Shown here: one piece after another, positions 1 to 38,240 of the stretch
How the letters are laid out: the number at the start of each line of letters is the position of its first letter
Numbering within the stretch: position 1 is the stretch's first letter
Source of the DNA: an uncultured Clostridia bacterium
GTDB lineage: Bacteria; Bacillota; Clostridia; TANB77; CAG-508
Direction of reading: 5' to 3'
DNA: 38,240 nt
Assembly (NCBI GenBank): GCA_947628015.1
Contig: CANQYG010000002.1
Span: forward strand, 1-38,240
The notes under the pieces: model-generated
Databases searched by the model: none
What the model saw: the letters and a program-made list of their open reading frames with translations, nothing else
What the model was told of the DNA's origin: nothing
Made by a program: the position numbers and the translations under genes

Positions 1-1
1 T

Positions 2-658
2 AATTGGGTATGGGCGAATAGTGATGGTGGTAATAAAGGAGGCTATGGAAAGGCAGAGTATACTTATTCAGATGGAAAGACTAAAGCACAAATGGTATAT
101 TTGTATATAAGACCAGGATATACAACGACAAATACTAAGATAATAGTAGGAACAGAAAATGAAATAAAGAATAACACATTACAAGGAAAAACATTTTTAG
201 GAGTAGCAGGAACAGCGACATCAGATGCGACAGCAGGAGCAGGAGATATATTAAGTGGAAAGACAGCATATGTAAAGGGAGCAAAGATAAATGGAAGTAT
301 GGCAAATAGAGGTTCACCAAAAGTAACTTTAAATGCGGGAAAATCATATTCGATACAAGCAGGATATTATGGAGGTGGTACTATAACTGCTGCTAATATG
401 AATGGACAGCTAAATATTTCTGGTAAAGTGAGTGTGAGTGAAGGATTTGTTGCTCCTTATGATAGTTTACTTATTGCCGCGCATACCGATGGTAGTAATG
501 GTGGAGCTTGGTGCTATGTTTCTGACGGGACAACATTCGGAAATGGTGAGGACCATATGGGTCCTAATATAATTGCAAGAGTTTTGAGCAAAGGTCTTAA
601 ATTAACAAATGTAAATGGTAGAGGTGGACGTGTATTTGCATTTATTCCGTTTAATTAA
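2..658 (+). CDS. 3' part of a larger secreted/surface protein with tail-fibre-like Gly/Ala/Thr-rich repeats (5' end lies outside the window)
   Basis: The frame of the 92..658 ORF stays open back to position 2 (NWVWANSDGGNKGGYGK...). It carries motifs such as GTATSDATAGAGDILSGKTAYVKGAKINGSMANRG and SYSIQAGYYGGGTITA, typical of phage tail-fibre-like repeat proteins. It is followed by switch copy 1. Confidence 0.5.
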   Translation, partial: NWVWANSDGGNKGGYGKAEYTYSDGKTKAQMVYLYIRPGYTTTNTKIIVGTENEIKNNTLQGKTFLGVAGTATSDATAGAGDILSGKTAYVKGAKINGSMANRGSPKVTLNAGKSYSIQAGYYGGGTITAANMNGQLNISGKVSVSEGFVAPYDSLLIAAHTDGSNGGAWCYVSDGTTFGNGEDHMGPNIIARVLSKGLKLTNVNGRGGRVFAFIPFN

Positions 659-690
659 ATTAGGATTAAAATTAAGATATATTGAATTTA

Positions 691-878
691 ATTAAGCTAA
701 AAACTTAATAAAAAATTAATATGTAAAAAATATAGCATAATGAATGGGGAAAAGCAAGGAAATAAAAAAGAAAAATATATCACAATTTGATAAAAAATGA
801 AAAGCAAAAAATCTTAGAAAAGCTTAGGACAAGCTGATTATAAGATTTTTTGCTTTTTTATTAAGTTTTTAGCTTAAT
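691..878. promoter_or_regulatory. IR-bounded switch-like element, copy 1 (candidate invertible promoter)
   Basis: Perfect 25-bp inverted repeat attaagctaaaaacttaataaaaaa (691-715) / ttttttattaagtttttagcttaat (854-878) encloses 138 bp. Inside is a minus-strand promoter TTGCTT-17 bp-TGcTATATT (757 down to 729) facing away from the gene. Also inside is an A-tract/stem/T-tract hairpin (800-816 with 841-857; inner AGCTT/AAGCT stem). Confidence 0.6.
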
Positions 879-916
879 AAAAATAACATAATGTAAAGGA
901 AAGGATATGAAAACAA

Positions 917-2077
917 ATGAAAGTTAAGAAAATACAAGAAAAAGAAAAAATCAAATTACAACTAAAAAATAAGAAAAAAGTACAGAAATTAAAAGAAAAA
1001 GGTATAACATTAATAGCACTAGTAGTAACAATAATAATATTGTTAATTTTAGCAGGAGTGACATTAAATATGGCAATGTCAGGAGATGGTTTATTTAGTA
1101 GAGCAAGAAATGCAGCAGAAAAATATAAAAAAGCCCAAGAAGATGAATCACAACTAATAAGTGAAATAGGAAAGGAAATGAATATCGAATATGTTGGAGC
1201 ATATATAACAGGATATACTCCAACAAGTGGTTCATGCACAATAACAGGAGAACAATCAGGAACAGATGCAGATCAAACATTTGAAACTACTAAAGAACAA
1301 GAAAATGAAAAAGAATTAAAATGGAGAATTTGGGACTATGATGGAACAACATTAAGGATAATATTAGATAAAGCCACGACACAAACCCTAAAACTAAAAG
1401 GAGCAGCAGGATATAATAATGGAGTGTATTTAATAAATGAAGTATGTAGGCAATGTTTTGGACAATACGAAGGAGATAATGATAATAAAAAAATGAAAGA
1501 AGGAATAAGTGTAGCAAATTTAAGAAGAAGTGATATAGAAAAGGTAAGTAAATATGATTATACGAAATATAAACATAAACCAAGTAGTTGGTTAGAAGTA
1601 TTTGATAATAATTTAGAGGAAAATTTAATATATTATGGCGATACAAAAGAAGATAAGAATAATTTTCAAGCACCAACTATGTGGAGTAATTATGATTCTA
1701 AATGGAATTATAATTATAACAAACGAACAGATACTAGTTCAGGGAATGCAAGTTGTGAAACTCCATGGGAACAAGAAAATGGAAGTAAAACAGAGAATGA
1801 TAATACATTACAAATGACTGAATTCAAACAATCATATTATTCTCATGAGTATAAAGGAAAAGAAAATGAATTTAAAAATTTGAAATATTATGATATGATT
1901 TTTACTAAAGAATTTAATGATGATCCAGAATATGGATACTGGCTTGCCGGACGTTACGTTGGTTTATATGAAGAATATTGTGATTTTGGATTACATCTTG
2001 TTAGTGGCTCTAATAATAGAAGACTTGTGAACGGGTGGTTGTTACTTGATACAAAACGGAAATATTTACGAACATAA
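917..2077 (+). CDS. Pilin-like N-terminally anchored surface protein, paralog A (apparently frameshifted near the 3' end)
   Basis: 386-aa ORF. It has a Lys-rich leader then KEKG|ITLIALVVTIIILLILAGVTL (prepilin-like hydrophobic helix). It is homologous along its length to the 9985..11226 product. SD AAAGGAAAGGA lies upstream. The homologous C-terminal tail continues in another frame. Confidence 0.7.
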   Translation: MKVKKIQEKEKIKLQLKNKKKVQKLKEKGITLIALVVTIIILLILAGVTLNMAMSGDGLFSRARNAAEKYKKAQEDESQLISEIGKEMNIEYVGAYITGYTPTSGSCTITGEQSGTDADQTFETTKEQENEKELKWRIWDYDGTTLRIILDKATTQTLKLKGAAGYNNGVYLINEVCRQCFGQYEGDNDNKKMKEGISVANLRRSDIEKVSKYDYTKYKHKPSSWLEVFDNNLEENLIYYGDTKEDKNNFQAPTMWSNYDSKWNYNYNKRTDTSSGNASCETPWEQENGSKTENDNTLQMTEFKQSYYSHEYKGKENEFKNLKYYDMIFTKEFNDDPEYGYWLAGRYVGLYEEYCDFGLHLVSGSNNRRLVNGWLLLDTKRKYLRT

Positions 2078-2183
2078 TTTTCCACTTCGACCAATAGTTT
2101 CTATTAATCTAAAAAATAGTGGATATAACTTAGTAAAAAATAATGATAATGAAAATTATGAATTGATAAAAGAAAATATATAG
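2031..2183 (+). pseudogene. Displaced C-terminal segment of paralog A in the +1 frame
   Basis: The frame open from 2031 encodes TGGCYLIQNGNIYEHNFPLRPIVSINLKNSGYNLVKNNDNENYELIKENI*. This matches the C-terminus of paralog C (KKLRPIVSINLKSSGYSLKK...). The intrinsic terminator sits just after this stop, not after the 2077 stop. Confidence 0.6.
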
Positions 2184-2188
2184 AAGGG

Positions 2189-2218
2189 GTCACTCAGTAA
2201 AAAGCTGAGTGACTTTTT
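2189..2218 (+). terminator. Rho-independent terminator of paralog A
   Basis: Stem gtcactcag (2189-2197), loop taaaaag, stem ctgagtgac (2205-2213), then TTTTT. Confidence 0.75.
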
Positions 2219-2245
2219 GACTTGACTTTTTATAAATTCTATAAT
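2217..2245 (+). promoter_or_regulatory. SigA-type promoter for the Cys-rich gene
   Basis: TTGACT (2217-2222), 17-bp spacer, TATAAT (2240-2245). Confidence 0.5.
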
Positions 2246-2271
2246 AATTTATATTTTAGAAGGTGACAGTT

Positions 2272-3030
2272 ATGGTATATGTAGATAATTTTGGAAATAT
2301 AATTGAAAATTCTAATATAAACTTTTCTAATATTGATTCTATAAATTTTGAATTAGATAAAAAGTATAAAAGTACTAATCCAGCACTAAGTATTAAATTT
2401 TCTAATAATATTGAAAAAAATATAAAATATATACAGAAATTATTAGATTTTCAAAAATTACATATAGACTTTATGACGGAATATAATGGCAAAAAAATAA
2501 AATATGTAATTTCTAATTACAATAATGATGTGAAAATAGCATTAAAAGCACTTTTCATAAATAATTCTAAAAAACAATATTTATTTTTATATGATAACAT
2601 TTTTAAATCTTTAGATATATTGTGGAATAAAAATAATCCATGTAAATTTTGCAATAATATATGTTCTGCATCAAAAAATAATAAATCAGCATATAAAGAA
2701 AATGGATGTTGCTATTCATTTGACTATTCTAAAAATATATTCAAATTTATTGATAATGTAAAATTATGCAAATATCTTGGTAAAGATAAAAATTGTATGA
2801 CAGAGAATATATCTTGTAAATTTTTTGCATGCAATTATTTAAAAAGAAATAATATATTTAATATTGATATGAAAAATTATATTCTTGTTCAAGCTTTCTT
2901 TAATAAAAAGCAAAAATTAGTTTTGAAATATAATTATTTTAAATCTAAAGAGGAAATTATAGAAAAACTTATAGAAAAAAATAATACACCATTTTTAATA
3001 TATTATTTTTTTAGTAAATATAGAATATGA
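2272..3030 (+). CDS. Cysteine-cluster protein, YkgJ/UPF0153 (CxxCxxCC, FliB-like) family candidate
   Basis: The ORF track starts at GTG 2263, but ATG 2272 has better SD spacing (GAAGGTG acagtt ATG). Cys pattern is C-x2-C-x3-C ... CC ... C-x8-C-x6-C-x4-C. The family call is from motif memory only. Confidence 0.45.
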   Translation: MVYVDNFGNIIENSNINFSNIDSINFELDKKYKSTNPALSIKFSNNIEKNIKYIQKLLDFQKLHIDFMTEYNGKKIKYVISNYNNDVKIALKALFINNSKKQYLFLYDNIFKSLDILWNKNNPCKFCNNICSASKNNKSAYKENGCCYSFDYSKNIFKFIDNVKLCKYLGKDKNCMTENISCKFFACNYLKRNNIFNIDMKNYILVQAFFNKKQKLVLKYNYFKSKEEIIEKLIEKNNTPFLIYYFFSKYRI

Positions 3031-3052
3031 GATATATTAAAGAATATTATAA

Positions 3053-3245
3053 TTTATTAATGTAAAAACTTAATAAAAATTAATATATGAAAAATATAGC
3101 ATAGTATAAGTATAAAATCAAGAAAATAAAAATTAAAAGTTTGTAATAATTTAATAAAAAATGAAAAGTAAAGATTTTATAAAAAGCTTGAGGAAAGCTG
3201 ATTATAAGATTTTTTACTTTTTTATTAAGTTTTTACATTAATAAA
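3053..3245. promoter_or_regulatory. IR-bounded switch-like element, copy 2 (candidate invertible promoter)
   Basis: Perfect 27-bp inverted repeat tttattaatgtaaaaacttaataaaaa (3053-3079) / tttttattaagtttttacattaataaa (3219-3245) encloses 139 bp. Inside is a minus-strand promoter TTGATT-17-TGcTATATT (3121 down to 3093). An imperfect hairpin spans about 3164-3221 with an inner AGCTT/AAGCT stem (3185-3189 / 3195-3199). Confidence 0.6.
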
Positions 3246-3279
3246 AATAACATAATGTGAAAATGGAGGTTTTAAACAA

Positions 3280-4110
3280 ATGAAATGTAAGGAAACACAA
3301 GAACAAGAAAAGATTAATTTACAGTTAATAAATAAGAAAAAAGTACAAAAATTAAAAGAAAAAGGAATAACATTAATAGCATTAGTAGTAACAATAATAA
3401 TCTTATTAATATTAGCAGGAGTAACATTAAATATGGCACTATCAGGAGATGGACTATTTAACAAAGCAAAATTAGCAATAAATAAATATGATGTAGCAAG
3501 TGAACAAGAAGTATTACAACAACAAATAATAGAATATCAAATGGATAATAATATAGATAAAATAGGAGAAAAATTAACAAATAGAAGTGTAACAGATAGC
3601 AGTTGGAAGGTAATACAATTAAATAATTCAGATAAAAACTATGGAACAAATTATTACTATATACAAAAAGATATTGCTGAGATACCTAATTATGGAAAAG
3701 CAAAATATAATTGGGTAATGAATTATGAAACAGGAGAAGTAATAAATATAGAAGAATATACAAAATTAGATGGTAATTCAGGAATATCAGTAACAGATAA
3801 CATAGCTTTGAATATAAATCCAATAAATTTGAGTGATAAAACTTCATGGGGAAGTAATGTAAATTTTATTGGTAATGAAGAAGAATCGGAAAACTCAGGA
3901 GTACAAGGAACAGAATTAAAATTTGATGGAATAGATGACTACCTAAAAATAGATAATGTAAAAATTGAAGAAAATGATGGAATTACATTTGAGTTTTATG
4001 GTACATTTGACGGAGACTGCTTGTATCCTCTTGAGGCATTAAAGATTAATGAAGATAATGTACCTTGTGGTGTGAAAGGATTTAGGATGGAGGTTCGGTT
4101 GGGCAAATGA
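3280..4110 (+). CDS. Pilin-like N-terminally anchored surface protein, paralog B, N-terminal portion (frame-disrupted)
   Basis: It has the same leader and hydrophobic helix as paralogs A and C (KEKGITLIALVVTIIILLILAGVTL). The C-terminal part begins a LamG/concanavalin-like domain (ELKFDGIDDYLKIDN...), which continues in the next ORF in another frame. Confidence 0.7.
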   Translation: MKCKETQEQEKINLQLINKKKVQKLKEKGITLIALVVTIIILLILAGVTLNMALSGDGLFNKAKLAINKYDVASEQEVLQQQIIEYQMDNNIDKIGEKLTNRSVTDSSWKVIQLNNSDKNYGTNYYYIQKDIAEIPNYGKAKYNWVMNYETGEVINIEEYTKLDGNSGISVTDNIALNINPINLSDKTSWGSNVNFIGNEEESENSGVQGTELKFDGIDDYLKIDNVKIEENDGITFEFYGTFDGDCLYPLEALKINEDNVPCGVKGFRMEVRLGK

Positions 4111-4111
4111 G

Positions 4112-4531
4112 GTGGTTACTTGCTGCTTCGGAATTGGAGATAGCGAGAGCGATATCAAAGATAATTATAGAGGACAACACTGGTTTACCTTTGAGAATAT
4201 TGGTTCGATAAAAAGTAATACTCCTGTCTATTTTTCGATTTCTGTTAATTATAAAACTGGTAGTGTTAATTTGTATTGGATGGGAGAGAATGGTACACTT
4301 ATTTGTAGAAGTACAATATGTTCTACGGAATATTTGAATAAAGGTAGAGAACTTATGAAGGACGCATCATATTGTGTTGGTGGTTATTATGGAGGAAATA
4401 ATCCTCATGCGTCATATTCTAAGATGAATTTGTATGCTTGTAGATTATATAATAGGATATTAGATTCTACAGAGGTAGAAAGAAACTTTAATGAAAGCAT
4501 TAATTATCGTAAATATTTAATGGAAAATTGA
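4112..4531 (+). CDS. C-terminal LamG/concanavalin-A-like lectin domain fragment of paralog B (frame open from 4076)
   Basis: It ends with the LamG_3-like signature ...SKMNLYACRLYNRILDSTEVERNF. It has no SD of its own. It overlaps the end of 3280..4110 in the +1 frame. Confidence 0.6.
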   Translation: MVTCCFGIGDSESDIKDNYRGQHWFTFENIGSIKSNTPVYFSISVNYKTGSVNLYWMGENGTLICRSTICSTEYLNKGRELMKDASYCVGGYYGGNNPHASYSKMNLYACRLYNRILDSTEVERNFNESINYRKYLMEN

Positions 4532-4581
4532 AAATAAAATTTGTAATTATTTTTAATAAAGAAAAATATATTATTGAATAA

Positions 4582-4630
4582 AAAAGATTCTAATGAAGTG
4601 AATTTGTAAAATCATAATTAGAATCTTTTT
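4582..4630 (+). terminator. Rho-independent terminator after paralog B
   Basis: aaaagattctaat (4582-4594) pairs with attagaatctttt (4617-4629), followed by a T-run. Confidence 0.6.
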
Positions 4631-4666
4631 ATATTGATTAATCAAAGATTTCAGCAATAATTCATA

Positions 4667-4695
4667 TTGATTAATTAAGGCTTTTTTGATATAAT
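4667..4695 (+). promoter_or_regulatory. SigA-type extended -10 promoter immediately upstream of uvrC
   Basis: TTGATT (4667-4672), 17-bp spacer, TGaTATAAT (-10 at 4690-4695). Only 6 nt separate the -10 from ATG 4702. Confidence 0.5.
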
Positions 4696-4701
4696 ATACT
4701 T

Positions 4702-6555
4702 ATGTTTAATATAGAAAAAGAGTTAAAAAAGTTACCTACAAAACCGGGTGTATATATTATGCATGATAAAAATGACAAAATTATATATGTTGGTAAAGCT
4801 ATAAATTTAAAAAGAAGAGTAACTTCATATTTTAGAAAAACAAATAAAACTCAAAGAATACTTAATATGGTAGCATTAATAGACCACTTTGAGTATATTG
4901 TTTGTGATAATGAAGCAGAAGCACTTATTTTGGAATGTAATCTAATAAAGAAAAACATGCCAAAATTTAATGTGCTTCTTAAAGATGACAAAACATATCC
5001 ATATATAAAAATAAATGTTAAAGCAGATTTTCCAGACGTATATATAACGAGAAAAATTTTAAATGATGGAGCAAAATATTTTGGACCTTATGCAAATGCT
5101 GGAGCTGCGAAGGAAATGGTTGATTTTATCAAATCAAAGTTTAAAATTAGACAATGCAAAAATTTTAAATATAAAGATAGAGCATGTTTAAATTATCACA
5201 TAAAAAAATGTTTAGCACCTTGTATGGGCTATATTTCTAAAGAAGATTATGCTAAACAAATAAATCAGATAGTTTCAGTTTTAGATGGCAAAACTGATGA
5301 TGTTTTAAAAGAATTAAAAAGTGAGATGGAATTAGCATCTTCTAAACAAGAATTTGAAAAGGCAGCAAGACTTAGAGATGAACTTTTTGCAGTTGAAAAT
5401 ATTTCTCAAAAACAAAAAGTTTCTAATATTTCAGATAATGATATTGATGTAATAGGAATTGCAAGAAATGATTTTGAAATATGTGTAGAAATATTTTACA
5501 TTAGAAATAGCAAAATGGTTGGTAGAGATAATTTCTTCTTAAAAGGTCTAAATGACGAAAGTGATGAAGAAATAATTTCAAATTTCATTAAACAGTATTA
5601 TGTTGGAAGAACATTTCTACCAAACAAAATAATGATAAGAAATGATTTTGAAGAAAGAGATTTACTTGAAATTTGGCTTACAAATGAAGCGGGTAGAAAG
5701 CTTGAAATTAAAGTTCCACAAAAAGGTGAGAAAATAAAACTTGTTGAAATGGCAGAAAATAATGCTCAAATTTCTCTAGATAACAAAGAAAAATCTAACA
5801 AAAATGTTATTGTAGAAATGAAAGATACCTTAAATTTACCGAAACTTCCTAGAAAGATTGAAGCTTTTGATATATCAAACATTTCAGGAGAGTATATGGT
5901 TGCTGGAATGTCTGTTATGATAGATGGTGTTATAAAGAAAAATTTAGGAAGAAGATTTAAGATAAAAACTGTTTATTCTCAAGATGATCCGAAATGTATG
6001 GAAGAAGTCGTAACGAGAAGGCTTAGACATTCTGTAGAACTTACTGATGATGAAAAGAAAGCTTTACCAGATGATGTCAGAGAAAAATATGATAATTCAA
6101 AAGGTTTTGGAAAATTACCGGATTTAATATTAGCAGATGGAGGAATTACACAAATTAAGGCTATCCTTAAAGCTATAAAAAATATAGAAAATGAAATAGG
6201 AAAAAAGCTAAATATTAGTGTATATGGAATGGTTAAAAATGATAAACACCAAACAAGAGCATTAATGGATGAAAAAAGGCAGGAAATAGAGATTTCTGAA
6301 GATATATTTAATCTTATTACAAATTTCCAAAACTCAGTACACGATACTGCTATTGGATATCACAAATTCTTAAGAGATAAGTCAATGAGCAAGTCAAGAT
6401 TAGATGATATATCAGGAATAGGAACAGTAAAGAAATTAGCACTTTTAAAACAGTTTGGAAGCATTGAAAATATAAAAAATGCAGAGATTGAAGAGATAGC
6501 AAAAGTAAAAGGAATAAATGAATCTTTAGCAAAAGAAATAAAAGATAATTTGTAA
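4702..6555 (+). CDS. uvrC: Excinuclease ABC subunit C
   Basis: 617 aa. N-terminal GIY-YIG motif (PGVYIMHDKNDKIIYVGKAINLKRRVTSYF), UvrC architecture and a C-terminal HhH region. Confidence 0.95.
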   Translation: MFNIEKELKKLPTKPGVYIMHDKNDKIIYVGKAINLKRRVTSYFRKTNKTQRILNMVALIDHFEYIVCDNEAEALILECNLIKKNMPKFNVLLKDDKTYPYIKINVKADFPDVYITRKILNDGAKYFGPYANAGAAKEMVDFIKSKFKIRQCKNFKYKDRACLNYHIKKCLAPCMGYISKEDYAKQINQIVSVLDGKTDDVLKELKSEMELASSKQEFEKAARLRDELFAVENISQKQKVSNISDNDIDVIGIARNDFEICVEIFYIRNSKMVGRDNFFLKGLNDESDEEIISNFIKQYYVGRTFLPNKIMIRNDFEERDLLEIWLTNEAGRKLEIKVPQKGEKIKLVEMAENNAQISLDNKEKSNKNVIVEMKDTLNLPKLPRKIEAFDISNISGEYMVAGMSVMIDGVIKKNLGRRFKIKTVYSQDDPKCMEEVVTRRLRHSVELTDDEKKALPDDVREKYDNSKGFGKLPDLILADGGITQIKAILKAIKNIENEIGKKLNISVYGMVKNDKHQTRALMDEKRQEIEISEDIFNLITNFQNSVHDTAIGYHKFLRDKSMSKSRLDDISGIGTVKKLALLKQFGSIENIKNAEIEEIAKVKGINESLAKEIKDNL

Positions 6556-6622
6556 AATAAAGTCATACGATTAAGGTTATAAATAGTAATCCTTTCGAAT
6601 ATATTTAATATTAGGAGGGATT

Positions 6623-6727
6623 ATGAGTAAAAAAATTTTTATATGTTTAGTTGTACTTGCAATAATTGTACAAGCTATTTTAGGAGTAATGATTTTTAAT
6701 TTTATAAATTTATTAATGCTAGTATAA
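6623..6727 (+). CDS. Small hydrophobic peptide (34 aa), unannotated in the ORF track
   Basis: AGGAGGG lies just upstream of the ATG. Product is MSKKIFICLVVLAIIVQAILGVMIFNFINLLMLV, a single predicted TM helix. Confidence 0.35.
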   Translation: MSKKIFICLVVLAIIVQAILGVMIFNFINLLMLV

Positions 6728-6765
6728 ATTAAAATATCAGCTTAAGGGAAGAAAGGAACGAAAAA

Positions 6766-7629
6766 ATGAACGTAGCAAATGATTGGAAAGATTATGAAAT
6801 ACTAGATATGGCAAATGGAGAAAAATTAGAAAGATGGGGAAATATAACATTAATTAGACCTGACCCACAAATAATTTGGAAAGAAAAATCTTTTCCAAAA
6901 TTATGGGATAAAGCTGATGCTAGATATGAAAGAAGTGCATCAGGAGGAGGCTCTTGGAGCTATAATAAAAAGATTCCAGCATCTTGGAATATAAAATATA
7001 AAGATTTAACATTTAATGTAAAGCCTATGGGATTTAAGCACACAGGCTTATTTCCTGAGCAAGCTGTAAATTGGGATTGGATGATAGAAAAAATAAAAAA
7101 AGCCAATAGACCAATTAATGTATTGAATTTATTTGCATATACAGGAGGAGCAACTGTTGCATGTCTTTATGCTGGAGCTCAAGTTGTGCATGTAGATAGC
7201 TCGAAAGGAATGACAGAATGGGCAAAAGAAAATGTTACAAGTTCAAATTTAAGAGATAAAAAAGTAAGATTTTTAATAGATGATGTAGTTAAATTTGTCA
7301 ACAGAGAAATAAGAAGAAATAATAAATATGATGCAATTATAATGGATCCACCATCTTATGGAAGAGGAACAAATGGAGAAGTATGGAAATTTGAAGATAA
7401 TATATTTGAATTAGTTAAATTATGTACAAATGTACTTTCAGATAATCCATTATTTTTCCTAATAAATTCATATACAACAGGAATTTCAAGTGAAGTTTTA
7501 GAAAATATATTAAAACTTACAATTCCGAAGAAAGTAAATGGAAAATTTTCAAATGGTGAGATAGGTTTACCACAAGCAAACTCTAAGTTAATACTACCAT
7601 GTGGAATATATGGAAGATGGGAAGAATAA
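6766..7629 (+). CDS. Class I SAM-dependent methyltransferase (RlmK/RlmI-like rRNA methyltransferase family)
   Basis: NLFAYTGGATVA (SAM-binding loop) and IIMDPPSYGRG (DPP motif). SD GAAAGGAA upstream. Confidence 0.75.
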   Translation: MNVANDWKDYEILDMANGEKLERWGNITLIRPDPQIIWKEKSFPKLWDKADARYERSASGGGSWSYNKKIPASWNIKYKDLTFNVKPMGFKHTGLFPEQAVNWDWMIEKIKKANRPINVLNLFAYTGGATVACLYAGAQVVHVDSSKGMTEWAKENVTSSNLRDKKVRFLIDDVVKFVNREIRRNNKYDAIIMDPPSYGRGTNGEVWKFEDNIFELVKLCTNVLSDNPLFFLINSYTTGISSEVLENILKLTIPKKVNGKFSNGEIGLPQANSKLILPCGIYGRWEE

Positions 7630-7632
7630 AAA

Positions 7633-8343
7633 ATGAAGATTTTATATGAAGATAATCACATAATAGTCGTAGAAAAGATGCCGGGAATACCATCACAAGG
7701 GGATAAAACAGAAGATAAAGATATGCTTACAATAATTAAAGAATATTTAAAAGAAAAATATGAAAAACCAGGAAATGTTTATTTAGGATTAGTTCATAGA
7801 CTAGATAGACCAGTTGGTGGAGTAATGGTATTTGCAAAAACATCAAAAGCAGCATCAAGATTAAGTGAAGAAGTAAGAAATAAAAGTTTTAATAAAACAT
7901 ATTTAGTAGTTGTAAATGGAAAGATGGAACAGGAAAAAGCACAATTAGAGGATTATTTGTGGAAAGACCAACAGAAAAATACGAGTTATGTTGTAAGAGA
8001 AAATAAAAAAAATAGTAAAAAGGCAGTATTAGACTATGAAGTGCTAAAATATGATGAAAAAGAAAATGTTTCTGTGCTTAAAGTTAATTTGCATACAGGA
8101 AGACATCATCAAATAAGAGTGCAACTTTCTAGTAGAGGTCATAGCATAATAGGAGATGGAAAATATCACGGAAGAGAGTCTAATGGAAATCTTTATTTGT
8201 GGGCTTATAAGTTAGAATTTGCACATCCTACAACAAAAGAACGTTTAACATTTATTGATTTACCAGAAATGAAAGGAATGTGGGAAGAATTAAAAGATAT
8301 TGATGAAATTAAAAATAATATTGAAATAAAAAATAGAAAATAA
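7633..8343 (+). CDS. RluA-family pseudouridine synthase
   Basis: HRLDRPVGGVMVFAKT catalytic motif. It starts 4 nt after the methyltransferase gene stop. Confidence 0.85.
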   Translation: MKILYEDNHIIVVEKMPGIPSQGDKTEDKDMLTIIKEYLKEKYEKPGNVYLGLVHRLDRPVGGVMVFAKTSKAASRLSEEVRNKSFNKTYLVVVNGKMEQEKAQLEDYLWKDQQKNTSYVVRENKKNSKKAVLDYEVLKYDEKENVSVLKVNLHTGRHHQIRVQLSSRGHSIIGDGKYHGRESNGNLYLWAYKLEFAHPTTKERLTFIDLPEMKGMWEELKDIDEIKNNIEIKNRK

Positions 8344-8398
8344 TTGAAAAAAATTAGTTAGTATTATATGATTGTAAAAAAAGAAGGAATTTAAAATT

Positions 8399-8824
8399 AT
8401 GGATAAAAAGAAAATAACATTAAGTGGACTAATTATTTTGGTAATGGTAATATTAGTAGATTTTACTTTAAAAAAAATATCTTTAGCTGAAAATATAACA
8501 ATAATACCTAATGTATTAAGTTTAAGTTATGCAGAAAATTTTAGCCTAACTACTAGTACAATTATAATTAATTTATTATTAATGCTCTTTGTTATAGGCC
8601 TAATAATTTATTACACAAAAAAGAAAAGCAAATCGGTAATTCCTCTTTATATAATCTTAGCGGGAGAAACTGGAAATTTATTGGATAGATTAATTAATGG
8701 ATATGTGATTGATTATATAAAAATATTTAACAATTCAGCGATTACTATATCAGATATATCAATTACGATAGGAATAATAGCCTTGGTTATTTGTGTAATA
8801 AAATATTTCATAAAGAAAAAGTGA
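8399..8824 (+). CDS. lspA: Lipoprotein signal peptidase (signal peptidase II), divergent
   Basis: Four hydrophobic segments, with GNLLDRLINGYVIDYI and ISDISITIG motifs. Confidence 0.65.
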   Translation: MDKKKITLSGLIILVMVILVDFTLKKISLAENITIIPNVLSLSYAENFSLTTSTIIINLLLMLFVIGLIIYYTKKKSKSVIPLYIILAGETGNLLDRLINGYVIDYIKIFNNSAITISDISITIGIIALVICVIKYFIKKK

Positions 8825-8858
8825 TTATGAAATTCTATAAAATATAGGGAGCATAACT

Positions 8859-9692
8859 ATGAATATAAAAAGCAAATTACCAATAGTGCAGAAAATAATA
8901 AATAACATGGAGAAAGATCACATAAGTGAATCTTCTGCTCAATGTGCTTATTATGTTATATTGTCATTTGTACCATTTATAATATTATTATTAACATTAA
9001 TTCAATATACAGGAGTAGAGCCACAACAATTATTTAATATAATATCAGAAGTAATGCCAGCAGATATGAGTGGAGCAGTATTAAGTGTAATTATGGAAGT
9101 ATATTCAAAATCAATAGGAACAATTTCTTTATCAATAATTTTTACTTTATTTGCAGCAGATAAGGGATTGTTTGCATTAATAAAAGGCTTGCATACAGTA
9201 TATGAATTTAATGATAAACAGAAAAAATCAATTATATATTTGAAGTTAATATCATTATTAAAGACAATAGCCTTTGTTGTAATAATAGTAATAGGACTAG
9301 TTATGTTGGTATTTGGTAGCACTATAATTTCAACAATACAAGAAAAATTTGGACTTTTAAAAGACTATACAATAATTTCTGATATGATAACTCATTTGAT
9401 TTATATATTTGCTTTTTTTGTAATATTTTTATGTATCTACAAATTTTTGCCAGGATATAAAATAACATTTAGAAGTCAAATAAGGGGAGCACTTTTTGGA
9501 TCAGTTGCGTTAAATATTGTATCATTTATATTTTCTATATATTTAGAAATATTTAAAGGATTTTCTACAACTTATGGAAGTTTGACTGCTTTAATGCTTA
9601 TAATGATGTGGACTTATGCTTGTTTTTATATAATATTTTTAGGAGCAGAAATAAATAAATTTTATAGTATGAAAAAAGCTAACTTTAAATAG
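8859..9692 (+). CDS. YihY/BrkB-family membrane protein
   Basis: Polytopic membrane protein with SAQCAYYVILSFVPFI and FLGAEIN family signatures. Confidence 0.75.
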   Translation: MNIKSKLPIVQKIINNMEKDHISESSAQCAYYVILSFVPFIILLLTLIQYTGVEPQQLFNIISEVMPADMSGAVLSVIMEVYSKSIGTISLSIIFTLFAADKGLFALIKGLHTVYEFNDKQKKSIIYLKLISLLKTIAFVVIIVIGLVMLVFGSTIISTIQEKFGLLKDYTIISDMITHLIYIFAFFVIFLCIYKFLPGYKITFRSQIRGALFGSVALNIVSFIFSIYLEIFKGFSTTYGSLTALMLIMMWTYACFYIIFLGAEINKFYSMKKANFK

Positions 9693-9761
9693 TTAATTTT
9701 TCTCATTTTATTTCAATATTTTCTTTCATTTTAAGATTTTATGTTCAAATAAAAAATTATA

Positions 9762-9947
9762 ATTAATGTAAAAACTTAATAAAAATTACTATGTTAGAAA
9801 TATAGCATAATATCAATATAAAATCAATAAAATAAAAATTAAAAGTTTGTAATAATTTTATAGAAAATAGAAAAGAAAAATTTTATAAAAGCTTAAGGTA
9901 AGCCTATTATAAGATTTTTTACTTTTTTATTAAGTTTTTACCTTAAT
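9762..9947. promoter_or_regulatory. IR-bounded switch-like element, copy 3 (candidate invertible promoter)
   Basis: 24-bp inverted repeat attaatgtaaaaacttaataaaaa (9762-9785) / tttttattaagtttttaccttaat (9924-9947), with one mismatch (9767 vs 9942), encloses 138 bp. Inside is a minus-strand promoter TTGATT-17-TGcTATATT (9827 down to 9799). An imperfect hairpin spans about 9871-9926 with an inner GCTTA/TAAGC stem (9891-9895 / 9899-9903). Confidence 0.6.
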
Positions 9948-9984
9948 AAAAATAACATAATGTAAAATTGGAGGGATAAAACAA

Positions 9985-11226
9985 ATGAAATGTAAGGAAA
10001 TACAAGAAAAAGAAAAGATACTTAATAAGAAAAAAGTACAGAAATTAAAAGAAAAAGGAATAACATTAATAGCGCTTGTTGTAACAATAATAATATTGTT
10101 AATATTAGCAGGAGTGACATTAAATATGGCAATGTCAGGAGATGGATTGTTTAGCAAAGCAAGAGATGCAGCAGATAAGTATAAAAAAGCACAAGAAAAT
10201 GAAGAAAAAATATTAGAAGAAGTAGTAGATGATATGGAAAACATAAATATTGATTACAACGATTATGTTGGAGCATATGTAGAAGGATATGAACCAACAA
10301 GCGGAACTTGTACAATAAAAGGAACACAATCTGGAAAAAATGAGGATAAAACATTTTCTACAACAGGAGAAACAAAAGGTATAGAATGGAGAATCTGGGA
10401 CTATGATGGAACAACAATAAGATTAATATCCGATAAGCCAACAGAACAAACATTAACATTAACTGGAACAAATGGATATAATAATGGAGTATGGATAGTA
10501 AATGAAATTTGTAGGCAATGTTTTGGTCAATATGAAAATGGAGAAATGAAACAGGGAATAAATGTGGCAAATTTAAGGAGAAGTGATATTCAAAAGATAA
10601 GTACATATGATTATACCAAATTTGCACGTGTGAATGGAGACTGGGAAGATAAAGAAAATGGAGATATAAAATATGGAAGTAGCAAACCATATAGTAATTC
10701 AAAAAATCCTAAAATATGGGTAAATTATGATAAAAAATGGGAATATGAAAATAAAGATGGTGTAGGTAGTGGAGAAGATAAAGAAGGACTAATATTTGAA
10801 GAAGAAGGAACAAATGATGAAAGTATTGATGGATTGGGTGAAAGTGAGGATATTACCACGATTAAACAATCTGTATATTCACATAGGTATATAAAAGAAG
10901 ATTTTAAAAATATGAAATATTATGATATTATTTTTAATGGAAAAGATTACGAAGATGATTTTTGGTTATCAACACGAGGGTGTAATGTTCAGGATACTTT
11001 TTGTGATTTTGGATTAAACTATATTGCAATACATAGTGGAAATGAAACTTATGTAGTTTTAGAATCAATTACCAATACAACAGGTGGTTTGGGACTTAGA
11101 GAAACACAAACGAAGAAACTACGTCCTATTGTTTCAATAAATTTAAAGAGTAGTGGATATTCATTAAAAAAGATAAGAGGCTCTGACGGAAAAGTAGGTT
11201 TTAAGTTACAACAGAGTGGGAGCTAA
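9985..11226 (+). CDS. Pilin-like N-terminally anchored surface protein, paralog C (intact)
   Basis: 413 aa with the same leader and helix (KEKGITLIALVVTIIILLILAGVTL). It is colinear with paralog A (YVGAY..GY.PTSG.CTI, WRIWDYDGTT, GYNNGV, CRQCFGQYE, VANLRRSDI, LRPIVSINLK). Confidence 0.8.
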   Translation: MKCKEIQEKEKILNKKKVQKLKEKGITLIALVVTIIILLILAGVTLNMAMSGDGLFSKARDAADKYKKAQENEEKILEEVVDDMENINIDYNDYVGAYVEGYEPTSGTCTIKGTQSGKNEDKTFSTTGETKGIEWRIWDYDGTTIRLISDKPTEQTLTLTGTNGYNNGVWIVNEICRQCFGQYENGEMKQGINVANLRRSDIQKISTYDYTKFARVNGDWEDKENGDIKYGSSKPYSNSKNPKIWVNYDKKWEYENKDGVGSGEDKEGLIFEEEGTNDESIDGLGESEDITTIKQSVYSHRYIKEDFKNMKYYDIIFNGKDYEDDFWLSTRGCNVQDTFCDFGLNYIAIHSGNETYVVLESITNTTGGLGLRETQTKKLRPIVSINLKSSGYSLKKIRGSDGKVGFKLQQSGS

Positions 11227-11296
11227 CTAACTTTTTACAGAAAAAAAGTGACGAAAAATTTTAATTACAAAAAATAGAAAAAATAATTTAGAACTT

Positions 11297-11330
11297 CAAA
11301 CAAGATTATTTGAATATAATCTTGTTTTTT
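11297..11330 (+). terminator. Rho-independent terminator after paralog C
   Basis: aaacaagattat (11297-11308), loop ttgaat, ataatcttgttt (11315-11326), then a T-run. Confidence 0.7.
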
Positions 11331-11421
11331 TCATAAAATTAGTTATATAATATAAAAGGATAATGAGGTTTTAAATAAAACATATTATAAAATATAACTC
11401 GTAAGCCAGTAAGGAGAGGTT

Positions 11422-12915
11422 ATGATATTAAAAAATATTTTGATGGGAATTCAAGGTTTAAAAGCCAAAGGAAATTTAGAATTAGATATAGGAAATATAA
11501 CAAGTGATTCTAGACAAATAAAACAAGGAGACTTTTTTATTGCTATAAAAGGATTTGAAACAGATGGTCATGAATATGTTTCACAAGCTGTAAAAGCAGG
11601 AGCAACAGCAGTTTTAGTAAATGAAGATAGAGTAAAAGAAATTATAAAAGATATTCCAGAAAATGTTACATTAATTGCAGCACCAGATTCAAGAGTTGCT
11701 ATGTCAAAATGTGCTTGTAATTTTTATGACAATCCTTCAAGAAAGTTTACTTTAATTGGGGTAACAGGAACAAAAGGAAAAACAACAACAACTTTTATGA
11801 TTAAAGAAATTCTTCAAAGGCAAGGTATTAAAACTGGATTAATAGGAACAATTGCAACTTATATAGGAGATAAAAAATTAGAAGATAGTGACAGAACTAC
11901 ACCAGATAGTATAAAATTACAAAGCTTATTTGCAAAAATGGTTGAAGAAAAATGTAATGCTGTTGTAATGGAAGTTTCATCACAAAGCTTAAAATTACAT
12001 AGAGTTGATGGTTGTGATTTTAATATAGGTGTATTTACTAATTTTTCAGAAGACCATATTAGTGAAAAAGAACATCCTAATATGGAAGATTATTTTAATT
12101 CAAAGGCAATGTTATTTAAAATGTGTCCTTATGGATTTATAAATGTAGACGATTTTAATTTGACTAAATTACCTAAAATGTCTCCAAATTGTGAGATTAA
12201 ATCTTATGGAATTGATAATGAATGTGATATGCTTGCAAAAGATATCACGATAACTAATTCTTATGTTGATTTCAGAGTAAAAGTTAATGGTAAAAATGAA
12301 AGAATAAAAACTTTTATACCAGGAAGATTCAGCGTTTACAACAGTTTAGCAGCAATATCAGTTGCTGAAAGATTAGGATGCGATACTGAAAATATTAAAA
12401 CTGCACTTGAAGAAGTTCGTGTTCCAGGTAGAAGTGAATTAGTAGATAACAAGCTTGATTTAACATTAATGATTGACTATGCTCATTCACCTGAAAGTTT
12501 ACAAAGTATTTTACAAGCTGTTAAAGCATATACAAGAGGAAAAGTTATTTCTGTATTTGGATGTGGAGGAGACAGAGATCCAGGAAAAAGACCAATAATG
12601 GGTGAAATTTCTGGTAAAATTGCAAATTACACAATAATTACTTCTGATAATCCTCGTACTGAAAATCCAGAAAAAATAGTTAATCAAATAGAAGAAGGAA
12701 TAAAAAAGACAAAAGGTAAATATGAATGTATAGTAGATAGAACAGAGGCCATAAAAAAAGCTATTGAAATGGCACAAAAAAATGATATTGTTGTATTAGC
12801 AGGAAAAGGACATGAGACATATCAAGAAATAAATCATATTAAAAATCCTTATGATGAAAGGGTTATTATAAGGGATGTAATTGAAGAAATTATTTCTGAA
12901 AGAAATAGCAAATAG
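11422..12915 (+). CDS. murE: UDP-N-acetylmuramoyl-L-alanyl-D-glutamate--2,6-diaminopimelate ligase
   Basis: GVTGTKGKTTT P-loop and a DNPR motif (TSDNPRTENP) typical of DAP-adding MurE. SD AAGGAGAGG. Confidence 0.9.
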   Translation: MILKNILMGIQGLKAKGNLELDIGNITSDSRQIKQGDFFIAIKGFETDGHEYVSQAVKAGATAVLVNEDRVKEIIKDIPENVTLIAAPDSRVAMSKCACNFYDNPSRKFTLIGVTGTKGKTTTTFMIKEILQRQGIKTGLIGTIATYIGDKKLEDSDRTTPDSIKLQSLFAKMVEEKCNAVVMEVSSQSLKLHRVDGCDFNIGVFTNFSEDHISEKEHPNMEDYFNSKAMLFKMCPYGFINVDDFNLTKLPKMSPNCEIKSYGIDNECDMLAKDITITNSYVDFRVKVNGKNERIKTFIPGRFSVYNSLAAISVAERLGCDTENIKTALEEVRVPGRSELVDNKLDLTLMIDYAHSPESLQSILQAVKAYTRGKVISVFGCGGDRDPGKRPIMGEISGKIANYTIITSDNPRTENPEKIVNQIEEGIKKTKGKYECIVDRTEAIKKAIEMAQKNDIVVLAGKGHETYQEINHIKNPYDERVIIRDVIEEIISERNSK

Positions 12916-12945
12916 TATGTCTATTCAATTTAAGGGGGAAAACTA

Positions 12946-13923
12946 ATGAGCTTTCAAATAAAGATATTACTGCTTTCTTTTACAGTCAGTGTAGTAATAT
13001 CATTGATAGTAATGCCAGCATTAAGGAAATTAAAAGTAGGTCAATCTGAAAGAGAAGATGGACCAAAGTCACATTTAAATAAAAAAGGTACGACAACTAT
13101 GGGTGGAATAATCTTGATACTTTCAACTTTATTTTTAAGTGCATTTTTATATATAGATTATGCAGCACAAGAAATAGAAATCGCAACAAGATTACTTCCA
13201 ATGATATTTGTAACGATTGGTTTTGGAGTAATAGGATTTATAGATGATTTTAAAAAAGTAGTGCTTCACAATACTGATGGTATAAGTGCTAAAGCCAAAA
13301 TGTTTGGATTACTGATAATCTCTCTAATATATGTAATTATGCTAGTTTTTATATTTAAGAATGGAACAGACATATATATACCATTTTTTAAAACATATAT
13401 AACATTGCCTATATGGCTATATATACCTTTTGCAATAATTGTAATTTTAGGAACAACAAATGCTGTAAACTTAACAGATGGAATTGATGGACTTTCAACA
13501 AGCGTAACAACAATTATATTAACTTGTTTAACAGTTATATCAATAATTTTTGGAGTAAAAGAAACAACAATATTTGGTTGTATTGTAATAGGTTCAGGAC
13601 TAGGATTTTTATTATTTAACTTGCATCCAGCACATATTTTTATGGGAGATACAGGTTCACTTCTTTTAGGTGGAGCAATTGCAGGAATTTCTTTATATTT
13701 AAAAATGCCTTTACTACTTTTAATTATAGCAATAGTTCCAATAATAGAAACCTTATCTGTAATATTGCAAGTTGCTTATTATAAAAAGACTAAAAAAAGA
13801 TTATTTAAAATGGCACCGATTCATCATCACTTTGAACTAATGGGATGGAAAGAAAACAAAATAGTTTCAACATTCAGTATTATTACACTAATTGCATCAA
13901 TTATTGGAATATTAGCAATATAA
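12946..13923 (+). CDS. mraY: Phospho-N-acetylmuramoyl-pentapeptide transferase
   Basis: Polytopic membrane protein with NAVNLTDGIDGL and MGDTGSLLLGG motifs. Confidence 0.95.
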   Translation: MSFQIKILLLSFTVSVVISLIVMPALRKLKVGQSEREDGPKSHLNKKGTTTMGGIILILSTLFLSAFLYIDYAAQEIEIATRLLPMIFVTIGFGVIGFIDDFKKVVLHNTDGISAKAKMFGLLIISLIYVIMLVFIFKNGTDIYIPFFKTYITLPIWLYIPFAIIVILGTTNAVNLTDGIDGLSTSVTTIILTCLTVISIIFGVKETTIFGCIVIGSGLGFLLFNLHPAHIFMGDTGSLLLGGAIAGISLYLKMPLLLLIIAIVPIIETLSVILQVAYYKKTKKRLFKMAPIHHHFELMGWKENKIVSTFSIITLIASIIGILAI

Positions 13924-13926
13924 AAT

Positions 13927-13992
13927 GGTTTATAGGTAAAGCCTTAAAACCTAAATTCTATAAGGAGATGTGTTAGCTAAAAACTAGCATAT
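13927..13992 (+). repeat. Structured intergenic repeat, copy A (after mraY)
   Basis: ggtttatag...cctaaaa...ctaaat...taaggagat, then a 9-bp RNA stem (13968-13976 with 13984-13992, including two G-U pairs). It is similar to 15239-15307. Confidence 0.5.
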
Positions 13993-14001
13993 TCGGAGAA
14001 A

Positions 14002-15237
14002 ATGCAAAAACAAAAAAAGGCAAATTCTAATAATCGAAAATCTACAAATAAAAGAAGGAATGTTTCTAAAAATGTAGAGCAATCTCATAATTATACTAAT
14101 ATTACTAAAATAGCAAACTTTCAAGGCAAAAATAAAATGGATATGCCTCTTGTTATAGTTGTGTTAATACTTATTTCTTTAGGTATAGTAATGGTACTTT
14201 CTGCGAGTGCTCCTTCAGCTTTAGCAGACTTTGGAAATAGTTATCATTATGTAATAACACAAGGAATAGCAGCTATTTTAGGACTTATTGCAATGATGGT
14301 ACTATCAAAAGTAGATTATAGAATATTTCAAAAATTTTATTGGTGGATATATGCTTTTTCAATATTAATAATATTTACAGTTTTGATACCAGGTGTAGGT
14401 ATGGAGGTATCAGGAGCAAGAAGATGGATTAAATTAGGATTTCAAATTCAACCATCAGAGATAACAAAAATAGGTTTAATCATTTCACTTGCAGGATATT
14501 TTAGTGATAAGAAAAATAAACTAGATGGTTTTTGGAAAGGATGTTTTGTACCACTAATTATGGCAGCAGTTCCAATACTTTTACTATATAAAATACAAAA
14601 CCATTTAAGTGCTGGTATTATTATTGCAATGGTAGCAGTAATAATGATAATTATTAGTGGATGTCAATTAAAGTATTTATTCAGTTTAGCAGGAGTAGGA
14701 ATAACAGGAGTATTAGGAATTTTAATTTTATTAAAAGATAAGTTATCTTCTGGATTTAGGTCAGATAGAGTTATGGCTTGGCTAAATCCTTGGGAAGATA
14801 CAAGTGGAACATCTTATCAAACAGTTCAAGGTCTTTATGCAATTGGCTCAGGTGGATTATTTGGAGTAGGACTAGGAGAAAGTAAACAAAAATATTTATA
14901 CATACCAGAAGCGCACAATGACTTTATATTTGCGATACTTGCTGAAGAACTAGGATTTGTAGGTTGCTTATTAGTAATAGTATTATTTGCTATTCTAGTT
15001 GTAAGAGGAGTATTAATTGCAATAAGGTCAGAAGATACATTTGGTAGTTTGGTAGCGATTGGTATAACTGCATTAATTGCTGTTCAAGTAATTTTAAATA
15101 TTGCCGTTGTAACAAACACTATACCAAATACAGGTATTTCACTTCCATTTTTAAGTTATGGAGGAAGTTCATTAATTATTTTATTATCAAGTATAGGAGT
15201 ATTGCTTAATATTTCACGTTCTGCTAAGAAAATATAA
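14002..15237 (+). CDS. ftsW: FtsW/RodA/SpoVE-family peptidoglycan glycosyltransferase
   Basis: SEDS-family polytopic protein in dcw context, with a basic N-terminal extension. It could equally be the sporulation paralog spoVE. Confidence 0.85.
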   Translation: MQKQKKANSNNRKSTNKRRNVSKNVEQSHNYTNITKIANFQGKNKMDMPLVIVVLILISLGIVMVLSASAPSALADFGNSYHYVITQGIAAILGLIAMMVLSKVDYRIFQKFYWWIYAFSILIIFTVLIPGVGMEVSGARRWIKLGFQIQPSEITKIGLIISLAGYFSDKKNKLDGFWKGCFVPLIMAAVPILLLYKIQNHLSAGIIIAMVAVIMIIISGCQLKYLFSLAGVGITGVLGILILLKDKLSSGFRSDRVMAWLNPWEDTSGTSYQTVQGLYAIGSGGLFGVGLGESKQKYLYIPEAHNDFIFAILAEELGFVGCLLVIVLFAILVVRGVLIAIRSEDTFGSLVAIGITALIAVQVILNIAVVTNTIPNTGISLPFLSYGGSSLIILLSSIGVLLNISRSAKKI

Positions 15238-15238
15238 A

Positions 15239-15307
15239 GGTTTATAGATTAACCTAAAAAATCTAAATATTGAATGTAAGGAGATATGTTAATTTAAAAT
15301 TAACATA
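15239..15307 (+). repeat. Structured intergenic repeat, copy B (after ftsW)
   Basis: Same block order as copy A. The terminal stem is 15285-15293 with 15299-15307, all Watson-Crick, and covaries with copy A. Confidence 0.5.
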
Positions 15308-15317
15308 AAATTAAAAG

Positions 15318-16430
15318 TTGAGAGTAATTATTGCAGCTGCTGGAACAGCGGGACACATTAATCCAGGAATAGCAATAGCAAATAAGATTAAGGAAGAAGA
15401 ACCAGACTCAAAAATTATTTTTATAGGAACTGGAAAAGGATTAGAAAAAGACTTAACTTCAAGAGCAGGATATGAACTTAAAACAATAGATGCTTATGGC
15501 TTTAGTAAAAAAATAAGTATTGATAACTTGAAAAAAATGATAAAAACCTTAAAAGGTTTTAAACAAGCAAAAAAAATTATAAAAGAATTTAAACCTGACA
15601 TTGTTATTGGTACAGGTGGATATATTTGTGGTGCAGTAATTTCATCTGCACATAGTTTTAAAATACCAACTATGCTACACGAAAGCAATGCATATCCGGG
15701 TTTAGCAGTTAAAATGTTAGCTAAAAAAACAGATACAATATTACTAGGAATTGAAGATGCAAAAAATAATATAAAAAAAGCAAATAAAGTTGTATATACA
15801 GGAAATCCAACAAAAGTAAAAAAACTTAATTTAAGCAGTAGTGATATAAAAAGAATAAAAAATGAATTAAAGGTAGATGAAAAACTACCTATAATATTAG
15901 TCTTTGGAGGTAGCCAAGGGGCTAAAGCAATAAATGATGCAGTAAAAGAAATTGTAAAAAAGAAATTAAATGCAAATTATCAAATAGTATGGGCAGCTGG
16001 TAAAGAGCAATATGATTTAGTAAAACAAGACTTAGAAAAATCAGGATTAGACATTAATAATATAAAAAATACAACTATTTTACCATATATATATAATATG
16101 GACGAAGTTATGAGTATATCTGATTTAGTTGTAGCAAGAAGTGGAGCAATGACATTAACAGAGCTTGCTATAATTGGAAAACCAGCAATATTTATTCCAT
16201 TACCAAGTAGCTCTGCTAATAGACAAGAAGATAATGCAAGAGTATTTGAAAAAAATGGAGCTGCAAAAGTAATATTAAATAATGAGCTAAATGCAAATAA
16301 CTTAAGTAAGGAAATAAATAATATAATAAGTAATAAAGAAATTGTTAATAATATGGGGAAAGCTGCAAGTAAAATGGCAGTTTTTGATGCTGAAAATAGG
16401 ATTTATCAAGAAATTAAAAAGCTACTCTAA
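15318..16430 (+). CDS. murG: UDP-N-acetylglucosamine--N-acetylmuramyl-(pentapeptide) pyrophosphoryl-undecaprenol GlcNAc transferase
   Basis: N-terminal AAGTAGHINPG, GT28 architecture. Apparent TTG start without a clear SD. Confidence 0.9.
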   Translation: MRVIIAAAGTAGHINPGIAIANKIKEEEPDSKIIFIGTGKGLEKDLTSRAGYELKTIDAYGFSKKISIDNLKKMIKTLKGFKQAKKIIKEFKPDIVIGTGGYICGAVISSAHSFKIPTMLHESNAYPGLAVKMLAKKTDTILLGIEDAKNNIKKANKVVYTGNPTKVKKLNLSSSDIKRIKNELKVDEKLPIILVFGGSQGAKAINDAVKEIVKKKLNANYQIVWAAGKEQYDLVKQDLEKSGLDINNIKNTTILPYIYNMDEVMSISDLVVARSGAMTLTELAIIGKPAIFIPLPSSSANRQEDNARVFEKNGAAKVILNNELNANNLSKEINNIISNKEIVNNMGKAASKMAVFDAENRIYQEIKKLL

Positions 16431-16454
16431 ACTTAAAATGTTAGTTGTTAGCTC

Positions 16455-16483
16455 TTGAAAAATATCTTATAATAAGCTAGAAT
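16455..16483 (+). promoter_or_regulatory. SigA-type promoter upstream of topA
   Basis: TTGAAA (16455-16460), 17-bp spacer, TAGAAT (16478-16483). Confidence 0.45.
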
Positions 16484-16519
16484 ATGATAATAATTAGTTA
16501 CAGAAAGGTAAATTATATA

Positions 16520-18643
16520 ATGGCAAACAAATTGATTATAGTTGAATCACCAGCTAAAGCAAATACAATTAAAAAATTTCTAGGTAGTGATGTAAAAGTA
16601 GTTGCATCTATGGGACATATTAGAGATTTGCCAAAATCTAAATTAGGTGTAGATATAGAGCATGACTTTGAGCCAGAATACATTAATATTAGAGGAAAAG
16701 CATCACTTATTAATTCATTAAAAAAAGATGCAAAGTCAGCAAAAAAAGTATATCTAGCAACCGACCCTGATCGTGAAGGAGAGGCAATTGCATATCATTT
16801 AGCTTATATTTTAGGAATTCCTTTAGATAGTATATGCAGAGTTACATTTAATGAAATAACAAAAGAAACTGTGCAAAAAAGTATAAAAGAACCTAGAAAA
16901 ATAGATATGAATTTAACTGATGCTCAACAGGCAAGAAGAGTATTAGATAGAATAGTTGGTTACCAAATAAGTCCAATTCTTTGGAAAAAAGTTAAAAGAG
17001 GTTTGTCAGCAGGTAGAGTACAATCTGTAGCAGTAAAATTAATAGTTGATAGAGAAGAAGAGATTGAGAAATTTATTCCAGAAGAATATTGGAATATTTA
17101 TGTAAAACTTATTAAAAATGATGAAAAATTTACTGCTAAGCTTTATGGAAAAGATGGAAAGAAAATAGAACTTCATAATGAAAAAGAAGTTAAAGAAATT
17201 TTATCAAAAATAGAAAATGGAAAATATATAGTAACAGATGTAAAAAAAGGAGAAAAGAAAAGAACTCCAGCACCACCATTTACAACAAGTACAATGCAAC
17301 AAGAGGCATCAAGAAAATTAGGGTTTGCTATTAGAAAAACAATGAATGTAGCACAAGGTCTTTATGAGGGAGTTTCTGTTCCAGAAAAAGGTACAGTAGG
17401 TTTAATTACTTATATGAGAACAGATTCTACAAGAATTTCAGAAGAGGCAAGACATTCAGCTAAAAAATATATTACATCAGAATATGGTGAAAAATACTAT
17501 GAAAATAGATATTATAAAACAAAAGCAGATGCACAAGATGCGCATGAAGGTATAAGACCAACTTATGTTGAACTTACACCAGATATGATAAAAGACAGTT
17601 TAACACCAGACCAATATAAATTATACAAGCTAATTTATAATAGATTTATTGCAAGTCAAATGTCTTCAGCTATATTTGATACAATTACAGCAAACATTGA
17701 TGTTAAAGATAAAGAAACATATAATTTTAGAGCATCAGGTCAAACTTTAAAATTCAAAGGATTTATGACATTATATGTAGAAGATAAAGATGAAAAAAGT
17801 GATGAAGATGATGAAAATAATATTCCAGAATTAGAAGTAGGTGAAACTGTAAAAAAGGAAAAGATAGAACCAAAACAAAGTTTTACAGAACCACCACCAA
17901 GATATACAGAGGCAAGTCTAGTTAAAACTTTAGAAGAAAAGGGAATAGGAAGACCTAGTACCTATGCTACAATTATATCAACAATAATAGATAGAAGATA
18001 TGTTGAAAAAGAGCAAAAACAATTAGTACCAACAGAACTTGGAAAAGTTGTTAATAATCTTTTAATATCTAGCTTTAAAGATATAATCAATGTAGAGTTT
18101 ACTGCTGAAATAGAAGATAGATTTGACAAAATTGCAGAAGGCGAAGAGGCGTGGAAAGATGTTATTAGAAAATTTTATGCACCTTTTAAAGTAGAACTTG
18201 AAAAGGCTAATGAAGAACTAGAGCATGTAAAAATAGAAGATGAAGTTTCAAATGTGAAATGTGAAAAATGTGGAAGAATGATGGTTATAAAATATGGAAA
18301 GTACGGAAAATTCTTAGCATGCCCAGGATATCCAGAATGTAAAAACATAAAATCTTATGCAGAAAAAATTGATGTAGCATGTCCAGTATGTGGTGGAGAT
18401 GTTTTTGTTAGAAAAACAAAAAGAGGAAAAGCTTATTATATTTGTTCAAATAATAATAAAGATAATCCAAACCCATGTAACTTTATTTCTTGGAATAAAC
18501 CGAAAGAAGGAGAAAAATGGACTCCAGAGTTAGAAGAAACAAAAAGCAAAACTAGAAAAAAAACAAAAACGAGTACAAAAACAAAAAGCGCAAAGAAATC
18601 TAAAAGTAAAACAGGCTCAAAATCTAAAACAAGTAAAAAATAG
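16520..18643 (+). CDS. topA: DNA topoisomerase I
   Basis: Toprim start MANKLIIVESPAKA at ATG 16520 (the ORF track begins 12 codons earlier). It has C-terminal Cys4 zinc ribbons and a Lys-rich tail. Confidence 0.93.
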   Translation: MANKLIIVESPAKANTIKKFLGSDVKVVASMGHIRDLPKSKLGVDIEHDFEPEYINIRGKASLINSLKKDAKSAKKVYLATDPDREGEAIAYHLAYILGIPLDSICRVTFNEITKETVQKSIKEPRKIDMNLTDAQQARRVLDRIVGYQISPILWKKVKRGLSAGRVQSVAVKLIVDREEEIEKFIPEEYWNIYVKLIKNDEKFTAKLYGKDGKKIELHNEKEVKEILSKIENGKYIVTDVKKGEKKRTPAPPFTTSTMQQEASRKLGFAIRKTMNVAQGLYEGVSVPEKGTVGLITYMRTDSTRISEEARHSAKKYITSEYGEKYYENRYYKTKADAQDAHEGIRPTYVELTPDMIKDSLTPDQYKLYKLIYNRFIASQMSSAIFDTITANIDVKDKETYNFRASGQTLKFKGFMTLYVEDKDEKSDEDDENNIPELEVGETVKKEKIEPKQSFTEPPPRYTEASLVKTLEEKGIGRPSTYATIISTIIDRRYVEKEQKQLVPTELGKVVNNLLISSFKDIINVEFTAEIEDRFDKIAEGEEAWKDVIRKFYAPFKVELEKANEELEHVKIEDEVSNVKCEKCGRMMVIKYGKYGKFLACPGYPECKNIKSYAEKIDVACPVCGGDVFVRKTKRGKAYYICSNNNKDNPNPCNFISWNKPKEGEKWTPELEETKSKTRKKTKTSTKTKSAKKSKSKTGSKSKTSKK

Positions 18644-18709
18644 CAAAAAGATAAAAACATGATAATAATTTACGTTTCTACAAATTATAAAGAAAGGAAA
18701 AATTTTATT

Positions 18710-19450
18710 ATGGTAAAAAGTGAAAAAGGTTCAGTTACATTAATAGTTTTAGCAACTATATTATTTATTCTTGCAGTTTTAGCAGTAAATTTAATATATG
18801 TATCATCAAAAAGAAAATCACAAATACAAGAAACAATGATATTACAAAATGTATATGATACTGGAATGGAAGAAACTTATAATGAACAAGTTGCGAAAAT
18901 AAACGCTGCAACACAAATATTCACATATACAGGAGAAGTTCAAACATATACAGTTACTAAATCTGGAACATATATTCTAGAAGTTTATGGTGCAGAAGGT
19001 GGAAGTGCATCTTTAGAAAAACAATCTGGAGAAAATGAAACATCTGCTGGTGATAAAGGAGAATATACAAAAGGAACAATTGAGCTAGAAAAAGGACAAA
19101 CTCTTTATGTGTATATAGGAAAACAAGGTGAAGATGCAACAGGAGAAGAAAAAATATTAAATAATGAAGAAAATGTTACTGAAAATAATTCTACAGTGAG
19201 TGCAGATGGTGGAAAAGCAACATACATTACTACTAAGGAAGGAGAATTATCTTCGCAATCAAATTCGGAAAATGACATTTTAGTAATTGCTAAAGGTGGT
19301 AATGGCGGACATTGTGGAGAAGGTTCAACAGTAGAAACAGGAGAAGGAACTGGAATAACAAGTAATGCAGAAAACGTTACGACAAAAACAAGTGATAGAG
19401 ATGGAAATGGATATGCAAAAATTTCACTATCTAAAGAAATAGATGAATAA
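18710..19450 (+). CDS. Glycine-rich-domain protein with pilin/TadE-like N-terminal hydrophobic anchor
   Basis: Likely start is ATG 18710 (MVKSEKGSVTLIVLATILFILAVLAV) with SD AAAGGAAAA. It carries the FTYTGEVQTYTVTKSGTYILEVYGAEGG ... LYVYIGKQG pattern of bacterial glycine-rich domains. Confidence 0.6.
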   Translation: MVKSEKGSVTLIVLATILFILAVLAVNLIYVSSKRKSQIQETMILQNVYDTGMEETYNEQVAKINAATQIFTYTGEVQTYTVTKSGTYILEVYGAEGGSASLEKQSGENETSAGDKGEYTKGTIELEKGQTLYVYIGKQGEDATGEEKILNNEENVTENNSTVSADGGKATYITTKEGELSSQSNSENDILVIAKGGNGGHCGEGSTVETGEGTGITSNAENVTTKTSDRDGNGYAKISLSKEIDE

Positions 19451-19469
19451 AGTAAGAAGAGTGAATAAA

Positions 19470-20072
19470 ATGAATATATTATTGCATTGTGCTATGGAAA
19501 AAGAAGGAAAGCAAATAGCAGATAAATTAGGATTAAAAAGTATAGAAAAAAATATATATAGGCTTGAAAAAAAAACATTAATAATAACAGGAATAGGAAA
19601 ACAAAAAACAGCAATAGAAATAACAAAATATTTAGAAAATAACCAAAAGCCAGACATAATAATTAATATAGGCTATGCAGGTTCAACAAATCAGAAAATA
19701 GGTTCTTGGGTGAGTATATCTAAAGTGTATAATTTAGAATGGAATATTCCAGATGAAGAAAAATATAGTATGGATGTTGGAAATCAAGAACTTATTACAG
19801 TAAAAAATATTAAAAATTTGCCTTGCTACTCAGCAGAAAGTTTTGTAACAAGTACCGATATAAAAGAAGATGTTATTTTTGATATGGAATTACATTCACT
19901 TGCAATAATTTGCGACATATATAATATAAAATTAGCATCATTAAAGAAAATAAGTGATAATTTAAGTATAAAAAATTATTATGAAAATTTAGAACTTGAA
20001 AATGTTTTTGAGTTAGAAAGTTGTACAGATTTAATAGAAGATATAGCAAATAAGATAATATCTAATAAGTAA
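19470..20072 (+). CDS. Nucleoside phosphorylase-family protein (MTA/SAH nucleosidase-like, divergent)
   Basis: CAMEKE, ITGIGKQKTA, INIGYAGS and DMELHSLA blocks parallel MTAN motifs. The start is taken at MNILLH (19470). Confidence 0.6.
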   Translation: MNILLHCAMEKEGKQIADKLGLKSIEKNIYRLEKKTLIITGIGKQKTAIEITKYLENNQKPDIIINIGYAGSTNQKIGSWVSISKVYNLEWNIPDEEKYSMDVGNQELITVKNIKNLPCYSAESFVTSTDIKEDVIFDMELHSLAIICDIYNIKLASLKKISDNLSIKNYYENLELENVFELESCTDLIEDIANKIISNK

Positions 20073-20099
20073 AATGAGTATTTAAAAGGAAAAGACAAA

Positions 20100-23000
20100 A
20101 TGCATTTAAAACAATTAGAATTGCAAGGGTTCAAATCATTTGCTGATAAAACCATTTTAGAGTTTAGACCGGGAATAACAACAGTAATTGGCCCAAATGG
20201 ATCAGGAAAAAGTAATATCTCAGATAGTATCAGATGGGTACTAGGTGAGCAAAGTATGAAGTCTTTAAGAGGAGCAAAATCTGAAGACGTTATTTTTGCT
20301 GGAACGCAAAATAGAAAACCAGTAGGATTTGCAGAAGTATCAATTGTAATAGATAATAGCGATTCTACTTTACCAATTGAATATGCAGAAGTAACAGTAA
20401 CAAGAAGACTTTATAGAACAGGAGAGTCAGGATATTTTATAAATAAGGTGCCTTGCAGATTAAAAGATGTATTAGAACTATTTATGGATACAGGTATTGG
20501 AAAAGATGGATATTCTATAATAGGCCAAGGTAAAATAGATGAAATATTAAGCAATAAATCAGAGGATAGAAGACATATTTTTGAAGAGGCAGCAGGAATT
20601 GTAAAATATAGAACTAGAAGAGAAGAATCAGAAAAGAAATTAGAGCAAACAAAAATAAATTTAATTAGAATCAATGATATTTTGTCAGAAATAGAGGCTA
20701 ATCTAGAGCCATTAAGACTTCAATCTGAAAAAGCAAAACATTTTTTAGATTTAAGAGAAGAATTAAAAAATATAGAAATAGGATTATTTTTATACAAAAT
20801 AGATACATATAAAGAAAAGCTAGAAAGTTTAAAAAATGATAAAGATATTTTTGAAAATCAACAAAATGAAGAAAATAACAAACTTTTTGATATGCAAGAG
20901 CTAAAAGAAAAATTAAAACAAGAAATAGACAATTTAACTGAAGAAATTGAAAGAATGCAAAATATTGGATTTGAAAGTAAAACTAAAATAGAGCAAATAA
21001 CTTCAAATATAAATATTAGCAAAGAAAGAATATCAAATAATCTTCAAAACAAAGAAAGATTAGAAGGAGAAATAACATCAGCTAAGCAAGATATACTAAA
21101 CTTAGAAGAAGAGAAAAAATCAAAAGAAAGTAAGAAAGAAAGTTTAGCTCAAAATAAAGAAAAATTTGAAAAAGAATTAGAAGAAAAAAGTAAAGAGCTA
21201 GAAAATCTTAATAATAAATTAACGGCAAAGGAAATTGAGATTGAAAATAAAAAGAAAACAGTAGAAAACTTAACAGAGCAAAAATATGAAAATCAAAATC
21301 AAATAGCTGTAATAGATACAAACTATGAAAACTATCAAACTAGAAAGAAACAAGAAGAAAAAGAAAAGTCACAAATTATTTCAAATTTAGATAGTAAACG
21401 TGAACAAAAAAATGAAATTTTAAAATATTTTAATGAGGCTGAAAAGAGTAAAAAAGAAAAACAAAGTAAATTAGAAGAAATAAGAAAAAAGCAAGAAACA
21501 TTAGAAAATAAAACAAAAGAATATGAAAAATTAATAGCAAATCTTACAGATGAAAGAAGAATGAAACAAACAAGGCTAAGCTTTTTAATAGAAACAGAAA
21601 GAGAAAAAGAAGGATATAACAAAAGTGTAAAAGATTTGCTTATTGCTTGCGAATCAAACCCATCATTAAAAAGAGGAATTGAAGGTGTTTTAGCAAATAT
21701 TATATCAACAGATTCAAAATATGAACTTGCAATAGAGATGGCTCTAGGAGCAAGCCTTCAAAATATAGTAACAGAAACAGAACAAGATGCTAAAAAGATG
21801 ATAGAATATTTAAGAAAAAATAATTTGGGTAGAGCAACATTTTTACCAATTTCATCTGTTAAGGGAAAAAGATTAGAAAAAATATTAAGCAAGAATGAAG
21901 GCACAATTGGAATTGCATCTGAATTAGTAAAGGCTAATAAAAAATATGAAGGTATTATAGAAAATTTACTAGGAAGAACAGTAATAACAGAAAATATGGA
22001 ATGTGCGATAAAGCTTGCAAAAGACAATAAATATTCATTCAAAATAGTTACATTAGATGGAGATGTAATTAATCCATCAGGCTCAATGAGTGGAGGTTCA
22101 AATAACAAAAAAACTGTAAACATTTTAGGAAGAAGTGCAGAAATAAAAAGGCTTGAAAAAAATATAAAAGAAATTGATGAAAAAATTTCTAGCAAAGTAG
22201 AAGAAAAAGATGCTTTCTTAAAAGAAAATGAAGAAATAATAAATGAAATTAATAAAGCAGTAGAAAGTATGCAACAGGCAGAAATTACTTATGCACAAGA
22301 AAACGAGAAATTAAATGCAGTAAATACAGAAATTGAAAGATTAGAACAAAGCAAAAATAAAAATGAAGAAAATTTAAAAAATATAGAAAAAGAAATAGAG
22401 CAAAATATTCAAAATAAAAAAGAATTAGAAGATGCAATTGCAGATATAACGAAAAAAATTGAAGACTTATCTGTAGAAATACAAGAGTTTTCAGAGTTAA
22501 ACAAAGACGAGCAAAAGTATATAGATAACTTGAATTTAGATATTACTAACTTAAAAATATCAGTATCTTCATTTAATGAAAGCAGTATGTCTATTGAAGA
22601 AATGGTAAGTAGAATAGATACAGACATACAAAATGCAAGAAATGGTATTGAAAATAAGAAAATACAAATAGAAGACGCAATCAAGCAAAATGAAGAACTA
22701 AGTCAAACTATTGAAAATTTAGAACAATCAATTATTACAATAAAACAAGAAGTAGAGGATAGCTCTACTAAATCAGATTCACTAAAACAAACAAGACAAG
22801 AAAAGAATAATACTCTAGAAATAAAAGAAAAAGAAATATCATCTCAGTTTGAAGTAATACAAAAAATAAAAGAACAATTAGTAAAAGTAGATATAAAAAT
22901 AACATCAGCAGAGCAAGACATTACTGATACAATAAATGAATTATGGAACGAATATGAAGTTACGCCAAACAATGTAAAAGATTATAATAAGCCTGAAAAT

Positions 23001-23654
23001 GTTCAAGCTACACAAAAAAGAGTAAACGATTTACATAAACAAATAAAAGACTTAGGAGATGTAAATGTATCTTCTATTGAAGAATATAAAAAGACAAAAG
23101 AAAGATATGAAACAATGGGAGAGCAGAGGCTAGATTTAGAAAATACTATGGCAAAACTTAGAGACATAATTCAAGATATGACAAATACAATGAAAAAGCA
23201 ATTCAAAGAAAAATTTGCATTAATAAATAAAAACTTTAATGAAATATTTACAGAATTATTTGGTGGTGGTAGAGCAGAGCTTGTGCTAGAAGATGAAGAA
23301 AATATATTAGAATGTGGAATAGATATAAAAGCTCAACCAACAGGAAAGAAACTTCAAAATATGATGCTTTTATCAGGTGGAGAAAAGGCACTAACAGCAA
23401 TAGCAATATTATTTGCAATATTAAAAATAAATCCAGCTCCATTCTGTATATTAGATGAAATTGAAGCGGCTCTAGATGATGTAAATGTATATAGATTTGC
23501 AGAATTTTTAAAGAAATTTAGTAATAAAACTCAATTTTTAGTTATAACACACAGAAAAGGAACTATGGAAGCGGCAAATACTGTATATGGAATAACAATG
23601 GAGGAAAATGGTATAAGTAAACTATTATCAATAGATTTAAAAGGAAAAAAATAA
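20100..23654 (+). CDS. smc: Chromosome segregation protein SMC
   Basis: 1184 aa. Walker A GPNGSGKSN, long coiled coils, a hinge, signature LSGGEK and Walker B ILDEIEAALD. Confidence 0.97.
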   Translation: MHLKQLELQGFKSFADKTILEFRPGITTVIGPNGSGKSNISDSIRWVLGEQSMKSLRGAKSEDVIFAGTQNRKPVGFAEVSIVIDNSDSTLPIEYAEVTVTRRLYRTGESGYFINKVPCRLKDVLELFMDTGIGKDGYSIIGQGKIDEILSNKSEDRRHIFEEAAGIVKYRTRREESEKKLEQTKINLIRINDILSEIEANLEPLRLQSEKAKHFLDLREELKNIEIGLFLYKIDTYKEKLESLKNDKDIFENQQNEENNKLFDMQELKEKLKQEIDNLTEEIERMQNIGFESKTKIEQITSNINISKERISNNLQNKERLEGEITSAKQDILNLEEEKKSKESKKESLAQNKEKFEKELEEKSKELENLNNKLTAKEIEIENKKKTVENLTEQKYENQNQIAVIDTNYENYQTRKKQEEKEKSQIISNLDSKREQKNEILKYFNEAEKSKKEKQSKLEEIRKKQETLENKTKEYEKLIANLTDERRMKQTRLSFLIETEREKEGYNKSVKDLLIACESNPSLKRGIEGVLANIISTDSKYELAIEMALGASLQNIVTETEQDAKKMIEYLRKNNLGRATFLPISSVKGKRLEKILSKNEGTIGIASELVKANKKYEGIIENLLGRTVITENMECAIKLAKDNKYSFKIVTLDGDVINPSGSMSGGSNNKKTVNILGRSAEIKRLEKNIKEIDEKISSKVEEKDAFLKENEEIINEINKAVESMQQAEITYAQENEKLNAVNTEIERLEQSKNKNEENLKNIEKEIEQNIQNKKELEDAIADITKKIEDLSVEIQEFSELNKDEQKYIDNLNLDITNLKISVSSFNESSMSIEEMVSRIDTDIQNARNGIENKKIQIEDAIKQNEELSQTIENLEQSIITIKQEVEDSSTKSDSLKQTRQEKNNTLEIKEKEISSQFEVIQKIKEQLVKVDIKITSAEQDITDTINELWNEYEVTPNNVKDYNKPENVQATQKRVNDLHKQIKDLGDVNVSSIEEYKKTKERYETMGEQRLDLENTMAKLRDIIQDMTNTMKKQFKEKFALINKNFNEIFTELFGGGRAELVLEDEENILECGIDIKAQPTGKKLQNMMLLSGGEKALTAIAILFAILKINPAPFCILDEIEAALDDVNVYRFAEFLKKFSNKTQFLVITHRKGTMEAANTVYGITMEENGISKLLSIDLKGKK

Positions 23655-23704
23655 AGTAACATCAAATAAAAACTTAACATACTATATATCAGTTAGCATC
23701 AGTC

Positions 23705-23755
23705 CTCAGCATCGTAGTTTCAAGATTTTAATAATCTTGAAATACGAATTCTGAG
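23705..23755 (+). other. Relatively GC-rich imperfect 51-nt hairpin between smc and murA
   Basis: Nested stems: ctcag / ctgag, tcgta / tacga, and tttcaagatt / aatcttgaaa. No T-tract follows. A GCGAAAGC mini-hairpin lies downstream. Confidence 0.4.
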
Positions 23756-23779
23756 CGAAAGCGAAGAAAGGAGATAAGT

Positions 23780-25045
23780 ATGCTAAGTTATGTAATAGAA
23801 GGAAACAACAAAATAGAAGGAGAAGTCAAAGCATCAGGCTCTAAAAATGCAGCACTTCCAATAATAGCTACTGCAATACTAAATCCAGAACCAGTCACTT
23901 TTTACAATATACCTGATATAGAGGATACTAGAATAACTCTAAAGATTTTAAAACTGCTAGGTTGCAAAATATTAATAGATAGTGGTAAAATTACAATATC
24001 AAGTAAAGAAATGACTGGAAAAACAATTCCTAAAGAGTTAATGCATAAATTACGTTCAACAGTAGTTTTAGCAGGAGCGATACTTGGAAGATTTAAAGAA
24101 GCAACTTTTTCATATCCAGGAGGATGTAATATTGGTAAAAGACCAATAGATTTACACTTAAAGGCCTTTAAAGATTTAGGAGTTGATATAGAAGAAAAAG
24201 AAGACTACATACATTGCAGAGCAAAAAAAGAACTAATGGGAGCCAAAATAAAACTTGATTTTCCAAGTGTTGGAGCAACAGAAAATATAATTTTAGCATC
24301 AATTTATTGTAAAGGTGTAACACATATAATAAATGCAGCTAAAGAGCCAGAAATACAAGATTTAGCAAAATGTCTAAATAAAATGGGAGCAAAAGTATAT
24401 GGCGCTGGAACGAGTCGAATTACAATATGTGGTGTAAAAAAACTGCATAAAGTAGATTATAAAATAATGACAGATAGAATAGAAACAGGAACTTTTTTAT
24501 GTGCAGCAGCAATTACAAATGGCAAAATAAAAATAGAAAACACAAATCCAGAGCACTTATTAAATGTGTTATATAAACTTAAAGAAATGGGATGTGAAAT
24601 TGTAATATCTAATGACTCTATAACTTTAAAAGCACCGAAAGTTCTAAAAGCTGTTAATATAGAAACAACTCCTTATCCAGGATTTCCAACAGACCTCCAA
24701 CCAATAATTAGTGCTGTTTTAACTAAAGCAAAGGGTAAATCAATAATAAAAGAAAATATATTTGAAAATAGATTTAAGTATGCTCTAGATTTAAAAAAGA
24801 TGGGTGCAGATATAAAATTAATTGATGAAGAAAATGTCATAGAAATTACAGGAGAAAATGCTTTAAGTGGGAAAGTTGTTAGTAGTGCAGATTTAAGAGG
24901 AGGAGCAGCTTTAGTATTAGCAGGTTTGTATGCAAAAGGAACAACTATAGTAGAAAATGCAGAATATATATTAAGAGGATATGAAAACTTCGAAGAAAAA
25001 CTAAAGAAATTAGGAGCGAAAATAAAAATAGAAAAGGTGGTATAA
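23780..25045 (+). CDS. murA: UDP-N-acetylglucosamine 1-carboxyvinyltransferase
   Basis: EPSP-synthase-fold protein starting ...GEVKASGSKNAALPIIA. 421 aa. Confidence 0.93.
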   Translation: MLSYVIEGNNKIEGEVKASGSKNAALPIIATAILNPEPVTFYNIPDIEDTRITLKILKLLGCKILIDSGKITISSKEMTGKTIPKELMHKLRSTVVLAGAILGRFKEATFSYPGGCNIGKRPIDLHLKAFKDLGVDIEEKEDYIHCRAKKELMGAKIKLDFPSVGATENIILASIYCKGVTHIINAAKEPEIQDLAKCLNKMGAKVYGAGTSRITICGVKKLHKVDYKIMTDRIETGTFLCAAAITNGKIKIENTNPEHLLNVLYKLKEMGCEIVISNDSITLKAPKVLKAVNIETTPYPGFPTDLQPIISAVLTKAKGKSIIKENIFENRFKYALDLKKMGADIKLIDEENVIEITGENALSGKVVSSADLRGGAALVLAGLYAKGTTIVENAEYILRGYENFEEKLKKLGAKIKIEKVV

Positions 25046-26122
25046 ATGCAAAAGAAAGTTACAGATGCTAAAAATAAAAAGGCACCTAATAAAGGTGCCT
25101 CAAATGTAGTAAAAAAAGAAAGCATATTTAACTATGATGTAGAAGTACCGAGCAAAAATAATAATAAAAAATTAAAAAAGAAAGTTCAAAAAAATAAGAA
25201 AAGAAATGATGAAAAGTATATAGATACTAAAGAAGTTCCTAAAATAAGCAAAAAAGAATTAGAAAAAATTAAAAAGAAAAAAAGAAAAGAAAAATTAAAA
25301 AAAGAAAAAGAAATAAGAAAACAAGAGATTAAAGAAGAAAAAGAAAGAATAAAAAATAGAAAGAAACGAAATCCCAAGGTAATTGCAAGAAGGAAAAAAT
25401 CATTAAAAATAATAGAAATTTTATTTTTAATCGTTATTATAATTTCAGCTATTCTATTATTTTTATTATCACCAATATTTAAAATAAAGAATATAGAAGT
25501 AAAAGGAAATGAATATATATCAACCAATGAAATAATTAGTTTATCTATGATAGAAAAAGGGACAAACCTATTTAAGGTAAGAAAAAGAGAAGTTATAGAC
25601 AATATTAAGCAAAATGCGTATATTGAAAATGTAACAATTAATAGAAAAATTTTAGATACCATACAGATAAATGTAAAAGAAAGAAAAGTAGCTTTTATGC
25701 TTGAATATAAAGGCTCGTATGCATATATAGATAATAATGGATATATATTGGAAATAAACTCAAATGACTTACAAGGAGTTTGCAAATTAAAAGGATATAA
25801 AACAACAGAAGAAAATATAATAGTAGGAGAAAAACTAGTAGAAGAAGACATAAAAAATATAAAAGTAATTTTAAAAATATTAGATGTTGCAGAAAACTAT
25901 GAAATTAAGCAATATATAAGCAGTATAGATATAGAAGATAGTTCAAATTATGTTTTGTATTTAAAAAGTGAAAATAAAACTGTATATTTAGGAGATATGT
26001 CAAACTTAGATATAAAAATGCTTTATTTACAGTCAATTATAGAAAAAGAAAAAGATGAATCAGGAACATTACACTTAAATGTTGATTATAAAAATAAATA
26101 TCCATATGCAAGTTGGATGTAA
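25046..26122 (+). CDS. ftsQ: Cell division protein FtsQ/DivIB with Lys-rich N-terminal extension
   Basis: Its ATG directly abuts the murA stop. Single TM then a POTRA-like region (IKNIEVKGNEYISTNEIISL). Confidence 0.8.
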   Translation: MQKKVTDAKNKKAPNKGASNVVKKESIFNYDVEVPSKNNNKKLKKKVQKNKKRNDEKYIDTKEVPKISKKELEKIKKKKRKEKLKKEKEIRKQEIKEEKERIKNRKKRNPKVIARRKKSLKIIEILFLIVIIISAILLFLLSPIFKIKNIEVKGNEYISTNEIISLSMIEKGTNLFKVRKREVIDNIKQNAYIENVTINRKILDTIQINVKERKVAFMLEYKGSYAYIDNNGYILEINSNDLQGVCKLKGYKTTEENIIVGEKLVEEDIKNIKVILKILDVAENYEIKQYISSIDIEDSSNYVLYLKSENKTVYLGDMSNLDIKMLYLQSIIEKEKDESGTLHLNVDYKNKYPYASWM

Positions 26123-26154
26123 TGAAAATTTACATTATATTAAGGAGGATTACA

Positions 26155-26871
26155 ATGAAGGACAAGGGCTTAAGAATCGGATTAGGAATAACATGTTTTG
26201 TACTTGCACTTGCACTAACACTTCAAATAAGAACAATGTCAATAGAAAATTCAGTTGTATCACAGACATTTGCAGATGAAGAGTTAAAAGATAGCTTATT
26301 ACAATGGAAAGAAAAATATGAAAAAGCATCAGATAATTTAGCTAAATCTAATAAAGAGCTAGAGATAATTAGACAATCAGCCTCAACAAACGCAAGTGAT
26401 TCTGAAGAAAAAACAGCACAAATAAAAAAGAACAATTTATTATTGGGATTAACAAATGTTTATGGTAAAGGAATAGTAATAGAAGTTGCAGATGGAACAT
26501 CAAACATTCAAATATTAGATGCAAGTACATTACTTATACATGATGGAAATTTAAGAGATATAGTAAATGAACTTGCAAATGCAGGAGCAGAGGCAATAGA
26601 GATAAATGGCCAAAGAATAGTAAGTTCTACATATATAGTATGTGCAGGAAATGTAATATTAGTAAATGGAGAAAAAATAAGCTCACCTTGCATAATAAAA
26701 GCAATAGGAAATCAAGAAAGCTTGTATGGTGCAGTTGAAAGAGCAGGTGGAATATTACAAAATATGAGAATGAACGATTTGTCAGTACAAGTGAAAAAAG
26801 ATAATAATATAAAGATAAATAAATATAGTGGAGCACTTACACAGAAATTTATGAAAGACAGAGGTGAGTAG
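26155..26871 (+). CDS. DUF881-family division/sporulation-associated protein (YlxW/YlxX-like)
   Basis: Start chosen at ATG 26155 after TAAGGAGG. It has an N-terminal TM, a coiled coil and the conserved LRDIVNELANAGAEAIEINGQRI block. Confidence 0.75.
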   Translation: MKDKGLRIGLGITCFVLALALTLQIRTMSIENSVVSQTFADEELKDSLLQWKEKYEKASDNLAKSNKELEIIRQSASTNASDSEEKTAQIKKNNLLLGLTNVYGKGIVIEVADGTSNIQILDASTLLIHDGNLRDIVNELANAGAEAIEINGQRIVSSTYIVCAGNVILVNGEKISSPCIIKAIGNQESLYGAVERAGGILQNMRMNDLSVQVKKDNNIKINKYSGALTQKFMKDRGE

Positions 26872-26873
26872 TA

Positions 26874-27587
26874 ATGACATTAAAAAAAGATAAACAAACT
26901 ATTATTATGTCTATAATTGCAGGCTTGATGAGTTTATTGCTAGTTGGTTCAATGTTTATACAATTTAGAGCAGTAGATAAATCGGAAGAATCTAATTTAG
27001 AATCTTTAAGAACAGATGAGCTTAAAACACAAATAGCCTCATATAAAGCAAGATATGAAGAAACAATGGAGCAATATAATACTAATCAAAATACAATATC
27101 AGAATATGCCACAAGTATAGCAGAAAATAAAGAATCAACAGACTTGCTAGATAAGGAATTAAATGAGTCAAATACATTATTAGGACTTACAGATGTAGAA
27201 GGAGAAGGAGTAATTATAACATTAAAAGATACTGACGAGGCGTGTTATGCAGCAGATGATTTGCTAATGCTTATAAATGAGCTTAAATATGCAGGAGCAG
27301 AGGCAATATCAATAAATGATAATAGAATAATAAATTTAACAGATATAATTTCAATAAATAATAGTTTTATAGTTGTTAATTCAGATGCAAGAGTTAGTTC
27401 ACCATTTGTAGTAAAAGCAATTGGAGATAAAGACTATTTAATGAGTACATTAAATTTAAAAAATAGCGGCTTTGTTGACTTGATGAGAATAAATAATTTA
27501 GAAATCGAAGTAGAGTCATCAGATAATGTACTAATATATAAATATTCAAAAGAAATAAATGCAGAAGTTATGAAGGAGGTTGAATAA
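26874..27587 (+). CDS. DUF881-family protein, second paralog
   Basis: Same architecture as the first (LLMLINELKYAGAEAISINDNRI). Confidence 0.75.
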   Translation: MTLKKDKQTIIMSIIAGLMSLLLVGSMFIQFRAVDKSEESNLESLRTDELKTQIASYKARYEETMEQYNTNQNTISEYATSIAENKESTDLLDKELNESNTLLGLTDVEGEGVIITLKDTDEACYAADDLLMLINELKYAGAEAISINDNRIINLTDIISINNSFIVVNSDARVSSPFVVKAIGDKDYLMSTLNLKNSGFVDLMRINNLEIEVESSDNVLIYKYSKEINAEVMKEVE

Positions 27588-27588
27588 T

Positions 27589-27954
27589 ATGATGATATTA
27601 ACAATTATAATAGGAAGTTTACTAGGTGTACTTTTAGGATTTCTTATTCCAACAATACCATATACAGCATCAAAATATTTAGCAATAGCAATAGTTGCAG
27701 CCTTAGACTCAGTATTTGGAGGAATAGCATCACATATAAAGAAAAATTTTGATTTAAAAGTTTTTGTATCAGGATTTTTTGTAAATGCTCTAATTGCAAT
27801 GTTATTAACATATTTAGGTCAAAAGTTAAATGTTGATATATATTTAGCAGCAATAATAGTTTTTGTAGGAAGAATGTTTAATAATTTAGGAATTATAAGA
27901 AGATATTATTTAAGTAAAATTTCTCAAAAAATATCAAAAAATTCTAAAAAATAA
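27589..27954 (+). CDS. sbp: Small basic membrane protein (Sbp/DUF1290-like)
   Basis: ATG 27589 lies 9 nt after GGAGG. The product is hydrophobic with a basic tail. Its position between the DUF881 genes and ftsA matches B. subtilis. Confidence 0.65.
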   Translation: MMILTIIIGSLLGVLLGFLIPTIPYTASKYLAIAIVAALDSVFGGIASHIKKNFDLKVFVSGFFVNALIAMLLTYLGQKLNVDIYLAAIIVFVGRMFNNLGIIRRYYLSKISQKISKNSKK

Positions 27955-27959
27955 ATATA

Positions 27960-27998
27960 TTCGACATTATTACAAACCAGTTACAAAATTATTACAAA
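27960..27998. promoter_or_regulatory. Spo0A-box-like heptamer plus three phased TTACAAA repeats upstream of ftsA
   Basis: TTCGACA (27960-27966) is the reverse complement of TGTCGAA. TTACAAA starts at 27970, 27981 and 27992 (11-bp phasing). Confidence 0.35.
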
Positions 27999-28081
27999 AT
28001 TATTTCTATTTCTATTGACTTTTTTGAAAAAATAATATATTCTAAAGCAAGTAAAAAAAATAGGACTGGGGGTAATTTACT

Positions 28082-29305
28082 TTGGCTATAGGTGATATAA
28101 TTGTAGGCATTGACATAGGCGCATATAAGGTCAGCTTAGTTGTTGGTGAAGTCAATAATTTTAATCAAATCGAAATCATTTGTAACACCTGTAAAAAATC
28201 AAGTGGCATACAAAAAGGAAAAATAGTTAATGAATATGCTCTTTCAGAATCTATTTCAGCAGTAATAAAAGATGCAGAAAAAGAGATGAATATGAAAATT
28301 AATTCTGCATATATCACAATTTCAGGAAAATATGTCACAATTTTTCAAAATAGTGTAACAAAAACAGCTAAAGATAAATATTCAGGAATATCGTCAAGAG
28401 ATGTACAAAATGCAATTATGCAAGCAAAAGATATAGACATACCTGATGGAAAACAATTAATAGATATAATAACAAATGACTTTGTTTTAGAAGACGGAAA
28501 AAGAGTAGAAGATCCAGTAGGAGCTTTCAGTTCAATGTTTACCTTAAATGCAGAACTTATCCTCGCAGACAAAGAATATATAAAGGTTATATCAAGTATA
28601 TTTAGAAAAGTTGATATTGATATAGATGGAATAGTTCCTATTACATTAGCTGAAAAAAATTTTATACTAGATGAATCAGATCAAAAAGATTACATAATGC
28701 TTTTAGATATCGGAGCAGAAAATACAGATATAGGTGTATTTGATGGAGATAAATTTATATATACTAAGGCAATACCAATAGGTGGAGCAAATATTACTAA
28801 TGATATTAAATTAGTATTAGATATATCTTTAGAAGAGGCAGAAAAATTAAAAAGACAATATGGACTAGCATTAAAATCTTATATGGATAATGATACAGAA
28901 GTAGTATTAAATACAGCAAAGGATGGAAATAAAATTGTTAGGAGCTCAAACATTGTAGAAATAATTGAGGCAAGAATTGAGCAAATATTTGAACTGGTAA
29001 ATAAAGATATAACTAACGAAGGTATAAAACCAAAAATAAATAATGTAATTTTAACAGGACAAGGTATTACTAATATAAGTAAAAGCGATATAGTTGGAAA
29101 AATTACATTAAATATACCAGTAAAAATGGCATCAAATAAAATAGCAGGAATAATAAAACCTTGTTATACAACAGCATATGCTTTGGTTAGATATATTGCA
29201 TTAAGACCATTTGCAAAAACAGTATCAAGTAGCTTAGATATAAATTCAAATGAAAACTTCTTTCAAGGTCTATTAGAAAAAGTCAAAGATTTCTTCTATT
29301 CATAA
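28082..29305 (+). CDS. ftsA: Cell division protein FtsA
   Basis: Actin-like ATPase motifs (VGIDIGAYKV, LDIGAENTD) directly upstream of ftsZ. TTG start after GGGGGT. Confidence 0.9.
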   Translation: MAIGDIIVGIDIGAYKVSLVVGEVNNFNQIEIICNTCKKSSGIQKGKIVNEYALSESISAVIKDAEKEMNMKINSAYITISGKYVTIFQNSVTKTAKDKYSGISSRDVQNAIMQAKDIDIPDGKQLIDIITNDFVLEDGKRVEDPVGAFSSMFTLNAELILADKEYIKVISSIFRKVDIDIDGIVPITLAEKNFILDESDQKDYIMLLDIGAENTDIGVFDGDKFIYTKAIPIGGANITNDIKLVLDISLEEAEKLKRQYGLALKSYMDNDTEVVLNTAKDGNKIVRSSNIVEIIEARIEQIFELVNKDITNEGIKPKINNVILTGQGITNISKSDIVGKITLNIPVKMASNKIAGIIKPCYTTAYALVRYIALRPFAKTVSSSLDINSNENFFQGLLEKVKDFFYS

Positions 29306-29366
29306 AATAAACATAAAAATTAATAGAGAAAGTAAAAAAAGGTAAATAAAATAGGAGGGAAAAGTT

Positions 29367-30470
29367 ATGTTATTAGACAATAATAACTATGAAGAAAACT
29401 TAAATACAGATGAAACAGCTGTAATTAAAGTAATTGGTGTAGGTGGTGCAGGAAATAACGCAGTAAATAGAATGGTTGATTCAGGAATAGAAGGAGTTGA
29501 TTTTGTTTCTATAAATACTGATAAGCAAGCACTAATGCTATCAAAAGCAAAAACAAAAATTCAAATTGGAGAAAAAATAACAAGAGGTCTAGGTGCAGGA
29601 GCAAATCCTGATATAGGAGCTCAAGCAGCAGAAGAAAGTAAAACAGAAATATCAGAGGCAATTAGAGGAGCTGATATGGTATTTGTTACATCTGGTATGG
29701 GTGGAGGAACAGGTACAGGAGCAGCACCTGTTGTAGCATCTATAGCAAAAGAAATGGGAATATTAACAATAGCAGTAGTAACAAAACCATTTACTTTTGA
29801 AGGAAAGAAAAGACTTACTCAAGCAGAAAGAGGAATTGAAAGTCTAAGAGGAAAAGTAGATACTTTAGTAGTAATACCAAATGATAAATTACTACAAATA
29901 ATTGATAGAAAAACAACAATGTTAGAGGCCTTTAAAATGGCAGATGATATATTAAGACAAGGTGTTCAAGGTATATCAGACTTAATCAAAATACCAGGAT
30001 TAGTAAATCTAGATTTTGCAGATGTAAAAGCAGTAATGCTAAATACAGGAATGGCACATATGGGAATAGGTAGAGCATCTGGAGAAAATAGAGCAGAAGA
30101 TGCAGCAAAACAAGCAATACAAAGTCCATTATTAGAAACAACAATAGAAGGTGCAAGAGGAGTTATTATTAATGTAACAGGTGGAGAAAATATGGGATTG
30201 CACGAAGTAAATACAGCAGCAGAATTAGTACAAAGAAGTGTTGACCCAGAAGCTAATATAATCTTTGGTGCAGTAGTAGATAAGAGTTTGGATGAAGATA
30301 TTTGTATAACAGTAATAGCAACAGGATTTGATAAAGAGCCAGGAACAAAAGAAACAAGTATCGGAGCAAAACCTTGGATAAAAACACAAAGCACTCCAGT
30401 ACCAGAAAAAGAAGGATTAGATATAGACATCCCTCCATTCTTAAAAAAGAATAAAAATGCAAATAAATAA
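29367..30470 (+). CDS. ftsZ: Cell division GTPase FtsZ
   Basis: [13 protein letters not shown] and the tubulin signature [10 protein letters not shown]. Confidence 0.98.
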
Positions 30471-30480
30471 TAATATATAT

Positions 30481-30513
30481 AGCGAAGACTTTAAAAGGTT
30501 TTCGCTTTTTTTT
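30481..30513 (+). terminator. Rho-independent terminator after ftsZ
   Basis: agcgaagacttt...aaaggttttcgct stem followed by TTTTTTTT. Confidence 0.7.
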
Positions 30514-30547
30514 AATTTTTAGGTCTTTTTAAATCTTATGAAAGTAA

Positions 30548-30576
30548 TTGACAATATTATGTAAATGTAATATAAT
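30548..30576 (+). promoter_or_regulatory. Consensus SigA promoter for the WG-repeat gene
   Basis: TTGACA (30548-30553), 17-bp spacer, TATAAT (30571-30576). Confidence 0.6.
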
Positions 30577-30620
30577 AAAAAATGTAACTATAGTTTGTAC
30601 TATATTTTAGGAGGAAAAAA

Positions 30621-31181
30621 ATGAAACGGAAAAAATTAATTAAAATTATTGCTTCAATTATTGCTACAATTGCTATTTTACTTAGTATTGTAGGCGTCTA
30701 TGAATTTACAGTGCCAAAATCTGCTACAGAAACTATTGCTATAGATGATTCATCTACTGAAGAAACGGTAGAAGGACCAATAGAAGTAAAGCGAATAGTG
30801 AAAGAAAAAATAGCAGAAAAACAAATAGTAAAAGGACAAATTTCAGATGCGTCCGATTTTGACGAAATTGGTATATGTGATAGGCTTAACCAAATAGTCG
30901 TAAGAAAAAATGATAAGGATGGACTAATCGAAAATGGTGGTAAGGTAATTATTGTACCACAGTATGATTTTATATCACCATTACCATGTGGGAACGGAAT
31001 GAGAGAATTTCAAAATGACGGCTTATGGGGAGTATTAGACATTGAAGGAAATGTAATATTAGAGCCAAAATATGAATTTGTAAGCCTTAATGAATATGAA
31101 GGAACAATTCAAATTAAAAAGGGGCTGACATTTAAAACTTACAAAATTGAAGAAATAATTCAAAATGAAAGTTCCATTTAA
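30621..31181 (+). CDS. Membrane-anchored WG-repeat (KWG-like) protein
   Basis: N-terminal TM helix and a DGLWGVLDIEGNVILEPKYEFV repeat motif. Confidence 0.6.
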   Translation: MKRKKLIKIIASIIATIAILLSIVGVYEFTVPKSATETIAIDDSSTEETVEGPIEVKRIVKEKIAEKQIVKGQISDASDFDEIGICDRLNQIVVRKNDKDGLIENGGKVIIVPQYDFISPLPCGNGMREFQNDGLWGVLDIEGNVILEPKYEFVSLNEYEGTIQIKKGLTFKTYKIEEIIQNESSI

Positions 31182-31185
31182 AACA

Positions 31186-31221
31186 AACCTAGAATCCATA
31201 AATTTGGATTCTAGGTTTTTC
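31186..31221 (+). terminator. Rho-independent terminator
   Basis: aaacctagaatcca (31186-31199) pairs with tggattctaggttt (31206-31219), then T-rich sequence. Confidence 0.75.
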
Positions 31222-31261
31222 CTATGCTTATACAAAACAAAAAAATATTGAAAAATAAAGA

Positions 31262-31293
31262 AAAGATTTGTCTAAAAAGGCAAGTCTTTTTTT
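31262..31293 (+). terminator. Second terminator-like hairpin before spoIIGA
   Basis: aaagatttgtc pairs with ggcaagtcttt (11 bp including two G-U pairs), followed by TTTTTTT. Confidence 0.45.
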
Positions 31294-31350
31294 ATGCTTT
31301 GTATCAAGAAATGACAGATTTTTTAAATAGAAGATACTAAAATAAAGGAC

Positions 31351-32229
31351 ATGACGATATATTTAGATATAGTATTTTTAGAAAATGCTTTAATGAATTA
31401 CATAATATTATATGCTACAGGATTTGTGCAAAAAAGGAAAATGAAGAACTTTAAGCTCATAATATCAAGTGTGTTAGGAGCCTTGTATGCAATAATATCT
31501 TATTTAAAAATAATACCAATATATTCAACACTATTTATGAAAATATTGCTTTCAGTAATAATGATTTATGTAGCATTTAATAATGAAAACGCTAAGCAAT
31601 TATTAAAAAATTTACTGCTGTTTTATTTGGCATCATTTGTAATTGGAGGGTGTGCTTTAGCTATGCTCTATATGATTTCTCCAAAAAGAGTATCATTTCA
31701 AAATGGAGTATTAGTAGGAACATATCCAATGAAAATAACATTAATTGCAGGCTTAGTTGGATTTTTCATAATACAATATTCGTTTAGCCTTAATAAAAGA
31801 CAAATGAAAATAAAAGATTTATTATGTGAACTAGAAATAGTGGTAAATAATAAAAAAGTAAAAATGAAAGGATATATAGATTCGGGAAATACATTAAAAG
31901 ACCCAATATCTAAAAAGCCAGTTATAATAGTTGAAAAAGATGTAATGCAAGAAATTATAGATGTAAATAAATTATTAGGAGGTGATGAAAATTTAAAAAT
32001 AAGACTAATACCTTTTAAATCAATTGGAAAACAGAATGGAATGCTGATAGGAATAAGACCAGAATATGTAAAGATAAAATATAATGAAAATCAAATTATA
32101 ACAAAAAAAGTAATCATAGGAATATATGATAAAAAAATTAGTAAAAACTATTCTGCACTAATTGGTTTAGAAATACTTGAAGGAGGAAGAGAAAATGAGA
32201 ATATTAGAAATGTTAAACAAAATGTATAA
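31351..32229 (+). CDS. spoIIGA: Sigma-E processing peptidase SpoIIGA
   Basis: N-terminal [12 protein letters not shown]..., five TM segments and the aspartic protease motif [12 protein letters not shown]. It lies directly upstream of sigE. Confidence 0.9.
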
Positions 32230-32908
32230 TAAGATTTTAAATATAGAAGAAATAGAAAGAATATTTTACGTTGGAGGAAGTGAAAACTTACCAGCACCAC
32301 TTTCGCCAGAAGATGAAGAAAAAGAAATAATAAAGTTAGATAGAGGAGATGAAAATGCAAAGAAAACATTAGTAGAGCATAACTTGAGATTAGTTGTGTA
32401 TATAGCAAAAAAATTTGAAAATACAGGAGTTGGGATAGAAGATTTAGTATCAATAGGAACAATTGGATTAATGAAGGCAATAAATACATTCAATATGGAT
32501 AAGAAAATTAAGTTAGCTACTTATGCATCAAGGTGTATAGAAAATGAGATACTAATGTATTTGAGAAGAAGTAATAGGATAAAAAGTGAAATATCAATAG
32601 ATGAGCCACTAAATCAAGATGGAGATGGAAATGAACTGTTACTATCAGATATTTTAGGAACAGATGAGGATATAACATCAAGAAGATTAGAAGATGAAGT
32701 AGATCAAAAACTGTTAAAATTATCTATATCAAAGCTAAATAAAAGAGAAAAAAATATAATGGAATTAAGATTCGGATTTATTACAGGAGATGAAAAAACA
32801 CAAAAAGAAGTAGCAGATATGCTTGGAATATCACAAAGCTACATATCTAGATTAGAAAAGAAAATTATAGGAAAAATGAAAAAGGAAATATTGAGTAAAA
32901 CAGGATGA
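32195..32908 (+). CDS. sigE: Sporulation sigma factor SigE (pro-sigma-E)
   Basis: [49 protein letters not shown] and [13 protein letters not shown] are near-identical to B. subtilis SigE blocks. ATG 32195 follows GGAGG; the ORF track starts at TTG 32177. Confidence 0.95.
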
Positions 32909-32926
32909 AATTTTTTTCAAAATAAT

Positions 32927-32955
32927 TGACTAAAAAAAATCATTACTATATAATA
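32927..32955 (+). promoter_or_regulatory. SigA-type promoter for the YdjG/YdjI-like module
   Basis: TTGACT (32927-32932), 17-bp spacer, TATAAT (32950-32955). Confidence 0.55.
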
Positions 32956-32986
32956 AATGAAAATATAATAAAGAAGAGAGAAATAT

Positions 32987-33211
32987 ATGAAAATAAAAAG
33001 AATACTAATGATAATAATGGCAATGTTAATGTTTTTTAATAGTAATGTTTTAGCAGCCCCGAAAACAAAGAGCACGCCTAATATGAAAATTGTATTACCA
33101 CTATTAATTATACTTCCTATAGTATTTTTAGTAATTGCAATTATTATAGTGTTGAAAAAGCCAAAAGCACAAAATGATGAAATAGAACCAAATGATAATA
33201 ATAAAATTTAG
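32987..33211 (+). CDS. Small secreted/membrane protein (signal peptide plus one TM)
   Basis: 74 aa: MKIKRILMIIMAMLMFFNSNVLA then a second hydrophobic helix. SD AGAAGAGAGA upstream. Confidence 0.5.
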   Translation: MKIKRILMIIMAMLMFFNSNVLAAPKTKSTPNMKIVLPLLIILPIVFLVIAIIIVLKKPKAQNDEIEPNDNNKI

Positions 33212-33228
33212 AGAAAAAGAGAGAAAAA

Positions 33229-34149
33229 ATGAAAAAGATTAAAAAAATAGTATTATTGACAATTATGATGATAGCAATATCTACATATACTTTTGCAGAT
33301 GTAGGAAGTTTTGAAGATTATGACTCAGGTTCAAGTTGGGACTCTGGTTCTAGCTGGGATTCAGGCTCTAGTTGGGACTCAGGCTCAAGTTGGGATTCTG
33401 GTTCAAGCTGGGACTCAGATTATAGTGGAAGTTCTGGTTTCTTTCCAATATTTTTTGGGGGAAATGTAGGATTTTACCTTTTTGTATTTTTTTTAATAAT
33501 TGTTGTTTCTATAGCTAAATCGAAGACAAGAAATAACAGAAATATGAACATTTCAAATATAAAATCAAGAAATATATATGAAGATAGTTTAGTATTAAAT
33601 AAAATAAAACAAGTAGATCCAAACTTTAATGGAGAAGAATTCCAAAGATTTGCAAAAGATGTATTTGTAAAATTGCAAAATGCATGGACAGATAGAGATT
33701 GGGAGAAGATAAGACCATTTGAAGCAGAAGAATTATTTGAACAACATAAAGCACAACTAGAAGGATATATAAAGAATAATCAAATAAACGTAATGGAAAG
33801 AATATGCGTAAACTGGGTACACTTCTTATCATTTGAACAATATGGAGGAAATGATATATTAAAAATAGATTTAAACTCAAGAATGGGAGACTACATCATA
33901 GATGCAACAACTAAAAAAGTAATTAGAGGAGATAAATCGAAAGAATATTATCACACATATATATTGACATTTATAAGAACAACAGGACAAACAACAGAGT
34001 TAGGACAAGATGGATTAAAAACAACAAATTGTCCAAATTGCGGAGCACCAACAACAATTACATCATCAGGAAGGTGTGAATACTGTAATAGTGTTATTAC
34101 GACAGAAGACCATGGATGGGTATTATCTAATTTAACAAGAAAAAATTAA
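33229..34149 (+). CDS. TIM44-like-domain membrane protein with C-terminal zinc ribbon (YdjG-like), paralog 1
   Basis: Signal peptide, five DSGSSW repeats, a TM, a conserved FQRFAKDVFVKLQNAWTDRDWEKIRPF region and CPNCGAP...CEYCNS. Confidence 0.65.
   Translation: MKKIKKIVLLTIMMIAISTYTFADVGSFEDYDSGSSWDSGSSWDSGSSWDSGSSWDSGSSWDSDYSGSSGFFPIFFGGNVGFYLFVFFLIIVVSIAKSKTRNNRNMNISNIKSRNIYEDSLVLNKIKQVDPNFNGEEFQRFAKDVFVKLQNAWTDRDWEKIRPFEAEELFEQHKAQLEGYIKNNQINVMERICVNWVHFLSFEQYGGNDILKIDLNSRMGDYIIDATTKKVIRGDKSKEYYHTYILTFIRTTGQTTELGQDGLKTTNCPNCGAPTTITSSGRCEYCNSVITTEDHGWVLSNLTRKN
33322..33411 (+). repeat. Five tandem 18-bp units encoding DSGSSW
   Basis: Units are gactcaggttcaagttgg / gactctggttctagctgg / gattcaggctctagttgg / gactcaggctcaagttgg / gattctggttcaagctgg. 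All differences are synonymous. Confidence 0.9.
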
Positions 34150-34204
34150 TTCAAGAATAATTAGCTAAAAATGATTAATATATGATAAATAAAAAGAGAG
34201 CAAA

Positions 34205-35083
34205 ATGAAAAAGATAAAAAAAATAGTATTATTAACAATTATTCTGATAACAATGTCCATGTACACTTTTGCAGAGGTAGGAAGTTTTGAAGATTATGAT
34301 TTTGGTTCGAGTTGGGATTCGAGCACAAGCTGGGATTCTGACGAGGACTCTAGTCATAGAAGAGTTTCTGGATATTTTCCAACTCCAATACTTTTTGTTG
34401 AAGATATTGGAACCTATATTTTTATATTTTTTGTGATTGTAATTATAACAGTAATAAAATCAAAAATTGGAATAAATAGAAGAAAAGATTATATAAAAAC
34501 GAGCACAATATATGAGGACAACTTAGTAATAAACAAAATAAAACAAGTGGATGCAAACTTTAATGAAGAAGAATTCCAAAGATTTGCAAAAGATGTATTT
34601 GTGAAATTGCAAAATGCATGGACAGATAGAGATTGGGAAAAGATAAGACCATTTGAAGCAGAAGAATTATTTGAACAACATAAAGCACAGCTAGAAGGAT
34701 ATATAAAAAATAATCAAATAAATGTAATGGAAAGAATATGTGTGAATTGGGTACACTTCTTATCATTTGAACAATATAAAGGAAAGGATATATTAAAAGT
34801 AGATTTAAACTCAAGAATGGGAGACTATATAATAGATGCAACAACTAAAAAAGTAATTAGAGGGAATAAATCGAAAGAATATTATCACACATATACATTG
34901 ACATTTGTAAGAACAACAGGACAAACAACAGAGTTAGGACAAGATGGATTAAAAACAACAAACTGTCCAAATTGTGGAGCACCGACAACAATTACATCAT
35001 CAGGAAGATGTGAATATTGCAATAGTGTTATTACAACAGAAGATCATGGATGGGTATTATCTAATTTAACAAGAAAAAATTAA
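34205..35083 (+). CDS. TIM44-like-domain membrane protein with C-terminal zinc ribbon (YdjG-like), paralog 2
   Basis: The C-terminal ~190 aa are almost identical to paralog 1. The N-terminal repeat is degenerate (DFGSSWDSSTSWDSDEDSS). Confidence 0.65.
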   Translation: MKKIKKIVLLTIILITMSMYTFAEVGSFEDYDFGSSWDSSTSWDSDEDSSHRRVSGYFPTPILFVEDIGTYIFIFFVIVIITVIKSKIGINRRKDYIKTSTIYEDNLVINKIKQVDANFNEEEFQRFAKDVFVKLQNAWTDRDWEKIRPFEAEELFEQHKAQLEGYIKNNQINVMERICVNWVHFLSFEQYKGKDILKVDLNSRMGDYIIDATTKKVIRGNKSKEYYHTYTLTFVRTTGQTTELGQDGLKTTNCPNCGAPTTITSSGRCEYCNSVITTEDHGWVLSNLTRKN

Positions 35084-35161
35084 ATAAAAATGAAAAAATA
35101 AAGTTTATTAATCAATAAAATATAAAATAAAATTAATAGGAAAAATTTAAAGGAGGAAATT

Positions 35162-36667
35162 ATGGGATTAATTAAAGCAGCTGTAAGTGCAGTATCAAGT
35201 ACACTAGGAGATCAATGGAAGGAGGCCATTCGTTGTGATGATATGACAGGTGATGTTTTAATGGTAAGAAAAACAACACCAACAGGAGTTATAACAAATG
35301 GAAGTACAATAATAGTAGCACCAGGCCAATGTGCAATATTATATGATAATGGAAAGGTAATTGACGCAACAGCAGAAGATGGAATTTACAAATTTGACGA
35401 ATCATCATCACCATCTTTCTTTGCAGGACAATTTAAAGAAACATTTAAAGAAATGTGGTCAAGATTTACATATGATGGAGCAACATCAAAACAACAAGCA
35501 GTATTTTTCTTCAATTTAAAAGAAATAATGGATAATAAATTTGGAACATCAACACCAATACCATTTCAAGATTGGTCACATCCAATACCAAATAGAATGA
35601 CAAACACAATGTCACCATTAAGTGTAAAAGTACGTTGCTATGGAACATATACATTTAAAATAGATAATCCTGCAGTATTTATGCAAGAACTAGCTGGAAC
35701 AGCAGATATATATTATACATCTTCAGTAGTTGGACAAATGAGAAGTGAAGTTATAGCAGCATTCCAAAATGTATTAAATGAGCTAGGAAATTCAGAGCAT
35801 AAAGTTCCAGTTTTAGAAATGCCAAGTCAAACAGATGAAATGAAACAAATGATGGAAGAAAGAATATTTGATGAGCCAATTAGAAGAAGAGGAATAAGAT
35901 TAATAAGTTTCTCAGTAGAATCAGTATCACTAGAAGAAGAATCAGAAAAGAAAATAAATGAATATGAACTAGGTTCAAACTCATATATGCAACAAGGAAG
36001 AATGACAACAGCATATGCAAATGCAGTAGAAAATGCAGCTCAAAATGCAAATGGAGCAGCAAATGGTTTTATGGGGATTGGAATGATGAATATGGCAACA
36101 GGAGGAATGATGGGAGGAAATGCAACATCACCTTGGCAAAATCAAGGACAACAAGGTAATTCAGTAAATTATAACCCTTATGAAAATCAACAACAACCAC
36201 AAGCTCAAAATATGACACAAGCACCTCAAAATCAAGTGCAAGAAAACGTAATGCAAGGAAATATGCAGCAACCACAAGAAAGCGTGCAACAAGCTACTCA
36301 ACCACAGGTTCAAGAAAATGTATCACCAGAACCTCAAAATCAAGTACAAGAGAGTGTAATGCAAGAAAACATACCACAACCACAAGAAAGCATGCAAGAA
36401 GTTTCACAAGCACAAGTTCAAGAAAATGTACCACAAGAACCTCAAAATCAAGTGCAAGAAAATGTAATGCAAGAAAACATACCACAACCACAAGAAAGTG
36501 TGCAAGAAGCCTCACAACCACAAGTTCAAGAAGTAGCTGAAGAAACACAAAATCAAGTTCAAAGCCCTGAAGAATCTGCAAACGGAAACTTAAAAATGTG
36601 TAAAAGATGTGGAAATATGAACCCATCAAATTCAAAATTCTGTAATAATTGTGGAAATGAACTATAA
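35162..36667 (+). CDS. SPFH-superfamily (COG4260 virion-core-protein-like, YdjI-like) protein with Gln-rich repeats and C-terminal zinc ribbon
   Basis: The N-terminal ~300 aa are globular (IIVAPGQCAILYDNGKVID...). The C-terminus holds 3 x 36-aa Q/P/E repeats and CKRCGN...CNNCGN. Confidence 0.6.
   Translation: MGLIKAAVSAVSSTLGDQWKEAIRCDDMTGDVLMVRKTTPTGVITNGSTIIVAPGQCAILYDNGKVIDATAEDGIYKFDESSSPSFFAGQFKETFKEMWSRFTYDGATSKQQAVFFFNLKEIMDNKFGTSTPIPFQDWSHPIPNRMTNTMSPLSVKVRCYGTYTFKIDNPAVFMQELAGTADIYYTSSVVGQMRSEVIAAFQNVLNELGNSEHKVPVLEMPSQTDEMKQMMEERIFDEPIRRRGIRLISFSVESVSLEEESEKKINEYELGSNSYMQQGRMTTAYANAVENAAQNANGAANGFMGIGMMNMATGGMMGGNATSPWQNQGQQGNSVNYNPYENQQQPQAQNMTQAPQNQVQENVMQGNMQQPQESVQQATQPQVQENVSPEPQNQVQESVMQENIPQPQESMQEVSQAQVQENVPQEPQNQVQENVMQENIPQPQESVQEASQPQVQEVAEETQNQVQSPEESANGNLKMCKRCGNMNPSNSKFCNNCGNEL
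36224..36547 (+). repeat. Three tandem 108-bp coding repeats (PQNQVQENVMQENIPQPQESVQE...)
   Basis: Units start at 36224, 36332 and 36440, each beginning cctcaaaatcaagt. Confidence 0.85.
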
Positions 36668-36676
36668 TATAAAATA

Positions 36677-36753
36677 AAAATACACTTACAAATGTTAGTT
36701 AGCTTAATTAAAAATGGATTAAATTTTAAAGTCTAACATTTGTAGTGTATTTT
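36677..36753. terminator. Long hairpin between convergent genes (bidirectional terminator candidate)
   Basis: aaaatacacttacaaatgttag (36677-36698) pairs with ctaacatttgtagtgtatttt (36733-36753) with one bulge. It is flanked by A- and T-tracts. Confidence 0.6.
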
Positions 36754-36812
36754 ATTAAATTTGAGAGTATAAAGTTCTTTATGTGAAATGTACACAAATT
36801 TTTTATATACTC

Positions 36813-37055
36813 TTAAATTTCAACAAGGATTACATTGTCACCAATAGTTCGAATTTTATCCCAAGTAATAACTATATCATTATTAGAGGAAAGAAAGCTA
36901 AATGCTTTAGAAGAACCAGGAACAATAATGGAAGTAATATTACCAGTATTTAAATCTGCACATACATCTTGTACATATCCAAGTCTCTTACCATCAGTAA
37001 TATTAATAACTTCTTTATGTCTAAAATCCATACCCTTTTGTGCCATAAAAATCAT
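36813..37055 (-). CDS. ylmC: YlmC/YmxH-family sporulation protein (PRC-barrel)
   Basis: HKEVINITDGKRLGYVQDVCADLNTGNITSIIVPG motif. The true start may be the internal ATG at 37046, which has better spacing from GGAAGGA. Confidence 0.8.
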   Translation of the reverse strand: MIFMAQKGMDFRHKEVINITDGKRLGYVQDVCADLNTGNITSIIVPGSSKAFSFLSSNNDIVITWDKIRTIGDNVILVEI

Positions 37056-37115
37056 TCCTTCCTTATTTTAATTAAAAGTATAAATAGAAAAACTAAATAC
37101 TCTTAATAAAATATA

Positions 37116-37889
37116 TTACTTGTAAGATCTTTTTATGTGACTAATAGCACTTTTTTCTAATCTTGAAACTTGAGCTTGAGAAATTCCAATTTCATCAGCA
37201 ACTTCCATTTGAGTTTTGCAATCAAAAAAACGTTTTTGAATAATAGTCATTTCTTTATTAGATAATTTTTTCATTGCTTCTGCAATAGAAATATCTTCAG
37301 CCCAATGTTCATCTGTATTTTTCTTATCACTAATCTGGTCAATTATACATAAATTATCAGTATCATTACCAGAAACAGATTCTTGCAATGAAACAGGATC
37401 CTGAATAGCATCTAGGCTAAAAGCAATTTCTTCTTTAGTAGTACCTAACTCTTTTGCAATTTGCTCTATAGTAGGTTCAACTTGATTTTCTTTTGAAAAT
37501 TTATCTTTAACCATTAAAGCCTTATAAGCTAAATCTCTAGTAGAGCGACTAACTCTAATTGGATTATTATCTCTTAAATACCTCCTTATTTCACCTATAA
37601 TCATAGGAACAGCATAAGTAGAAAACTGTACATTTTGTGACATATCAAAATTATCTATAGCTTTAATTAAACCAATACATCCAACTTGAAATAAATCATC
37701 TGCATTCTCATTTCTAGATTTAAACCTTTTTATAACACTTAAAACTAGTTTTAAATTACAATTAATAAACTTTTGCCTAGCATCTGCATCACCATTTTTA
37801 ATCTTTTTTAGAAGTTCATCTTTTTCTTCATTTGATAGCATAGGTAACTTAGAAGTATTAATTCCACAAATCTCTACCTTGTTAATCAA
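37116..37889 (-). CDS. sigG: Sporulation sigma factor SigG
   Basis: NKVEICG..TSKLP, DDLFQVGCIGLIKAIDNFD, FSTYAVPMIIGEIRRYLRDNNPIRVSRS, DAIQDPVSL and TQMEVADEIGISQAQVSRLEK closely match B. subtilis SigG. TTG start after GTGAGGG. Confidence 0.9.
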   Translation of the reverse strand: MINKVEICGINTSKLPMLSNEEKDELLKKIKNGDADARQKFINCNLKLVLSVIKRFKSRNENADDLFQVGCIGLIKAIDNFDMSQNVQFSTYAVPMIIGEIRRYLRDNNPIRVSRSTRDLAYKALMVKDKFSKENQVEPTIEQIAKELGTTKEEIAFSLDAIQDPVSLQESVSGNDTDNLCIIDQISDKKNTDEHWAEDISIAEAMKKLSNKEMTIIQKRFFDCKTQMEVADEIGISQAQVSRLEKSAISHIKRSYK

Positions 37890-38104
37890 ATAAAAGCCCT
37901 CACTTTCAATATATTAATTAAATAGCTAAAATAGAAAATATAAATTTAAAGTTGCTATTTAATATGTATTGCAAAATTATTATTTCCAAAATTAAAAAAG
38001 TATATACAAAAATGTTTTTAATGCATAAAATTTATATAGGGATAAAAAGGAAAAATTATATTACAAAAACTTTACAAAAATAAAAAATATTTGTAAAAAA
38101 ACAC

Positions 38105-38133
38105 TTGACTTAAACTTTTACATGTGGTATTAT
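38105..38133 (+). promoter_or_regulatory. SigA-type extended -10 promoter near the right window edge
   Basis: TTGACT (38105-38110), 17-bp spacer ending in TGg, TATTAT (38128-38133). Confidence 0.5.
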
Positions 38134-38151
38134 TATAATTGTACAGAGGAG

Positions 38152-38203
38152 ATTAGTTAATACACGTAATTGAAAAATTGCCAAAAACTAATTTTTTATT
38201 TTT
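38152..38203 (+). terminator. Hairpin plus T-tract about 20 nt downstream of the 38105 promoter (attenuator or short RNA candidate)
   Basis: attagtt (38152-38158) pairs with aactaat (38186-38192), followed by tttttatttttt. Confidence 0.3.
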
Positions 38204-38240
38204 TGCCCTTTGCTAGTATAAGTAACATAAAAATGTTACA

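Follow-up and report, generated by a model that had tools for sequence, protein, structure and literature searches.

The segment at positions 687-882 of the DNA analysed here (a stretch of 38,240 nt from an uncultured Clostridia bacterium, referred to throughout as the window) is probably an invertible promoter element, or inverton, as are the segments at 3053-3245 and 9756-9953. A preliminary description of the window had read the first of these segments as a promoter-inversion switch that controls a pilin-like gene. Comparative analysis makes that reading a likely one, in that the element belongs to a family of at least 19 whose arms carry variable spacers that are matched within each locus and whose promoter is conserved and points outward. 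We refer to the three elements as switches 1, 2 and 3, and to the genes immediately downstream of them as genes A, B and C.

Results

Repeat arms, predicted promoter and hairpin of switch 1

The window consists of chromosomal DNA of 27% GC from a spore-forming, Clostridia-type organism and contains uvrC, lspA, murE-mraY-ftsW-murG, topA, smc, murA, ftsQ/A/Z, spoIIGA and genes for sigma factors. Exact-protein look-ups of gene A and of UvrC returned no match on record. (Note that a protein with an ALK/LTK glycine-rich domain (PF12810) is encoded at 18659-19450, where it adjoins topA.)

An inverted-repeat search found that switch 1 is bounded by repeats at 687-715 and 854-882, each of 29 nt, that exhibit 97% complementarity with one mismatch. 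The search recovered the perfect 25-bp repeat that had been described at 691-715 and 854-878, and inspection of the sequence confirmed both the 138 nt between the arms and the 38 nt that separate the perfect core from the ATG of gene A at 917 (the distance is 34 nt when counted from the 29-nt arm). An inverted repeat of this kind is far beyond chance. In particular, when the 38-kb window was simulated 200 times with a first-order Markov model (27% GC), the longest perfect inverted repeat with arms 50-300 nt apart was 18 bp, as against the 25 and 27 bp observed; furthermore, the arm motif occurs at 6 places in the window when 0.19 are expected (there are 8 matches in all, two of which are self-palindromic re-hits). 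The distal arm (IRL, 687-715) reads TTTAATTAAG-CTAAAAA-CTTAATAAAAAA and is made up of an outer half-site, a 7-nt spacer and an inner half-site. The gene-proximal arm (IRR, 854-882) carries a spacer complementary to that of the IRL, and is followed on the plus strand by the leader and ribosome-binding region of gene A (883-916).

Between the arms lies a minus-strand extended -10 promoter at 729-757 (TTGCTT at 757-752, 17 nt, TGcTATATT at 737-729) that points away from gene A. This promoter was found exactly as the preliminary description had it, and its -35 element, spacing and -10 element are conserved across the 19 elements of the family. As judged from its position and strand, it would be able to drive the adjacent gene in one orientation of the segment only. 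Note that the generic promoter scan did not list it, because TTGCTT matches TTGACA at only 3 of 6 positions and is thus a weak -35 element. A second promoter-like site is present on the minus strand at 837-864 (TTAATA-16-TATAAT, 10/12) and overlaps both the right arm of the hairpin described below and the proximal repeat; it is possibly conserved only because the hairpin and the arm are.

The segment also contains an AU-rich hairpin of 18-20 bp at 800-857, with an inner AGCTT/AAGCT stem and with T-runs after the stem on both strands. The inverted-repeat search placed its arms at 800-819 and 838-857 (20 nt, 95%), and RNA folding gave -24.7 kcal/mol (z = -4.4) for the plus strand and -22.4 kcal/mol (z = -5.4) for the minus strand; the symmetric hairpin reported earlier, with the same inner stem and a tract on either side, is present by both approaches. 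The generic terminator scan found 0 terminators, and the hairpin fails the criteria of that scan because it has too few G-C pairs. We consider it probable, on the strength of the stem and the flanking T-runs, that the hairpin terminates transcription in both directions and protects gene A from read-through that originates upstream. (Note that the hairpin loop contains a short repeat, AAGCTTA...AAGCTGA, whose copies are ~11 nt apart; this repeat is found at 820-840 and also at 3184-3203 and 9887-9906, and in the related locus L056 the palindrome is lost and the loop repeat is kept as a direct repeat, GGCTTA...GGCTAA. The loop repeat may be a binding site for an accessory protein.)

Sister elements and the genes downstream of them

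Switch 1 has two paralogues in the window, both of which had been missed in the preliminary description, and each of the three elements is located ~35 nt upstream of a pilin-like gene. Switch 2 (3053-3245) has arms at 3053-3079 and 3219-3245 that are perfect over 27 bp and carry the spacer GTAAAAA, a minus-strand promoter at 3093-3121, and a hairpin before the IRR. Switch 3 (9756-9953) has arms at 9756-9785 and 9924-9953 with the spacer GTAAAAA in both, a T/G mismatch directly outside the spacer, a minus-strand promoter at 9799-9827, and a hairpin. Homology among the three copies begins at the distal arm and takes in the segment, proximal arm, conserved leader ATAACATAATGT and N-terminal coding region, and their left flanks are unrelated. 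Within the window the arm motif is confined to the six arms of these elements.

The extent of this homology bears on two further explanations that we consider very improbable, namely that the elements are MITE-like mobile elements with an outward promoter, or that the arms pair as a long-range RNA stem for processing or attenuation. The copies do resemble MITEs in being multi-copy, short and non-coding, with inverted repeats at both ends, and genes of the Rpn/PDDEXK_2 type, annotated as putative transposases, adjoin some of them. However, direct reading of the sequence revealed no target-site duplication at the ends of the arms, and the ends of MITEs are without locus-specific matched spacers. 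Moreover, the fact that the homology of the copies extends past the IRR via the leader into the N-terminal coding region argues that the copies arose with the gene. With respect to an RNA stem, the two arms should not occur together on one transcript, given that they are separated by a terminator-like hairpin and that the promoter is directed the other way; in addition, an Rfam search gave only a noise-level match to a miRNA.

Genes A, B and C share a Lys-rich leader followed by a KG/ITLIALVVTIIILLILAGV helix. Gene A (917-2183, plus strand) would specify a pilin-like surface protein in which the Lys-rich leader precedes the hydrophobic helix KG/ITLIALVV, and is frameshifted: its ORF occupies 917-2077, and the C-terminal motif of the family (FPLRPIVSINLKNSGY) resumes in another frame after ~2040 and extends to 2183. 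In gene B (3280-4531, plus strand), a pilin-like paralogue, a frameshift splits the coding sequence into 3280-4110 and 4112-4531, and the LamG-like domain carries on as the second of these ORFs. Gene C (9985-11226, plus strand) is an intact pilin-like paralogue of 413 aa that belongs to a large protein family. The ribosome-binding site of gene A is weaker than those of genes B and C. The frameshifts could mean that genes A and B are pseudogenes, or could reflect assembly errors or slippage. (Note that the DNA between gene A and switch 2 contains, at 2263-3030, a Cys-rich ORF of 255 aa that matched no family. Note also that the 3' parts of three surface-protein genes exhibit a shift in composition, at 400-700, 1900-2100 and 4000-4400, with a GC content of 0.33-0.41 and an AT skew of ~0 compared to +0.3 to +0.4 elsewhere in these genes. 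A diversity-generating retroelement was considered as the cause and set aside, since the window contains neither a template-like repeat nor a reverse transcriptase.)

In view of the frameshifts in genes A and B, the targets of switches 1 and 2 may be decaying genes. We entertained the idea, which strikes us as quite unlikely, that the elements are relics: the family would have inverted once, or would still do so in other species, the copies in this genome being locked OFF, their recombinase lost and their genes in decay. The two frameshifts, the weakened ribosome-binding site of gene A, the mismatch next to the spacer of switch 3 and the lack of a recombinase gene in the window would all be accounted for in this way. 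Nevertheless, the arms pair perfectly over 25 bp in switch 1 and over 27 bp in switch 2, and the spacers of all three switches are matched, which would not be the case under neutral decay. Moreover, gene C is intact.

The family is very large: in the protein collection, gene C gave 3345 hits and a member from the human gut gave 4571. The middle and C-terminal domains of the family vary (Big_2, LRR_5, LamG-like and others). Type IV pilins and pseudopilins have a class III signal peptide with G at -1, an N-terminal hydrophobic helix, and Glu at +5. The KG/ITLIALVV sequence of the regulated proteins has Ala, not Glu, at +5; their match to N_methyl (E = 0.005-0.007, 16-17 bits) falls below the 21.2-bit cut-off, GspG gave only a weak match, for L017, and nothing informative on the regulated proteins was obtained from PDB or NCBIfam. 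Note that a family member in L060 (1-7385) is found just downstream of a cluster that encodes a T2SSE-type ATPase and small unannotated proteins, and this cluster may specify pilus or pseudopilus machinery that handles the pilin-like proteins. Note also that in L048-L051 (e.g. L048 9664-10000) the family member P0074 occurs without an element, and has instead an ordinary TTGACT-17-TAAGAT promoter and a divergent gene for a small HTH_3 regulator.

A family of elements in gut Clostridia

A census of rabbit-gut and human-gut assemblies, made by way of the contigs of homologues and by pattern scans, yielded 19 two-arm elements (31 observations), one of which, L067, is on a contig of 1.69 Mb. All but one of the elements (18/19) are directly upstream of a pilin-like gene, and four parts are common to 19/19: the arms, the outward promoter, the hairpin with its T-run, and the conserved leader or 5' UTR with a ribosome-binding site. 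The two halves of each arm, ATTAA[G/T] and CTTAAT, form an imperfect palindrome around an asymmetric spacer of 7 nt, and an A/T-run (an A-run where it follows CTTAAT) adjoins the inner side; in the 19 elements the arms take the form ATTAA[G/T] / 7-nt spacer / CTTAATAAAA. The half-sites that flank the spacer are invariant.

The spacer occurs in seven variants among the loci (CTAAAAA, GTAAAAA, ATAAAAA, GAAAAAA, GTATAAA, TAATAAA and TTATAAA), and is complementary between the two arms of a locus in 31/31 observations. In the alignment of the 19 sequences, the three variable columns of the spacer contain 0 unpaired cells, and the covariation score of the spacer is 0.151 compared to 0.035 in shuffles (0 of 500 reached 0.151) and no more than 0.021 in slid registers. 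Directly outside the spacer, the two arms fail to pair in 7/19 elements, which have T in the distal arm and G in the proximal arm at this position.

The promoter, TTGnnn-17-TGnTAtAtT, is conserved in the 19 elements on the strand opposite the gene, and the sequence of its 17-nt spacer drifts. On the side that the promoter faces, the flanks are unrelated among loci and nothing in them is conserved. The hairpin and T-run are always just inside the gene-proximal arm; in the human-gut subfamily the sequence of the hairpin is unrelated, with its position and form kept.

A metagenome scan with the arm and leader gave no match, and a relaxed version of the scan returned 31 loci, of which ~9 are real elements and the rest chance matches. 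Only chance matches were obtained in a scan of viral contigs, and BLAST against phage and plasmid collections found no related DNA. The literature contains no description that we could find of the arm sequence, or of invertons upstream of this pilin-like family in Clostridia.

Orientation of the elements

The promoter points away from the gene (the OFF orientation) in 19/19 two-arm elements and in 31/31 observations, and among these 31 two-arm observations no locus was seen in both orientations. Either the OFF orientation dominates strongly, or the copies flip rarely or never. A uniformly OFF consensus is expected if each of many paralogous loci is ON in only a small share of the cells. The case for inversion is nevertheless weakest here, in that no locus was seen in both states and no recombinase gene was found in the window or in the annotated flanks of related loci.

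The opposite arrangement was found in relatives. In L022, from the human gut, at least 112 nt of the inner segment are present with the promoter facing a pilin-like gene, which is the ON arrangement. This segment is the reverse complement of that of L012 at 95.7% identity, and the order of its parts is TTGCAT-17-TGcTATAAA, 13 nt, proximal arm, 24 nt, and the ATG of a pilin-like LRR_5 protein. (The contig starts inside the segment and covers the region from there to the gene, the distal arm lying outside it.) An orthologue of the L022 gene, with 96% identity and the same downstream pta, is present in five other samples (L068-L072). There the promoter, arm and leader are as in L022, with the promoter facing the pilin-like LRR_5 gene and with no second arm, and homology to the segment stops ~30 nt upstream of the -35 element, beside the terminator of the preceding fab gene. 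This one-armed copy, which occupies ~175 nt upstream of the gene (e.g. L068 7827-8000), is identical in the five samples and has an arm spacer with a substitution (TTTTAAG). Its sequence marks it as a one-armed, "locked-ON" derivative of the element.

When the L017 segment was flipped in silico and compared with the upstream region of L068, 123/138 positions were identical (89%), with ~three differences from the -35 element to the ATG; without the flip, 98/140 were identical. Together with L022 and L068-L072, this comparison argues that at least one inversion bounded exactly by the arms has taken place in the history of the family. The sequences of these relatives indicate that the ON geometry exists and that it serves a real gene. 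The layout predicted for the flipped state, in which the promoter is followed by 13 nt, the arm, the 5' UTR and the gene, is the one that L022 and L068-L072 display.

These observations can be set against the possibility, in our view an unlikely one, that the element is a fixed module that does not invert. In such a module the arms would be operators bound by a regulatory protein that possibly loops the 138-bp segment, the leftward promoter would make a regulatory or antisense RNA, and the gene would use another, unrecognised promoter. A fixed module would account for the single orientation of the two-arm elements, and the lone arm between promoter and gene in L068-L072 is placed as an operator might be. 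However, an operator needs no locus-variable spacer that is matched between both arms, the flanks faced by the promoter are unrelated, and neither the promoter scan nor the 19-element alignment revealed a conserved plus-strand promoter between the IRR and the ATG. Furthermore, the same type of segment is reversed in L022.

Two other kinds of observation were considered as evidence of inversion and rejected. Contigs that end at or in elements (L006, L007, L010, L011, L054, L055, L058, L059 and L064-L066) were not taken to indicate mixed orientation, because the elements are multi-copy repeats, which break assemblies anyway. In L024 (600-1000), an AT-rich promoter with one arm faces an Rpn gene and is joined to GC-rich DNA (an EtfB-like start); since the other side is GC-rich, the contig is probably chimeric.

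Arms as apparent breakpoints and the question of the recombinase

L062 and L063, from two human-gut samples, encode an identical protein (P0205), and their proximal arm, leader and more than 5 kb of downstream DNA are 98.7-100% identical. In contrast, identity between the inner segments is only 65%, and the left flanks show no relationship (the pfk side in one and the def-fmt side in the other). Followed leftward from the ATG, the identity ends exactly at the inner edge of the proximal arm, and the arm thus behaves as a recombination breakpoint. Note that the elements of L062 (8936-9107) and L063 (9737-9909) have the spacer TAATAAA in common; their sequences suggest a large rearrangement between switches that carry the same spacer. 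L012 and L029 have the left flank and distal arm in common and differ on the right side. Both cases are consistent with recombination at the arms of elements whose spacers coincide.

Pfam scans of the 32 ORFs in the window revealed no integrase, resolvase or transposase domain, which bears out the earlier statement that the window contains no recombinase gene, and none was found in the annotated flanks of related loci. Several elements are adjoined by genes of the Rpn family (PDDEXK_2, TIGR01784; "recombination-promoting nuclease/putative transposase"), namely in L012 (2367-4402), L029 (1904-2932), L002 (1-123) and L067 (12330-12932). In L012 and L029 the Rpn gene is divergent and the OFF-state promoter points at it. 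The adjacency could be due to chance, these being multi-copy genes, or to co-regulation.

Discussion

We propose the following account of how switches 1, 2 and 3 would work as invertons. Both arms would be bound by a site-specific recombinase whose gene would lie elsewhere in the genome, and strand exchange within the 7-nt spacer would flip the segment, which is of 138 bp in switch 1. In the OFF state, which is the one assembled, a sigma-A-type promoter would fire away from the pilin-like gene, and the hairpin and T-run beside the gene-proximal arm would stop read-through from the co-directional upstream gene; with the promoter directed outward and read-through stopped, the gene would therefore be silent. 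In the ON state the promoter would lie 13 nt from the gene-proximal arm, and its transcripts would cross the arm and the leader before entering the gene. The resulting 5' UTR of ~75 nt would include the IRR and the conserved leader, and the hairpin, now upstream of the promoter, would serve as an insulator. That the segments flip in this genome is something we infer from the comparisons above.

As to the type of recombinase, the layout of the arms points to a tyrosine recombinase. The core sites of Cre/loxP, FLP/FRT and XerCD/dif consist of conserved binding elements around an overlap that is identical in partner sites. The arms described here have the layout of such a core, with inverted elements around a 7-nt asymmetric spacer and 0 mismatches between the spacers of the two arms, and a locus-specific spacer that is always matched between arms is expected where strand exchange requires identity. 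A parallel can be drawn with heterospecific lox and FRT sites, which likewise have inverted binding elements around an asymmetric spacer of 7-8 bp, require identity between partners, and avoid cross-reaction when their spacers differ. Spacer variants of lox and FRT are engineered, however, whereas those described here are natural and distributed across a gene family, and their spacer-dependent specificity is putative. A serine invertase of the Hin/Gin type was also considered and rejected. Systems of this type have 26-bp dyad sites with a central 2-bp crossover, an invertase gene in or next to the segment, and an enhancer. The 138-nt segment is too small for a gene, there is no resolvase domain in the window, and the dyad centre is an odd 7-nt spacer.

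Invertons are a well-known kind of system, and the working principle proposed here matches that of fimS, of the polysaccharide promoters of Bacteroides and of the RecV-dependent switches of Clostridioides difficile. The fimS element of E. coli is a 314-bp segment with 9-bp inverted repeats and with fimB and fimE adjacent to it. The preliminary description had likened switch 1 to fimS, and the likeness holds for the mechanism, since in both a promoter on an invertible segment would turn a pilus-type gene ON or OFF, FimB and FimE being tyrosine recombinases. It does not hold for family membership: unlike fimS, switch 1 has 138 bp between arms of 25-29 bp, no adjacent recombinase gene, and a terminator-like hairpin inside the segment. 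Switch 1 is thus an analogue of fimS and not a member of its family.

In Bacteroides fragilis, promoters of capsular polysaccharide loci are flipped by Mpi, a serine recombinase, and PhaseFinder has identified invertons in gut bacteria. The elements described here resemble these multi-locus invertible promoters in that short, repeat-flanked promoter segments precede many paralogous surface-structure loci in one genome, the arms have a common consensus, and the recombinase gene is not beside each switch. They differ in their host (uncultured, spore-forming Clostridia of 27% GC), in an arm sequence that is unrelated, in the locus-specific 7-nt spacer in the arms, and in the hairpin and T-run built into the segment. 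In C. difficile, the cwpV, flgB and cmrRST switches are flipped by the tyrosine recombinase RecV, a single enzyme that acts in trans on several sites, and cwpV is mostly OFF in populations. These switches share with ours a Firmicute host and short invertible segments in the 5' regions of surface or motility genes. Unlike the switches proposed here, those of cwpV and flgB act after transcription start, through terminator formation or Rho-dependent effects in the leader, and the promoter is not moved. We know of no resemblance between the inverted repeats of the C. difficile switches and the present arms.

A more far-reaching possibility, which we put forward tentatively and think rather unlikely, is that the family constitutes an "addressed" inverton network, in which one master recombinase would act on tens of switches upstream of pilin-like adhesins, a very large and fast-diverging family, in gut Clostridia with small genomes. 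The locus-specific 7-nt spacers might then, speculatively, be natural heterospecific addresses that keep the switches independent of one another, and coinciding spacers could, on the same doubtful footing, allow the swapping of promoters and genes as well as large chromosomal inversions of the kind suggested by L062 and L063. In a bolder variant, the neighbouring Rpn/PDDEXK_2 nucleases may take part in switching or be co-regulated with it.

Three features of these elements are of some interest: spacers that vary naturally among loci and yet match within each locus, a hairpin inside the segment that resembles a two-way terminator, and the derivative that is locked ON. The matched, locus-variable spacers make the family a natural test case for how one recombinase might operate many independent switches and leave the chromosome unscrambled. 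The arm consensus ATTAAK-N7-CTTAATAAAA can serve as a search key for read-based inverton callers in metagenomes. To our knowledge, phase-variable surface proteins as a strategy of immune or phage evasion and of adhesion have so far been documented mainly in Bacteroides and in a few pathogens. If the switches flip, then in uncultured Clostridia of the rabbit and human gut a very large family of surface proteins with a pilin-type anchor would be subject to phase variation, with most copies silent and few expressed at a time.

Follow-up and report, generated by a model that had tools for sequence, protein, structure and literature searches.

A family of putative promoter invertons upstream of prepilin-like genes in uncultured gut Clostridia

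The element at positions 3053 to 3245 of a 38,240-nt stretch of DNA from an uncultured Clostridia bacterium (GCA_947628015.1, contig CANQYG010000002.1; hereafter the window) is very probably an inverton that puts a prepilin-like surface-protein gene (position 3280 onward) under ON/OFF phase variation. Most likely it is a genuine example of a known device in a new and unusually large family, and it would introduce no new principle. Its notable aspects are the high copy number, a co-variation that localizes the likely crossover region, and the apparent control of an uncharacterised protein family. The window contains three switch elements (687-882, 3053-3245, and 9756-9953, copies 1 to 3), each located 30 to 35 nt upstream of a paralogous ORF (917-2077, 3280-4110, and 9985-11226, respectively; the latter two are referred to as paralogs B and C). 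An earlier sequence-only reading had recognized the layout shared by copies 1 and 2, each upstream of a paralog, which our analysis confirms; the third copy was absent from it.

The inverted repeat of copy 2 is formed by a gene-distal left arm (3053-3079) and a gene-proximal right arm (3219-3245), neither assigned to a strand, which were delimited from the sequence itself, by a repeat finder and by alignment of the arms. The arms are 27 nt long, 100% complementary and separated by an interior of 139 nt, in agreement with the coordinates given by the sequence-only reading. With a GC content of 27% to 28% in the window, chance complementarity is a genuine concern. The longest perfect inverted repeat within 300 nt was 11 to 14 nt in 60 first-order Markov simulations of the window; since the simulated maximum is 14 nt, arms of 27 nt are far beyond chance for AT-rich DNA. 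Copy 2 is thus a short segment of 139 bp bounded by perfect 27-nt repeats. Its left arm is composed of an outer half-site TTATTAA (3054-3060), an unconstrained T/G position (3061), an asymmetric 7-nt centre GTAAAAA (3062-3068) and an inner half-site CTTAATAA (3069-3076) followed by an A-run. The right arm contains the inner half-site TTATTAAG (3222-3229), the centre TTTTTAC (3230-3236), the equivalent of the T/G position (3237) and the outer half-site TTAATAA (3238-3244). No Rfam family matches the switch region.

The other two window copies are built alike and are also in the OFF orientation: copy 1 (687-882) has arms at 687-715 and 854-882 with the centre CTAAAAA and precedes the ORF at 917-2077, and copy 3 (9756-9953) has arms at 9756-9785 and 9924-9953 with the centre GTAAAAA and precedes the ORF at 9985-11226. 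Copy 3 is also carried, in the same OFF orientation and with two substitutions in its hairpin, by a 1.1-kb contig from another sample (L050), a comparison obtained by way of a YihY-like protein (Pfam Virul_fac_BrkB) whose gene lies upstream of this copy.

The interior is predicted to carry one outward-facing sigma-A-type promoter with an extended -10 element beside one arm. In copy 2 the promoter-like site is on the minus strand at 3093-3121, pointing away from the gene (OFF), with a -35 element TTGATT (3121-3116), a 17-nt spacer and an extended -10 element TGcTATATT (3101-3093). The gap between it and the left arm is 13 nt, as it is in copy 1; strand, spacer and distance had all been noted from the sequence and were found again here. 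The assignment draws on the sequence, on an alignment of 48 elements and on the layout in divergent species. Outside the hairpin described below, the invariant interior columns of the 48 elements are TA.CA and CAA, that is, minus-strand TGnTA and TTG with a 17-nt spacer, so that the segment would hold a promoter facing the gene in one orientation only. The same layout is kept in L020, L026, L040, L056, and L060, which come from other species and have diverged surrounding sequence. A generic promoter scan is uninformative in such AT-rich DNA (27% GC), with 82 sites found vs 86 expected; the case for the putative promoter is therefore one of conservation, not of consensus score.

A long AU-rich hairpin with an apical AGCUU/AAGCU stem occupies positions 3163-3222 of the plus strand, as judged from folding and co-variation, and continues through UUUUUUAUU into the right arm. 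Its predicted stability on the plus strand is -20.6 kcal/mol (z = -5.1; 0 of 200 shuffles as stable), and a weaker mirror-image hairpin of -12.6 kcal/mol is found on the minus strand. In the OFF state the hairpin and the U-run behind it (UUUUUUAUU) face the gene in the manner of a terminator. A simple terminator scan did not call the hairpin because its stem is AU-rich and bulged. Downstream of the right arm, a conserved 5' leader (AATAACATAATGT..., 3246-3279, plus strand) includes the ribosome binding site GGAGG at 3265-3269, and the sequence conserved among paralogous units spans the proximal arm and the leader and extends into the gene. A small inverted repeat between the proximal arm and the leader was considered as a further structural element and rejected, with no co-variation and a fold that is not significant (z = -1.0).

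From this anatomy we propose the following mechanism. In the OFF state, as assembled, the promoter would fire leftward, away from the gene, while the hairpin and U-run directly before the proximal arm would block read-through into it. Site-specific recombination between the two centres would flip positions 3062-3236 and produce the ON state, in which the promoter would lie about 14 nt from the proximal arm, with its -10 element at about 3200-3205 and transcription starting near the mirrored position 3212. The ON mRNA would then have a leader of about 68 nt, which would span the proximal arm and the conserved leader with its ribosome binding site (3265-3269) and lead to the ATG at 3280, and the hairpin would shield the promoter from transcription arriving from upstream. 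In Clostridioides difficile, the OFF state of cwpV depends in part on transcription termination. On the other side of copy 2, a Cys-rich ORF of 255 amino acids (2263-3030), which has no Pfam or NCBIfam match and no identical protein on record, lies directly upstream; its stop codon is only 22 nt away from the arm, and transcription from the OFF-state promoter would therefore enter it in antisense.

An indication of what the arms do comes from their comparison across the family. Every element was written with its gene to the right, and its left arm was compared with the reverse complement of its right arm. Every arm contains the site TTATTAA(T/G)-N7-CTTAATAA, with the common core TTATTAA-(T/G)-N7-C-TTAATAA, in which the outer 7-8-mers are inverted copies of each other and the middle 7 nt are asymmetric (consensus GTAAAAA). 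In 67 of 78 elements both arms have the same 7-nt centre, compared with a mean of 18.5 and a maximum of 31 when partners are shuffled (10,000 trials), statistics that overstate independence because the elements are paralogues inheriting both arms together. The number of distinct matched variants is a more honest measure: the centres that agree between left and right arm comprise at least 15 different sequences (GTAAAAA, CTAAAAA, TTAAAAA, GAAAAAA, ATAAAAA, GTAAAAC, TAAAAAG, TAATAAG, TAGAAAA, TATAAAA, GATTAAA, TTAAAAG, GAATAAA, GAAAAAG, and GTTAAAA). The adjacent T/G position, 3061 in copy 2, agrees between partners in 40 of 78 elements vs 35 expected (p = 0.15), and the combinations T/T, G/T, T/G, and G/G are all common.

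These results sharpen an argument of the sequence-only reading, which had pointed out that copy 1 has GC where copy 2 has TG in the left arm, with matching complements in the right arms, and had taken both positions as compensatory changes. The letters are as described, and the second position, inside the 7-nt centre, does co-vary, whereas the first is the T/G position and is mismatched in copy 3 (TG in the left arm vs the equivalent of GG in the right). Independent divergence of the two arms, which had been named as evidence against a functional repeat, does occur at the T/G position and does not occur at the centre. The argument was therefore right in kind and too broad in extent. The 7-bp centre is likely the region of a homology-dependent step, that is, of strand exchange or crossover. 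With about 90 copies, at least 15 matched centres and a free neighbouring base, the family amounts to a natural mutagenesis series that maps this likely strand-exchange region. We also considered centre variation as a means of insulating a switch from its neighbours. About 10 of 15 adjacent pairs have different centres, no excess over the roughly 75% expected from the variant frequencies, and the idea was dropped.

Two functions had been offered for the inverted repeat, a recombination site and a long-range RNA helix, and the way in which the arms and the hairpin accumulate substitutions separates them. According to the second, the arms would pair within one leader RNA that starts upstream, forming a helix for attenuation or processing, and the DNA would never invert; the arms would indeed make a 27-bp helix, and the consensus structure from RNAalifold takes them in. 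In the 48-sequence alignment, 16 of the 22 arm pairs do not vary, four have changed on both sides and no pair has changed on one side only; G·U intermediates are absent. About half of the elements have a mismatch at the T/G position, and in an RNA it would be a G·A or U·C pair, not a wobble. The enclosed hairpin behaves in the opposite way, with one-sided G·U changes at 7 of its 12 pairs and double changes at 3. Because G·U cells outnumber A·C cells by 37 to 7 in the hairpin, its evolution indicates selection as plus-strand RNA, the strand read toward the gene in the present orientation; the earlier remark that the central hairpin varies in sequence and keeps its structure across copies is thereby borne out, with compensatory changes. 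The RNA-helix reading also leaves the ribosome binding site outside the helix and puts a terminator-like hairpin inside the supposed leader. We reject it as scarcely credible, because the arms lack G·U intermediates and the interior is found both ways round between fixed flanks (see below). Of the two functions, it is the recombination site that is supported: the arms appear to evolve as duplex DNA that needs identity in two places, as expected of a DNA crossover site rather than an RNA helix.

Automated typing of the family gave 61 elements in OFF orientation (promoter away from the gene), 1 in ON orientation and 31 unclear, the untyped ones having mostly truncated genes or a promoter variant outside the regular expression used for typing. 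Those of the unclear elements that were read by hand are OFF except for one, L035:54-240, which is ON. In the two ON copies, L039:53-239 and L035:54-240, the interior is exactly reversed between the arms while flanks and arms are unchanged. Both are located at contig ends, with the breaks exactly at the inner edge of an arm. Their partners stop in the same manner: contig L019 breaks off at its 5' end where the distal arm of the L039 switch has its inner edge, and contig L014 does so at its 3' end, at the inner edge of the proximal arm in the L035 switch. Both contigs overlap their ON partners by 77 nt, including about 50 nt of unique flank. The 3' ends of L018 and L025 likewise fall at an inner arm edge. 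An assembly that branches after a k-mer containing unique flank must have met two continuations at that locus in the sample, and a mixture of orientations gives exactly that. Other contigs in several samples were observed to end inside these gene arrays. Switches of this kind fragment metagenome assemblies, which matters for MAG quality and for the annotation of such genomes.

The positional orthologue of the L039:53 switch is OFF in two other samples (L102 and L103), where it has the same rare centre GTAAAAC and is followed by the same WG_beta_rep, ACPS, TatD, and M23 peptidase genes. No identical locus was found in both orientations across samples (six for P0007, four for P0137, and L050 for copy 3, all OFF). 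Look-ups of P0122, P0035, P0169, and P0027 gave only OFF elements or contigs ending inside gene arrays, an exact-protein look-up of paralog B returned nothing on record, and a homologue search with the L014 protein returned no close relatives. Another reading is a real inverton family in which copy 2, or every copy in the window, is a relic, locked or in decay, and can no longer invert. In its favour, OFF is the only orientation seen in the three window copies and in all cross-sample comparisons, paralog B is frameshifted, and a few members of the family, with mismatched centres, may be locked. On the other hand, the arms of copy 2 are perfect and its promoter and hairpin intact, features that decay would erode, as is seen in the small number of copies with mismatches. 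If 25 or more loci in a genome share expression, each locus is moreover expected to be ON in only a small fraction, and consensus assemblies would therefore nearly always show OFF. We consider a relic improbable.

About 90 distinct elements with the same anatomy were collected from rabbit- and human-gut Clostridia contigs and MAGs, at least 25 of them complete elements from a single MAG (Lapin-007__bin23, GCA_947591055.1). A scan for the arm pattern with one genome per species gave 49 loci, nearly all in MAGs of uncultured Clostridia from rabbit gut ('Lapin'), with a single human-gut MAG besides; human-gut relatives also came from a metagenome scan. Further elements were added by a second genome scan and several protein look-ups. 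The second scan, with a proximal-flank pattern that was too strict, returned 15 stretches with nine new loci, eight of them OFF elements and one a chance match. Many elements belong to tandem arrays, in which switch-gene units repeat about every 1.5 kb. A scan of viral sequences found single arms only and hence no phage link. A small-genome lineage of uncultured rabbit- and human-gut Clostridia would devote dozens of loci to switching one uncharacterised surface-protein family.

A few members depart from the common plan. L008:2461 is a solo arm beside a strong TTGACA-17-TATAAT promoter, and the switch at L053:4555-4728, on a human-gut contig, has the same distal flank and switch as L071 and L034, with no gene after its proximal arm; both are possibly products of recombination between different switches. 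An extra promoter-like site (TTGACT-17-TAAAAT type) is seen between the proximal arm and the gene in L024 (5382-5568 and 7397-7582), L084, L086, and L088, and transcription from it would escape control by the orientation of the switch.

A repeated element of about 190 bp with terminal inverted repeats, present in dozens of copies per genome and including a solo arm and a gene-less copy, also resembles a MITE-like non-autonomous transposon, whose place before genes would be incidental. Several observations speak against this, and we regard it as very improbable. Target-site duplications do not exceed the control, and the flanking repeat is only 1 nt long in 68 of 88 elements. Among typable elements the spacing to the start of a related gene is similar, and the conservation does not end at the repeat but continues through the proximal arm into leader and coding sequence. 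The orientation relative to the gene is 61:1 by automated typing, where independent insertions would be expected to give about 1:1, and the interior holds a conserved promoter-like site and a hairpin apparently selected as RNA.

The recombinase would be encoded elsewhere in the genome and serve all copies, in the way of C. difficile RecV or Bacteroides fragilis Mpi. No tyrosine or serine recombinase was found by Pfam among the 28 ORFs of the window, nor any recombinase by ORF clustering and by tyrosine and serine motif scans in 580 kb, then about 708 kb, of related loci, so the enzyme would have to act in trans. The core sites of tyrosine recombinases (loxP 13-8-13, FRT, dif 11-6-11) consist of inverted binding elements around an asymmetric overlap of 6 to 8 bp, which sets the polarity and is identical in the recombining partners. 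The arms described here resemble a recombinase core site of this kind, with inverted half-sites of 7 to 8 bp (TTATTAAk / CTTAATAA) flanking an asymmetric 7-bp centre that is identical in the partners of 67 of 78 elements; the likeness to loxP, FRT, and dif is one of geometry and co-variation. A tyrosine recombinase is the more likely enzyme because arm identity is enforced across the whole 7-bp centre, within the 6 to 8 bp of such overlaps, and not at a central dinucleotide, a choice over a serine enzyme that depends only on site geometry.

The same switch could be flipped by a serine invertase of the Mpi or Hin type, and no recombinase of either class is found in the window or the roughly 708 kb of related loci. 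The serine enzyme Mpi of B. fragilis does flip many short promoter segments from a distant locus (PMC5903667). The co-variation here, however, covers centre positions 1 to 4 and 7 rather than a 2-bp core, and the odd number of 7 bp leaves no central dinucleotide on the dyad axis, again an argument from geometry only. We consider a serine enzyme rather unlikely, less so than the alternatives to inversion discussed above. A full Hin/Gin-type system was rejected as a model, with the odd 7-bp centre co-varying along its length, no adjacent recombinase and a 139-bp interior filled by promoter and hairpin.

Most mechanistic knowledge of invertible promoters comes from Bacteroides, Escherichia coli, and C. 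difficile. The fimS switch of E. coli is an invertible promoter for a fimbrial gene, in which a tyrosine recombinase (FimB or FimE) binds half-sites flanking a short inverted repeat. The elements described here would share with it an invertible promoter before a structural gene of fimbrial or pilin type, but fimS is a single 314-bp element with 9-bp inverted repeats and adjacent recombinase genes, and here the element is multi-copy, with a 139-bp interior and no adjacent recombinase. The RecV switches of C. difficile (cwpV = Cdi1, flagellar flgB = Cdi4, and others) are similar in being short repeat-flanked segments just upstream of surface-structure genes in AT-rich Clostridia. Several unlinked switches are served there by a distant tyrosine recombinase, about 7 switches with dissimilar inverted repeats (PMC5903667), in contrast to the nearly identical repeat and cassette present here at least 25 times per genome before one hypervariable gene family. 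The Mpi capsule invertons of B. fragilis, in which Mpi acts on at least 13 regions (PMC5903667), are comparable in having many dispersed related promoters and, as proposed here, one recombinase in trans and combinatorial surface variation. They differ in the serine recombinase, the phylum and the polysaccharide operons under control; here single protein genes are concerned, and the 8-7-8 site points to a tyrosine enzyme.

The genes downstream of the switches belong to one family, with 51 members in the first set of loci. In all three window ORFs, KG/ITLIALVVTIIILLILAG comes after a long basic leader at the N-terminus. Prepilin-like features, the motif KG/ITLIALVV and a long N-terminal helix, are present, and position +5 is Ala, not Glu. 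Pfam N_methyl scores are 16 to 17 bits (16.9 for paralog B) vs a cut-off of 21.2. NCBIfam gave no relevant match to the pilin-like proteins, only a sub-threshold one to FliL, Pfam and NCBIfam gave no identification of the C-terminal domains, and a literature search for the N-terminal motif found no match. The AlphaFold model of paralog C (9985-11226) is confident (pLDDT 85.9, pTM 0.77) and has two long N-terminal helices and a beta-rich head, and Foldseek returned no match to it in the PDB at E ≤ 0.001. At least 1,959 homologues exist in the protein collection, none named and none with a Pfam domain, and the best non-self match is 52% to 57% identical. The controlled gene of copy 2, paralog B (3280-4110, plus strand), likewise has KG/ITLIALVVTIIILLILAG in a prepilin-like N-terminus and is variable in its C-terminal part. 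Its reading frame stops at 4108-4110, and a frame open from 4076 to 4531 reads like its natural continuation (DLGWRFGWANEVVTCCFGIG). A 1-nt frameshift thus appears to split a protein of about 415 amino acids, which could be due to a pseudogene, an assembly error or slippage.

A broader reading is that the family constitutes an undescribed antigenic-variation system, with at least 25 switchable genes per genome, products combining a pilin-like helix with hypervariable heads that have no relative in the PDB, and one recombinase acting in trans; we put this forward tentatively, as plausible but less likely than not. If it were true, an individual cell would expose only one or a few out of many possible filament or adhesin subunits, and the system would be a protein-level counterpart of Bacteroides capsule switching and an alternative to pilin gene conversion of the Neisseria type.

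The switch is also seen before genes outside the pilin-like family. The element at L102:14114-14300 precedes a secreted protein with LRR_5 repeats, followed by a sortase, and that at L085:195-382 precedes a 148-aa membrane protein, itself located before a pilin-like gene. Because of its place before the LRR_5 protein next to a sortase and before this small membrane protein, it appears to be a general surface-protein switch in the lineage. Upstream of copy 1, the ORF at 92-658 contains the motif GDILSGKTAYVKGAKINGSM, which recurs in the C-terminal head of the L039 pilin-like protein (GDILNGKKAWVEGTQLTGSM), and may be a fragment of another member of the pilin-like family.

Follow-up and report, generated by a model that had tools for sequence, protein, structure and literature searches.

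A probable invertible promoter, here in the OFF orientation, before pilin-like paralogs of uncultured gut Clostridia

Mycoplasma penetrans carries the mpl (P35) family, 38 lipoprotein genes at several chromosomal loci (Horino et al. 2003, as cited in PMC2268961). In the description given by that source, most of the genes have a small invertible promoter of their own and are turned ON and OFF independently, inversion was shown experimentally, and tyrosine recombinases encoded elsewhere are the proposed invertases (PMC2268961). Going by that description, mpl appears to be the closest functional analogue of the elements reported here, in which dozens of paralogous genes likewise seem to have individual invertible promoters at scattered loci. 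The mpl genes encode lipoproteins of Mollicutes, whereas the genes here encode pilin-like proteins of spore-forming gut Clostridia, and the repeats are unrelated. For the present elements a putative hairpin terminator and 11-7-11 end sites are documented and inversion is what we infer.

The global invertase of Bacteroides fragilis, Mpi, is a serine recombinase with short repeats. The capsular-polysaccharide promoters of that species resemble our elements in their dispersed loci, single repeat consensus and apparent dependence on a recombinase acting in trans (PMC2268961), and also in that the host is a gut commensal with most loci OFF in most cells. Unlike those promoters, which drive long biosynthetic operons, the elements here precede single genes, are roughly three times more numerous per genome and have end sites that suggest a tyrosine recombinase. 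Within the Clostridia, the RecV switches of C. difficile (cwpV, flgB, cmr) are likewise elements of about 150-200 bp before surface-structure genes; their repeats are imperfect and about 21 bp long, several of the switches are unlinked, and RecV is an XerC/D-family tyrosine recombinase encoded away from its switches (PMC2784873). The cwpV and flgB switches contain no promoter and act after initiation, via a terminator or Rho, whereas here the promoter lies inside the element; furthermore, the cwpV terminator forms in one orientation only (PMC2784873), whereas the hairpin described below would form in both, and the cwpV model therefore does not fit. The switches of C. difficile number about 7 and differ in their repeats, compared with dozens that share an identical core here. 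The fimS element of Escherichia coli (FimB/FimE) is again an invertible promoter before a pilus subunit gene, with recombinase half-sites at its repeats, and is inverted by tyrosine recombinases (PMC2784873). But fimS occupies one locus only; it measures 314 bp, has 9-bp repeats and lies beside its recombinase genes, whereas the many loci described here have no linked recombinase and, in the copy studied most closely, 138 bp between the repeats.

Invertons are described as common in gut bacteria in the accounts that large surveys give of their results (PMC11892184, PMC11602134). Our literature search found no paper tying invertible promoters to pilin-like genes in Clostridia, and what we describe very probably extends a known kind of system to a lineage and a gene family that are new for it. 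The DNA analyzed is a contig stretch of 38,240 nt (the window), with a G+C content of 26-28%. We hold with good confidence that positions 9757-9952 of the window are an invertible promoter element (inverton) that is OFF in this assembly, and that the same switch stands before dozens of paralogs per genome, each flipping independently. The features on which this reading draws are listed in the table.

Table. Coordinates of switch copy 3, of its gene and neighbors, and of the other family copies in the window.
Feature	Position	Strand	Remarks
Family gene, fourth in window	2-658		cut by window start
Switch copy 1	687-882		core arms 698-714 / 855-871; 140-nt interior; OFF; upstream of gene 917-2077
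Switch copy 2	3053-3245		core arms 3063-3079 / 3219-3235; 139-nt interior; OFF; perfect inverted repeat of 27 nt; upstream of gene 3280-4110, then 4112-4531
YihY/BrkB gene	8859-9692
Switch copy 3, aligned extent	9756-9953		inverted repeat 9756-9785 / 9924-9953, 30 nt at 90% (repeat finder extension); exact 17-nt core match 9769-9785 / 9924-9940
Far-side recombination site, copy 3 (putative)	9757-9785		outer half-site + 7-nt spacer + inner half-site
Far-side outer half-site TTATAATTAAT	9757-9767		8/11 matches to inner half-site
Far-side spacer GTAAAAA	9768-9774		7 nt
Far-side inner half-site CTTAATAAAAA	9775-9785
Sigma-70-type promoter (predicted)	9799-9827	-	-35 TTGATT 9827-9822; 17-nt spacer; extended -10 TGcTATATT 9807-9799 (hexamer TATATT 9804-9799)
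Long A/U-rich hairpin, putative bidirectional intrinsic terminator	9868-9929	+	adjoins gene-side repeat; outer stem 9876-9888 / 9907-9919; inner stem GCTTA 9891-9895 / TAAGC 9899-9903
Gene-side recombination site, copy 3 (putative)	9924-9952		inner half-site + spacer + outer half-site
Gene-side inner half-site TTTTTATTAAG	9924-9934
Gene-side spacer TTTTTAC	9935-9941
Gene-side outer half-site CTTAATAAAAA	9942-9952		11/11 matches
Leader	9953-9984	+	RBS GGAGGG 9970-9975; no promoter of own
Controlled gene	9985-11226	+	413 aa
MurE gene	11422-12915

An earlier sequence-only reading had described a 24-bp inverted repeat with one mismatch enclosing 138 bp, and the complementary arms 9762-9785 and 9924-9947, with a single mismatch and a 138-nt interior between them, agree with it. 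The repeat ends 44 nt upstream of the ATG at 9985. A pair of inverted repeats thus lies beside a gene start and encloses a short intergenic segment, as in invertons of the fimS type. Each end of the element is an imperfect 11-7-11 palindrome, made of two 11-nt half-sites with a 7-nt spacer between them. We compared outer with inner half-sites in 40 copies: on the gene side 10-11 of 11 positions agree in every copy, and on the far side 7-10 of 11. Core sites of tyrosine recombinases, dif, loxP and FRT among them, have such a layout. At the sequence level, both ends show inverted half-sites around an asymmetric spacer of 7 nt, within the 6-8 bp of such core sites, and this layout suggests a tyrosine recombinase as the enzyme that would flip the element. 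Since the two end sites are inverted relative to each other, the predicted outcome of recombination between them is inversion. The family end sites may also be written TAAAAACTTAATAAAAA, and pairs of TTTTTATTAAG-N7-CTTAATAAAAA about 140 bp apart make up a motif by which members of the family can be genotyped.

The same reading had proposed a minus-strand promoter, TTGATT-17-TGcTATATT, 13 nt from the left repeat. We found it as proposed, ending 13 nt from the far-side repeat. We aligned 43 non-identical copies of the element, and 100% of them have TTG in the -35 box and TG in the -10 extension; conservation along the -10 hexamer was T100 A100 T95 A70 T100 T98, and the other interior columns averaged 80%. 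With TTG, TG and TA..T invariant, conservation peaks at exactly the positions that are critical for promoter function. The predicted promoter thus lies inside the putatively invertible segment and reads out through one of its repeats, which is the arrangement expected of an inverton. The 44-nt leader that runs from the gene-side repeat to the ATG has an RBS but no promoter, and it is conserved among the three copies in the window and in related loci.

Between the promoter and the gene lies a hairpin. The sequence-only reading had noted its inner stem, GCTTA/TAAGC, which is present but is merely the tip of the much longer structure given in the table. The folding energy in copy 3 is -15.4 kcal/mol (z = -2.9), and those of copies 2 and 1 are -20.2 (z = -5.8) and -24.2 kcal/mol (z = -6.0), respectively. 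When a 20-bp stem was followed through 43 copies, 89.7% of cells were paired, compared with 44-56% when the partners were slid, and 9 of the 20 stem pairs changed on both sides. The covariation score was 0.195 versus 0.04-0.07 in the slid controls, a value that none of 500 shuffles reached. A run of U follows the stem on both strands (L030:70-140; window:9868-9935, minus strand), so that the hairpin resembles a bidirectional intrinsic terminator, and on this sequence evidence we treat it as a putative one. A simple terminator consensus scan did not report it, because the scan needs at least three G-C pairs and this A/U-rich stem has fewer than 3; Rfam had no family in the window. In the OFF state the hairpin stands directly upstream of the gene.

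The window holds two further copies of the switch. We counted exactly six occurrences of a 16-nt core, AAAAACTTAATAAAAA, which form three inverted pairs (699/855, 3064/3219, 9770/9924). Allowing up to 2 mismatches raised the number to 13, where 2.6 would be expected, and none of 100 shuffled sequences gave as many. The three elements can be aligned end to end. In all three the element lies 44-45 nt from an ATG with an RBS between, the product has a prepilin-like N-terminus with G-ITLIALVVTIIILLILAGV after a basic leader, and the promoter is directed away from the gene, the last of these as the earlier reading had said. That reading had also called the copy 3 gene the only intact paralog, which is partly right: the genes behind copies 1 and 2 are frameshifted or split, but relatives share those forms. 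The copy 1 gene has a frameshift near 2040-2053 relative to 420-aa relatives, and its short form also occurs in a 382-aa ortholog; the two-frame arrangement of the copy 2 gene recurs at a related locus. Gene identification placed copy 3 and its gene between yihY and murE, as claimed. Outside these units the window belongs to a chromosomal region for cell division and sporulation, with uvrC, lspA, mraY, ftsW, murG, topA and smc, together with murA, ftsQ, ftsA, ftsZ, spoIIGA and a sigma factor.

We then take the family beyond the window. A repeat-pair scan of one genome per species, with any interior allowed, returned 33 loci, from seven rabbit-gut MAGs ('Lapin-…', uncultured Clostridia, one of them labelled Bacilli) and one human-gut MAG (MGYG-HGUT-03977), and look-ups of homologous proteins added further units. 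In total, at least 8 species-level gut MAGs yielded about 60 units of switch plus gene, and one of these MAGs, Lapin-007 bin23, has no fewer than 23 elements. A metagenome scan with an orientation-neutral inverted-repeat pair gave 3 loci only, all of the human-gut type. In a census that did not depend on the repeats, 43 of 46 pilin-type gene starts from the window and the loci had a repeat pair upstream at the same distance. The distance from element to start codon is 41-47 nt, and the gene that follows is of the same family or of one other kind, which encodes a small membrane-anchored protein (L004, L033). The repeated unit reaches from the element through the leader into the 5' part of the gene; 5' modules are far more conserved than the 3' parts, and the units often form tandem arrays (L008, L015, L052). 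Among 147 flanking ORFs there was no enrichment of mobile-element genes; they included Mur ligases, trigger factor, ClpB, RsgA and ABC transporters. With housekeeping genes at their flanks, the units are dispersed among such genes, and this search of further genomes upheld the earlier claim of a multi-locus unit scattered among housekeeping genes.

Comparison with related genomes also bore on the claim that the element is invertible. The OFF arrangement, with the promoter pointing away and the hairpin adjoining the gene, was present in all of the approximately 60 units except three, which were flipped (L030:60-232, L024:61-222 and L026:61-233). In L030, from Lapin-007 bin23, the hairpin adjoins the far repeat and the promoter, TTGATT-17-TGCTATTTT, is directed into a pilin-type gene that is complete at 413 aa. 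As it stands, the L030 interior has 50-55% identity to other copies, against 83-92% once it is reverse-complemented, and 70 nt of its gene-side flank are 100% identical to the flank of a paralog; the unchanged flank places the breakpoints inside the repeats. Both arms of L030 carry the same base change (AAAACC / GGTTTT), and both repeat arms of L053 carry the same variant. L024 and L026 are flipped likewise, toward an RBS and ATG, in contigs that end 60 nt past the repeat, so their gene starts are truncated, and these are non-pilin. Flipped copies therefore make up 1 of about 47 among those linked to pilin genes.

The ends of the contigs gave a second, indirect line of evidence. The three flipped contigs start with exactly 77 nt made up of unique far flank plus the repeat bases that are common to both orientations (59+18, 60+17 and 60+17). 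Within one assembly, the starts of CANQCW010000044.1 (L015) and CANQCW010000014.1 (L030) overlap by exactly that 77-mer. When two unjoined contigs have a terminal k-mer in common, the de Bruijn graph (k = 77) has branched there, and a branch at the inner repeat edge means that reads in the sample had at least two continuations, one of them the flipped interior. Such a branch is what a mixed ON/OFF population predicts, and the reads of the Lapin-007 sample probably held both orientations. L016 and L043 give 78 and 76 nt, and other contig ends near elements had no such pattern. Together, the three flipped copies with breakpoints inside the repeats and the branch at k = 77 agree with the claim of invertibility.

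At the consensus level we did not see both orientations at one locus. Exact-protein look-ups allowed the same locus to be compared across samples for five loci with 2-6 samples each, and all were OFF: window copy 3 (2 samples), P0007 (6), P0137 (4), P0123 (3) and P0152 (2). The look-up returned no record of the 413-aa window protein or of the anchor protein of L026, and the orthologous site of the latter in more distant species lacks the element. If perhaps one or a few of the dozens of loci are ON in any cell, consensus assemblies should read OFF almost everywhere; cwpV of C. difficile, for comparison, is ON in about 5% of cells (PMC2784873).

In the mechanism that we propose, a recombinase encoded elsewhere, probably of the tyrosine class to judge by the layout of the sites, would bind the two inverted 11-7-11 end sites, and strand exchange within the 7-nt spacers would flip the 138-bp interior. 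In the OFF state the element's only promoter would fire away from the gene, and the hairpin, whose anatomy places it between yihY and the pilin-like gene, would act as a terminator. With the promoter directed away and read-through from yihY blocked, the gene would be silent. In the ON state the promoter would lie 13 nt from the gene-side repeat and transcribe across that repeat and the 44-nt leader into the gene, while the terminator, now on the far side, would still block read-through from upstream. Because it would insulate the gene in both states, expression would be set by the orientation of the switch alone. If each locus flips on its own, the outcome would be a combinatorial, phase-variable repertoire of pilin-like envelope proteins, and the earlier reading of a multi-locus phase-variable surface-protein repertoire is supported.

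It could be argued that the elements never invert. They would then be fixed cis-regulatory cassettes, in which the repeats are operators for a dimeric regulator, the divergent promoter and the terminator are static, and the flipped copies are old, fixed events. Palindromic 11-7-11 sites could serve as operators, about 95% of copies share one orientation, and every same-locus comparison across samples showed a single orientation. Such a cassette, however, would leave the gene with no promoter of its own and a leftward promoter that yields only antisense RNA to unrelated upstream genes. It also sits poorly with flipped copies whose breakpoints fall exactly in the repeats between unchanged flanks, and with contigs that break at the k-mer where the two orientations diverge, a sign of heterogeneity within one sample. 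We therefore consider a static cassette very unlikely. A different objection concerns partners rather than flipping itself: recombination between loci, as in a shufflon or cassette exchange, could move promoters or 5' modules from one paralog to another, and the branch at the 77-mer could in principle reflect exchange with another locus instead of local inversion. Identical core sites at all loci, the tandem arrays at L008, L015 and L052, and 5' gene modules far better conserved than the 3' parts would all suit this idea, as would the fact that we saw no second branch at the vertex of the 77-mer. L030, however, keeps its own interior, reversed and 92% identical to its closest relatives, as well as both flanks, as local inversion predicts, and among about 60 units we saw no chimeric junction between loci. 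We give inter-locus exchange less credence than the static cassette.

Switches can also work with a promoter that lies outside the element, inversion just making or breaking a terminator in the 5' leader. The example is C. difficile cwpV, whose element measures 195 bp and has 21-bp repeats, about 5% of cells being ON (PMC2784873), and in the commoner orientation of our elements a strong hairpin with a U-run does separate the gene from the region upstream of it. Here, however, the U-run follows the hairpin in both orientations, so inversion would not relieve termination; beyond the far-side repeat there is no conserved promoter, the flanks being the ends of unrelated housekeeping genes, and the conserved promoter is inside the element. 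This makes a cwpV-type switch a poorer candidate again than exchange between loci. Least probable of all, in our judgment, is a non-autonomous mobile element of the MITE kind, bounded by terminal inverted repeats and carrying an outward promoter by chance. The elements are indeed short (about 195 bp), repeat-flanked, multi-copy and dispersed, but a mobile element would not be expected always 41-47 nt from a start codon, before the same gene family or one other, and in one orientation in about 95% of cases. The repeated unit here takes in the leader and the gene's 5' part as well as the element; we saw no target-site duplication, the conserved site includes the outer half-sites, and a scan of viral contigs found the element absent. 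On these grounds we rejected the MITE, the terminator-only switch of the cwpV type and the static operator cassette, and we retain the locally inverting promoter as our reading.

The sequence-only reading had assumed a common recombinase. The shared 11-7-11 end sites would suggest one, but no recombinase gene was found in the 38-kb window and no dedicated one among the 147 ORFs flanking other elements. The sole tyrosine recombinase near any element (at L022) scores above the XerD equivalog cut-off and adjoins spoIIM, and is thus a housekeeping enzyme in its usual context. Three genes of the Rpn family (PD-(D/E)XK) near elements were not regarded as invertases. We put forward a bolder reading as doubtful: that uncultured low-GC gut Clostridia, seen in MAGs from rabbit and human guts, have one of the largest phase-variation systems of the one-promoter-per-gene kind known, with dozens of self-insulated switches of promoter plus bidirectional terminator, each serving one member of a hyper-diverse, structurally novel pilin-like family. 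On this reading the enzyme, for which no gene was found linked to any of the approximately 60 switches, might be the housekeeping Xer recombinase or belong to an unrecognised class, instead of being an invertase dedicated to the switches and encoded beside them.

If inversion occurs as we propose, gut bacteria known solely from metagenomes vary their surface by switching dozens of pilin-like genes independently, much as in Mycoplasma penetrans and Bacteroides, with another gene family and in Clostridia. Inversion would also account for the breaks that assemblies of these genomes have at these loci, and the motif would allow ON/OFF genotyping per read in existing metagenomes of rabbit and human guts. 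The points that set the system apart are the number of loci per genome, the unannotated family under control, the compact, self-insulated design and the lack of a linked recombinase; a promoter and a bidirectional terminator between two core sites might also be of use as a tight genetic toggle.

The 413-aa product of the controlled gene begins with a basic leader of 24 residues followed by G|ITLIALVVTIIILLILAGV, a prepilin-like hydrophobic helix, and continues as a long helix and a beta-rich head. The Pfam N_methyl model (PF07963) scored 16.3-16.9 bits, below its cut-off of 21.2; the G at -1 of a prepilin motif is present, and +5 is Ala, the canonical Glu being absent. The best sequence match in the PDB was to residues 3-23 of the MshA pilin (E = 0.073). 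An AlphaFold model built with 65 homologs (pLDDT 86, pTM 0.78) has a disordered leader, a long N-terminal helix at residues 16-87 and a beta-rich head, and Foldseek found no match to the head in the PDB (best E-value 0.38). Searches of Pfam, NCBIfam, PHROGs and PADLOC gave nothing significant for this protein. The sub-threshold motif, the marginal MshA match and the model make 'pilin-like envelope protein' a reasonable label. Type IV pilin identity is not demonstrated by a score under the N_methyl threshold and a +5 position that lacks Glu. As for the earlier designation of a surface protein, the weak sub-threshold prepilin motif and the predicted N-terminal membrane helix speak for it, but the Pfam threshold was missed. 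There were at least 1959 homologous proteins at E below 1e-5, none of them named and none with a Pfam domain, and among the matches listed the closest relative of the window protein was 52% identical. If our reading holds, this abundant, unannotated family, with at least that many members and neither a Pfam domain nor a known fold, is a likely target of selection by host or phage. One family member (P0083, at L045) occurs without an element and has a promoter-like sequence of its own, TTGCAA-17-TAATAT.

The switch was also found in front of genes outside the pilin-like family. Two loci in other MAGs, L004 (1447-1619) and L033 (708-881), carry a switch in the usual orientation, with its promoter directed away from the gene, upstream of a small membrane-anchored protein of ~150 aa (MKKNEKKMISILIIV… / MKKSEIKMIVIILIVG…). 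At L035, a human-gut-type locus, there is no pilin gene, and the promoter end of the element (4563-4720) is directed at two tandem Rpn-family genes. We also observed the converse arrangement, a family gene without a switch. The upstream region of the gene for P0083, a pilin-like homolog (L045:1171-1500), contains no repeat element and has its own promoter-like sequence, TTGCAA-17-TAATAT, which suggests constitutive expression of some pilin-like paralogs.

Features located in the window and in other MAG loci.
Feature	Location	Strand	Remarks
Fourth pilin-like family gene, C-terminal part	window 2-658	+	reading frame already open at window base 1
Cys-rich ORF, 255 aa	window 2263-3030	+	immediately upstream of switch copy 2
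Tandem Rpn-family PD-(D/E)XK genes	L035 3488-4402 and 2370-3308	-	TIGR01784, "recombination-promoting nuclease / putative transposase"
Switch with matching arm variants	L030:60-76/216-232		
Switch with matching arm variants	L053 arms ~115 and ~271		counted within 330 nt upstream of gene at 601
Switch with matching arm variants	L008:7034-7207		

In some copies of the switch, the two arms of the repeat share a base change (TAAAACCTTAAT / ATTAAGGTTTTA), the pattern expected if recombination homogenises the arms. One element (L024:61-222) lies in a MAG labelled "Bacilli" (Lapin-019 bin41); its 17-nt repeat core is identical, while the 128-nt interior is divergent. The sequence may have been misbinned, the element may have been transferred horizontally, or it may be more widely distributed.

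The fourth family gene of the window is 82% identical to residues 363-497 of the homolog P0128, contains internal repeats, and has the same head-domain class as the gene behind the flipped switch at L030. Compared with 420-aa relatives, the gene at switch copy 1 (917-2077) has a frameshift near 2040-2053, with the final ~50 residues carried on in another frame (2037-2174). The short form is likewise seen in P0015, a 382-aa ortholog from a different sample that is 92% identical. The gene at copy 2 consists of two ORFs in differing frames (3280-4110 and 4112-4531). Because the related locus L028 has a matching two-frame layout (929-1438 and 1524-1844), the split may be something other than plain gene decay: the frameshift could be conserved, or the two ORFs could form a two-gene unit.

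The Cys-rich ORF had no match in Pfam, NCBIfam, PHROGs or PADLOC. A counterpart with 78% amino-acid identity is kept together with switch copy 2 in another MAG (L021:2632-3399, minus strand), and the DNA is 84% identical across 1.2 kb.

Elsewhere in the window, tandem paralogs with a Tim44-like domain (33229-34149 and 34205-35083) have a common 300-nt stretch of 92% identity, and direct repeats with a 36/72-nt period (36207-36532) lie within an SPFH/Band-7 and zinc-ribbon gene (35162-36667). A bacterial ORF at 18659-19450 matched the ALK/LTK glycine-rich domain (PF12810, E = 2e-15). The G+C content is 26-28%, GC skew is strongly positive along the full length (+0.25 to +0.32), and every long ORF except one is on the plus strand.
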